DNA of 64,000 nucleotides from Ranitomeya imitator (lineage: Eukaryota): positions 574,616,001 through 574,680,000 of the forward strand of contig NC_091287.1 in assembly GCF_032444005.1 (NCBI RefSeq), in the 5' to 3' direction. Position 1 is the first letter of the stretch. The number at the start of each line of letters is the position of its first letter. Shown piece by piece: positions 1-64,000 of the stretch. The position numbers were made by a program, and so were the translations under genes. The notes beneath the pieces are model-generated. The model saw nothing but the letters and a program-made list of their open reading frames with translations, did no database searches and was not told where the DNA came from.

Positions 1-2215
1 ACCAGCACCCACGTGCCCCTTCTGGCGGGATCACACTTGGATTTACGCACGCGAAGGCGCAGAGCTTCTTTGTATATGACTAAGTCCTTGTTGATCAAAC
101 TGCCTTCCGATGTGGTTTTTCACCGTGGCGACAATTTGCTAATGCGCAGCCATAGGTAATAGCAAAGGCTGATGATGAGGATTGCCTCGTATTGTGAATT
201 GCGTACTGATGGGGATATAGAAATAATGTCATGCAATAATCTTAATGAAGCGGGTCGCTGACATTACTTGCTCAGTTGAAGCCTTTTCCAGCCTTTAATA
301 GCTTGTTTGATGAAAAAGAACTTCGTAACATCCACCCACCCCATTAGTTAAAAGGAAAAGACTATTCCGGATAATTTTCGTTGCGTTGATGTTCCCGACA
401 CGCCCCTCTTTGAGCCGAAGCAAAGATTCCGTTAACAGTTCGCATCTCGTTCGGTCTTACATATCAACGGGCCTACCATGAATTAGGGAGCACCACTCTT
501 CCCAAGCCTTACCATAGACCTGCCAGGTAGCCGGTGTAACGGACGCACGGATTACTGGCATCAATGATTGGCCACTGTGTCCCAGAGGGATGGAGGGCAC
601 TGGTCACCTGATGGTTGCACATTGGGAAGGTCTTTGAAGGCCTGCCAACGGGACGATAACTGAGTTAATGAGATTATCATCTACATCTGCCACTAATCTG
701 GCTGGGCACTAGATGTTGTTTTTCAAGCATAGTAGTACTAGCCCATGTAAGAGAGCGAGTACGGGCATCGACACAGAAGACATATGGTTTAAACGGAACC
801 TGTCACCCCCAAAATGGAAGTTGAGCTAAGTCCACCGGCATCAGGGGCTTATCTACAGCATTCTGGAATGCTGTAGATAAGCCCCCAATGTATCCTAAAA
901 GAGGTTAGATTATATTCACCCAGGGGCGGTCCGATGCCCGTCGCAGTCCAGGGCCTCCCATCTTCTTATGATGACGTCCTCTTCTTGTCTTTACGCTCCG
1001 GTGTAGGCGAATTTGGCCTGTTGAGGGCAGAGCAAAGTACTGCAGTGCACAGGCGCAGGGCTTCTCCCGTCACCTGCGCACTGCAGAACTTTGCCCTCAA
1101 CAGGCCAAATTCGCCTGCACCGGAGCGTGAAGACAAGAAGAGGACGTCATCATAAGAAGATGGGAGGCCCCAGACCGGACCGCGACGCCCATCGTACCGG
1201 GACCGCCCCTGGGTGAGTATAATATAACCCCTTTTTCTCTTCTTTCAGGATACATCGGGGGCTTATCTACAGCATTACAGAATGCATTCCAGAATGCTGT
1301 AGATAAGCCCCTGATGCTGGTGGGCTTAGCTCACCTTCGATTTTTGGGGGTGACAGGTTCCCTTTAAGTTCTTTCCGGAAGTTGGATTTTTCATTTGAAA
1401 TTGAATGTTCGCGGTTCTCAACTGTGTACCCCATAACCACCGACAATACTATTGCAAAAATTTCTAAAAGTGCAGTATCACGCCCCCAGCCTGACGTAGT
1501 CCATAGCTCTGGCCACCTGCCTATGCACTATTGGTTTTTGTAGATTGCTGCAAAACCCTCTTTGTAACGTCCTCTGACTGCGAGCCCTAGGTCCTTGCTT
1601 GACATCTCTTTTGCCATGACGTAGATATGGCCATTGTAGGAATGTTTTCCAGATTGGTAAGTCTGCCTTCAACAAGCGAGTGATCCTAATTCTATGGCCG
1701 GGCTGGGAAATGCCCTTTGTTGCCAGTGATAAACGGCAAAGAGAAGGCTCTGCCGACCGGCATTATGCGGCTGGCGAATGTCAGCAGACCCAGCAAGGTC
1801 TGCATCTGTTGGAGGGTGTCACCTTTTTAGCCTCACTGAAACCTTCCAATGTGTGTAGTGTTTTCTGTATTTTTTTCTGCTGGTAAGCGAAAAATCATTG
1901 AATTGGTGTCTATTTCAAAGCCAAGGAAAGGCATTACATTACATGGTCCAACTCTTTTTTCGGGTGATAGCGGTATGACAAAATGCCATGATATAAATTA
2001 ATTTTTTTCTAGAAGAAAGAAGCAGAGTTTTGAATTTTTGGGGCCGACGAACAAAAAATTGTCGAGGTAGTGAATCAGAGAATAGCTGCCTGTCTCATAA
2101 CGGACTACCCAGTCCAGGAAAGTACTGACTAGCTTCAAATAGTGACACGAAGTGGAACATCCCATCGGCAGGCACATATCAAAATAATAGTGCTCGTCCA
2201 CCTTGCAACCTTACA
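1..2215 (-). mobile_element. Degenerate Ngaro/DIRS-type tyrosine-recombinase retrotransposon (RT, RNase H region, YR), interrupted by a MITE
   Basis: RT FDMCLPMGCSTSC...HYLDNFLFVGP (1998-2201); then PEKRVGPCNVMPFLGFEIDT and KVTLQQMQTLLGLLTFASRIMPVGRAF...LKADLPIWKTFL (~1640-1960); YR-like FFIKQAIKGWKR...RPASLRLLHDI...YEAIL (~150-330). Contains stops and frameshifts. Confidence 0.75.
793..1363. mobile_element. TTAA-flanked MITE (T2/Kolobok-type), palindromic over its whole length
   Basis: TTAA at 789-792 and 1364-1367; termini A(C/G)GGAACCTGTCACCCCC...GGGGGTGACAGGTTCCCT; inverted symmetry continues to the centre near 1065. Confidence 0.85.
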
Positions 2216-2294
2216 AGTGGAAGAAGTCGGGGTGCATGGGTAATAGGCGTAAAGTTCAGAGAAGAGCGATCAGAATGGTGAGCTGACTGCAAAG

Positions 2295-2608
2295 TATGTC
2301 CCACGAGGAGCGGTTACAGGATCTGGGAATGTTTAGCTGCATAAATGAAGATTAAGAGGAGATCTAATAGTTGTCTACAAATATCTGAAGGGCTGTCACA
2401 GTGGAGAGGGATCACCATTCTCATTTGCACATGGAAACACAAGAAGCAATGGGATGAAATTGAGAGGGAGAAGACACAGATTAGATATTAGGTAAAAAAA
2501 AACCAAACACTTTTTGATGGTGATAAATGAGTGGAACAGACGGCCACGAGAGGCTCCGATTATCCTGGAGGTCCCTTCCAACTCTTAACATTCTAGGATT
2601 CCATGATG
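2295..2608 (+). mobile_element. CR1 LINE 3' fragment
   Basis: Degenerate LGMFS...[15 protein letters not shown]...TRSNGMKL coding; CR1-type 3' end ggtcccttccaactcttaacattctaggattccatg. Confidence 0.75.
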
Positions 2609-2849
2609 GGCTCTAGTGAGCTGGGTACCTATGAGATGCGGGTCAGTTCTTGCCTTTGAGTTCCAATGCTGGTCAGTGGATCTTTAGTCTATATGTACAG
2701 AACTTGCTCAGTGAACAGGGAAGTGTTCAATATCTAGATGGCCCCCAGCACGACTCTTGTATTGACCTTGATATTAATGCTACTTCCTCAATGTCACTTG
2801 TATACCATAAAAGACAACACGAAAATATAAAGATGCTTCTGGCCACAGC

Positions 2850-3115
2850 TGGTATGTCGCTCTCCACAAGGAGAAACCTTGGACCCCAGTCCAGAGCCTC
2901 TCACCTAGCCAAATCAGTTCTCATGCTTCGCACTGACGAGGGCCAACAGCCCGAAACACCACGTCTGCGAATTGAGATACTGATTTGGCGTTTATCCCAA
3001 GTCATATTGCACGACTCGTTAAAGGGTTGATTGTGACTTGTAGGATCGCTACTTCCAACAGGTGGTGCTATAGAGTTTAAGTCCTCTTTTTCTCTGAAGA
3101 GGCAATTTGCATATT
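2850..3115 (+). mobile_element. Probable Penelope-like element terminal-repeat fragment carrying the hammerhead
   Basis: Inferred from the minimal type I hammerhead architecture, which is known from Penelope-like element repeats. No RT or GIY-YIG coding seen nearby; limits uncertain. Confidence 0.45.
2908..2989 (+). ncRNA. Type I hammerhead ribozyme (minimal helix III, Penelope-associated type)
   Basis: Core CTGACGA 2933-2939; helix II GGGC/GCCC with loop CAACA; GAAA 2953-2956; helix III AC/GT; GTC cleavage triplet 2963-2965; helix I TTCGCA/TGCGAA, extended by TCTCA/TGAGA and GCCAAATCAGT/ACTGATTTGGC. Confidence 0.85.
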
Positions 3116-3261
3116 AAGATACTTCTGCACATCGAAATCAAGATGTCATGGTGGAGGAGATATTACGTGGCAGAAGTGCCAATCGTGGAGCCATTACAAG
3201 TTTTATTATAAAACACACTGGCTGAGCTGATCCAGACATATATACAAGAAGGACACCGTCA

Positions 3262-3267
3262 TCATAG
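3262..3267 (-). terminator. Probable BOP1 polyadenylation signal AATAAA
   Basis: TTTATT on the plus strand, ~90 nt past the stop codon. Confidence 0.7.
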
Positions 3268-3353
3268 CTGCCGACGCACTGTCTGCGGGGTGGAGGACAG
3301 GAGACTGACACTCCTTGCTTTATCTCAGGGGTCTTGTGTCAGATGAGGTCCAG

Positions 3354-3507
3354 TTATGTGAAGAGACGGATTGTAGAATCAGCCCCAGAAGAGAAGACCC
3401 AAGGCTGCGTTGGGTGGAAGACAACATCAAGGACGCCCAGATCTCGGGTAATATCATGTCCTCTGAGAACCTTCACGGGAACAATGAGCGGATTCTGCAG
3501 GAGATCG
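3354..3507 (-). CDS. BOP1: BOP1 exon 16, terminal coding part ([14 protein letters not shown]...DSTIRLFT*)
   Basis: Acceptor gttgtgcag|; TAA stop at 3356-3354. Confidence 0.96.
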
Positions 3508-6500
3508 CTGCACAACATAAGAGATGGGTCAGATCACTCCTCCTTGGACAGCAGGCAAACACCCCCTCCCCCATGACAGTCCATCGTACTTACTTGTAGA
3601 CCATGCCATGGCACACGATGACACTGCCGTCATCCGAGCCAGAGGCAAACAGCGGGTACTGTCTGTGAAAGGCCACTGCCCTTAGTGCCTTCTTATGATG
3701 TCTGTAAAACAAAACATCTCAAATAGCCACTGCTCAAACTGATCCCCCCATCACGAGAGAAGACCACCATTCACCACTTACCTGAGCACCTTGTAGGGTT
3801 TCGTGGAGAGATCCATATCAAACCAGGCCAACTTGGAATCATAACTTCCATAGATCAGATTATCACCTGGAACGACATGAGAAGTGACTGCTCTGACCTC
3901 ATCCCCCAGAGCGGCCCACCACCGCCTAGACCGCAGCAGAGGAGCCCCCCATCATTCTCCGCTTACCTGCAGGGTGGATAGCGAGGCTGGAGATCCACTT
4001 GCAGTTGGCGAGTAGCTTCTTAGTAAGCTCCTGTTTTAACAGATTGTAGACCCTGATGTAGCGCTGTGTGGCCACAAAGAAGAACGGGCGAGTGGGGTGG
4101 AACTGGACCCGCTGGACCTGGCCTTTGTTTTTGCGGAAAGGGTTTTGGCTGCGTCTGCGGCTGAGCTGATGAATAAAGACTTGAGAATTCCCATTATCTG
4201 GAAGGATCACTGCAAAATAATCCCCGCGTCCGTGCCACGTGACTTGCTTCACTGCCTGTGAGAAGAGAAGTGTGAAAAGCAGCCGAGGCCACAGCAAACA
4301 GCACCCATCATGGCAAAGTCTACCTTCTCATGGTGAAGCCGGAGCCGCAGTCCTTGGTCATAATCTGCCCCCTCTGCGGTCGCCCAGGTCACTGGCTGCG
4401 GATTCTGCTCCTCAGGGGCCTCATACCCCTCTAAATGTTGATCAGTGGAACTGCACAGAAGACGGTCTCCAAGGCCGGGGTTCACAATGACAACGGAGCT
4501 CTCCCTGAGCAAAACAATCAGCATATGTGACTGATGGCACACAACCGGAGTCGGTACATGTCAGACCAGAGCTGCATCCATCCAATAATAACAGCAGCAG
4601 AATAGTGAACGCAGCTCTGGGTTATAATACAGGATGCAACTCAGGATCAGTAATGTATGTACACAGTGACTGCATCAGCAGAATAGTGAGTGCAGCTCTG
4701 GTGTATAATACAGGAGGTAACTCAGGATCAGTAATGTAATGTATGTATACTGTGACTGCATCAGCAGAATAGTGAGTGCAGCTCTGGGGTATAATACAGG
4801 ATGTAACTCAGGATCAGTAATGTAATGTATGTACACAGTGACTGCATCAGCAGAATAGCGAGTGCAGCTCTGGTGTATAATACAGGAGGTAACTCAGGAT
4901 CAGTAATGTATGTATACTGTGACTGCATCAGCAGAATAGTGAGTGCAGCTCTGGGGTATAGTACAGGAGGTAACTCAGGATCAGTAATGTAATGTATGTA
5001 CACAGTGACTGCACCAGCAGAATAGTGAGTGCAGCTCTGGAGTATAATACAGGAGGTAACTCAGGATCAGTAATGTAATGTATGTACACAGTGACTGCAC
5101 CAGCAGAATAGTGAGTGCAGCTCTGGAGTATAATACAGGAGGTAACTCAGGATCAGTAATGTAATGTATGTACACAGTGACTGCACAAGCAGAATAGTGA
5201 GTGCAGCTCTGGGGTATAATACAGGATACTTACACACATGCAGCCACCAGCACCAGTGAGGAGTTTGGGTTCCAGCTCACACTTTTGACGGCCCCATCTA
5301 GATTAATCGTTTTCATGCAACGACCGGTACAAATTTCCCAAAACTTGAGTGTTGAGTCATCAGAGCCTAAGAAGAGCAGGAAAGTTATCCTCTCGGCTAG
5401 TGGCGTGACTTACCAGGGTTCTGTAGACCGTAGATTGTCCTTGGGGCCTCTGAGGTTCCAGTGTGCTCAGGTTAAGGCAGCTGAATTAGAGTAATCGTCC
5501 ATTAGTCTGGCACCGACTGGGCAAGACATCGTGATAATTCAGAAGACAAAAACAATCTGACGGCAAAACCTCAGTGGTGGAGCAATCGTCGTCCTCTGGG
5601 CCAGGTCTCCAAGACATGTGAATGTCAGATCTTTACATCCTTCCACAAATCAGTGTCCGCTCCACAGATGATGGCGGAGGACATAACACAGAAATAACGT
5701 CACACATCTGATTGTGAATCCACGTACCTGAGACAATCCACTGACCGGAGGGAGAGACACTGACACAGCGCACGAGGGATGTGTGACCACGATAAATCTA
5801 GTGGGACCAACAGAAAGGAGAGCGATCAGCGGAGGGGCAGACGGGACCAGGACCAGCAGGATCCGGGGAACCCCCAGAAGCTACACTCACCATGGACTGT
5901 GTGGTAGGGAATGGCTGCAGGTCTCGGGGTTTGGGTAGTTTGGGGATCAGATCCTCAGGATCCACATTGACCTGTGTGATAGAAGCACAGATGAGGGAGA
6001 CGTTCCTGGAAGTGCAGCGTGCTCATCTGGTGGTCGCTTACCCTCATCTTCCTCTGGCGAGGACACAGGTACAGGTCCAGGCAGCGCTCAAACCTCTCGT
6101 GTATGAAGCGAGCATATGCGGGGACGGAGCGCAGGGAAAGGTGGTGCTTGGGAAGGAACGGCAACTTCCGGTCTTCAGGATCCTGCTGCTCCCAGGCCAA
6201 TTTCTACAGAGGAATGAGGAGACGTTGGACATGATGGATCCTCACACACGGAGCAGGTGAATCACAGACCCATCAGACGCCGCACCTCCTCCTCGGTCAT
6301 CAGGTACTCTGGAGGGGGGTTGTAGGACTCCTCATGTCCTGGCAGTGGCAGCCGTGGAGCGGGAACGTGCATTTTGTGCCTCCCTAGTATGGCGTTCGGA
6401 TCCTCCTGAGCCCACAGGTCATAGTAACTGGGGGTGTCATCTCGAGGCTTCCGTGGACGGATCCAGCCCATCTTAATGGCATGAACCAACTTGGAAACCT

Positions 6501-9500
6501 AAAACCAGCAACAAATGTGATCACTGAGGTGGTTCCACAGCAGCAGCGGCTGCCGCCGCTATGAGGCCGATCACAGACGGCACCATCGTCAGCCGCCAAA
6601 ATGCTGTTACCTTCTCCTTCTCAATGAGGGAAGGAATGAAGCTTTTCTTGTCCGCTGGTCGGTTGGTGACGGGATGGATCATGGTCTCATGTGTGAAGAA
6701 ATCCACTGATGGCTGCAGGAAAAGATCAGAGCTCATCAGACCGGCAGGCGCCATACATTGCACCATACACCTCACATTATCACTAGAAGAGGCTCGTGTC
6801 CTCCTCGAGAACGGACGGGCTACAGGGGGCTCTAGGTGACCATGTGGTGCAACAACGGAAAAAAAATCTGCCTCATCTGTGGGGTGTCAAGTGGTATTAC
6901 TGCCCAGTTCCCTCTCAATGGAGCAGAGCAGCCACACCAAATACCACCCAGGGGCTTCTCACTACTGGGGAAGAAGAAGGCGGACGGCTCTGAGTACTGG
7001 AGAGACCACGGTGGTTGCATCAATAACTAGCCAAGGAGAAACTGCACTGACTCCTGGGGGGAGAATGGAGGGTGTGGCAGGAAGACTGCACCAACCACTG
7101 GGGAGACTGGGGGGAAATGGAGGGTGTGGCAGGAAGACTGCACCAACCACTGGGGAGACTGAGGGGGGATGGAGGGTGTGGCAGGAAGACTGCACCAACC
7201 ACTGGGGAGACTGAGGGGGGATGGAGGGTGTGGCAGGAAGACTGCACCAATCACTGGGGAAACTGAGGGGGGATGGAGGGTGTGGCAGGAAGACTGCACC
7301 AACCACTGGGGAGACTGAGGGGGGATGGAAGGTGTGGCAGGAAGACTGCACCAACCACTGGGGAGACTGAGGGGGGATGGAGGGTGTGGCAGGAAGACTG
7401 CACCAACCACTGGGGAAACTGAGGGGGGATGGAGGGTGTGGCAGGAAGACTGCACCAACCACTGGGGAGACTGAGGGGGGATGGAGGGTGTGGCAGGAAG
7501 ACTGCACCAACCACTGGGGAGACTGAGGGGGGATGGAGGGTGTGGCAGGAAGACTGAACCAACCACTGGGGAGACTGAGGGGGGATGGAGGGTGTGGCAG
7601 GAAGACTGCACCAACCACTGGGGAGACTGAGGGGGGATGGAGGGTGTGGCAGGAAGACTGCACCAACCACTGGGAAGACTGAGGGGGGATGGAGGGTGTG
7701 GCAGGAAGACTGCACCAACCACTGGGGAGACTGAGGGGGGATGGAGGGTGTGGCAGGAAGACTGAACCAACCACTGGGGAGACTGAGGGGGGATGGAGGG
7801 TGTGGCAGGAAGACTGCACCAACCACTGGGAAGACTGAGGGGGGATGGAGGGTGTGGCAGGAAGACTGCACCAACCACTGGGAAGACTGAGGGGGGATGG
7901 AGGGTGTGGCAGGAAGACTGCACCAACCACTGGGGAGACTGAGGGGGGATGGAGGGTGTGGCAGGAAGACTGCACCAACCACTGGGGAAACTGAGGGGGG
8001 ATGGAGGGTGTGGCAGGAAGACTGGACCAACCACTGGGGAGACTGAGGGGGGATGGAGGGTGTGGCAGGAAGACTGCACCAACCACTGGGGAGAAATGGA
8101 GGGTGTGGCAGGAAGACTGCACCAACCACTGGGAAGACTGAGGGGGGATGGAGGGTGTGGCAGGAAGACTGCACCAACCACTGGGAAGACTGAGGGGGGG
8201 GATGGAGGGTGTGGCAGGAAGACTGCACCAACCACTGGGGAGACTGAGGGGGGATGGAGGGTGTGGCAGGAAGCCTGCACCAACCACTGGGGAGACTGAG
8301 GGGGGATGGAGGGTGTGGCAGGAAGACTGCACCAACCACTGGGGAGACTGAGGGGGGATGGAGCGTGTGGCAGGAAGACTGCACCAACCACTGGGGAGAC
8401 TGAGGGGGGATGGAGCGTGTGGCAGGAAGACTGCACCAACCACTGGGGAGACTGAGGGGGGATGGAGCGTGTGGCAGGAAGACTGCACCAACCACTGGGG
8501 AGACTGAGGGGGGATGGAGCGTGTGGCAGGAAGACTGCACCAACCACTGGGGAGACTGAGGGGGGATGGAGCGTGTGGCAGGAAGACTGCACCAACCACT
8601 GGGGAGACTGAGGGGGGATGGAGGGTGTGGCAGGAAGACTGCACCAACCACTGGGGAGACTGAGGGGGGATGGAGGGTGTGGCAGGAAGACTGCACCAAC
8701 CACTGGGGAGACTGAGGGGGGATGGAGCGTGTGGCAGGAAGACTGCACCAACCACTGGGGAGACTGAGGGGGGATGGAGCGTGTGGCAGGAAGACTGCAC
8801 CAACCACTGGGGAGACTGAGGGGGGATGGAGCGTGTGGCAGGAAGACTGCACCAACCACTGGGGAGACTGAGGGGGGATGGAGCGTGTGGCAGGAAGACT
8901 GCACCAACCACTGGGGAGACTGAGGGGGGATGGAGCGTGTGGCAGGAAGACTGCACCAACCACTGGGGAGACTGAGGGGGGATGGAGCGTGTGGCAGGAA
9001 GACTGCACCAACCACTGGGGAGACTGAGGGGGGATGGAGGGTGTGGCAGGAAGACTGCACCAACCACTGGGGAGACTGAGGGGGGATGGAGGGTGTGGCA
9101 GGAAGACTGCACCAACCACTGGGGAGACTGAGGGGGGATGGAGCGTGTGGCAGGAAGACTGCACCAACCACTGGGGAGACTGGGGTGAGATGGTGTGGCA
9201 GGAACACTGCACCAACTACTGGGGAGACTGGGGTGAGATGGTGTGGCAGGGAGACTGCACCAACCATTGGGAAGGGGGGGGGGTTGGGCAGGAGGACTGA
9301 ACTAGTCATAGAGAAGGTTGGGGGGGGGGGGGCAGGTAGATTGCTGGAGAAATAAAAGGAGACATTTGTACCCAGTGGAGGTGACACAATTTGCAGTGAC
9401 TATTGAGTTACTAAAAGGCGGAGCACAATTTTTACATTTAAGAGGCAATTTATCTAACAAAGGCGTCCCCGGGCAGGCGAGTCTCCCCGCTGCGGTGCAG

Positions 9501-12500
9501 GATACGCTTGTTGGGTCCGGTGGAACCTTCTCACTCATTACACCATACCTCGTATGGATCACAGTTCACATCTCCAAACTGTCCTCGCTGCAGCCGGTCA
9601 ACCAGATCCACCTGCTCATCCGTCAGTTTTATGTCCCGACCGGTTTTCTTATCGTGAACAGTTCGCCTGTAAAAAAAAAATAAAATAAAACGAAACAAAA
9701 CCTCCGAAAAAACAAACCACGTAAATCAGTATGGGCAACACGGTCCCGGAGTGAGAGGGGAGGTATGCAGTCCCGGAGTTGGTGCAGAGAGGGGTATTGT
9801 GGTCCCGGAGCTGGGGGGTAATCTGCTCCTGGGGTCGGCAGGGTGGAGCTGTGGAAACACTCACCAGTAATCTGGATTCTCCATCTTGTCCAGAAACTCT
9901 TCCAGTTGGTCCTTATTCCTCAGCGGTTTGAAGATCTTTTTCCCGTCCAGGTCGTAGCCGATGTGCGGGAAATCCTTGTACCATTCCATAGGAATATTCC
10001 CAACAGTGTTTCTGATGTCCTGAGAAGGAACAGATGCCAGGTCAGGAGTGACCAACCACAATCAGACAGGTGATCTACAGTCGGTCTGACAGCCCCCCCC
10101 CGCCGGACCCCAGAAGCTGTGGCTCCAGAGGACTCATCCAAAAAAATTACCTGGAGTATAAGATGGTATGCATGCAAAAAATAGGAACATGTTAAACAGA
10201 CAAAACTGAAGATAGACAAAAAATGAACATCTCCCCTGCTGTAAGGGTGTGTGCGGCCTTTCTTGGAGATGGACATTACGTTTATATAGCTTCCCATTGT
10301 GGGCGTCCATGTTCGCGACCCAGATAGGGACAAGGTTTTAATACTAGAGATTAGGACCATCCCGAATTTGGGTCACCTTGTCGTGGTGGGAAGGCTGTCA
10401 GGCCTTCCCAAGTCGCCCATATTATTTATATATGATTGTTGTGATACTCTGGTCTAATTACAATATTAGTTACAATTTTTGCTACGAAGAATCGGTCAAA
10501 CATTATCCAGGAGTTTTCCGCCTCCCGGCCAATCGGCCACTGTCCTGGAGACTGCTGGTTCTCCAGGTTGTCTGTAGCCATCTCCAATATTGGGAGAGTT
10601 GGAGTCAAGAGGCCAAGAACTACAGGTACGGACAGACTCCTGGCACCAGCGTTATCTACTGCGCTCCCTCAGGTCCACGTCCTCAGGTCTCCAGGTATAA
10701 TGGGAACACTCAGATATCACCGGCCATCACAACTAAGGGGCAGACATCCCCAAAAAGTTATCAATAATTCCGAATCTTCATCACTTCTCCAATATAACTG
10801 AACAATCCGAAATCTGCGGCACAGGAAGAAGCTTGCGAGGGTGTAAGAAGGGTTAATACTGCGCTAGTTAGGAAGCACAGGCTAGTCTAGGCTGTTAAAT
10901 CCCACAGCCGTCTGGGGACTCCCTTCCCCCCTCTTCCAGCTTCCGATGGAGCCCCCCTCACTCGTGTCTGCTGCCGGCTGAGGGAGGAACCAGACTCACT
11001 CTCAAGGGTCACTATAAAAAGTCAATCACAGCTGCAGCTCCGCCAGACGGCTGCATCCACACGTGTGAGACCAGGACTCCATACAGGGGAAGAGATGGAC
11101 AGAAGGACAGCAGCAGAGACACAGAGGAGGCAGTGACAGCGCACCGTCCGTCCTGTGACACAGAGGAGGCAGTGACAGCGCACCATCCATCCTGTGACAC
11201 AGAGGAGGCAGTGACAGCGCACCATCCGTCCATCAGGGGACAGAGGAGGCAGTGACAGCGCACCATCCATCCGGGGAAACAGAGGAGGCAGTGACAGCGC
11301 ACCATCCATCCGGGGAAACAGAGGAGGCAGTGACAGCGCACCATCCATCCGGGGAAACAGAGGAGGCAGTGACAGCGCACCGTCCGTCCATCTGGGGACA
11401 GAGGAGACAGTGACAGCACACCATCCGTCCGGTGTCACAGAAGAGGCAGTGACAGCGCACCATCCATCCTGTGACACAGAGGAGGCACTGACAGCGCACC
11501 ATCCGTCCATCTGGGGACAGAGGAGACAGTGACAGCGCACCATCCGTCCTGTGACAGAGGAGGCAGTGACAGCGCACCATTCGTCCTGTGACACAGAGGA
11601 GGCAGTGACAGCGCACCATCCGTCCTGTGACACAGAGGAGGCAGTGACAGCGCATAGTCAATCCAGGGACACAGAGGAGGCAGTGACAGCGCACCATCCG
11701 TCCATCTGGGGACAGAGGAGGCAGTGACAGCGCACCATCCGTCCTGTAACACAGAGGCAGTGACAGCGCACCATCCGTCCATCTGGGGACAGAGGAGACA
11801 GTGACAGCGCACCATCCGTCCAATGTCACAGAGGAGGTAGTGACAGCGCACCATCCGTCCATCTGGAGACAGAGGAGACAGTGACAGCGCAACTTCCGTC
11901 CTGTGAAAGAGGAGGCAGTGACAGCGCACCATCCGTCCAGTGACACAGAGGAGACAGTGACAGCGCACAGTCAATCCAGTGACACAGAGGAGGCAGTGAC
12001 AGCGCACCGTCCGTCTGGGGACACAGAAGAGGCAGTGACAGCTCACCGTCCTACCAGTGACACAGAGCAGAGGCAGTGACAGCGCACCATCCGTCCGGTG
12101 ACACAGAGCAGGCAGTGACAGCATACCATCCGTCCATACAGAGTCACAGGTGGAGGCCAAGTCATCCTCTAGCATTGCTGCCCGCCGTTTCAATATGTCG
12201 TTTGCTATGCTCCGCCATGCCCCGCCTGCCCGCTTTCTCTACCCGGACATCAGCATGCTCTCAGACGATGAGGACAGCAGTAGTGACAGCTCCAGCTGCG
12301 GCGAAAAAGGATTCCATCACTCGGGAGGTGGAGGTAAAAGGGAACATAAAAAGTGCCCAAGACTGCATCGAGAACCACGTCAGCGACATACGGCCAACGC
12401 CCGCGAGAGGGACCGGACCAACAGCGTCAACAACGCCTTCACGGCCCTGCGCACGCTCATTCCCACCGAACCCGCAGACCGCAAACTCTCCAAAATAGAG

Positions 12501-15500
12501 ACTCTACGCCTGGCGTCCAGCTACATCTCACATCTGGGAAATGTACTACTGCTCGGAGATGCGTGCGGAGATGGACAACCCTGCCACACGAATCCCCCAT
12601 ACTACCAGCATCACCCCACCACTGCCAGTCCCAAACATCGGGAGCACGAGCATGGCCAACCAAAGCAGATCTGCACCTTCTGCCTCAGCAACCAGCGGAA
12701 ACAGGTGAGAACAAATGTCAGAAGGCCTATAATCGCCACGACCTGGGGGGCACACACACGACATGGGGGCTATAATACCTCCCTAAACCTATGCACATCC
12801 TAAGGTCCCATGATTGCGACATCCAACCCAGAAGGACAATGAGTGACAACTATATATGTACATGGTGGATAGTGAGAAGCGGACACTTCTAACCCTGTGA
12901 TGTATATAGTATATACCCTAGAGGACGGTGAGGAGGAGCGGACACTGCTAGTCCTGTCCTGTAGTGATGTATATAGTATATACCCAGGAGGATGGTGAGG
13001 AGGAGCGGACACTTCTAGTCCTGTCCTGTAGTGATGTATATAGTATATACCCAGGAGGACGGTGAGGAGGAGCGGACACTTCTAGTCCTGTCCTGTAGTG
13101 ATGGATATAGTATATACCCAGGAGGATGGTGAGGAGGAGCGGACACTTCCAGTCCTGTCCTGTAGTGATGTATATAGTATATACCCAGGAGGACGGTGAG
13201 GAGGAGCGGACACTTCTAGTCCTGTCCTGTAGTGATGTATATAGTATATACCCAGGAGGACGGTGAGGAGGAGCGGACACTTCTAGTCCTGTCCTGTAGT
13301 GATGTATATAGTATATACCCCGGAGGATGGTGAGGAGGAGCGGACACTTCTAGTCCTGTCCTGTAGTGATGTATATAGTATATACCCAGGAGGACGGTGA
13401 GGAGGAGCGGACACTTCTAGTCCTGTCCTGTAGTGATGTATATAGTATATACCCAGGAGGATGGTGAGGAGGAGCGGACACTTCTAGTCCTGTCCTGTAG
13501 TGATGTATATAGTATATACCCAGGAGGACGGTGAGGAGGAGCGGACACTTCTAGTCCTGTCCTGTAGTAATGTATATAGTATATACCCAGGAGGATGGTG
13601 AGGAGGAGCGGACACTTCTAGTCCTGTCCTGTTGAGCTGTATATAGTATATACCCAGGAGGATGGTGAGGAGGAGCGGACACTTCTAGTCCTGTCCTGTT
13701 GAGCTGTATATAGTATATACTCAGGAGGACTAGAAGTGTCTACTCCTCCACAGTCCTCCTAAGGTACAATGCCTTGAAAAAGTCTTCATACTCCATGAGC
13801 TTTTCCGCGTTTTTGTTGTTACAGCCACAAACAAATGTGTTTTATTGGGATTTTCGATGATCTGGTTTTCTAAATATTTGAACAATATAAATCTGGCAAT
13901 TGTGAGTTAGTAATCATCTCCCTGAATCGGTACTTTGTAGGACCACCTTTCTCTACTGCAGTCTTTTAGGGTCTGTCTCTCTTCCTTTCTCTGCAGTCTT
14001 TTGGGGTCTGTCTCTCCACCTTTCTCTGTAGTCTTTTGGGGTCTGTCTCCTCCTTTCTCTGCAGTCTTTTGGGGTCTGTCTCTCCTCCTTTCTCTGCAGT
14101 CTTTTGGAGTCTGTCTCTCCTCCTTTCTCTGCAGTCTTTTGGGGTCTGTCTCTCCACCTTTCTCTGCAGTCTTTTGGGGTCTGTCTCTCCTCCTTTCTCT
14201 GCAGTCTTTTGGGGTCTGTCTCTCCACCTTTCTCTGCAGTCTTTTGGGGTCTGTCTCTCCACCTTTCTCTGCAGTCTTTTGGGGTCTGTCTCTCCACCTT
14301 TCTCTGCAGTCTTTTGGGGTCTGTCTCTCCTCCTTTCTCTGCAGTCTTTTGGGGTCCGTCTCTCCCCCTTTCTCTGTAGTCTTTTGGGGTCCGTCTCTCC
14401 TCTTTTCTCTGCAGTCTTTTGGGGTCCATCTCTCCTCCTTTCTCTGCAGTCTTTTGAGGTCTGTCTCTCCCTTTTCTCTGCAGTCTTTTGGGGTCCGTCT
14501 CTCCTCCTTTCTCTGCAGTCTTTTGAGGTCTGTCTCTCCCTTTTCTCTGCAGTCTTTTGGGGTCCGTCTCTCCTCCTTTCTCTGCAGTCTTTTGGGGTCT
14601 GTCTCTCCTCCTTTCTCTGCAGTCTTTTGGGGTCTGTCTCTCCCCCTTTCTCTGCAGTCTTTTGGGGTCTGTCTCTCCTCCTTTCTCTGCAGTCTTTTGA
14701 GGTCTGTCTCTCCCTTTTCTCTGCAGTCTTTTGGGGTCTGTCTCTCCCCCTTTCTCTGCAGTCTTTTGGGGTGTCTCCAGAGCTTGGCACATCTAGGTGA
14801 CACTTTGCCTTGTTTTCTTTGCACACTCGCTCCGTGACACTGGGTGGAGACATCTGCGATTAGAGTTGAGCGCTCGGATTACGATCGGCAGCGAATATTG
14901 AATCTGCATTATTGGCCAACAAGGCCGAATGTCATTGGAGTCAATGGGAGATGAAATGACCGAATCTGTTGGGACCCGATCTTCAAACATAAAATTCTGC
15001 ACAAATCGGGAACTAATACAGCAGAATGGCAAAATCAGATTCGGCGGTCATTTCTGAACAAACTATCTGTGATCAGCAATTTTCACAGATTCTCTGAGAT
15101 TTGTGTCTGGACTATGACCGGGACCTTCACACACATGAAGATGCCCCAATATAAACCCTCCACTGTAGCTCTGGCAGGATGTTGAGGGTCATTGTCCACT
15201 GGAAGGCAAACCTACACCCCAGTCTGAAGTCTTCTGCAGCCTCTAACAGGTTTTTCTCCAGGATTGCCCTGTGTTTAGCTCCATCCATCTTCCATTCACC
15301 TATGACCAGCTTTCTGCCCCTGCTGAAGAAAAGCCTCCCCACAGCATGAGGCTGCAACCACCATGTGTGATGGTGGGGATGGTGTTTTCAGGGTGATGTG
15401 CACTGTTCTTTTTCCACCAGACAGAATAGTCTGTATTTAGCCCAACAACTTATCTATTGGTCTCATTTGACCAGAGCCCCTTCCTCCACATGCTCATTGT

Positions 15501-18500
15501 GTCCACTACATGGCTTTCTGCAAAAAGAAAACAGGACTTCTTAGGGCTTTCACAAATGACTTCTTCTTGCCACTCTTCCATAAAGGGTAGATTTATGGAG
15601 AACACGACTAATAGATGTCTTGTGGACAGATTCTCCCACCTGAGCTGTGGATCTCGGTAGCTCCTCCAGTGACGATGGGCCTCTCGGCTGCTTCTCTAAT
15701 TAATGCTCTCCTTGCTTGGGATCTCACGTTAGGTGAACACACGTCTTGATAGGTTTGCAGTTGTACCATACTCCTTCCATTTTTTGATGATGGATTGATG
15801 CTCTGTGAAATGTTCACACTTTGGGCTATTTTCGATTACCTAACCGAGCTTTCACCTTCTCCACTACACTATGCCTGACCTGTCTGGTGGGTTCCTTGGT
15901 TTCTAGGATGCTGGTTGATCCCCAATGTTCTCACAGAAATCTTCAGCGAACAGCTGTAGTTATACAGAGAAGAAATCACCTAGGTGGGCGCAATGTACTA
16001 ATTATGTGACTTCTGGGGGAGATTGGTTACTCAGGATGTTCTTTACCGGCATCAGACTACGGGGGCTGAATAATAATAATAATAATAAACCTCTCAATGT
16101 TCAGATTTATTTTGTTAAAATATTTAAAAAAAACCCTATATAATTTACGTTACACGTCACAAATGCTTGTTACTTTGTGTTGCATCACAGAAAACACATT
16201 TAAGCTTATGGATATACCATGAAAGTATCCACTCCTCCTCACCGTCCTCCTGGGTATACACTATATACATCCCTACAGGACAGGACTAGAAGTGTCCGCT
16301 CCTCCTCACCGTCCTCCTGGGTATATACTATATACATCACTACAGGACAGGACTAGAAGTGTCCGCTCCTCCTCACCATCCTCCTGGGTATATACTATAT
16401 ACATCACTACAGGACAGGACTAGAAGTGTCTGCTCCGTCTCACCATACTACAGGGTATATATTATATACATCACTACAGGACAGGACTAGTATTGTCCGC
16501 TCCTCCTCACCATCCTCCTGGGTATATACTATATACATCACTACAGGGCAGGACTAGAAGTGTCCGCTCCTCCTCACCATCCTCCTGGGTATATACTATA
16601 TATATCACTACAGGACAGGACTAGAAGTGTCCGCTCCTCCTCACCATCCTCCTGGGTATATATTATATACATCACTACAGGACAGGACTAGAAGTGTCCG
16701 CTCTTTCTCACCGTCCTCCTGGGTATATACTATATACATCACTACAGGGCAGGACTAGACGTGTCCGCTCTTTCTCACCGTCCTCCTGGGTATATACTAT
16801 ATCTATCACTACAGGACAGGACTAGAAGTGTTCGCTCCTCCTCACCGTCCTCCTGGGTATATACTATATACATCACTACAGGACAGGACTAGAAGTGTCC
16901 GCTCTTTCTCACCGTCCTCCTGGGTATATACTATATACATCACTACAGGGCAGGACTAGACGTGTCCGCTCTTTCTCACCGTCCTCCTGGGTATATACTA
17001 TATCTATCACTACAGGACAGGACTAGAAGTGTTCGCTCCTCCTCACCGTCCTCCTGGGTATATACTATATACATCACTACAGGACAGGACTAGAAGTGTC
17101 CGCTCCTCCTCACCATCCTCCTGGGTATATACTATATACATCACTACAGGACAGGATTAGAAGTGTCCGCTCCTCCTCACCGTCCTCCTGTGTATATACT
17201 ATATACATCACTACAGGACAGGACTAGAAGTGTCCGCTCCTCCTCACCGTCCTCCTGGGTATATACTATATACATCACTACAGGACAGGACTAGAAGTGT
17301 CCGCTCCTCCTCACCGTCCTCCTGGGTATATACTATATACATCACTACAGGACAGGACTAGAAGTGTCTGCTCCTCCTCACCGTCCTCCTGGGTATATAC
17401 TATATACATTACTACAGGACAGGACTAGAAGTGTCCGCTCCTCCTCACCGTCCTCCTGGGTATATACTATATACATCACTACAGGACAGGACTAGAAGTG
17501 TCCGCTCCTCCTCACCATCCTCCTGGGTATATACTATATACATCACTACAGGACAGGACTAGAAGTGTCCGCTCCTCCTCACCGTCCTCCTGGGTATATA
17601 CTATATACATTACTACAGAATAGTGCTAGAAGTGTCCGCTCCTCCTTACCATCCTCCTGGGTATATACATTACTGCAGGACAGGACTAGAAGTGTCCGCT
17701 CCTCCTCACCGTCCTCCTGGGTATATACTATATACATCACTACAGGACAGGACTAGAAGTGTCCGCTCCTCCTCACCATCCACCTGGGTATATACTATAT
17801 CCATCACTACAGGACAGGACTAGAAGTGTCCGCTCCTCCTCACCATCCTCCTGGGTATATACTATATACATCACTACAGGACAGGACTAGAAGTGTCCGC
17901 TCCTCCTCACCATCCTCCTGGGTATATACTATATACATCACTGGGGGTCACTTGGGGAATAGTGATCACAAAATAATAAGTTTTCATGTATCCTTTAATA
18001 AGATGAGTAGTATAGGGGTTACACGGACACTAAACTTCAGGAGGGCAAATTTCCAACGGATGAGAGAGGATCTTGGTGCAATTAACTGGGACGATAACCT
18101 GAGACATAAAAATACACAAAGAAAATGGGAGACAGACTAGAAGTGTCCGCTCCTCCTCACCATCTTCCTGGATATATACTAAATACATTACTACAGGACA
18201 GAACTAGAAGGGTCTGCTCCTCCTCACCGTCCTCCTGGGTATATACTATATACATCACTACAGGACAGGACTAGAAGTGTCCGCTCCTCCTCACCATCCT
18301 CCTGGGTATATACTATATACATCACTACAGGACAGGACTAGAAGTGTCCGCTCCTCCTCACCATCTTCCTGGATATATACTATATACATTACTACAGGAC
18401 AGAACTAGAAGGGTCCGCTCCTCCTCACCGTCCTCCTGGGTATATACTATATACATCACTACAGGACAGGACTAGAAGTGTCCGCTCCTCCTCACCGTCC

Positions 18501-21500
18501 TCCTGGGTATATACTATATACATTACTACAGAATAGTGCTAGAAGTGTCCGCTCCTCCTTACCATCCTCCTGGGTATATACATTACTGCAGGACAGGACT
18601 AGAAGTGTCCGCTCCTCCTCACCGTCCTCCTGGGTATATACTATATACATCACTACAGGACAGGACTAGAAGTGTCCGCTCCTCCTCACCATCCACCTGG
18701 GTATATACTATATCCATCACTACAGGACAGGACTAGAAGTGTCCGCTCCTCCTTACCATCCTCCTGGGTATATACTATATACATCACTACAGGACAGGAC
18801 TAGAAGTGTCCGCTCCTCCTCACCATCCTCCTGGGTATATACTATATACATCACTGGGGGTCACTTGGGGAATAGTGATCACAAAATAATAAGTTTTCAT
18901 GTATCCTTTAATAAGATGAGTAGTATAGGGGTTACACGGACACTAAACTTCAGGAGGGCAAATTTCCAACGGATGAGAGAGGATCTTGGTGCAATTAACT
19001 GGGACGATAACCTGAGACATAAAAATACACAAAGAAAATGGGAGACAGACTAGAAGTGTCCGCTCCTCCTCACCATCTTCCTGGATATATACTAAATACA
19101 TTACTACAGGACAGAACTAGAAGGGTCTTCTCCTCCTCACCGTCCTCCTGGGTATATACTATATACATCACTACAGGACAGGACTAGAAGTGTCCGCTCC
19201 TCCTCACCATCCTCCTGGGTATATACTATATACATCACTACAGGACAGGACTAGAAGTGTCCGCTCCTCCTCACCATCTTCCTGGATATATACTATATAC
19301 ATTACTACAGGACAGAACTAGAAGGGTCCGCTCCTCCTCACCGTCCTCCTGGGTATATACTATATACATCACTACAGCACAGGACTAGAAGTGTCCGCTC
19401 CTCCTCACCGTCCTCCTGGGTATATACATCACTACAGGACAGGACTAGAAGTATCAGCTCCTCCTCGCCGTCCAGGTTCCTCCATGTTGCAGCTCTGTCC
19501 TGAATGGTGCAAAGCTCTTGCATTGCGCCCCTCCACACTTCAGGTTCCTCCACATTGTTGCTCTGTCCTGGATGGTGTAACGCTCTTTTATTGCGCCCCT
19601 CGGTCCCCACATTCCAGGTTCCTCCACATTGTTGCTCTGTCCTGGATAGTGTAACACTTTCATTGGGCTCCTCGGTCCCCACACTCCAGGTTCCTCCATG
19701 GTGTTGCTCTGTCCTGGATGGTTTCACGCTCGATCTTGCATTGCACCCCGCAGCCCCCCATGCCATCTTGCTCGCTTCCCCACATTACTCTTCTCTCTGG
19801 AAGCAGTTACCATTTCACAGTTTCTGATAAGGAAATAATTCTTTGAAAATAATGTATTTATCCCGCATAAAACAAAGAGCACCCATCAGCGCCACCTTCA
19901 GGCCACTCCAGGGAGTGCACAGGGGGCTAGTCACTGGGGTCTTTCCAGGTTAACGCTTTCCTTCATTCTCTCTTTAGGGAAAAGATCGAGAGAGGAAGAC
20001 TACGATCAGAACCTAATGAAGGCTGTGGGGGGCATTGACCCCCAGTGACTCCCTGAAATCACACAGTGGGTGAGAGCAGTGAGCCCGGACAAAACATCCA
20101 AGAAGAACAGGGGGCAGATGCACCCCAAATCCAGGGATCAACAGATGGGACCCCCGGAAAGGAGGCTCGGCATCTCATCTTTGAAGGAGGAGCTTGTGGA
20201 AGTCAGTGGGGGTTGCACACAGGCCACCAAGCGGCCAATGCCAGCCGTGGACAAGACCAATGCTGCGCTCTACGGTTGCCACCACAGAACTCTCATCCTA
20301 CCGCCCAGACGATCCTGGAGGGTCACTGCTCAGAGGCCCGTGCTGCGGCCCATACAGGACTACAGGACTGGTGTACTGTCCATCACCTCAATAAAGAGAT
20401 GTTGTCTATTTATACTACCGATACTGTCTGTGTCACAGCAGAGGACCCCCTACATGCAGATATTGGCGGTCCGAGGACACCCCCACAGGCAAAAATGGGA
20501 GGGGAGAGGAGGCGAGACCCGAGGACCCTCTATATGCCCACTGGTAGAGATAAGAGGGAGGGTGGGGGCTAACCAGGGGATACCCCCACAGGCAAAAATG
20601 GGAGGAGGGAGAGGGCTAACCAGAGGATACCCCCACAGACAAAAATGGGAGGGGAGAGGAGGCGAGACCCGAGGACCCCCTATATGCCCACTGGTAGATA
20701 TAACAGGGAGGGTGGGGGCTAACCAGAAAATACCCCACAGGCAAAAACGGGAGGGGAGACCCGAGAACCCCCTATATGCCCACTGGTACATATAAGAGGG
20801 AGGGTGGGGGCTAACCAGAGGATACCCCCACAGGCAAAAATGGGAGGGGGGAGAGGAGGTGAGAACCGAGGACCCCTTATATGCCCACTGGTAGAGATAA
20901 TAGGGATGGTGGGGGCTAACCAGAGGATCCTACCACAGATATATGGGGGAGGGAAAGGAAGGCGGCAACATCCAAGGACCCACCTCACAGGCAGATAAGG
21001 ATGCAGCTTGGGGATCCCCTACATGCACATATAAGGGTTAAGGGGGCGGCCCGAGCATCCCCCACAGGCATACATGGGGGTGAAGAGGGCAGTCGGGGGT
21101 CCCCCAGAGGCACATATGGGGTAGTAGGGGAAGGCCCCGTGATGCTTCCCAAGTAGATAAGCGGACAGCCCGGGGATCTCCTACAGGCACATGAAGATGA
21201 AGGGGGTGGCCCAGGGGATAGGGGGCATATTTGCAACCCAAGCACCCTCCGTGCGGGAAAATAAGGGGGCAGCATGAGAATCTCCCTACAGGCATTTATG
21301 GGGTGCGTGTGACCTGAGGACCCCCTCCTATCCACAGGCACATATGGGGCTAAAGGGGGGGTGACCCGGGGATCCCCCTAGACATATGCGGGGGGAGCAA
21401 GGAGGCGCAACCCGAGGAACCAAGGATCTTTCCGGAATGTGTTATCGGGGGGGGGGGGGGGGGGGGGGAGAGTCTGGCTCGCCCACCACAGGGTAACAAA

Positions 21501-24500
21501 GGTGACACCCGAAACTGTCCAGCGGAATTTGCCCCTCCCATCGTGTGTAGCAGGAAGAGAATGAGCTGCTCATCATCATCATCCCGGGTAATGCGGGTGT
21601 GGAGGATGGTGGCTCCGCCCACAGTGGGGTAATAGAAGGACGCTGTGTGAACTGTCATCCGGTGCTGACCCCCCCCCCACCTCCCCGGGGCCTACTGCCC
21701 CCTAGCTCCGCCACAGGCATCCAGAGGTGGAGGAGACAACCACGGTGTACGGAGCGCCTGGGCTGGGTGTGAACAGCGCTCTGTACCGACGGGGGCCTTT
21801 TAAGGGGCAGCGACCTGATTGGATGAGTGACAGGTAGTGAAGCCACACATTAGCCCCAACGACAACTACTCTGATGAATGGCAACACTGACATGAGGCTC
21901 CTCCCACTACGGGGCAGAGAGAGCTCCTGGTGCACAGCTGCAGCAGCCTCACGAGCGGGGCAGAGCGGCAGGGGTTAATGTCTCGGGGTGTTTAGTTTTG
22001 GAGAAGATGGGTTATAGGAAAATCTCCCTCAGATCCGCTGGGGTTTGGCAGGAATCTCATCATTCCACCCCGGACCGGGGCCAAAAAGGAGTCTACAGCG
22101 GCGACCACCCGGGCATGGAGGGGTTAATGCTGCGTGATGTCATCCCAGGGACACGGTGGCGATTAACCCCCGAGCAACTGATAACAGAGAGGCCGGCAGG
22201 GCAGAAAAGGCCACTCACTCCGGCCCCCCAGAGAAAAGAGAGCAAGTGAGGCCGACGGGGCAGAAAAGGCCGCCAGCTCCGGCCCCCCAGAGAAAAGAGA
22301 GCAAGTGAGGCCGACGGGGCAGAAAAGGCCACTCACTCCAGTCCCCCAGAGAAAAGAGAGCAAGTGAGGCCGACGGGGCAGAAAAGGCCACTCACTCCAG
22401 CCCCCCAGAGAAGAAAGCGAGTGAGGCCGGCGGGGCAGAAAAGGCCGCCAGCTCCGGCCCCCCAGAGAAAAGAGAGCAAGTGAGGCCGACGGGGCAGAAA
22501 AGGCCACTCACTCCAGCCCCCCAGAGAAAAGAGAGCAAGTGAGGCCGGCGGGGCAGAAAAGGCCACTCACTCCGGCCCCCCAGAGAAGAGAGCGAGTGAG
22601 GCCGGCGGGGCAGAAAAGGCCGCCAGCTCCGGCCCCCCAGAGAGAGGCCAGCAGGGCAGAAAGGGCCGCCCGCTCCATCCCCCCAGAGAGGCCGGCAGGG
22701 CAGAAAATGCCACCCGCTCCGACCCCCCAGAGAAGAGAGCGAGTGAGGACGGCGGGGCAGAAAAGGCCACTCACTCCGGCCCCCCAGAGAAAAGAGAGCG
22801 AGTGAGGCCGGCGGGGCAGAAAAGGCCACTCACTCCGGCCCCCCAGAGAGAGGCCAGCAGGGCAGAAAAGGCCACCCGCTCCGGCCCCCCAGAGAGAGGC
22901 CGGCGGGGCAGAAAAGGCCACTCGCTCTGGCCCCCCAGAGAAAAGAGAGCGAGTGAGGCTGGCGGGGCAGAAAAGGCCGCCCGCTCCGGCCCCCCAAAGA
23001 GAGGCCGGCAGGGCAGAAAAGGCCACCCGCTCCGGCCCCCCAGAGAGAGGCCGGCAGGGCAGAAAAGGCCATTCACTCCAGCCCCCCAGAGAAAAGAGAG
23101 CAAGTGAGGCCGACGGGGCAGAAAAGGCCATTCACTCCAGCCCCCCAGAGAAAAGAGAGCAAGTGAGGCCGGCAGGGCAGAAAAGGCCACTCACTCCAGC
23201 CCCCCAGAGAAAAGAGAGCAAGTGAGGCCGGCGGGGCAGAAAAGGCCACTCACTCCAGCCCCCCAGAGAAAAGAGAGCAAGTGAGGCCGGCGGGGCAGAA
23301 AAGGCCACTCACTCCAGCCCCCCAGAGAAGAGAGAGCAAGTGAGGCCGGCGGGGCAGAAAAGGTAGCTCACTCCGGCCCCCCAAAGAGGTCGGCAGGGCA
23401 GAAAAGGGTCGCCCGCTCCGGCCCCCCAGAGAAGAGAGAGCGAGTAAGGCCGGCGGGGCAGAAAAGGTCCCTCACTCCAGCCCCCCAGAGAGGAGAGAGC
23501 GAGTGAGGCCGGCAGGGCAGAAAAGGACGCCCGCTCTGACCCCCCAGAGAGGCCGGCAGGGTAGAAAAAGCCGCCCGCTCCGACCCCCCAGAAAAGAGAG
23601 CGAGTGAGGCCGGCAGGGCAGAAAAGGCCGCCCGCTCTGACCCCACAGAGAGAAACCGGAAGGGCAGAAAGGGCCGCCCGCTCCGGCCCCCCAGAGAGGA
23701 GAGAGCGAGAGGCCGGCGGGGCAGAAAAGGCCGCCCGCTCTGACCCCACAGAGAGAGGCCGGAAGGGCAGAAAAGGCCGTCCGCTCTGACCCCACAGAGA
23801 GAGGCCGGCAGGGCGGAAAAGGCCGCCCGCTCCGACCCCCCAAGAGAGGCCGGCAGGGCAGAAAAGGCCGCCCGCTCTGACCCCACAGAGAGAGGCCGGC
23901 AGGGCAGAAAAGGCCGCCCGCTCCGACCCCCCAAGAGAGGTCGGCAGGGCAGAAAAGGCCGCCCGCTCTGACCCCACAGAGAGAGGCCGGCAGGGCAGAA
24001 AAGGCCGCCCGCTCCGACCCCCCAAGAGAGGTCGGCAGGGCAGAAAAGGCCGCCCGCTCCGGCCCCCCAGAGAAGAGAGAGCGAGTGAGGCCGGCGGGGC
24101 AGAAAAGGCCACTCACTCAAGCCCCCCAGAGAGAGGCCTGCAGGGCAGAAAAGGCCACGCGCTCCGGCCCCCCAGACAGGCCGGCAGGGCAGATGAGGCC
24201 GCCCGCTCCGACCCCCCAGAGAGACCGGAGCCATGAATATCTGAATCAGTTTTCAGCACACAGACATTTTCGGTCACCCAGGGGTAAATGGTCCGCCTGG
24301 TATCTGCCCCACAGGTCAGCCCTTATTTAACCCCTCGGCATGCAGGTGAGGGAGGTGAGGGATGAGTGGTGGCGCTGGCAGCAGGTGAGGGTCAGACGGC
24401 AGCTGCGGGGGCCGCCGATCCCCCAGGCCTGTCTGGGGCTGGAGGAAGCGGCCACCTCTGGAACACTTCACTCGCTCCTCATCTCCCCCCCACGGGACAA

Positions 24501-27500
24501 TAATCCGCCCCCCACTCTCCTCCTTCCTGAGCCCCAGATCACTTTACAAGAGCAGCCGCCTCCCCCGCTGCAGGTGACGCGTTAACCCCCTGAATGCCAG
24601 AGGGAAACAGCTCGGATATTAACCCCTCACATCCCGAGACATTAGACAGTCACTGCTGAGGTGGCGTCACTGTGGGGCCCCGTCATCTGCTGGTGGCCCC
24701 CAGTTAGGACGTTTGGTGTGCGACACAATGTGAGCTGAAGTAGGCGGGGCTAGATGAAGGGGCGGGGACATCAGCAAGAAAATTACACAGACAGAAAACA
24801 GCGCAAAAGCCGCCGTCCACCTGCGCCAAGCAGGAGCTCCGCCGTCTGTCAGTGAACAGAAACATCTACTGCATCCTGTCCCAACACCGCTCACAGCGGA
24901 GGGTTTGTTACATCACCATGTGCCAGGGGGGTCTGTGTGATGAGGCACCACGCTGCGCCAGGAGGCGTCCGTGTGATGAGGCACCACCCTGCGCCAGGAG
25001 CGCGTCCGTGTGATGAGGCACCACCCTGCACCAGGAGCGCGTCCGTGTGATGAGGCACCACCCTGCCCAAGGAGGGCGTCCGTGTGATGAGGCACCACCC
25101 TGCCCCAGGAGGGCGTCCGTGTGATGAGGCACCACCCTGTCCCAGGAGGGCGTCCGTGTGATGAGGCACCACCCTGCCCCATGAGGGGTCCGTGTGATGA
25201 GGCACCACCCTGCGCCAGGAGGCGTCCGTGTGATGAGGCACCACCCTGCCCCATGAGGGGTCCGTGTGATGAGGCACCACCCTGCGCCAGGAGGCGTCCG
25301 TGTGATGAGGCACCACCCTGCGCCAGGAGCGCGTCCGTGTGATGAGGCACCACCCTGCCCAAGGAGGGCGTCCGTGTGATGAGGCACCACCCTGCCCCAG
25401 GAGGCGTCCGTGTGATGAGGCACCACCCTGCGCCAGGAGCGGTCCGTGTGATGAGGCACCACCCTGCCCCAGGACCGCGTCCGTGTGATGAGGCACCACC
25501 CTGCTCCATGAGGGGTCCGTGTGATGGGGCACCACCCTGCCCCATGAGGGGTCCGTGTGATGGGGCACCACCCTGCCCAAGGAGGCGTCCGTGTGATGAG
25601 GCACCACCCTGCCCAAGGAGGGCATCCGTGTGATGAGGCACCACCCTGCCCCAGGAGGCGTCCGTGTGATGAGGCACCACCCAGCTCCATGAGGGGTCCG
25701 TGTGATGAGGCACCACCCAGCTCCATGAGGGGTCCGTGTGATGAGGCACCACCCAGCTCCATGAGGGGTCCGTGTGATGAGGCACCACCCAGCTCCATGA
25801 GGGGTCCGTGTGATGGGGCACCACCCTGCCCCATGAGGGGTCCGTGTGATGAGGCACCACCCTGCCCTAGGAGGGGTCCGTGTGACGAGGCACCACCCTG
25901 CCCCAGGAGGGGTCCGTGTGACGAGGCACCACCCTGCCCCAGGACCGCGTCCGTGTGATGAGGCACCACCCTGCCCAGGAGGGGTCCGTGTGACGAGGCA
26001 CCACCCTGCGCCAGGAGGGGTCCATGTGACGAGGCACCACCCTGCGCCAGGAGCGCGTCCGTGTGACGAGGCACCACCCTGCGCCAGGAGCGCGTCCGTG
26101 TGACGAGGCACCACCCTGCGCCAGGAGCGCGTCCGTGTGACGAGGCACCACCCTGCGCCAGGAGCGCGTCCATGTGATGAGGCACCACCCTTCCCCATGA
26201 GGGGTCCGTGTGATGAGGCACTACCCTGCCCCATGAGGGGTCCGTGTGATGAGGCACCACCCTGCCCCATGAGGGGTCCGTGTGATGAGGCACCACCCTG
26301 CCCCATGAGGGGTCCGTGTGATGAGGCACCACCCTGCCCCATGAGGGGTCCGTGTGATGCGAGAATCACAAGGACTAAATAATGGCAGCTGTCAGTATTA
26401 TGGAGGCACCCAACCACAGGCAGCAAAGACCATGTACCCCCAAGGCGGACCCCAACCCCATACACTGACAGCAAGCAGAGACCTGAGAGTCCGCTCCAGC
26501 TCTGAGGACCCCACGGTCCGGAGATTGGCATCGCTCCATATGTAAAGTGGTCACCCGGAGACCCCCAGCCTCTGTACCCGGAGACCCCATCTGGCTGCAG
26601 ACCCTTCTCCTCTCCTGCAGGTGGCGCTGCAGACCACCATTAGGTCCTGGCACTTATGACCAGAGCTGACAGGGTCCTCGCCGCCGGCAGCCGCGGGGTT
26701 AATGTGCTGGTCTGGCTCATGTGCCGTCTGCCCAGAACTCAGTCCAGTTTTATTAGAAGCTGCAGGGACGGGGCGAGGGGCTGCCAAGTGCTGGAGAGGA
26801 GGGGGCACCTCACAAGGAGCAGCTACCGAACTCCTGCGCCCCCCTCCAGGGTCACAGGCAGCTTCTGCAGAGAGGGGGCAGCCAGAGACCGCGCCAGCAG
26901 CCAGGGGCCCATTCATTACCTGAGCAGCTGGAAAAGACATTGTGCTGCCTGCCGAAAGTCCTAACCCCAGAGCGGGGGAGGGGAACCTACAGAGGCCGAG
27001 GAAGATATAGGGGGATCCTACAGAGGCCGGAGAAAGATATAGGGGGATCCTACAGAGGCCGGAGAAAGATATAGGGGGATCCTACAGAGGCCGGAGGAAG
27101 ATATAGGGGGGTCCTACAGAGACCGGAGGAAGGTGGGGACCCAAAGATATAGGGGGATCCTACAGAGACCGGAGGAAGGTATAGGGGGGATCCTACAGAG
27201 ACCGGAGGAAGATATAGGGGGATCCTACAGAGACCGGAGGAAGGTGGGGGACCCAAAGATATAGGGGGATCCTACAGAGACCGGAGGAAGGTGGGGGACC
27301 CAAAGATATAGGGGGATCCTACAGAGGCCGGAGAAAGATATAGGGGGATCCTACAGAGGCCGGAGGAAGATATAGGGGGATCCTACAGAGGCCGGAGGAA
27401 GGCGGGGGACCCAAAGATATAGGGGGATCCTACAGAGGCCGGAGAAAGATATAGGGGGATCCTACAGAGGCCGGAGGAAGATATAGGGGGATCCTACAGA

Positions 27501-30500
27501 GGCCGGAGGAAGGCGGGGGACCCAAAGATATAGGGGGGATCCTACAGAGACCGGAGGAGCCAGGGCGAGGGAAGGTGGGGGACCCAAAGATATAGGGGGA
27601 TCCTACAGAGGCCGGAGGAAGATATAGGGGGATCCTACAGAGACCGGAGGAAGGTGGGGGACCCAAAGATATAGGGGGATCCTACAGAGGCCGGAGGAAG
27701 ATATAGGGGGATCCTACAGAGGCCGAGGAAGGTGGGGGACCCAAAGATATAGGGGGATCCTACAGAGGCCGAGGAAGATATAGGGGGATCCTACAGAGGC
27801 CGGAGGAAGGTGGGGACCCAAAGATATAGGGGGGTCCTACAGAGGCCGGAGGAAGGTGGGGGACCCAAAGATATAGGGGGATCCTACAGAGGCCGGAGGA
27901 AGATATAGGGGGATCCTACAGAGGCCGGAGGAAGGTGGGGGACCCAAAGATATAGGGGGATCCTACAGAGGCCGGAGGAAGGTGGGGACCCAAAGATATA
28001 GGGGGGTCCTACAGAGACCGGAGGAGCCAGGGCGAGGGAAGGTGGGGGACCCAAAGATATAGGGGGATCCTACAGAGGCCGGAGGACCCAAAGATATAGG
28101 GGGGTCCTACAGAGGCCGGAGAAAGATATAGGGGGATCCTACAGAGGCGGAGGAAGGTGGGGACCCAAAGATATAGGGGGATCCTACAGAGGCCGGAGAA
28201 AGATATAGGGGGATCCTACAGAGGCCGGAGGAAGATATAGGGGGATCCTACAGAGGCCGGAGGAAGGTGGGGGACCCAAAGATATAGGGGGATCCTACAG
28301 AGGCTGGAGGAGCCAGGGCGAGGGAAGGTGGGGACCCAAAGATATAGGGGGATCCTACAGAGACCCGAGGAGCCAGGGCGAGGGAAGGTGGGGACCCAAA
28401 GATATAGGGGGATCCTACAGAGACCCGAGGAGCCAGGGCGAGGGAAGGTGGGGACCCAAAGATATAGGGGGGTCCTACAGAGGCTGGAGGAAGGTGGGAA
28501 CCCAAAGATATAGGGGGATCCTACAGAAGCCGTAGGAAGGTGGGAACCCAAAGATATAGGGGGATCCTACAGAGGCTGGAGGAGCCAGGGCGAGGGAAGG
28601 TGGGGACCCAAAGATATAGGGGGATCCTACAGAGACCCGAGGAGCCAGGGCGAGGGAAGGTGGGGATCCAAAGATATAGGGGGATCCTACAGAGACCCGA
28701 GGAGCCAGGGCGAGGGAAGGTGGGGATCCAAAGATATAGGGGGATCCTACAGAGACCCGAGGAGCCAGGGCGAGGGAAGGTGGGGACCCAAAGATATAGG
28801 GGGGTCCTACAGAGGCTGGAGAAAGGTGGGGGACCCAAAGATATAGGGGGATCCTACAGAGGCTGGAGGAAGGTGGCGACCCAAACATATAGGGGGATCC
28901 TACAGAGGCCGGAGGAAGGTGGGGGACCCAAAGATATAGGGGGATCCTACAGAGGCCGGAGGAAGGTGGGGGACCCAAAGATATAGGGGGATCCTACAGA
29001 GACCGGAGGAAGGAGGGGGACCCAAAGATATAGGGGGATCCTACAGAGGCTGGAGGAAGGTGGGGACCCAAAGATATAGGGGGATCCTACAGAGGCTGGA
29101 TAAAGGTGGGGGACCCAAAGATATAGGGGGATCCTACAGAGACCGGAGGAAGGTGGGGGACCCAAAGATATAGGGGGATCCTACAGAGACCGGAGGAAGG
29201 TGGGGGACCCAAAGATATAGGGGGATCCTACAGAGGCCGGAGGAGCCAGGGCGAGGGAAGGTGGGGACCCAAAGATATAGGGGGGTCCTACAGAGGCTGG
29301 AGGAAGGTGGGGACCCAAAGATAGAGGGGGATCCTACAGAGGCCGGAGGAGCCAGGGCGAGGGAAGGTGGGGACCCAAAGATATAGGGGGGTCCTACAGA
29401 GACCGGAGGAAGGTGGGGGACCCAAAGATATAGGGGGATCCTACAGAGACCGGAGGAAGGTGGGGGACCCAAAGATAGAGGGGGATCCTACAGAGGCCGG
29501 AGGAGCCAGGGCGAGGGAAGGTGGGGATCCAAAGATATAGGGGGATCCTACAGAGGCCGGAGGAAGGTGGGACCCAAAGATATAGGGGGGATCCTACAGA
29601 GGCCGGAGGAAGGTGGGGACCCAAAGATATAGGAGGAGTCCTACAGAGACCCGAGGAGCCAGGGCGAGGGAAGGTGGGGATCCAAAGATATAGGGGGGTC
29701 CTACAGAGGCCGGAGGAGCCAGGGCGAGGGAAGGTGGGGACCCAAAGATATAGGGGGGTCCTACAGAGGCTGGAGGAAGGTGGGGGACCCAAAGATATAG
29801 GGGGATCCTACAGAGGCTGGAGGAAGGTGGGGACCCAAAGATATAGGGGGATCCTACAGAGGCTGGAGAAAGGTGGGGGACCCAAAGATATAGGGGGATC
29901 CTACAGAGGCTGGAGGAAGGTGGGGGACCCAAAGATATAGGGGGATCCTACAGAGGCTGGAGGAAGGTGGGGACCCAAAGATATAGGGGGATCCTACAGA
30001 GGACGGAGGAAGGTGGGGACCCAAAGATATAGGGGGGTCCTACAGAGGCTGGAGGAAGGTGGGGACCCAAAGATAGAGGGGGATCCTACAGAGGCCGGAG
30101 GAGCCAGGGCGAGGGAAGGTGGGGACCCAAAGATATAGGGGGATCCTACAGAGGCCGGAGGAAGGTGGGACCCAAAGATATAGGGGGGATCCTACAGAGG
30201 CCGGAGGAAGGTGGGGACCCAAAGATATTGGGGGATCCTACAGAGGCCGGAGGAAGGTGGGGGACCCAAAGATATAGGGGGATCCTACAGAGACCGGAGG
30301 AAGGTGGGGGACCCAAAGATAAAGGGGGATCCTACAGAGGCCGGAGGAGCCAGGGCGAGGGAAGGTGGGGGACCCAAAGATATAGGGGGATCCTACAGAG
30401 GCCGGAGGAAGGTGGGACCCAAAGATATAGGGGGGATCCTACAGAGGCCGGAGGAAGGTGGGGACCCAAAGATATTGGGGGATCCTACAGAGGCCGGAGG

Positions 30501-33500
30501 AAGGTGGGGGACCCAAAGATATAGGGGGGATCCTACAGAGGCCGGAGGAGCCAGGGCGAGGGAAGGTGGGGGACCCAAAGATATAGGGGGATCCTACAGA
30601 GGCCGGAGGAAGGTGGGGACCCAAAGATATTGGGGGATCCTAAAGAGGCCGGAGGAAGGTGGGGGACCCAAAGATATAGGGGGGTCCTACAGAGACCCGA
30701 GGAGCCAGGGCGAGGGAAGGTGGGGATCCAAAGATATAGGGGGGATCCTACAGAGGCCTGAGGAAGGTGGGGGACCCAAAGATATAGGGGGGATCCTACA
30801 GAGGACAGCGAAGCCAGGGCGAGGGAAGGTGGGGGACCCAAAGATATAGGGGGATCCTACAGAGACCGGAGGAAGGTGGGGGACCCAAAGATATAGGGGG
30901 ATCCTACAGAGGCCGGAGGAGCCAGGGCGAGGGAAGGTGGGGACCCAAAGATATAGGGGGGATCCTACAGAGGCCTGAGGAAGGTGGGGACCCAAAGATA
31001 TAGGGGGATTTTACAGAGGTCGGAGGAGCCAGGGCGAGGGAAGGTGGGGACCCAAAGATATAGAGGTGCTGATAGTCCAGTAGTGCTGAGCAGAGCACTA
31101 CAGTTCGCCTGCAGGAACACAGAGCGACGGCATTGTCTCCAGATAATCAGGGTCACATCGGCGATATTAACATAGTAACATAGTAACATAGTTAGTAAGG
31201 CCGAAAAAAGACATTTGTCCATCCAGTTCAGCCTATATTCCATCATAATAAATCCCCAGATCTACGTCCTTCTACAGAACCTAATTGTATGATACAATAT
31301 TGTTCTGCTCCAGGAAGACATCCAGGCCTCTCTTGAACCCCTCGACTGAGTTCGCCATCACCACCTCCTCCTGTATATTAATGATCTTCTCTTCACCATG
31401 TCCACACCTCCCACCATACTGGTGACTCCTCCCTCCAGACTCCTCGCTGACTCATACAGTCACAGCGCAGCCTCCCCAGCAGCATCTTACCTCTTCATCT
31501 GAGGAGTCCTGCTCGTACTCATCCTTCCCTCCGCTCTCTGGATCCGGCCTCCTCGGTGGAGCCTAAAAGAGAGACAAGAAGAGTCAAGAGATCCCGACAA
31601 CTACATCCAACATCATAATGACAGGGAACATGAAAGTCCCCCCCATCCATACAACAGGCGCGTATAAAGAGATCAGCGGCACCTCCATCACTAATATGGT
31701 GTATCTAGGGGGAATGATCAGCGGAGGCCCCATCACTAATATGGTGTATCTAGGGGGGAATGATCAGCGGAGGCCCCATCACTAATATGGTGTATCTAGG
31801 GGGAATGATCAGCGGAGGCCCCCATCACTAATATGGTGTATCTAGGAGGGGAATGATCAGCGGAGGCCCCATCACTAATATGGTGTATCTAGGGGGGAAT
31901 GATCAGCGGAGGCCCCATCACTAATATGGTGTATCTAGGGGGAATGATCAGCGGAGGCCCCATCACTAATATGGTGTATCTAGGGGGGGGGATGATCAGC
32001 GGAGGCCCCATCACTAATATGGTGTATCTAGGGGGTAATGATCAGCGGCGGCCCCATCACTAATATGGTGTATCTAGGGGGAATGATCAGCGGAGGCCCC
32101 ATCACTAATATGGTGTATCTAGGAGGGTAATGATCAGCGGAGGCCCCATCACTAATATGGTGTATCTAGGAGGGAATTATCAGCGGAGGCCCCATCACTA
32201 ATATGGTGTATCTAGGGGGTAATGATCAGCGGCGGCCCCATCACTAATATGGTGTATCTAGGGGTAATGATCAGCGGCGGCCCCATCACTAATATGGTGT
32301 ATCTAGGGGGAATGATCAGCGGAGGCCCCATCACTAATATGGTGTATCTAGGAGGGTAATGATCAGCGGAGGCCCCATCACTAATATGGTGTATCTAGGA
32401 GGGAATTATCAGCGGAGGCCCCATCACTAATATGGTGTATCTAGGGGGAATGATCAGCGGCGGCACCATCACTAATATGGTGTATCTAGGGGGAATGATC
32501 AGCGGCGGCACCATCACTAATATGGTGTATCTAGGGGGGAATGATCAGCGGAGGCCCCATCACTAATATGGTGCATCTAGGAGGGGAATGATCAGCGGAG
32601 GCCCCATCACTAATATGGTGTATCTAGGGGGAATGATCAGCGGAGGCCCCCATCACTAATATGGTGTATCTAGGAGGGGAATGATCAGCGGAGGCCCCAT
32701 CACTAATATGGTGTATCTAGGGGGTAATGATCAGCGGCGGCCCCATCACTAATATGGTGTATCTAGGGGGAATGATCAGCGGAGGCCCCCATCACTAATA
32801 TGGTGTATCTAGGGGGTAATGATCAGCGGCGGCCCCATCACTAATATGGTGTATCTAGGGGGAATGATCAGCGGAGGCTCCATCACTAATATGGTGTATC
32901 TAGGGGGTAATGATCAGCGGAGGCCCCATCACTAATATGGTGTATCTAGGGGGAATGATCAGCGGCGGCACCATCACTAATATGGTGTATCTAGGGGGGA
33001 ATGATCAGCGGAGGCCCCATCGCTAATATGGTGTATCTAGGAGGGAATTATCAGCGGAGGCCCCATCACTAATATGGTGTATCTAGGGGGAATGATCAGC
33101 GGAGGCCCCATCACTAATATGGTGTATCTAGGAGGGTAATGATCAGCGGAGGCCCCATCACTAATATGGTGTATCTAGGGGGAATGATCAGCGGAGGCCC
33201 CATCACTAATATGGTGTATCTAGGGGGAATGATCAGCGGAGGCCCATCACTAATATGGTGTATCTAGGGGGAATGATCAGCGGAGGCCCCATCACTAATA
33301 TGGTGTATCTAGGGGGAATGATCAGCGGAGGCCCATCACTAATATGGTGTATCTAGGGGGAATGATCAGCGGAGGCACCATCACTAATATGGTGTATCTA
33401 GGGGGGAATGATCAGCGGAGGCCCCATCACTAATATGGTGTATCTAGGGGGGAATGATCAGCGGAGGCCCCATCACTAATATGGTGTATCTAGGAGGGGA

Positions 33501-36500
33501 TGATCAGCGGAGGCCCCATCACTAATATGGTGTATCTAGAGGGAATGATCAGCGGAGGCACCATCGCTAATATGGTGTATCTAGGGGGGAATGATCAGCG
33601 GAGGCCCCCATCACTAATATGGTGTATCTAGGAGGGGATGATCAGCGGAGGCCCCATCACTAATATGGTGTATCTAGAGGGAATGATCAGCGGAGGCCCC
33701 ATCACTAATATGGTGTATCTAGGGGGAATGATCAGCGGAGGCCCCATCACTAATATGGTGTATCTAGGGGGTAATGATCAGCCGAGGCCCCATCACTAAT
33801 ATGGTTTATCTAGGGGGGGGAATGATCAGCGGAGGCCCCATCACTAATATGGTGTATCTAGGGGGAATGATCAGCGGAGGCCCCATCACCAATATGGTGT
33901 ATCTAGGGGGGTAATGATCAGCGGCGGCCCCATCACTAATATGGTGTATCTAGGGGGAATGATCAGCAGAGGCCCATCACTAATATGGTGTATCTAGGGG
34001 GAATGATCAGCGGAGGCCCCATCACTAATATGGTGTATCTAGGGGGTAATGATCAGCGGAGGCCCCATCACTAATATGGTGTATCTAGGGGGAATGATCA
34101 GCGGAGGCCCCCATCACTAATATGGTGTATCTAGGGGGAATGATCAGCGGAGGCCCCATCACTAATATGGTGTATCTAGGGGGTAATGATCAGCGGCGGC
34201 CCCATCACTAATATGGTGTATCTAGGGGGAATGATCAGCGGAGGCCCCATCACTAATATGGTGTATCTAGGGGGAATGATCAGCGGAGGCCCCCATCACT
34301 AATATGGTGTATCTAGGGGGAATGATCAGCGGAGGCCCCATCACTAATATGGTGTATCTAGGAGGGTAATGATCAGCGGAGGCACCATCACTAATATGGT
34401 GTATCTAGGGGGTAATGATCAGCAGAGGCCCCATCACTAATATGGTGTATCTAGGGGGGTAATGATCAGCGGAGGCCCCATCACTAATATGGTGTATCTA
34501 GGGGGAATGATCAGCGGAGGCCCCATCACTAATATGGTGTATCTAGGAGGGTAATGATCAGCGGAGGCCCCATCACTAATATGGTGTATCTAGGGGGGAA
34601 TGATCAGCGGAGGCCCCATCACTAATATGGTGTATCTAGGGGGAATGATCAGCGGAGGCCCCATCACTAATATGGTGTATCTAGGGGGGTAATGATCAGC
34701 GGAGGCCCCATCACTAATATGGTGTATCTAGGGGGGTAATGATCAGCGGAGGCCCCATCACTAATATGGTGCATCTAGGGGGAATGATCAGCGGAGGCCT
34801 CATCACTAATATGGTGTATCTAGGAGGGTAATGATCAGCGGAGGCCCCATCACTAATATGGTGTATCTAGGGGGAATGATCAGGGGAGGCCCCATCACTA
34901 ATATGGTGTATCTAGGAGGGTAATGATCAGCGGAGGCCCCATCACTAATATGGTGTATCTAGGGGGAATGATCAGGGGAAGCATAAAGGAGCCGTGCTCC
35001 TCCACCACTGCGATCAGTCACTTTCCTTTCTACCAGGTAACTTTTTTGCAATTTTTAAGCTTTAATATGTTTATTCCCTTAAGCCAGAGAGTCCCGCACA
35101 CAGTAACATTGCCTACCAGTCTACTTCACATCAGAACAAGTTTGAAACATTTTTTTTTTGTTAGGAGGTTATAAAGGTTAAAAGTTGTCCAGTGAAAATA
35201 CCTAAAAGTGACACCATTCTAAAAACTGCGCCCCTCGTGGTGCTGAAAACTACATTCAAGAATTGTATTACCCCTTCAGGTGCTTCACAGGAATTAAAGC
35301 AAAGTGTAAGGAAAAACACATTACAAATTTTACTTATAATCACAAAATTGTCGTTTTAACCCTAAATTTTACATTTTCACAAGAGTAACAGGAGAAAGGG
35401 CACCATACAGTTTGTATTGCAAATTCTGCTGAGGGTTCAGATAACCCATAAGTGGGGGAAAACTACTGTTTCAGTGCACAGCAAGGCTCTGAAGAGATGG
35501 ACTGACTTGACAGAGCGCAAAATTGACTGAAATCAAGAACAGGCACCATGTCGCATTTGCGCAGATCTCTGATATGGCTACACAGTGGAAACCCCCCACA
35601 GGTGATCCCATTTTGAAAGCTAGACTCCTTGAGGAATCTCTCTGCAGGTGTGAAAACAATCGTTATAGTACCACACAGATTTTTAAAATATTGGGATGTG
35701 AAAATGAAATGTGTTTTTATTTTCCACGAAAGATGATTTAGGCTAGGTTCACATTGCGTTATGCGAACCCGTTAAACGGACTACGTTACACCGCAACATA
35801 ACGCGGTGTAACGTAGTCCATTAACGCCATTGCTTGTAATGGCGAACGCATCGCTAGCGTCATTTGAGTGATGGACCTCCCGTTCCCCGCTAGCGCAGAT
35901 TGGGCATCTGCGCTAGCGGGATCGGCAAACGCGATCCCTTTTGGGACATTGCCTTAGCCTCATTCTTCCCATTTTCATCGCACACTGACAGCTCTCTTCA
36001 GACGCACTTGTCACTGTTCCTCAGCTCATCGCTCACTGACAGCTCTCTTCAGACGCACTTGTCACTGTTCCTCCGCTCATTGACAGCTCTCGTCAGACGC
36101 CCTTGTCACTGTTCTTCCGCTCACTGACAGCTATCGTCAGACGCACTTGTCACTGTTCCTCCGCTCATCGCTCACTGACAGCTCTCGTCAGACGCACTTG
36201 TCACTGTTCCTCCGCTCATCGCTGACAGCTCTCGTCAGATGCACATGTCACTGTTCCTCCGCTCATCGCTCACTGACAGCTATCGTCAGACGCACTGGTC
36301 ACTGTTCCTCCGCTCATCGCTCACTGACAGCTCTCGTCAGACGCACTTGTCACTGTTCCTCCGCTCATCGCACACTGACAGCTCTTGTCAGACGCACTTG
36401 TCTCTGTTCCTCAGCTCACTGACAGCTCTCGTCAGACGCACTTGTCACTGTTCCTCCGCTCATCGCTCACTGACAGCTATCGTCAGACGCACTTGTCACT

Positions 36501-39500
36501 GTTCCTCCGCTCATCGCACACTCACAGCTCTCGTCAGACGCACTTGTCACTGTTCCTCCGCTCATCGCACACTGACAGCTCTTGTCAGACGCACTTGTCT
36601 CTGTTCCTCAGCTCACTGACAGCTCTCGTCAGACGCACTTGTCACTGTTCCTCCGCTCATCGCTGACAGCTCTCGTCAGATGCACTTGTCACTGTTCCTC
36701 CGCTCATCGCTCACTGACAGCTCTCGTCAGACGCACTTGTCACTGTTCCTCCGCTCACTGACAGCTCTCGTCAGACGCACTTGTCACTGTTCCTCCGCTC
36801 ATTGACAGCTCTCGTCAGACGCACTTGTCACTGTTCCTCCGCTCATTGACAGCTCTCGTCAGACGCACTTGTCACTGTTCCTCAGCTCATCGCTCACTGA
36901 CAGCTCTCGTCAGACGCACTTGTCACTGTTCCTCCGCTCACTGACAGCTCTCGTCAGACGCCCTTGTCACTGTTCTTCCGCTCACTGACAGCTATCGTCA
37001 GACGCACTTGTCACTGTTCCTCAGCTCATCGCTCACTGACAGCTCTCTTCAGACGCACTTGTCACTGTTCCTCCGCTCACTGACAGCTCTCGTCAGACGC
37101 CCTTGTCACTGTTCTTCCGCTCACTGACAGCTATCGTCAGACGCCCTTGTCACTGTTCCTCAGCTCACTGACAGCTCTCGTCAGACGCCCTTGTCACTGT
37201 TCTTCCGCTCACTGACAGCTATCGTCAGACGCACTTGTCACTGTTCCTCCGCTCACTGACAGCTCTCGTCAGACGCCCTTGTCACTGTTCTTCCGCTCAC
37301 TGACAGCTATCGTCAGACGCACTTGTCACTGTTCCTCCGCTCATCGCTCACTGACAGCTCTCGTCAGACGCACTTGTCACTGTTCCTCCGCTCATCGCTG
37401 ACAGCTCTCGTCAGATGCACTTGTCACTGTTCCTCCGCTCATCGCTCACTGACAGCTCTCTTCAGACGCACTTGTCACTGTTCCTCCGCTCACTGACAGC
37501 TCTCGTCAGACGCCCTTGTCACTGTTCTTCCGCTCACTGACAGCTATCGTCAGACGCACTTGTCACTGTTCCTCCGCTCATCGCTCACTGACAGCTCTCG
37601 TCAGACGCACTTGTCACTGTTCCTCCGCTCATCGCTGACAGCTCTCGTCAGATGCACTTGTCACTGTTCCTCCGCTCATCGCTGACAGCTCTCGTCAGAT
37701 GCACTTGTCACTGTTCCTCCGCTCATCGCTGACAGCTCTCGTCAGAAGCACTTGTCACTGTTCCTCCGCTCATCGCTCACTGACAGCTCTCGTCAGACGC
37801 ACTTGTCTCTGTTCCTCCGCTCATCGCTCACTGACAGCTCTCGTCAGACGCACTTGTCTCTGTTCCTCCGCTCATCGCACACTGACAGCTCGTCAGACGC
37901 ACTTGTCTCTGTTCCTCAGCTCACTGACAGCTCTCGTCAGACGCACTTGTCACTGTTCCTCCGCTCATCGCTCACTGACAGCTCTCGTCAGACGCACTTG
38001 TCACTGTTCCTCCGCTCATCGCTCACTGACAGCTCTCGTCAGACGCACTTGTCACTGTTCCTCCGCTCATCGCTGACAGCTCTCGTCAGATGCACTTGTC
38101 ACTGTTCCTCCGCTCATCGCTGACAGCTCTCGTCAGAAGCACTTGTCACTGTTCCTCCGCTCATCGCTCACTGACAGCTCTCGTCAGACGCACTTGTCAC
38201 TGTTCCTCCGCTCACTGACAGCTCTCGTCAGACGCACTTGTCACTGTTCCTCCGCTCATCGCTGACAGCTCTCGTCAGACGCACTGGTCACTGTTCCTCC
38301 GCTCATCGCTCACTGACAGCTCTCGTCAGACGCACTTGTCACTGTTCCTCCGCTCACTGACAGCTCTCGTCAGACGCACTTGTCACTGTTCCTCCGCTCA
38401 TTGACAGCTCTCGTCAGACGCACTTGTCACTGTTCCTCCGTTCATTGACAGCTCTCGTCAGACGCACTTGTCACTGTTCCTCCGCTCATTGACAGCTCTC
38501 GTCAGACGCACTTGTCACTGTTCCTCCGCTCACTGACAGCTCTCGTCAGACGCACTTGTCACTGTTCCTCCGTTCATTGACAGCTCTCGTCAGACGCACT
38601 TGTCACTGTTCCTCCGCTCATTGACAGCTCTCGTCAGACGCACTTGTCACTGTTCCTCCGCTCATTGACAGCTCTCGTCAGACGCACTTGTCACTGTTCC
38701 TCAGCTCATCGCTCACTGACAGCTCTCGTCAGACGCACTTGTCACTGTTCCTCCGCTCATTGACAGCTCTCGTCAGACGCACTTGTCACTGTTCCTCAGC
38801 TCATCGCTCACTGACAGCTCTCGTCAGACGCACTTGTCACTGTTCCTCCGCTCATCGCACACTGACAGCTCTCGTCCCTCTGCACCTAGCATTCTCATGG
38901 TATGCCTTTCAGCTAACCCCAGCTCTACCCTAGTGTCATGACCTTGTTTACTCAGGCCTGATTGTCTGCATCTGGTTCACTCTTAATTCTCTGACCAAGA
39001 TGAGTAGAGACCACTCCTCTCTGCTTCACACCTGAACGCACTTAGTTTTACATATATTGTATAGCACAAGTCTGCAATGACTTTAGTCTGCAGTGATTCC
39101 TATAAGTGTGAAAATTACTGTAGAATTAAAACCTGAATTGAACCAGAAGGGAACTGAAGGTAACTGGCCACAGTCATTGTAAACAAAGTTTCTGATTATT
39201 TTCACCCCTATAATTCTTCACTTTCTGCTACCTCCCCCAATCCCCACACCAAGTAAGGAACTGTTCATCTCCTCTTCAATCCTCCCAATCCACCTCACCT
39301 CCTCCACAGAACTGTTCCTTAACATACAATCCTCTGTCTCCAAGCACAGACAGCCCCTTCATGCCCTCTCCTGCTCCCACCTGCTAACACTTTCTCTGCT
39401 CCTTCTCACTGCTGGTGATATCTCTGCAAATCCTGGTCCTCCTCACCATATTCCCAGTCATTTCTACCTCCCATCCACGTTCTATCACAACTTTCCGTAA

Positions 39501-42500
39501 CCTCTCTAACCCTATACCCATTTGCCCAGCCCCCGCTTCCCCAGTCCCACTAACAGGAGCTCTGTAGAATGCTCGCTCTGTCTGCAACAAGCTTTCCTAC
39601 ATCCATGATCTCTTTGTTACTACCAAACTTTCCTTCCTCGCCATCACCGAAACCTGGCTCACCCCCTCTGACACAGTCTCCCCTGCTGCACTCTCTTACG
39701 GTGGCTTCCACCTTTCTCACACTCCCCGCCCCAGCAGCAAACATGGCGGAGGAGTTGGTTTTCTCCTGTCAGATAACTGCTCCTTCTCCCCAATCCCACT
39801 GCCACCCTCTGTTGCCCTCCCTTCCTTTGAGGTGCACTGTGCGCATCTACTCCCCCACCAACCTCCAACTGGCTGTCATCTACCGCCCCCCCCCAGGGCC
39901 AGCCACCATCTTCTTTGACTACTTCACCACCTGGCTACTTAATTTCCTTTCCGTGGACATCCCCGCTATCATCATGGGTGACTTCAACATCCCCATTGAC
40001 TCTTCCCTCTCAGCTGCCAGTAAACTTCTATCTCTCACTTCCTCCTTCGGCCTTACTCAATGGTCTTCTGCAGACACTCACAAAGACGGTCACACACTGG
40101 ACCTCATCTTCACCCGCCTCTGCTCCCTATCTAACCTAACTCGCCTCTCCCTCTTTTAGACCACAATCTACTCACATTCTCTTCCGTCTCCACTCCTTGT
40201 CTACAATCCCCACCCCACAAACTTGCACACCCTCGCAGAAATCTTAAACACCTTGATCTACATTCATTCTCTGAATCCCTCCTCCCTCTCACAGACATAA
40301 GTTCCCTACACAATGCGGATGACGCTGCCGCTCTATATAACACCACAATAGCTGTAGCTCTGGAATCGGTTGCCCCTCTCACACATACCAAAGCTCGAAA
40401 AATCAAAAGACAGCCCTGGCACACCAGCCTGACCAAAGAACTGAGGCGGGCTTCCAGGGCTGCTGAGCGCAGATGGAAAAGATCCCACTCCAACGAGCAC
40501 TTAATCGCATTCAAACAGTCCCTCACTACTTCCAAGACCACACTCGTCACAGTTAAACAAACCTACTTCTCGTCTCTCATATCCTCCCTGTCTCACAGTT
40601 TTTCAACTCTCTCCTCCATCCCCCAGCACCTCCTCCCTCCCCACTCATCTCAGCTGAAGACTTTGCCTCATTTTTCAAGCAGAAGATTGAGAACATCAGA
40701 GACAGTTTTGGTCAACAACCCCCAGAGCCCTTCCTCCCAACTGCCCAGCCCTCCACCTCCAAAACCAACTTTTCCACCATTACAGAAGACGGACTCTCCA
40801 CTCTACTCTCAAGATCACATCTCACCACCTGTGCACTTGACCCGATCCCATCCCACTTCATCCCAAACCTCACCACAGTCTTCATCCCAACCCTAACCCA
40901 TCTCTTCAACCTATCACTAAAGGTATGTTTCCACGTTCAGGAAACGCTGCGTGTTTGACGCTGCGTTGAGCCGCAGCGTCCAGATGTTACAGCATAGTGG
41001 AGGGGATTTCAAGAAATCCCGTATCCACTATGCAATAAAAGACGCATGCGGCAGACACGCGGAAACGGACATACATAAGAACGCAGCATGTCCTTACATT
41101 ACTGAAACAACGCAAGGACAGCGCAGGTGACCTGCCAGTGACCTCAGGTGCAGATTTGGTCAGAATTTTACCTGCATAAAATCCTGACCAAATCCTGATG
41201 CCATCCTGAACGTGGACATATAACTTTACAACTGGTGTTTTCCCCTCAAGCTTTAAACATGCCTCAATCACACCTATCCTCAAAAAGCCTTCTCTTGACC
41301 CATCTTCTGTATCTAGCTATCGCCCTATATCACTTCTCCCCTATGCCTCAAAACTACTGGAACAACACGTCCATCTTGAACTGTCCTCCCATCTATCTTC
41401 CTGCTCCTTTTTTTTTTTTTTTAACTCAAATTTTTTATTTAGGATCACATGACCATTAACTTGTTACATTCTTATATTTCAATACAGAGTTTTCACCCCA
41501 AAACAGACCCCCCATTCCCAACTTAATGCACCCCCTCCCACACAGACAGCCCACCTCTTCTAATAACCTAGCCATCAGGATTATAGCGTTACTATCCTCT
41601 CATGTAGATCTGCACGCCTCGTATTATACACACTTCTTCTATAGTGAACCTATCCCATGGCGAGCCACGAAGACCACAATTTGTCGGAGGTTTCTATTTT
41701 CCCTCTTTTCTTATAAATCCCTTTTTCTAATACCAGGCCCTGTTTTACATCCTGAAGGAATTCCCTTCTTGTAGGCGGCTCATCCTTTCGAGCCATATAC
41801 AGTAATCTGGCAATGGCGGTCTTCAGATGGTTATCCACGCACGCCAACAAGCACACCATCGTCTCTCTTGGCACCGTACATTTGTACGCTCCTTCCACTC
41901 GACTCAAAACCACCAACCAAAAAGCAGCCAGTGTCGGACATGTCCACATCATATGAGATATGTCAGCATCTGCGGACCCACACCTCGGCCATTCAGAGTC
42001 ATCACGCAAACCTGCCGTGAACAATACTTCCGGAGATTTATAGACTCTGTATCACATAGTTGTGGAAGCCTGTACGGTTCGCTCAGTGGCAGCCTGTACG
42101 GTTCGCTCAGTGGCAGCCTGTACAGTTCGCTCAGTGGCAGCCTTGGCACCTATTCCACCACCGACTCCTAAGCTTCATTCTCCATTGGGCCCACATCTCT
42201 CTCCCACCGAGCTCTTGCCGTGGTCGGATACCCCAGAAGGTAAGTATGCAGCAAGTCTTTATAAAGAGTGGAGATAACCCCCCTAGTAGTCCCCTCACCA
42301 CACACATACGCCAACACTATATCCCTATGAATACTGGCATTACCGTTCCTATTCCGAGCTTTAAATGTGTGCCTCATCCGCAATACCTCCTGCTCGCTCT
42401 TCGACCGCTTACAATCAGGCTTCCGGTCACACCACTCCACTGAAACTGCCCTAACTAAGGCCACCAATGACCTATTAACCGCCAAGAGCAAGCGACACTA

Positions 42501-45500
42501 CTCTGTCCTCCTCCCCCTGGGCCTGTCCTCTGCCTTCTACACTACTCTGTCCTCCTCCCCCTGGGCCTGTCCTCTGCCTTCTACACTACTCTGTCCTCCT
42601 CCCCCTGGGCCTGTCCTCTGCCTTCTACACTACTCTGTCCTCCTCCCCCTGGGCCTGTCCTCTGCCTTCTACACTACTCTGTCCTCCTCCCCCTGGGCCT
42701 GTCCTCTGCCTTCTACACTACTCTGTCCTCCTCCCCCTGGGCCTGTCCTCTGCCTTCTACACTACTCTGTCCTCCTCCCCCTGGGCCTGTCCTCTGCCTT
42801 CTACACTACTCTGTCCTCCTCCCCCTGGGCCTGTCCTCTGCCTTCTACACTACTCTGTCCTCCTCCCCCTGGGCCTGTCCTCTGCCTTCTACACTACTCT
42901 GTCCTCCTCCCCCTGGGCCTGTCCTCTGCCTTCTACACTACTCTGTCCTCCTCCCCCTGGGCCTGTCCTCTGCCTTCTACACTACTCTGTCCTCCTCCCC
43001 CTGGGCCTGTCCTCTGCCTTCTACACTACTCTGTCCTCCTCCCCCTGGGCCTGTCCTCTGCCTTCTACACTACTCTGTCCTCCTCCCCCTGGGCCTGTCC
43101 TCTGCCTTCTACACTACTCTGTCCTCCTCCCCCTGGGCCTGTCCTCTGCCTTCTACACTACTCTGTCCTCCTCCCCCTGGGCCTGTCCTCTGCCTTCTAC
43201 ACTACTCTGTCCTCCTCCCCCTGGGCCTGTCCTCTGCCTTCTACACTACTCTGTCCTCCTCCCCCTGGGCCTGTCCTCTGCCTTCTACACTACTCTGTCC
43301 TCCTCCCCCTGGGCCTGTCCTCTGCCTTCTACACTACTCTGTCCTCCTCCCCCTGGGCCTGTCCTCTGCCTTCTACACTACTCTGTCCTCCTCCCCCTGG
43401 GCCTGTCCTCTGCCTTCTACACTACTCTGTCCTCCTCCCCCTGGGCCTGTCCTCTGCCTTCTACACTACTCTGTCCTCCTCCCCCTGGGCCTGTCCTCTG
43501 CCTTCTACACTACTCTGTCCTCCTCCCCCTGGGCCTGTCCTCTGCCTTCTACACTACTCTGTCCTCCTCCCCCTGGGCCTGTCCTCTGCCTTCTACACTA
43601 CTCTGTCCTCCTCCCCCTGGGCCTGTCCTCTGCCTTCTACACTACTCTGTCCTCCTCCCCCTGGGCCTGTCCTCTGCCTTCTACACTACTCTGTCCTCCT
43701 CCCCCTGGGCCTGTCCTCTGCCTTCTACACTACTCTGTCCTCCTCCCCCTGGGCCTGTCCTCTGCCTTCTACACTACTCTGTCCTCCTCCCCCTGGGCCT
43801 GTCCTCTGCCTTCTACACTACTCTGTCCTCCTCCCCCTGGGCCTGTCCTCTGCCTTCTACACTACTCTGTCCTCCTCCCCCTGGGCCTGTCCTCTGCCTT
43901 CTACACTACTCTGTCCTCCTCCCCCTGGGCCTGTCCTCTGCCTTCTACACTACTCTGTCCTCCTCCCCCTGGGCCTGTCCTCTGCCTTCTACACTACTCT
44001 GTCCTCCTCCCCCTGGGCCTGTCCTCTGCCTTCTACACTACTCTGTCCTCCTCCCCCTGGGCCTGTCCTCTGCCTTCTACACTACTCTGTCCTCCTCCCC
44101 CTGGGCCTGTCCTCTGCCTTCTACACTACTCTGTCCTCCTCCCCCTGGGCCTGTCCTCTGCCTTCTACACTACTCTGTCCTCCTCCCCCTGGACCTGTCC
44201 TCTGCCTTCTACACTACTCTGTCCTCCTCCCCCTGGACCTGTCCTCTGCCTTCTACACTACTCTGTCCTCCTCCCCCTGGACCTGTCCTCTGCCTTCTAC
44301 ACTACTCTGTCCTCCTCCCCCTGGACCTGTCCTCTGCCTTCTACACTACTCTGTCCTCCTCCCCCTGGACCTGTCCTCTGCCTTCTACACTACTCTGTCC
44401 TCCTCCCCCTGGACCTGTCCTCTGCCTTCTACACTACTCTGTCCTCCTCCCCCTGGACCTGTCCTCTGCCTTCTACACTACTCTGTCCTCCTCCCCCTGG
44501 ACCTGTCCTCTGCCTTCTACACTACTCTGTCCTCCTCCCCCTGGACCTGTCCTCTGCCTTCTACACTACTCTGTCCTCCTCCCCCTGGACCTGTCCTCTG
44601 CCTTCTACACTACTCTGTCCTCCTCCCCCTGGACCTGTCCTCTGCCTTCTACACTACTCTGTCCTCCTCCCCCTGGACCTGTCCTCTGCCTTCTACACTA
44701 CTCTGTCCTCCTCCCCCTGGACCTGTCCTCTGCCTTCTACACTACTCTGTCCTCCTCCCCCTGGACCTGTCCTCTGCCTTCTACACTACTCTGTCCTCCT
44801 CCCCCTGGACCTGTCCTCTGCCTTCTACACTACTCTGTCCTCCTCCCCCTGGACCTGTCCTCTGCCTTCTACACTACTCTGTCCTCCTCCCCCTGGACCT
44901 GTCCTCTGCCTTCTACACTACTCTGTCCTCCTCCCCCTGGACCTGTCATCTGCCTTTTACACTACTCTGTCCTCCTCCCCCTGGACCTGTCATCTGCCTT
45001 TTACACTACTCTGTCCTCCTCCCCCTGGACCTGTCATCTGCCTTCTACACTACTCTGTCCTCCTCCCCCTGGACCTGTCCTCTGCCTTCTACACTACTCT
45101 GTCCTCCTCCCCCTGGACCTGTCATCTGCCTTCTACACTACTCTGTCCTCCTCCCCCTGGACCTGTCCTCTGCCTTCTACACTACTCTGTCCTCCTCCCC
45201 CTGGACCTGTCCTCTGCCTTCTACACTACTCTGTCCTCCTCCCCCTGGACCTGTCCTCTGCCTTCTACACTACTCTGTCCTCCTCCTCCTGGACCTGTCA
45301 TCTGCCTTCTACAATACTCTGTCCTCCTCCCCCTGGACCTGTCCTCTGCCTTCTACACTACTCTGTCCTCCTCCTCCTAGATCTGTCCTCTGCCTTCTAC
45401 ACTACTCTGTCCTCCTCCTCCTGGACCTGTCCTCTGCCTTCTACACTACTCTGTCCTCCTCCTCCTGGACCTGTCCTCGCCTTCTATACTACTCTGTCCT

Positions 45501-48027
45501 CCTCCTCCTGGACCTGTCCTCTGCCTTCTACACTACTCTGTCCTCCTCCTGCTGGACCTGTCCTCCTCCTCCTGGACCTGTCCTCTGCCTTCTACACTAC
45601 TCTGTCCTCCTCCTCCTGGACCTGTCCTCTGCCTTCTACACTACTCTGTCCTCCTCCTCCTAGATCTGTCCTCTGCCTTCTACACTACTCTGTCCTCCTC
45701 CTCCTGGACCTGTCCTCTGCCTTCTACACTACTCTGTCCTCCTCCTCCTGGACCTGTCCTCGCCTTCTATACTACTCTGTCCTCCTCCTCCTGGACCTGT
45801 CCTCTGCCTTCTACACTACTCTGTCCTCCTCCTGCTGGACCTGTCCTCCTCCTCCTGGACCTGTCCTCTGCCTTCTACACTACTCTGTCCTCCTCCTCCT
45901 GGACCTGTCCTCTGCCTTCTACACTACTCTGTCCTCCTCCTCCTGGACCTGTCCTCTGCCTCCTACACTACTCTGTCCTCCTCCCCTGGACCTGTCGTCT
46001 GCCTTTGACCCAGTGGACCATTCCCTATTATTACAGACCCTCTCATCCCTTGGCATCACAGACTTGGCCCTATCCTGGATCTCATCATACCTAACAGACC
46101 GGACATTCAGCGTCTCCCACTCACACACCACCTCCTCACCTCGCCCTCTATCTGTCAGAGTCCCACAAGGTTCAGTCCTAGGGCCCCTGCTCTTCTCCAT
46201 TTACACCTTTGGCCTGGGACAGCTCATAGAATCTCATGGATTTCAGTATCACCTCTATGCTGATGACACACAGATCTACATCTCTGGACCAGATATCACC
46301 TCCCTACTAACCAGAATCCCTCAATGTCTGTCCACTATTTCATCCTTCTTCTCTGCTAGATTTCTAAAACTTAACATGGACAAAACAGAATCCACCGATC
46401 GACCAAACCACTGCACGACCCCCTCTATCTTCACCTACTGTATTCTCACCCATCCCTTGTAGATTGTGAGCCCTCGCGGGCAGGGTCCTCTCTCCTCCTG
46501 TATCCTCACCCATCCCTTGTAGACTGTGAGCCCTCGCGGGCAGGGTCCTCTCTCCTCCTGTATCCTCACCCATCCCTTGTAGACTGTGAGCCCTCGCGGG
46601 CAGGGTCCTCTCTCCTCCTGTTTCCTCACCCATCCCTTGTAGATTGTGAGCCCTCGCGGGCAGGGTCCTCTCTCCTCCTGTATCCTCACCCATCCCGTGT
46701 AGATTGTGAGCCCTCGCGGGCAGGGTCCTCTCTCCTCCTGTATCCTCACCCATCCCTTGTAGATTGTGAGCCCTCGCGGGCAGGGTCCTCTCTCCTCCTG
46801 TATCCTCACCCATCCCTTGTAGATTGTGAGCCCTCGCGGGCAGGGTCCTCTCTCCTCCTGTATCCTCACCCATCCCCTGTAGATTGTGAGCCCTCGCGGG
46901 CAGGGTCCTCTCTCCTCCTGTATCCTCACCCATCCCTTGTAGATTGTGAGCCCTCGCGGGCAGGGTCCTCTCTCCTCCTGTATCCTCACCCATCCCTTGT
47001 AGATTGTGAGCCCTCGCGGGCAGGGTCCTCTCTCCTCCTGTATCCTCACCCATCCCTGGTAGATTGTGAGCCCTCGCGGGCAGGGTCCTCTCTCCTCCTG
47101 TATCCTCACCCATCCCTGGTAGATTGTGAGCCCTCGCGGGCAGGGTCCTCTCTCCTCCTGTATCCTCACCCATCCCTTGTAGATTGTGAGCCCTCGCGGG
47201 CAGGGTCCTCTCTCCTCCTGTATCCTCACCCATCCCTGGTAGATTGTGAGCCCTCGCGGGCAGGGTCCTCTCTCCTACTGTATTCTCACCCATCCCTTGT
47301 AGATTGTGAGCCCTCGCGGGCAGGGTCCTCTCCTCCTGTATCCTCACCCATCCCTTGTAGATTGTGATCCCTCGCGGGCAGGGTCCTCTCTCCTCCTGTA
47401 TCCTCACCCATCCCTTGTAGATTGTGAGCCCTCGCGGGCAGGGTCCTCTCCTCCTGTATCCTCACCCATCCCTTGTAGATTGTGATCCCTCGCGGGCAGG
47501 GTCCTCTCTCCTCCTGTATCCTCACCCATCCCTTGTAGATTGTGATCCCTCGCGGGCAGGGTCCTCTCCTCCTGTATCCTCACCCATCCCTTGTAGATTG
47601 TGAGCCCTCGCGGGCAGGGTCCTCTCCTCCTGTATCCTCACCCATCCCTTGTAGATTGTGAGCCCTCGCGGGCAGGGTCCTCTCCTCCTGTATCCTCACC
47701 CATCCCTTGTAGATTGTGATCCCTCGCGGGCAGGGTCCTCTCTCCTCCTGTATCCTCACCCATCCCTTGTAGACTGTGAGCCCTCGCGGGCAGGGTCCTC
47801 TCTCCTGTATCCTCACCCATCCCTTGTAGATTGTGAGCCCTCGCGGGCAGGGTCCTCTCTCCTCCTGTATCCTCACCCATCCCTTGTAGATTGTGATCCC
47901 TCGCGGGCAGGGTCCTCTCTCCTCCTGTACCAGTTGTGACTTGTATAGTTTAAGATTATTGTACTGTTTTATTATGTACACCCCTCCTCACATGTACAGC
48001 GCCATGGAATAAATGGTGATATAATAA

Positions 48028-48070
<43 letters not shown>

Positions 48071-51000
48071 TGATGATGATGAAGGAGAATAATGACATTT
48101 TGGGGGCCCTAACCTTGAGCAGCGAGCACAAGACAACAACAAAGCAGCAAATCCGGCCTCTTATAATGAGCCTGTAGATAATAAGATGGGGGTCCGACAA
48201 CATGTCCTGACTTACCGCGTCTTCATCCTCCACCTTCTCCTCGCTGCTGTCAGTGGCGGAGTCCTCCAGCCCGGAGTACTGGCTCTCCTCACTGTCACTG
48301 AGGTCCGACTCATCCGCGTCACTCAGCACCGCGGCCTCCCCGAGCAGCGCCCCCTGCAGGAAGGAGACAGAGGATTACACACTGGGCGAGGGGGGGGGGC
48401 AAGGAGGAGGAGGACATTAGGACATTCTCCCCAGTACAGGGGGGGGGGGGGGGGGGAGGAGGAGGAGATTCTCCTCAGTACAGGGGGGGGGGGGGGGGGG
48501 GGAGGAGGACATTCTCCTCAGTACAGGGGGGAGGAGGAGGACATTCTCCTCAGTACAGGGGGGAGGAGGAGGACATTCTCCTCAGTACAGGGGGGAGGAG
48601 GAGGACATTCTCCTCAGTACAGGGGGGAGGAGGAGGGCATTCTCCTCAGTACAGGGGGAAGGAGGAGGACATTCTCCTCAGTACAGGGGGGGGGGCATTC
48701 TCAGTACAGGGGGGGGGAGGAGGACGACATTCTCCTCAGTACGGGGGGGGGGGGGGACGACATTCTCCTCAGTACAGGGGGGGGAGGAGGAGGACATTCT
48801 CCTCAGTACAGGGGGGGGAGGAGGAGGACATTCTCCTCAGTACAGGGGGAAGGAGGAGGACATTCTCCTCAGTACAGGGGGGGGGGCATTCTCAGTACAG
48901 GGGGGGGGAGGAGGACGACATTCTCCTCAGTACGGGGGGGGGGGGGGGACGACATTCTCCTCAGTACAGGGGGGGGAGGAGGAGGACATTCTCCTCAGTA
49001 CAGGGGGGGGAGGAGGAGGACATTCTCCTCAGTACAGGGGGGAGGAGGAGGACATTCTCCTCAGTACGGGGGGGGGGGGAGGAGGAGGACATTCTCCTCA
49101 GTACGGGGGGGGGGGGGGAGGAGGAGGACATTCTCCTCAGTACAGGGGGGGGAGGAGGAGGACATTCTCCTCAGTACAGGGGGGAGGAGGAGGACATTCT
49201 CCTCAGTACGGGGGGGGGGGGGAGGAGGAGGACATTCTCCTCAGTACGGGGGGGGGGGGGGAGGAGGAGGACATTCTCCTCAGTACGGGGGGGGGGGGGG
49301 GGAGGAGGAGGACATTCTCCTCAGTACGGGGGGGGGGGGAGGAGGAGGACATTCTCCTCAGTACGGGGGGGGGAGGAGGAGGACATTCTCCTCAGTACGG
49401 GGGGGGGGGGAGGAGGAGGACATTCTCCTCAGTACGGGGGGGGGGGGGGGAGGAGGAGGACATTCTCCTCAGTACGGGGGGGAGGAGGAGGACATTCTCC
49501 TCAGTACAGGGGGGGGGAGGAGGAGGACATTCTCCTCGGTAAAGGGGGGGGGGAGGAGGAGGACATTCTCCTCGGTACAGGGGGGGAGGAGGAGGACATT
49601 CTCCTCGGTACAGGGGGGGGGAGGAGAACATTCTCCTCGGTACAGGGGGGAGGAGGAGGACATTCTCCTCAGTACAGGGGGGAGGAGGAGGACATTCTCC
49701 TCAGTACAGGGGGGAGGAGGAGGACATTCTCCTCAGTACAGGGGGGAGGAGGAGGACATTCTCCTCAGTACAGGGGGGGGAGGAGGAGGACATTCTCCTC
49801 GGTAAAGGGGGGGAGGAGGAGGACATTCTCCTCGGTACAGGGGGGGGGGAGGAGGAGGACATTCTCCTCGGTAAAGGGGGGGGGGAGGAGGAGGACATTC
49901 TCCTCGGTAAAGGGGGGGGGGAGGAGGAGGACATTCTCCTCGGTACAGGGGGGGGAGGAGGAGGACATTCTCCTCAGTACAGGGGGGGGGAGGAGAACAT
50001 TCTCCTCAGTACAGGGGGGGGGGAGGAGGACATTCTCCTCAGTACAGGGGGGGAGGAGGAGGACATTCTCCTCAGTACAGGGGGGGGGGGAGGAGGACAT
50101 TCTCCTCAGTACAGGGGGGGGAGGAGGAGGACATTCTCCTCAGTACAGGGGGGGGAGGAGGAGGAGGACATTCTCCTCAGTACAGGGGGGGGGGAGGAGA
50201 ACATTCTCCTCAGTACAGGGGGGGGAGGAGGAGGACATTCTCCTCAGTACGGGGGGGGGGGAGGAGGACATTCTCCTCAGTACAGGGGGGAGGAGGAGGA
50301 CATTCTCCTCAGTACAGGGGGGAGGAGGAGGACATTCTCCTCAGTACAGGGGGGGAGGAGGAGGACATTCTCCTCAGTACAGGGGGGAGGAGGAGGACAT
50401 TCTCCTCAGTACAGGGGGGAGGAGGAGGACATTCTCCTCAGTACAGGGGGGAGGAGGAGGACATTCTCCTCAGTACAGGGGGGAGGAGGAGGACATTCTC
50501 CTCAGTACAGGGGGGAGGAGGAGGACATTCTCCTCAGTACAGGGGGGGGAGGAGGAGGACATTCTCCTCAGTACAGGGGGGGGAGGAGGAGGACATTCTC
50601 CTCGGTAAAGGGGGGGGGAGGAGGAGGACATTCTCCTCGGTACAGGGGGGGAGGAGGAGGACATTCTCCTCGGTACAGGGGGGGAGGAGGAGGACATTCT
50701 CCTCAGTACAGGGGGGAGGAGGAGGACATTCTCCTCAGTACAGGGGGGAGGAGGAGGACATTCTCCTCAGTACAGGGGGGAGGAGGAGGACATTCTCCTC
50801 AGTACAGGGGGGAGGAGGAGGACATTCTCCTCGGTAAAGGGGGGGGAGGAGGAGGACATTCTCCTCGGTACAGGGGGGGGGAGGAGGAGGACATTCTCCT
50901 CGGTAAAGGGGGGGGGAGGAGGAGGACATTCTCCTCGGTAAAGGGGGGGGGAGGAGGAGGACATTCTCCTCGGTAAAGGGGGGGGGAGGAGGAGGACATT

Positions 51001-51568
51001 CTCCTCAGTACAGGGGGGGGGGAGGAGAACATTCTCCTCAGTACAGGGGGGGGGGAGGAGGACATTCTACTCAGTACAGGGGGGGAGGAGGAGGACATTA
51101 TCCTCAGTACAGGGGGGGAGGAGGAGGACATTCTCCTCAGTACGGGGGGGGGGGGAGGAGGACATTCTCCTCAGTACGGGGGAGGAGGACATTCTCCTCA
51201 GTACAGGGGGGGGGAGGAGGAGGACATTCTCCTCAGTACGGGGGGGGGAGGAGGAGGACATTCTCCTCAGTACAGGGGGGGGAGGAGGAGGACATTCTCC
51301 TCAGTACAGGGGGGGGAGGAGGAGGACATTCTCCTCAGTACAGGGGGGGGGAGGAGGAGGAGGATATTCTCCTCAGTACAGGGGGGGAGGAGGAGGACAT
51401 TCTCCTCAGTACAGGGGGAGGAGGAGGACATTCTCCTCAGTACGGGGGGGGGGGGAGGAGGACATTCTCCTCAGTACAGGGGGAGGAGGAGGACATTCTC
51501 CTCAGTACGGGGGGTCTCGTCTCCTTCCTCCTCACCGGCTCCGCGCTCTCCGTGCTCCGCCTCTTCAT
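3354..51568 (-). CDS. BOP1: Ribosome biogenesis protein BOP1 (PeBoW complex WD40 protein), whole 16-exon gene span; spliced CDS 2094 nt = 697 aa + stop
   Basis: Sixteen exons assembled by hand with GT-AG junctions in consistent phase. Translation gives BOP1 hallmarks: [11 protein letters not shown]|[47 protein letters not shown], and the WD40 C-terminus ...[17 protein letters not shown]. Confidence 0.97.
3594..3701 (-). CDS. BOP1: BOP1 exon 15 ([36 protein letters not shown])
   Basis: 108 nt; acceptor gttttacag|, donor AA|gtaagt. Confidence 0.96.
3782..3866 (-). CDS. BOP1: BOP1 exon 14 ([28 protein letters not shown])
   Basis: 85 nt; acceptor cgttccag|, donor AG|gtaagt. Confidence 0.95.
3967..4255 (-). 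CDS. BOP1: BOP1 exon 13 ([14 protein letters not shown]...[12 protein letters not shown])
   Basis: 289 nt; acceptor ttctcacag|, donor CAG|gtaagc; matches track ORF 3926-4297. Confidence 0.96.
4324..4504 (-). CDS. BOP1: BOP1 exon 12 ([16 protein letters not shown]...[10 protein letters not shown])
   Basis: 181 nt; acceptor gttttgctcag|, donor AAG|gtagac. Confidence 0.94.
4606..5225. repeat. ~86-bp tandem repeat (~7 copies) filling BOP1 intron 11
   Basis: Unit tcagtaatgtaatgtatgtacacagtgactgcaccagcagaatagtgagtgcagctctggagtataatacaggaggtaactcagga (starts at 4981 and 5067). Confidence 0.95.
5234..5366 (-). CDS. BOP1: BOP1 exon 11 ([16 protein letters not shown]...VLVAAC/V)
   Basis: 133 nt; acceptor ctcttcttag|, donor |gtaagt; GSDD-x4-WE WD motif. 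Confidence 0.94.
5728..5797 (-). CDS. BOP1: BOP1 exon 10 ([24 protein letters not shown])
   Basis: 70 nt; acceptor tcccactag|, donor CAG|gtacgt; start of the first WD repeat. Confidence 0.94.
5891..5971 (-). CDS. BOP1: BOP1 exon 9 ([27 protein letters not shown])
   Basis: 81 nt; acceptor atcacacag|, donor ATG|gtgagt. Confidence 0.95.
6042..6203 (-). CDS. BOP1: BOP1 exon 8 ([11 protein letters not shown]...[18 protein letters not shown])
   Basis: 162 nt; acceptor cctctgtag|, donor AGG|gtaagc. Confidence 0.95.
6286..6498 (-). CDS. BOP1: BOP1 exon 7 ([12 protein letters not shown]...[13 protein letters not shown])
   Basis: 213 nt; acceptor ggttttag|, donor GAG|gtgcg. Confidence 0.95.
6611..6712 (-). 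CDS. BOP1: BOP1 exon 6 ([34 protein letters not shown])
   Basis: 102 nt; acceptor ttttcctgcag|, donor AAG|gtaac. Confidence 0.95.
7050..9260. repeat. 52-bp G-rich minisatellite (~42 copies) in BOP1 intron 5
   Basis: Unit actggggagactgaggggggatggagggtgtggcaggaagactgcaccaacc (starts at 7201 and 7253). Confidence 0.97.
9549..9666 (-). CDS. BOP1: BOP1 exon 5 ([39 protein letters not shown])
   Basis: 118 nt; poly-T acceptor ...tttacag|, donor GAG|gtatgg. Confidence 0.95.
9865..10019 (-). CDS. BOP1: BOP1 exon 4 ([13 protein letters not shown]...MENPDY/W)
   Basis: 155 nt; acceptor ttccttctcag|, donor TG|gtgagt; matches track ORF 9861-10061. Confidence 0.96.
10800..11070 (+). promoter_or_regulatory. 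Probable SCX core promoter with TATA box (TATAAAA 11013-11019)
   Basis: Canonical TATAAAA in unique sequence, E-boxes CAGCTG and CACGTG just downstream, and several CAGAC/GTCT (SMAD-type) elements. Only a minisatellite separates it from the SCX ATG. Confidence 0.6.
11110..12135. repeat. ~43-48-bp minisatellite (~22 copies) between the SCX TATA box and ATG
   Basis: Unit core acagaggaggcagtgacagcgcaccatccgtcc plus a variable linker. Confidence 0.95.
12195..12704 (+). CDS. SCX: Scleraxis (class II bHLH transcription factor) exon 1, 170 codons
   Basis: N-terminus MSFAMLR..., basic-[59 protein letters not shown]-terminal [15 protein letters not shown]; donor CAG|GTGAGA. The nested position in BOP1 matches known SCX synteny and distinguishes it from TCF15/paraxis. 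Confidence 0.95.
12880..13730 (+). repeat. 67-bp minisatellite (~13 copies) in the SCX intron
   Basis: Unit gagcggacacttctagtcctgtcctgtagtgatgtatatagtatatacccaggaggacggtgaggag (starts at 13204, 13271, 13338). Confidence 0.96.
13950..14775. repeat. ~33-36-bp pyrimidine-rich minisatellite
   Basis: Unit ~tttctctgcagtcttttggggtctgtctctcctcc. Confidence 0.95.
15125..16215 (-). mobile_element. Degenerate Tc1/mariner remnant
   Basis: Fragments [13 protein letters not shown] (N-terminal region) and [31 protein letters not shown] (DDE region), with many frameshifts. Confidence 0.75.
17941..18133 (+). mobile_element. CR1 ORF2 internal fragment (end of endonuclease), copy 1, embedded in minisatellite
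   Basis: [13 protein letters not shown]...[22 protein letters not shown], an SDH endonuclease motif plus LNFRRANF linker. Confidence 0.8.
18854..19046 (+). mobile_element. CR1 ORF2 internal fragment, copy 2 (offset 913 bp)
   Basis: Identical translation to copy 1 in the ORF track. Confidence 0.8.
19470..19735. repeat. Short degenerate tandem repeat (~70 bp, ~4 copies)
   Basis: Recurrent caggttcctccacattgttgctctgtcctggat. Confidence 0.75.
19978..20016 (+). CDS. SCX: Scleraxis exon 2 coding part ([12 protein letters not shown])
   Basis: Polypyrimidine acceptor ctttccttcattctctctttag|; peptide resembles the mammalian SCX tail SKDRDRKTAIRS*; phase 0 fits exon 1. Confidence 0.9.
   Translation, partial: GKDRERKTTIRT
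20390..20395 (+). terminator. Probable SCX polyadenylation signal AATAAA
   Basis: First AATAAA noticed after the SCX stop, ~375 nt downstream. Confidence 0.55.
20478..20945. repeat. Degenerate ~105-bp tandem repeat downstream of SCX, decaying to ~21450
   Basis: Recurrent cccccacaggcaaaaatgggagg...gaggacccc..tatatgcccactggtaga.ata...gggggctaaccagag. Confidence 0.8.
22185..24225. repeat. GC-rich composite minisatellite (59-bp and ~46-bp unit variants)
   Basis: Unit caagtgaggccgacggggcagaaaaggccactcactccagccccccagagaaaagagag (period 59 at 23101/23160); shorter variants dominate the right half. Confidence 0.95.
24925..26360. repeat. 36-bp minisatellite (~39 copies)
   Basis: Unit tgtgatgaggcaccaccctgccccatgaggggtccg (starts at 26281 and 26317). 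Confidence 0.96.
26985..31072. repeat. 4.1-kb G-rich composite minisatellite (~30-65-bp variants)
   Basis: Core ggggatcctacagaggccggaggaaggtgggggacccaaagatata with an optional agccagggcgaggg insert. Confidence 0.96.
31168..31370 (-). mobile_element. CR1 3' end fragment with (ctatgtta)n tail
   Basis: Near-identical to 54190-54380; tail reads taacatag x3 on the plus strand. Confidence 0.85.
31491..31562 (-). CDS. BOP1: BOP1 exon 3 ([24 protein letters not shown])
   Basis: Acceptor tctctcttttag|, donor GAG|gtaaga; DEYxxDSSDEE motif joins in frame to DIRNTVGN of exon 4. Confidence 0.93.
31675..34980. repeat. 46-48-bp minisatellite (~70 copies) in BOP1 intron 2
   Basis: Unit aatgatcagcggaggccccatcactaatatggtgtatctaggggg. 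Confidence 0.97.
35737..35960. mobile_element. Partial PIF/Harbinger-type MITE with internal palindromes
   Basis: Starts tta-ggctaggttcacatt; 17-bp stem ggactacgttacaccgc/gcggtgtaacgtagtcc. Second end not found. Confidence 0.5.
35975..38875. repeat. 44-51-bp minisatellite (~60 copies)
   Basis: Unit ctcactgacagctctcgtcagacgcacttgtcactgttcctccgctcatcg with 4- and 7-bp deletion variants. Confidence 0.96.
40921..41228. mobile_element. Degenerate Harbinger-type MITE inside the L2
   Basis: Interrupts the L2 reading LSL|TTGVFP; imperfect inverted ends tatgtttccacgttcagga/tcctgaacgtggacata; taa/tta flanks. Confidence 0.65.
41407..42387 (-). mobile_element. 5'-truncated L1-clade LINE with poly(A) tail, inserted in the L2 RT
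   Basis: ORF2 C-terminus with cysteine-knuckle remnant [19 protein letters not shown]; poly-T at 41408-41422; probable 8-bp TSD tcctgctc (41399-41406 and 42388-42395); the L2 frame resumes across it. Confidence 0.8.
42497..45995 (+). repeat. 44-bp minisatellite (~79 copies) derived from the L2 RT motif [14 protein letters not shown]
   Basis: Unit actactctgtcctcctccccctgg(g/a)cctgtcctctgccttctac; flanks read ...[11 protein letters not shown] and [14 protein letters not shown]. Confidence 0.97.
46440..47930 (+). repeat. 60-bp minisatellite (~25 copies) derived from the L2 3' end
   Basis: Unit tatcctcacccatcccttgtagattgtgagccctcgcgggcagggtcctctctcctcctg; the last copy runs into the genuine L2 3' terminus. 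Confidence 0.97.
48216..48353 (-). CDS. BOP1: BOP1 exon 2 ([46 protein letters not shown])
   Basis: Acceptor tccttcctgcag|, donor |gtaagt; acidic DSEES-SGLEDS segment typical of the BOP1 N-terminus. Confidence 0.92.
48410..51512. repeat. ~30-36-bp G-run minisatellite (~95 copies) filling BOP1 intron 1
   Basis: Unit ggaggaggaggacattctcctcagtaca(g)n with variable G homopolymer length. Confidence 0.97.
51536..51568 (-). CDS. BOP1: BOP1 exon 1 ([11 protein letters not shown])
   Basis: ATG in GGAACCATG context within a CpG-rich region, followed by a CCG|GTGAGG donor; phase 0 matches exon 2. Short and not strongly conserved, so less certain than the internal exons. Confidence 0.8.
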
Positions 51569-51950
51569 GGTTCCGCTGTTCCGGGTATGTTCTGCCGGTG
51601 TAGCAGTCAGTTGGTTCCCGGATTACTGGAGCGCAGGGAACCGGCCGGGAACACGTGTGTCTGCAGCCAACAAACCGGAAACGATCGTCCAGCGTTGACT
51701 CCGCCCTCTGCTCTGCCGGAAACCACCGACGCCATCTTGGTAGTGGCAGGAGAGAAGTGCTTGGCGACTGTAATTGCTCCTTATGAAGCACCTGAGGCTG
51801 CGCAATAAGGAGGCGTAGGCCGCATGCGCAGTTTGTCACGGCACACCAAGATGGCGGCGACCAGAGGTTTGCGGGCCCCGGACTGTGTGCGGAGTGTGAG
51901 GGGCCCCTGAGGGCTGCAGGGCGGAGAGTGCGGACCCGGAGGACCCAGGT
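51569..51950. promoter_or_regulatory. CpG-rich bidirectional-type promoter of BOP1
   Basis: High CpG density; divergent YY1-like CAAGATGGCG motifs (minus ~51730-51739, plus ~51847-51858); NRF1-like CGCATGCGCA ~51822-51831; ETS-like CCGGAA at ~51676 and ~51716; plus-strand donor CAG|GTACAG at 51948/51949. Confidence 0.7.
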
Positions 51951-52004
51951 ACAGAGTAATACTATAGACTTATACCGAGAGCTCCTCTTCTATCATGTAT
52001 GATG

Positions 52005-53480
52005 GTAATAATAATAATCATCTTTATTTATATAGCGCCAACATATTCCGCAGCGCTTTACAGTTTAACAGTTTCAAACACAACAGTCATAAGTAACAAT
52101 GTTAACAATACAATAATTAAGGCGAAATAAGCCGCCCCTGCTCGTGAGAGCTTACAATCTACAATGAGGTGGGGGAGATACAAAGTACAGGTGTGTATTT
52201 ACAATGATGTATTTACAATGAGGGTCCGGCCATCTTCAGGGGGTGGGGGATAGATGGAGATAGTGAATGGGCTACACACACACAAACATAACATAACTTT
52301 GATTAGTGAACGTGATAGGCCGCTCTGAACAAATGTGTTTTGAGCGAGCGCCTAAAACTATGCAAATTATGGATGGTCCTAATATCTTGGGGTAGAGCAT
52401 TCCAGAGGATTAGCGCAGCACGGGAGAAGTCTTGGAGTCGGGAGTGGGAGGTACGGATGAGTGCAGAGGTTAGTCGAAAGTCATTTGCAGAGTGCAGTGG
52501 TCTGTTAGGCTGATAGACAGAAATGAGGGAGGAGATGTATGGGGGGCCGCACTGTGGAGAGCTTTGTGGGTGAGAACAAGTACTTTGAATTGTATCCTGT
52601 AATGAATGGGCAGCCAGTGTAACGACTGGCGAAGAGCGGACGCGTCCGAGTAACGATTAGCCAGATGGACGACCCTGGCTGAGCATTAAGGATGGACTGG
52701 AGAGGGGAAAGTCGCGTTAGGGGGAGGCCAATTAATAGAGCGTTACAGTAGTCCAGGCGGGAGTGGATCAGGGCGACCGTGAGGGTTTTAGTTGTCTCCA
52801 TGGTGAGAAAAGGGCGGATTCTAGAGATGTTCTTTAGGTGTAAGCGGCACGAGCGGGCAAGAGATTGTATATGGGAGGTGAAGGAGAGATCGGAGTCAAA
52901 CATAACACCAGACAGCGCGCCTGCTGCGGGGGTGTTATTATGGTGCCACCCACGGAGAGGGAAATGTCAGATTTAGGGAGGTTAGTAGATGGTGGGAGCA
53001 GAAGTTCAGTTTTGGAGAGGTTGAGTTTCAGATAGAGAGCGGACATGATGTTGGAGACTGCGGACAGACAGTCAGTGGCGTTCTGTAGTACAGCGGGGTA
53101 AGGTCAGGGGATGATGTGTATAGTTGTGTGTCGTCGGCATAAAGATGGTACTGAAAGCCAAATCTGCTGATGGTCTGTCCAATTGGTGCCGTGTAGAGAG
53201 AGAAGAGAAGGGGCCAAGGACTGAGCCCTGAGGTACCATGACAGCGAGAGGAAGAGGAGATGAAGTGGAGCCAGAGAACAGAACACTGAAGGAGCGGTCG
53301 GAAAGATAGGAGGAGAACCAGGAGAGAGCAGTGTCCTTAATGCCAAGTGACTGGAGCCTAGAGAGTAGGAGAGGGTGGTCAACAGTGTCGAAAGCTGCAG
53401 AAAGGTCGAGAAGAATGAGCAGACAATAATAGTAATGTGTATATCACCGCCACATACCGCAGCAGCGCTGTACAATAAGC
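52005..53480 (-). mobile_element. L2-clade LINE 3' fragment (RT C-terminus + 3' UTR)
   Basis: [34 protein letters not shown]; plus-strand tail taataataataat..tttatttatatagcgccaacatattccgcagcgctttac. Confidence 0.9.
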
Positions 53481-53519
53481 AAGGACAACACCAGACATCA
53501 CATGAAAAGCAAGGATCCT

Positions 53520-56000
53520 GCCAGTATGTGTATATGTACATGTATGACCCGGTCACCGGCCAGTATGTGTATATGTACATGTATGACCCGGTCACCGGCC
53601 AGTATGTGTATATGTACATGTATGACCCGGGCACCAGCCAGTATGTGTATATGTACATGTATGACCCGGTCACCGGCCAGTATGTGTATATGTACATGTA
53701 TGACCCGGTCACCGGACAGTATGTGTATATGTACATGTATGACCCGGTCACCGGACAGTATGTGTATATGTACATGTATGACCCGGGCACCGGCCAGTAT
53801 GTGTATATGTACATGTATGACCCGGGCACCGGCCAGTATGTGTATATGTACATGTATGACCCGGGCACCGGCCAGTATATGTACATGTATGACCCGGGCA
53901 CCGGCCAGTATGTGTATATGTACATGTATGACCCGGGCACCGGCCAGTATGTGTATATGTACATGTATGACCCGGTCACCGGCCAGTATGTGTATATGTG
54001 CATGTATGACCCGGTCACCGGACAGTATGTGTATATGTGCATGTATGATCCGGTCACCGGACAGTATGTGTATATGTGCATGTATGATCCGGTCACCGGC
54101 CAGTATGTGTATATGTACATGTATGACCCGGGCACCGGCCAGTATGTGTATATGTACATGTATGACCCGGTCACCGGCCAGTATGTGTATAGTAACATAG
54201 TAAGGCCGAAAAAAGACATTTGTCCATCCAGTTCAGCCTACATTCCATCATAATAAATCCCCAGATCTACGTCCTTCTACAGAACCTAATAATTGTATGA
54301 TACAATATTGTTCTGCTCCAGGAAGACATCCAGGCCTCTCTTGAACCCCTCGACTGAGTTCGCCATCACCACCTCCTCAGGCAAGCAATTCCAGATTCTC
54401 ACTGCCCTAACAGTAAAGAATCCTCTTCTATGTTGGTGGAAAAACCTTCTCTCCTCCAGACGCAAAGAATGCCCCCTTGTGCCCGTCACCTTCCTTGGTA
54501 TAAACAGATCCTCAGCGAGATATTTGTATTGTCCCCTTATATACTTATACATGGTTATTAGATCGCCCCTCAGTCGTCTTTTTTCTAGACTAAATAATCC
54601 TAATTTCGCTAATCTATCTGGGTATTGTAGTTCTCCCATCCCCTTTATTAATTTTGTTGCCCTCCTTTGTACTCTCTCTAGTTCCATTATATCCTTCCTG
54701 AGCACCGGTGCCCAAAACTGGACACAGTACTCCATGTGCGGTCTAACTAGGGATTTGTACAGAGGCAGTATAATGCTCTCATCATGTGTATCCAGACCTC
54801 TTTTAATGCACCCCATGATCCTGTTTGCCTTGGCAGCTGCTGCCTGGCACTGGCTGCTCCAGGTAAGTTTATCATTAACTAGGATCCCCAAGTCCTTCTC
54901 CCTGTCAGATTTACCCAGTGGTTTCCCGTTCAGTGTGTAATGGTGATATTGATTCCCTCTTCCCATGTGTATAACCTTACATTTATCATTGTTAAACCTC
55001 ATCTGCCACCTTTCAGCCCAAGTTTCCAACTTATCCAGATCCATCTGTAGCAGAATACTATCTTCTCTTGTATTAACTGCTTTACATAGTTTTGTATCAT
55101 CTGCAAATATCGATATTTTACTGTGTAAACCTTCTACCAGATCATTAATGAATATGTTCAAGAGAACAGGTCCCAATACTGACCCCTGCGGTCCCCACTG
55201 GTCACAGCGACCCAGTTAGAGGCCAGTATATGTACATGTATGACCCGGTCACCGGCCAGTATGTGTATATGTGCATGTATGACCCGGTCACCGGCCAGTA
55301 TGTGTATATGTGCATGTATGATCCGGGCACCGGCCAGTATGTGTATATGTACATGTATGATCCGGGCACCGGCCAGTATGTGTATATGTACATGTATGAG
55401 CCGGTCACCGGCCAGTATGTGTATATGTACATGTATGACCTGGTCACCGGCCAGTATGTGTATATGTACATGTATGATCCGGTCACCGGCCAGTATGTGT
55501 ATATGTACATGTATGATCCGGTCACCGGCCAGTATGTGTATATGTACATGTATGATCCGGTCACCGGCCAGTACGTGTATATGTACATGTATGACCCGGT
55601 CACCGGCCAGTATGTGTATATGTACATGTATGACCCGGTCACCGGCCAGTATGTGTATATGTACATGTATGACCTGGTCACCGGCCAGTATGTGTATATG
55701 TACATGTATGATCCGGTCACCGGCCAGTATGTGTCTATGTACATGTATGACCCGGTCACCGGCCAGTATGTGTATATGTACATGTATGACCCGGTCACCG
55801 GCCAGTATGTGTATATGTACATGTATGACCCGGCCAGTATGTGTATATGTACATGTATGATCCGGTCACCGGCCAGTATGTGTATATGTATGACCCGGTC
55901 ACCGGCCAGTATGTGTATATGTACATGTATGACCCGGGCATCGGCCAGTATCTGTATATGTACATGTATGATCCGGGCACCGGCCACTATGTGTATATGT
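53520..56000. repeat. 39-bp minisatellite split in two (53520-54187 and 55220-56000) by a CR1 insertion
   Basis: Unit ccagtatgtgtatatgtacatgtatgacccggtcaccgg. Confidence 0.96.
54190..55220 (-). mobile_element. 5'-truncated CR1 LINE with an open 296-aa RT C-terminal frame
   Basis: GPVLLNIFINDL...FADDTKL...RWQMRFNNDKCKV...LVRPHMEYCVQFW...LEKRRLRGDLITMYK; (ctatgtta) tail. Confidence 0.92.
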
Positions 56001-56001
56001 A

Positions 56002-57597
56002 CAGTAGAGACCACAAGTTTGGACACACTTTCTCATTTAAAGATTTTTCTGCATTTTCATAACTATGAAAATTGTACGTTCACACTGAAGACATCAAAAC
56101 TATGAATTATCACATGTGGAATTATATACTTAACAAAAAAGTGTGAAACAACTGAAATTATGTCTTATATTCTAGGTTCTTCAAAGTAGCCTCCTTTTGC
56201 TTTGATGACTGCTTTGCACACTCTTGGCATTCTCTTGATGAGCTTCAAGAGGTAGTCACCGGGAATGGTCTTCCAACAATCTTGAAGGAGTTCCCAGAGA
56301 TGCTTAGCTCTTGTTGGACCTTTTGCCTTCACTCTACGGTCCAGCTCATCCCAAACCATCTCGATTTGGTTCAGGTCTGGTGACTGTGGAGGCCAGGTCA
56401 TCTGGCGCAGCACCCCATCACTCTCCTTCTTGGTCATATAGCCCTTACACAGCCTGGAGGTGTGTTTGGGGTCATTGTCCTGATGAAAAATAAGTGATGG
56501 TCCAACTAAACACAAACCGGATGGAATAGCATGCCGCTGCAAGATGCTGTGGTAGCCATGCTGGTTCAGTATGCCTTCAATTTTGAATAAATCCCCAACA
56601 GTGTCACCAGCAAAGCACCTCCACACCATCACACCTCCTCCTCCATGCTTCACGGTGGGAACCAGGCATGTAGAGTTCATCCGTTCACCTTTTCTGCGTC
56701 GCACAAAGACATGGTGGTTGGAACCAAACATCTCAAATTTGGGCTCATCAGACCAAAGCACAGATTTCCACTGGTCTAATGTCCATTCCTTGTGTTCTTT
56801 AGCCCAAACAAGTCTCTTCTGCTTGTTGCCTGTCCTTAGCAGTGGTTTCCTAGCAGCTATTTTACCATGAAGGCTGCTGCACAAAGTCTCCTCTTAACAG
56901 TTGTTGTAGAGATGTGTCTGCTGCTAGAACTCTGTGGCATTGACCTGGTCTCTAATCTGAGCTGCTGTTAACCTGCGATTTCTGAGGCTGGAGACACGGA
57001 TAAACTTATCCTCAGAAGCAGAGGTGACTCTTGGTCTTCCTTTCCTGCGGCGGTCCTCATGTGAGCCAGTTTCTTTGTAGCGCTTGATGGTTTTTGCAAC
57101 TGCACTTGGGGACACTTTCAAAGTTTTCCCAATTTTTATGACTGACTGACCTTCATTTCTTACAGTAATGATGGCCACTCGTTTTACTTTACTTAGCTCC
57201 TTTTTTCTTGCCATAATACAAATTCTAACAGTCTATTCAGTAGGACTATCAGCTGTGTATCCACCAGATTTCTGTACAACACAACTGATGATCCCAACCC
57301 CATTTATAAGGCAAGAAATCCCACTTATTAAACCTGACAGGGCACACCTGTGAAGTGAGAACCATTCCCGGTGACTACCTCTTGAAGCTCATCAAGAGAA
57401 TGCCAAGAGTGTGCAAAGCAGTCATCAAAGCAAAAGGTGGCTACTTTGAAGAACCTAGAATATAAGACATAATTTCAGTTGTTTCACACTTTTTTGTTAA
57501 GTATATAATTCCACTTGTGTTAATTCATAGTTTTGATGCCTTCAGTGTGAATGTACAATTTTCATAGTTATGAAAATACGGAAAAATCTTTAAATGA
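56002..57597 (-). mobile_element. Near full-length Tc1-family DNA transposon; transposase frameshifted, right TIR clipped
   Basis: TA|CAGT left end; ~270-bp inverted repeats (56002-56271 vs ~57358-57597); ORFs 57214-56924 (HTH, GRPR) and 56884-56165 (WSDE, HQDNDPKH, SPDLNQIEMVW, DD34E-type); small deletions near 56880-56935 break the frame. Confidence 0.93.
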
Positions 57598-59585
57598 TCA
57601 GCATGTGTGAAAAAGACTTGGGTATACTAATAGATCACAGACTGCACAGGAGTCAACAGTGTGATGCAGCAGCAAAAGAGGCAAATACAGTTCTAGGATG
57701 TCTTAGTAGAAGCATAGAGTCTAGATCACATGAAGTAATTATTGCCCTCTGCTCCTCCTTGGTTAGGCCTCATCTGGAATAATGTGTCCATTTCTGGGCC
57801 CCACATTTAAAAAAAATGAATAAATAACATTAAAGAACTGTAGCAAGTTCAGAGAAGAGCGACCAGGATGGTGATCTGTACGCAAACCATGTCCTATGAG
57901 GAACGGTTAAAGGATCTGGGAATGTTTGGCTGCAAAAATGAAGGTTAAAAGGAGACTTAGTAGCTGTCTACACATATCTGAGGGTCTGTCACAGTGTAGA
58001 GGGATCATCATTATTTTCATTTACACAAGGAAACACAAGAAGCAATGGGATGAAAACTGAATGGGAGGAGACACAGATTAGTTATTAGCAGGGTGGATAA
58101 AAATCAATGTGTTTTTTTTTTAAAAAATAAAAAAAATCGGATTTTTTTTTTATTTAAATCGGATTTTTTTTCAATTAACTGCTTTTTGAGGAAAATATTT
58201 TACCATCCAAAGGTTCTTCCATCATGAGATAAAGCGGAGTTGTTTAACTCAGTAGAATAAAGGCTGTATATGTGTAACATTCACAATGCCATGCTCTTCC
58301 AGAGGTTTCTTTAGGATTAGTGGGCAGTTTCTCTCCTATATTATCACAGACGCTCGCTTTACTTACGCAGTTCTCAAAACTGAACTTGACTCCGCAGAGG
58401 TCCCAGCCTCTTCTTCACGGCAAAAATGTTACAACATGAACAGAGTTGAGAAAAAGACCTTAATCGTATTGTTCTACAAACCTATGAATACAGAATCAAC
58501 CCCTTCAGTGCCAAGTCCAAGAAGTTAGACAATATGTTTCTGATTGTTTGGAGTGGAATAGATCTGCACAACACAAGAAGAATGTGAATCTAAGTGTGAG
58601 GAGGAGGAAGGGCAAGCAGACAAGAAAATGAAAGTGAAACTTTGAGCACAATACTGCAGCATAGCCACAGACAGACAAGTCTGGATCTGTTTGTGTGTAC
58701 GATCTGTGGTTTATTACTTTCTTTCCTTATAATGGCAGCAGGCCGTAAAAGAGACCCAGTCTTCATCACCGCACTTCTCATGATGTTGCCTCATTTGCGC
58801 CACCAGGCCTTGCATCTCTTTGTTGCATCGTTTGCATTTTGCACGCATGCCTGCCTTACTGATAGGCGAAGGAGCTTCATTAAAATATTCCCAAACTGGG
58901 TCTCTTTTACGGCCTGCTGCCATTATAAGGAAATAATGTAATAAACCTCAGATCGTACACACAAACAGATCCAGACTTGTCTGTCTGTGGCTATGCTGCA
59001 GTATTGTGCTCAAAGTTTCACTTTCATTTTCTTGTCTGCTTGCCCTTCCTCCTCCTCACACTTAGATTCACATTCTTCTTGTGTTGTGCAGATCTATTCC
59101 ACTCCAAACAATCAGAAACATATTGTCTAACTTCTTGGACTTGCCACTGAAGGGGTTGATTCTGTATTCATAGGTTTGTAGAGCAATCGGATTAAGGTCT
59201 TTTTCTCAACTTTGTTCATGTTGTAACATTTTTGCCGTGAAGAAGAGGCTGGGACCTCTGCGGAGTCAAATTCAGTTAGGTAGAAACTTTGATTTAAATC
59301 ACTGATTTAAATCAAGCCTTACTGACTAGTGATTTAAATCGTGATTTAAATCAGTTAGATTTAAATCAAATCCACCCTGGTTATTAGAATTAACTTTTTG
59401 ACAGTGATGATGATCAATGAGTGGAACAGGCGGCCACGAGAGGTGGGGAGTTTTCCTTCAATGGAAGTCTTCAAACAGAGGCTGGACAGACATTTATCTG
59501 GGATGGTTTAGTGAATTCTGCATTGAGCAGGGGGTTGGACACGAGGACCCCGGAGATCCATCCAACTCTTAACATTCTATGAACT
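57598..59585 (+). mobile_element. CR1 3' fragment (57598-58088 and 59380-59585) split by the hAT insertion
   Basis: EKDLGILIDHRL..SQQCDAAAKEANTVLGC...LVRPHLE; resumes after the TSD and ends ...ccaactcttaacattctatga. Confidence 0.85.
58089..59379 (-). mobile_element. Non-autonomous hAT derivative with internal fold-back and a BED zinc-finger fragment
   Basis: 8-bp TSD GTTATTAG (58081-58088 and 59380-59387); TIR CAGGGTGGAT; subterminal GATTTAAATC repeats; minus ORF MAAGRKRDPVWEYF...AKCKRCNKEMQGLVAQMRQHHEKC (58923-58761). Confidence 0.92.
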
Positions 59586-59589
59586 TTAG

Positions 59590-60845
59590 AGAGCACTGTG
59601 GAGAGGACAGGTAGGGTAATACACAAAGATGAGGAGGAGATGTAGGGTGGTGCAGCACTGTGGAGAGGACAGGTAGGGTTGTATACAGAGATGAGAAGGA
59701 GATGTAGGGTAGTGCGGCACTGTGGAGAGGACAGGTAGGGTTATATACAGAGATGAGCAGGAGATGTAGGGTGGTGCAGCACTGTGGAGAGGACAGGTAG
59801 GGTTGTATACAGAGATGAGGAGGAGATGTAGGGTGGTGCAGCACTGTGGAGAGGACAGGTAGGGTTATATACAGAGATGAGCAGGAGATGTAGGGTGGTG
59901 CAGCACTGTGGAGAGGACAGGTAGGGTTGTAGACAGAGATGAGCAGGAGATGTAGGGTAGTGCGGCACTGTGGAGAGGACAGGTAGGGATATATACAGAG
60001 ATGAGCAGGAGATGTAGGGTAGTGCAGCACTGTGGAGAGGACAGGTAGGGTTATACACAGATGAGCAGGAGATGTAGGGTAGTGCGGCACTGTGGAGAGG
60101 ACAGGTAGGGTTATATACAGAGATGAGCAGGAGATGTAGGGTGGTGCAGCACTGTGTGGAGGACAGGTAGGGTTATATACAGAGATGAGCAGGAGATGTA
60201 GGGTGGTGCAGCACTGTGGAGAGGACAGGTAGGGTTATATACAGAGATGAGCAGGAGATATAGGGTAGTGCGGCACTGTGGAGAGGACAGGTAGGGTTAT
60301 ATACAGAGATGAGCAGGAGATGTAGGGTAGTGCAGCACTGTGTGGAGGACAGGTAGGGTTGTAGACAGATGAGCAGGAGATGTAGGGTAGTGCGGCACTG
60401 TGGAGAGGACAGGTAGGGTTATATACAGAGATGAGCAGGAGATGTAGGGTGGTGCAGCACTGTGTGGAGGACAGGTAGGGTTATATACAGAGATGAGCAG
60501 GAGATGTAGGGTGGTGCAGCACTGTGGAGAGGACAGGTAGGGTTATATACAGAGATGAGCAGGAGATATAGGGTAGTGCGGCACTGTGGAGAGGACAGGT
60601 AGGGTTATATACAGAGATGAGCAGGAGATGTAGGGTAGTGCAGCACTGTGTGGAGGACAGGTAGGGTTGTAGACAGATGAGCAGGAGATGTAGGGTAGTG
60701 CGGCACTGTGGAGAGGACAGGTAGGGTTGTAGACAGAGATGAGCAGGAGATGTAGGCTAGTGCAGCACTGTGGGGAGGACAGGTAGGGTTGTAGACAGAT
60801 GAGCAGGAGATGTAGGGTGGTGCAGCACTGTGGAGAGGACAGGTA
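59590..60845. repeat. ~62-bp minisatellite (~20 copies; also 62135-62375) derived from L2 ORF2
   Basis: Reverse-strand unit ctctccacagtgctgcaccaccctacatctcctgctcatctctgtatataaccctacctgtc reads LHSAAPPYIS..LISVYNPT, versus [19 protein letters not shown] in the adjacent L2. Confidence 0.93.
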
Positions 60846-63800
60846 ATAATAATAATAATATAATAATAATTTTTATTTATATAGCGCCAACATATTCCGC
60901 AGCGCTTTACAAATTATAGAGGGGACTTGTACATACAATAGACATTACAGCATAACAGAAATACAGTTCAAAACAGATACCAAGAGGAGTGAGGGCCCTG
61001 CTGCTCGCAAGCTACAAACTATGGGGAAAAGGGGAGACACGAGAGGTGGATGGTAACAATTGCTATAGTTATTCGGACCAGCCATAGTGTAAGGCTTGGG
61101 TGTTCATGTAAAGCTGCATGAACCAGTTAATTATTTTTTTTTTTTTTAATATAGGCCACACAGGGATCGTTAGGTTAATGCATTGAGGCGGTAGGCCAGT
61201 CTGAACAAATGAGTTTTTAGGGCACGCTTAAAACTGTGGGGATTGGGGATTAATCGTATTATCCTAGGTAGTGCATTCCAAAGAATCGGCGCAGCACGTG
61301 TAAAGTCTTGGAGACGGGAGTGGGAGGTTCTGATTATTGAGGATGCTAACCTGAGGTCATTAGCGGAGCGGAGGGCACGGGTAGGGTGGTAGACTGAGAC
61401 CAGGGAGGAGATGTAGGGTGGTGCTGAGCCATGGAGTGCTTTGTGGATGAGGGTAGTAGTTTTGTACTGGATTCTGGAGTGGATGGGTAACCAGTGTAAT
61501 GACTGGCACAAGGTAGAGGCATCGGTGTAACGGTTGGTGAGGAATATGATCCTGGCAGCAGCATTCAGGACAGATTGGAGCGGGGAGAGTTTGGTAAGAG
61601 GGAGGCCGATTAGTAGAGAGTTACAATAGTCCAGACGAGAATGAATAAGTGAAACAGTCAGAGTTTTTGCAGAGTCGAAATTAAGAAAAGGGCGAATTCT
61701 AGAAATGTTTTTGAGATGCAGGTAAGAAGAGCGAGCCAGTGATCGGATGTGGGGGGTGAATGAAAGGTCAGAATCAAGGATGACCCCAAGGCAGCGGGCA
61801 TGTTGCTTTGGAGTAATGGTGGAACCGCAAACGGAGATGGCAATGTCAGGCAAAGGTAGGTTAGTAGAGGGAGAGAACACGAGGAGTTCAGTTTTTGACA
61901 GGTTTAGTTTCAGATAGAGGGAGGACATGATGCTAGAGACAGCGGTAAGACAATCACTGGTGTTTTCTAATAAGGCAGGCGTGAGATCAGGAGAAGAAGT
62001 GTATAGTTGGGTGTCGTCAGCATAGAGATGGTACTGGAAGCCAAATCTACTGATTGTTTGTCCAATAGGGGCAGTATACAACGAGAAGAGGAGGGGGCCT
62101 AGGACTGATCCTTGAGGAACCCCAACAGTAAGGGACAGGTAGGGTTATACACAGATGAGCAGGAGATGTAGGGTAGTGCGGCACTGTGTGGAGGACAGGT
62201 AGGGTTGTAGACAGATGAGCGGGAGATATAGGGTAGTGCAGCACTGTGGAGAGGACAGGTAGGGTTGTAGACAGATGAGCAGGAGATGTAGGGTAGTGCA
62301 GCACTGTGGAGAGGATGGGTAGGGTTGTAGACAGAGATGAGCAGGAGATATAGGGCGGTGCGGCACTGTGGAGAGGGCGTTTAGAGTGATAGATAGTGCT
62401 GCACCACCCTTCTCATCTCCATCGAGAGGACCCTGAGAATCCCCCGACAGTAAGGGAAGAGGGTCTGGCATTAGATATAGTGAAGGAGCAGTTAAAGTAG
62501 GATGAGAACCAGGGGAGCAGTGTCCATGAGGCAGATACAGCAGAGCATAGTGAGGAGGAGTGTTATGTAGGCAATCCAGTGACACAGTGTGCCAGCAATC
62601 AGAGCACATACAGTGATCTGACAATAACCCAAAAACAATAGAACGAGCTCTGAGACGTGGAATCTCTGTAGACCGCAATACCTGAACCTATCCTAAACAC
62701 AACTAAAGGCAGCTGTGGATTGCGCCTGACACTACCTATGCAACTCGGCACAGCCTGAGGAGCTGACTAGCCTGAAGATAGAAAAACAAGCCTGACTTGC
62801 CTCAGAGAAATACCCCAAAGGAAAAGGCAGCCCCCACATATAATGACTGTTAGCAAGATGAAAAGACAAACGTAGGGATGAAATAGATTCAGCAAAGTGA
62901 GGCCCGATATTCTAGATAGAGCGAGGATAGCAAAGAGAACTTTGCAGTCTACAAAAAAACCCTAAAGCAAAAAACCACGCAAAGGGGGCAAAAAGACCCA
63001 CCGTGCCGAACTAACGGCACGGCGGTACACCCTTTGCGTCTCAGAGCTTCCAGCAAAAAGAATTGACAAGCTGGACAGAAAAAGTAGCAACAAAAGCAAA
63101 GAAGCACTTATCTAAGCAGAGCAGCAGGCCACAGGAAAGATCCAGAAGCTCAGATCCAACACTGGAACATTGACAAGGCGCAAGGAAGACAGAATCAGGT
63201 GGAGTTAAATAACAAAGCAGCCAACGAGCTCACCAGAACACCTGAGGGAGGAAGCTCAGAAGCTGCAGTACCACTTGTGACCACAGGAGTGAATTCAGCC
63301 ACAGAATTCACAACAGAGGAGCTGGTGATCCGCGGTGTCAGGTCAGCAGAGATCCAGGAGAATGAGCAATGACCAGAGATCATTAGAGACCTTGGTGAGG
63401 TCAGATACTGTCGAGAGTAAAGAGCAGAAACCAGGTTGAAGAAACAGAGCGATATCTGAGATGGTGGATTAGATGAGAGTGGACCTTGAGATGAGGGGAG
63501 ATTAGCGACCGGTCTGTAGTCAGTAGTGCGGTTCTGGTCCAGGGTTGTTTTTATTTTTTTTAGTAATGGGGTCATGACTTTGTGTGTGAAGGAGGGAAAT
63601 GTATTGGAAGAAAGAGAGGTTAGATATTCTAGTTAGGAGAAAGGGAGGAGGAGAGGGAATAGGTCATTGGTGCAGGTTGTAGGGCGAGAAGAAGCGAGGA
63701 GCCAGGTAACTTCTTTTGTAAGTGGACAGTGAAATGCGGAGCCATGATATTGGGGGATTGAGAGATGGTTTCCTGTCAGATAGTGAATTTTTTTGCTGTG

Positions 63801-64000
63801 AAATGATTGTGTGGATCGTCAGCGCTGAGAACGGTGATCGGGGGGTGGCATGCTAGGACTGAGGAGCGAGTGACGAGTGTCGGTGGTTAAGGATTGTCCG
63901 ACAGTGATGTGAGGAGGGCGGTGAAGTCGCTAGTTTGGCCGGATGGAGGCAGGCTTACTTTTCTCCATTCACACTGGACACCTGGAGCACCGCTGGTGAA
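60845..64000 (-). mobile_element. L2-clade LINE (RT and 3' end), interrupted by a minisatellite and a solo LTR; continues off the window
   Basis: Open 303-aa frame 62081-61170 ([30 protein letters not shown]); (AAT)n tail ~60845-60870; degenerate RT upstream (YRPVANL, DHQLL|LTML). Confidence 0.9.
62561..63315. mobile_element. Solo LTR (755 bp)
   Basis: TGTTATG...CACAACA termini (TG...CA); flanked on both sides by GAGGAG; the L2 frame DHQLL|LTML rejoins across it. Orientation and superfamily not determined. Confidence 0.8.

What the first reader, a model, noticed from the sequence alone, without database searches (positions are those of the whole stretch)
2908..2989. Intact type I hammerhead ribozyme just past the BOP1 poly(A) site
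Seen: every catalytic-core nucleotide is present in order. Helix I 5' strand TTCGCA (2927-2932); CUGACGA (2933-2939); helix II GGGC-caaca-GCCC with the conserved G-C closing pair; GAAA (2953-2956); 2-bp helix III (A-U, C-G) around ACCAC; GUC with predicted cleavage between 2965 and 2966; helix I 3' strand TGCGAA. Helix I continues past an internal loop for 5 + 11 more perfect pairs, the arrangement that can dock loop II. Known: minimal-helix-III type I hammerheads are associated with Penelope-like retroelements, some cleaving as dimers, and amphibian genomes carry hammerheads. Inference: it reads on the + strand ~270 bp beyond the BOP1 AATAAA, so it could cut convergent or antisense transcripts approaching the BOP1 3' end. 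Its unbroken pairing among decayed repeats suggests recent insertion or selection.
Basis: partly seen in the sequence, partly recalled or inferred. Interest (0 to 1): 0.8.

Follow-up and report, generated by a model that had tools for sequence, protein, structure and literature searches.

The report
Hammerhead retrozyme copy beside BOP1
The self-cutting hammerhead RNA motif is real and complete, but it sits in one truncated, recently inserted copy of a small mobile repeat (a "retrozyme") that occurs thousands of times in this genome, so it is an ordinary example of a known element rather than a regulator of BOP1.

Summary
Window 2927-2971 (+) carries every hammerhead core nucleotide, a 4-bp helix II, a 2-bp helix III, and a 6-bp helix I that extends by 5 + 11 further pairs.

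The motif is not a local invention. It lies in a 274-bp non-coding insertion (2842-3115) flanked by a 12-bp target-site duplication matching at 11 of 12 positions. That insertion is a 5'-truncated monomer of a ~332-bp repeat. The repeat's 25-nt ribozyme core occurs 2,828 times exactly in this 5.96-Gb genome. Other copies form 318-332-bp tandems, head-to-head inversions and 5'-truncated units with a fixed 3' end.

This is the architecture of animal non-LTR retrozymes, which are thought to be moved by Penelope-like elements (PLEs). They are already described in amphibians (PMC7229834; bioRxiv 10.64898/2026.07.22.740005). Earlier follow-ups of this scan reached the same verdict on other DNA of this genome.

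The window copy is slightly degraded. Two substitutions (2961, 2962) remove the near-palindromic helix III that 72% of sampled copies keep and that such ribozymes need to cleave as dimers. No second copy lies within 64 kb.

BOP1 is on the minus strand and its mRNA ends at about 3177-3183. The element lies about 60 nt beyond that end, in antisense. I found no evidence for a local role. No sampled PLE shares sequence with the repeat.

The parts
2830..2841 (.). Left target-site duplication, AAGATGCTTCTG
   Evidence: Matches 3116-3127 at 11 of 12 positions. Empirical p about 0.025 against random places of the same locus.
2842..3115 (+). 5'-truncated monomer of a ~332-bp non-coding hammerhead repeat (non-LTR retrozyme). 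It covers unit positions 202-332 and 1-151 in cleavage-to-cleavage coordinates. GC is 0.48.
   Evidence: BLAST of window 1-8000 against 29 other loci bounds the homology at 2842-3116. BLAST of a natural 332-nt unit (L020) against the window gives exactly two adjoining pieces and no other copy. Base 3116 could belong to either the element or the duplication.
2908..2989 (+). Hammerhead with its extended helix I (6 + 5 + 11 bp)
   Evidence: RNAfold gives -37.6 kcal/mol, z = -7.9.
2927..2971 (+). Type I hammerhead core domain. Predicted self-cleavage is between 2965 and 2966.
   Evidence: RF00163 aligns over model 1-45 at 26.5 bits, E = 1e-4, below the gathering score of 34. The core was read directly from the sequence.
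2961..2962 (+). Two substitutions relative to the main family form (GT to AC) that destroy the near-palindromic helix III ACAC-C-GUGU
   Evidence: Among the first 100 of 3,325 genome hits the loop reads ACCGT in 72, ACTGT in 10, ACCAT in 5, and ACCAC (this copy) in 0. The predicted energy of the double-hammerhead dimer is -77.6 for the main form and -67.0 for the window copy.
3116..3127 (.). Right target-site duplication, AAGATACTTCTG
3177..3507 (-). Last exon of BOP1 (context only). Stop TAA is at 3356-3354, AATAAA at 3207-3202, and the mRNA 3' end at about 3177-3183.
   Evidence: ORF 3354-3518 on the minus strand carries a WD40 repeat. The exon at 3926-4297 matches human BOP1 8fkp_SS at E = 7.7e-48. 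RNA contigs are spliced from 3507 to 3594 and end at 3183 (X1) and 3177 (X6); in X2 the contig runs on to 3085, into the element.

Best explanation
Window 2842-3115 is a single dead-end insertion of a small non-coding retroelement, an animal non-LTR retrozyme whose unit is about 332 nt and contains one type I hammerhead.

The family life cycle is taken from the literature, not shown here. Tandem copies are transcribed. The hammerheads, acting as dimers through a near-palindromic helix III, cut the transcript into unit-length RNAs. Host ligase can circularise these RNAs. A reverse transcriptase supplied in trans, most likely from the abundant Penelope-like elements, copies the RNA into new sites by target-primed reverse transcription.

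That process leaves a fixed 3' end, variable 5' truncation, partial tandems or head-to-head inversions, and target-site duplications of 10-17 bp.

The copy beside BOP1 is less than one unit long and has no partner copy within 64 kb. It has lost most of its dimer helix III and lies antisense to BOP1, about 60 nt past the BOP1 mRNA end. It is most likely inert at this locus. At most it would self-cleave weakly if a plus-strand transcript happened to cross it.
For: Shown here:
- The hammerhead is complete.
- The 25-nt core has 2,828 exact genomic copies against 0 for the control, and a looser pattern finds 3,325.
- Homology ends sharply at 2842 and 3116. A 12-bp target-site duplication matching at 11 of 12 positions flanks the insert. 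Ten of 20 simple insertions elsewhere have 10-17-bp duplications.
- Insertion 3' ends cluster at unit positions 144-159, while 5' ends are scattered across the unit.
- Pairs of cores lie 330-332 nt apart. L020 holds about 2.6 units in tandem and L060 holds a 2.7-copy array of period 318.
- Head-to-head inverted copies occur in L008, L009, L015 and L025.
- The unit has no ORF: the longest stop-free stretch in a unit dimer is 67 aa. GC is 0.46-0.48.
- The genome holds many PLEs. There are 3,742 GIY-YIG candidates, with open frames up to 930 aa.
- Family sequence sits at k-mer depth 3,000-20,000 in RNA assemblies, against 44 for BOP1. One RNA contig carries a unit-junction joint from 3117 back to 2848.

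From the literature:
- Metazoan type I hammerheads sit in 150-450-bp tandem non-LTR retrozymes. Amphibian ones have a weak helix III, cleave poorly as monomers and well as dimers, and co-occur with PLEs (PMC7229834).
- The mean amphibian consensus length is 316 bp, and monomer copies are spread evenly along chromosomes (10.64898/2026.07.22.740005).
Against: - No sequence link to an autonomous PLE was found. Twenty-four PLE loci (158 kb) share nothing with the unit beyond chance 11-16-nt words. None has a hammerhead by regex or Rfam.
- The hammerhead scores below Rfam's gathering threshold: 26.5 bits here and 30.6 for a main-form copy, against 34.
- Self-cleavage, RNA circles and the strand of transcription could not be tested, because only assembled contigs were available and not raw reads.
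- The copies show no compensatory changes, so the fold has no covariation support within this young family.
Confidence: 0.88

Rival explanations
1. Local regulatory ribozyme. The hammerhead cuts plus-strand transcripts that converge on or run antisense to the BOP1 3' end, and is kept for that purpose.
For: The core is intact and the motif sits about 190-240 nt beyond the BOP1 mRNA end. One RNA run has a low-depth contig (4.8 against 44 for BOP1) spanning unique DNA from 2564 into the element at 2883, strand unknown.
Against: It is one of at least 2,828 near-identical dispersed copies with a fresh target-site duplication, so its intactness is explained by youth. Helix III is weaker than in the family, giving a dimer energy of -67.0 against -77.6. 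There is no partner copy within 64 kb. Amphibian retrozyme hammerheads cleave poorly as monomers (PMC7229834). Two other RNA runs show almost no depth at 2504-2809. BOP1 read-through would carry only the inactive antisense strand.
Confidence: 0.03
2. Solo terminal repeat (pLTR) of a 5'-truncated autonomous Penelope-like element, rather than a copy of an independent non-autonomous retrozyme.
For: Most PLE insertions are 5'-truncated and retain only a terminal repeat carrying a hammerhead (10.64898/2026.07.22.740005). PLEs with long ORFs are abundant in this genome.
Against: None of the 24 sampled PLE loci, including 12 with 627-930-aa ORFs and 10-kb context, shares sequence with the unit or shows a hammerhead. 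The unit forms ORF-free tandems with periods of 318-332 bp. Flanks of 29 copies are unrelated to each other.
Confidence: 0.05
3. Same element, but mobilised by a LINE-type reverse transcriptase (for example CR1/L2-like) instead of a PLE.
For: A fixed 3' end, 5' truncation, inversions of the twin-priming kind and 10-17-bp duplications are also produced by LINE target-primed reverse transcription. No PLE partner was identified.
Against: Insertions longer than one unit and laid down as partial tandems, together with the hammerhead itself, are PLE and retrozyme hallmarks (PMC7229834). In Xenopus, retrozyme families group with PLE terminal repeats. The insertions show no poly(A) or microsatellite tail.
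Confidence: 0.07

Closest known systems
Metazoan non-LTR retrozymes (Cervera & de la Pena 2020, NAR, PMC7229834; Li, Clavereau & Pollet 2026, bioRxiv 10.64898/2026.07.22.740005)
   Same: Non-coding unit of about 330 bp with one type I hammerhead and GC below 50%. Copies occur as tandems, dimers and dispersed monomers. Target-site duplications are longer than 4 bp. Helix III is weak and suited to dimeric cleavage. PLEs are present in the same genome, and the family is abundant in RNA data.
   Different: This locus holds only a truncated monomer. Helix II (GGGC/GCCC) and loop 2 (CAACA) differ from the newt and Schistosoma type that dominates Rfam RF00163. I could not show circles or cleavage, nor homology with any PLE terminal repeat.
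Newt and salamander satellite 2 hammerhead, and axolotl HHR_Amex1 / HHR_Amex2
   Same: Amphibian type I hammerhead in a repeat of about 330 nt. Helix III has 1-2 bp capped by a (near-)palindromic loop, and the ribozyme is efficient only as a dimer (Forster et al. 1988, as cited in PMC7229834).
   Different: Here the family's helix III region is ACAC-C-GUGU, giving 4 + 4 bp around a C-C mismatch in the dimer. Copy number is in the thousands rather than about 10^5. Copies are mostly dispersed short insertions rather than long satellite arrays.
Minimal hammerheads in Penelope-like element terminal repeats (Cervera & de la Pena 2014, cited in PMC7229834)
   Same: Type I topology, a very short helix III, tandem or inverted insertion architecture, and retroelement context.
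   Different: The hammerhead here is canonical, with a 4-bp helix II and a long helix I with an internal loop that could contact loop 2. It is not the stripped-down PLE variant, and no RT/GIY-YIG ORF adjoins it.

Membership tests
Hammerhead ribozyme, type I (Rfam RF00163) | Conserved catalytic core in order: CUGANGA, GAAA, and a cleavage triplet ending in UH | tested here: met
   CUGACGA is at 2933-2939, GAAA at 2953-2956 and GUC at 2963-2965.
Hammerhead ribozyme, type I (Rfam RF00163) | Three helices around the core, with helix I open (type I topology) | tested here: met
   Helix I has 6 bp (plus 5 + 11), helix II 4 bp and helix III 2 bp. Nearest-neighbour folding prefers an alternative GACG/CGUC pairing by about 5 kcal/mol.
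Hammerhead ribozyme, type I (Rfam RF00163) | Score at or above Rfam's gathering threshold (34 bits) | tested here: not met
   The window copy scores 26.5 bits and a main-form family copy 30.6 bits. The shortfall comes from the helix II and loop 2 sequence and from helix III, not from the core.
Hammerhead ribozyme, type I (Rfam RF00163) | Self-cleavage in Mg2+ at the predicted site | not testable with these tools
   Only assembled contigs were available, and these cannot show RNA ends.
Animal non-LTR retrozyme | Short non-coding unit (150-450 bp) carrying a type I hammerhead and found in tandem copies | tested here: met
   Met at family level. The unit is 332 bp and cores lie 330-332 nt apart. 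Tandems occur in L002, L018, L020, L027 and L060. The longest open stretch is 67 aa. The window locus itself is a sub-unit monomer.
Animal non-LTR retrozyme | No LTR, PBS or PPT; GC below 50%; target-site duplications longer than 4 bp when present | tested here: met
   GC is 0.46-0.48. The window copy has a 12-bp duplication and 10 of 20 other insertions have 10-17 bp. Flanks of different copies are unrelated. PBS and PPT were not searched for explicitly.
Animal non-LTR retrozyme | Expressed as unit-length linear and circular RNA | tested here: inconclusive
   Family k-mers are very deep in RNA assemblies, and one RNA contig joins the unit end to the unit start (3117 to 2848 with about 64 nt between). 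A tandem genomic copy would give the same joint.
Animal non-LTR retrozyme | Co-occurrence with autonomous Penelope-like elements | tested here: met
   PF01541 (GIY-YIG) gives 3,742 candidates, 148 of 150 scored pass the threshold, and open frames reach 930 aa.
Penelope-like element (terminal repeat of an autonomous copy) | The unit flanks, or is homologous to the ends of, an RT + GIY-YIG ORF | tested here: not met
   No such ORF lies next to the window copy or in 35 family loci. There is no similarity to 24 PLE loci. The sample is small against thousands of PLEs, so the negative result is weak.

The most novel reading that the evidence does not exclude
The insertion may have been drawn into BOP1 3'-end biology. 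In one study the spliced BOP1 contig runs past the usual poly(A) site into the antisense retrozyme. A plus-strand transcript crossing the copy could be cut at 2965/2966, so the element might shape convergent transcription or alternative 3' ends at this locus.
Probability: 0.03. Interest if true: 0.45.

Novelty: new member of a known kind. Interest (0 to 1): 0.1.

Why it matters
It matters little on its own. The copy is a clean, well-bounded example of a hammerhead retrozyme insertion, with a target-site duplication, a fixed 3' end and 5' truncation. It confirms that this large frog-type genome carries a young family of several thousand copies.

Two practical points follow for the scan.
- Rfam's gathering threshold and speed filters miss this whole family: it scores 26-31 bits against 34, and a 601-nt search found nothing. 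Hammerhead counts in such genomes from default Rfam scans are therefore underestimates.
- An "intact ribozyme next to a gene" in this genome should be presumed to be a repeat copy until its copy number has been checked.

Tried and rejected
- **Chance motif: rejected.** The core has 2,828 exact genomic copies against 0 for the reversed control.
- **Rfam at gathering threshold: no hit** on the window or on 12 PLE loci. A permissive scan of 7 PLE loci gave only spurious miRNA-like hairpins. A 601-nt permissive scan of L006 missed its two hammerheads. A 201-nt scan found one at 30.6 bits.
- **Link to PLEs by sequence: none found.**
  - BLAST of the unit against 12 top GIY-YIG loci and 12 long-ORF PLE loci found nothing.
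  - A short-word BLAST of unit pieces gave only chance 11-16-nt matches.
  - Strict and relaxed hammerhead regex scans of the PLE loci found nothing.
- **Pairs of cores about 7 kb apart as possible terminal repeats of a PLE (L055, L056):** these turned out to be segmental duplications without ORFs.
- **Covariation: not informative.** The 53 collected copies differ by single, pair-breaking, mostly CpG-type changes.
- **Mapping cleavage ends or RNA circles from public runs: not possible.** All runs are served as contigs.

Full report
**1. Is the motif there?**

Yes. The sequence at 2927-2971 (+) reads as follows.
- Helix I 5' strand: UUCGCA
- Core: CUGACGA
- Helix II: GGGC, loop CAACA, GCCC
- Core: GAAA
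- Helix III and loop: C-ACCAC-G
- Cleavage site: UC, cut after C2965
- Helix I 3' strand: UGCGAA

Every coordinate in the finding is correct. Rfam's type I hammerhead model (RF00163) aligns over its whole length at 26.5 bits, E = 1e-4 in a 201-nt search. This is below the gathering score of 34, so the whole-window scan at that threshold was empty.

The 82-nt hairpin at 2908-2989 folds at -37.6 kcal/mol (z = -7.9). A generic hammerhead pattern finds no other credible motif in the window.

**2. What does it belong to?**

A search of the window's own 5.96-Gb genome with 2880-3010 returned over 1,000 candidates. The 40 scored were 96-98% identical. The 25-nt core CTGANGAGGGCCAACAGCCCGAAAC occurs 2,828 times exactly, against 0 for the reversed control. 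A looser pattern across helix III finds 3,325.

BLAST of window 1-8000 against 29 other loci bounds the shared sequence at 2842-3116. Flanks of different copies are unrelated.

Alignment shows that the full unit is about 332 bp. The window lacks about 50 nt of it, the stretch that in other loci joins the end of one unit to the start of the next.

In cleavage-to-cleavage coordinates the window copy covers unit positions 202-332 and then 1-151. That is 274 bp, less than one unit.

Across 30 loci:
- insertion 3' ends cluster at unit positions 144-159, with a minor class near 226-258;
- 5' ends fall anywhere in the unit;
- many insertions exceed one unit as partial tandems (L002, L018, L020, L027);
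- others are head-to-head inversions (L008, L009, L015, L025).

L060 holds a 2.7-copy array of period 318. Several core pairs on contig C1 lie 330-332 nt apart.

The window copy is flanked by AAGATGCTTCTG (2830-2841) and AAGATACTTCTG (3116-3127), a 12-bp target-site duplication with one mismatch. Ten of 20 simple insertions elsewhere have 10-17-bp duplications.

The unit has no ORF (longest open stretch in a unit dimer 67 aa) and GC of 0.46-0.48. A natural unit RNA folds so that helix I closes the molecule (-94.5 kcal/mol, z = -3.4).

A fixed 3' end, variable 5' truncation, tandem or inverted layout and variable target-site duplications are the marks of target-primed reverse transcription of a multimeric or circular template.

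**3. State of this particular ribozyme**

In an unselected listing of 100 genomic hits the helix III region reads as follows.

| Loop variant | Count |
|---|---|
| ACCGU | 72 |
| ACUGU | 10 |
| ACCAU | 5 |
| ACCAC (window form) | 0 |

The main form, ACAC-C-GUGU, is nearly palindromic. It gives at best 3 bp plus a triloop in a monomer. In a domain-swapped double hammerhead it gives 4 + 4 bp around a C-C mismatch.

The window copy differs at two positions:
- 2961, G to A, a CpG-type change shared with a subgroup;
- 2962, U to C, absent from the other 53 copies I collected and from the 100 listed genome hits.

This leaves 2 bp in either form.

| Fold | Predicted energy (kcal/mol) |
|---|---|
| Double hammerhead, main form | -77.6 |
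| Double hammerhead, ACCAU form | -70.3 |
| Double hammerhead, window copy | -67.0 |
| Two separate monomer hammerhead folds | -65.2 |

Rfam scores agree: 30.6 bits for a main-form copy and 26.5 for the window copy, whose alignment flags four of the model's helix III pairs as non-standard.

So the core is intact, but the feature that such ribozymes rely on for efficient cleavage is largely lost. No second copy exists within 64 kb to pair with.

Among the 53 collected copies about ten have broken cores or a broken helix II. The differences are single, uncompensated, mostly CpG-type changes. The family is young and decaying neutrally, and there is no covariation to count.

**4. The BOP1 context**

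BOP1 is on the minus strand.
- The exon at 3926-4297 matches human BOP1 (8fkp_SS, residues 532-639) at E = 7.7e-48.
- The last coding exon ends with TAA at 3356-3354.
- The only AATAAA between the stop codon and the element is at 3207-3202.

Three runs behave as RNA: their contigs skip 3508-3593, with GT..AG ends on the minus strand. Their BOP1 contigs end at 3183 (X1), 3177 (X6) and 3085 (X2).

The element's 3' end (3115) therefore lies about 60 nt beyond the usual mRNA end, in the opposite orientation. BOP1 read-through, which X2 suggests, would carry only the inactive antisense strand.

Unique DNA to the left of the element (2564-2841) is covered at depth 4.8 in X1, against 44 for BOP1, with strand unknown. 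It has no depth in X2 and only a trace at 2555-2605 in X6. Contigs cannot show RNA ends, strand or level, so cleavage at 2965/2966 could not be tested.

Family sequence is very deep in these RNA assemblies (3,000-20,000). One RNA contig joins 3117 back to 2848 with about 64 nt between, which is one unit junction. This could come from a tandem transcript or from a circle.

**5. The Penelope link**

The genome is rich in PLEs. There are 3,742 GIY-YIG candidates, 148 of 150 scored pass the threshold, and open frames reach 930 aa.

I examined 24 PLE loci (158 kb), 12 of them with 627-930-aa ORFs in 10-kb context.
- None shares sequence with the unit beyond chance short words.
- None shows a hammerhead by regex or Rfam.
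- Two pairs of cores about 7 kb apart proved to be ORF-free segmental duplications.

The link therefore rests on architecture, co-occurrence and the literature.

**6. Comparison with what is known**

Cervera & de la Pena (2020, PMC7229834) showed the following.
- The classical type I hammerheads of animals sit in non-coding tandem repeats of about 150-450 bp, which they named non-LTR retrozymes.
- These repeats have low GC and target-site duplications longer than 4 bp.
- Amphibian versions have a weak helix III and cleave well only as dimers.
- PLEs are the likely mobilisers.

Li, Clavereau & Pollet (2026 preprint) reported:
- such elements in all seven amphibians they sampled, with a mean consensus length of 316 bp;
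- monomer copies spread evenly along chromosomes;
- exon-overlapping copies falling mostly in last exons and 3' UTRs;
- Xenopus families that group with PLE terminal repeats.

The present element meets every defining feature that I could test at family level. At this locus it is a truncated monomer.

Notes from earlier follow-ups of this scan describe several other retrozyme insertions, including units of 314-316 nt, elsewhere in the same genome, with the same verdict. I treated these as leads only, and my own tests agree with them.

The family's 31-mers are present in sequencing runs labelled with at least eight organism codes. The repeat is therefore shared among related species.

**7. Verdict**

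It is unsupported on selection and on a local function.

This is an ordinary, slightly degraded, dead-end copy of a known class of mobile element, so interest is low. The residual novel reading, co-option at the BOP1 3' end, has a probability of about 3%.

Noticed in passing
L002-L030 (family loci); unit positions in cleavage-to-cleavage coordinates: Insertion 3' ends of this family cluster at unit positions 144-159 (...GCAATTTGCATATT), not at the hammerhead cleavage site (position 332/1). A minor class ends near 226-258. If the template is a self-cleaved linear RNA, its 3' end is not where reverse transcription starts. This fits internal priming on a circular or multimeric RNA.
   Followed up: partly
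window 3085-3183 (-): In one RNA study (run X2) the spliced BOP1 contig continues about 95 nt past the poly(A) site used in two other runs (ends at 3183 and 3177). It enters the antisense retrozyme copy. This could be read-through or an alternative 3' end.
   Followed up: no
window 1998-2201 (-): A 67-aa ORF carries a reverse-transcriptase-like YLDNFLFVG motif but has no Pfam hit at E <= 0.01. It is probably a fragment of another retroelement upstream of the hammerhead copy. RNA contig depth is high at 2300-2452, which points to another expressed repeat there.
   Followed up: no
L043, L044, L052, L054 (PLE loci elsewhere in the genome): Penelope-like elements with 750-930-aa open frames sit in inverted or tandem partial duplicates that are 98.6-100% identical. 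This implies very recent PLE activity. None of them showed a canonical hammerhead.
   Followed up: partly
L006 1450-2050: Rfam's permissive scan of 601 nt missed two complete hammerheads that a 201-nt scan detects at 30.6 bits. The speed filters, not only the gathering threshold, hide this family.
   Followed up: yes
L045 9489-9571 (-): A long perfect hairpin scores 48.7 bits against mir-605 (gathering score 98). It is most likely an inverted repeat of a transposon, not a miRNA.
   Followed up: no
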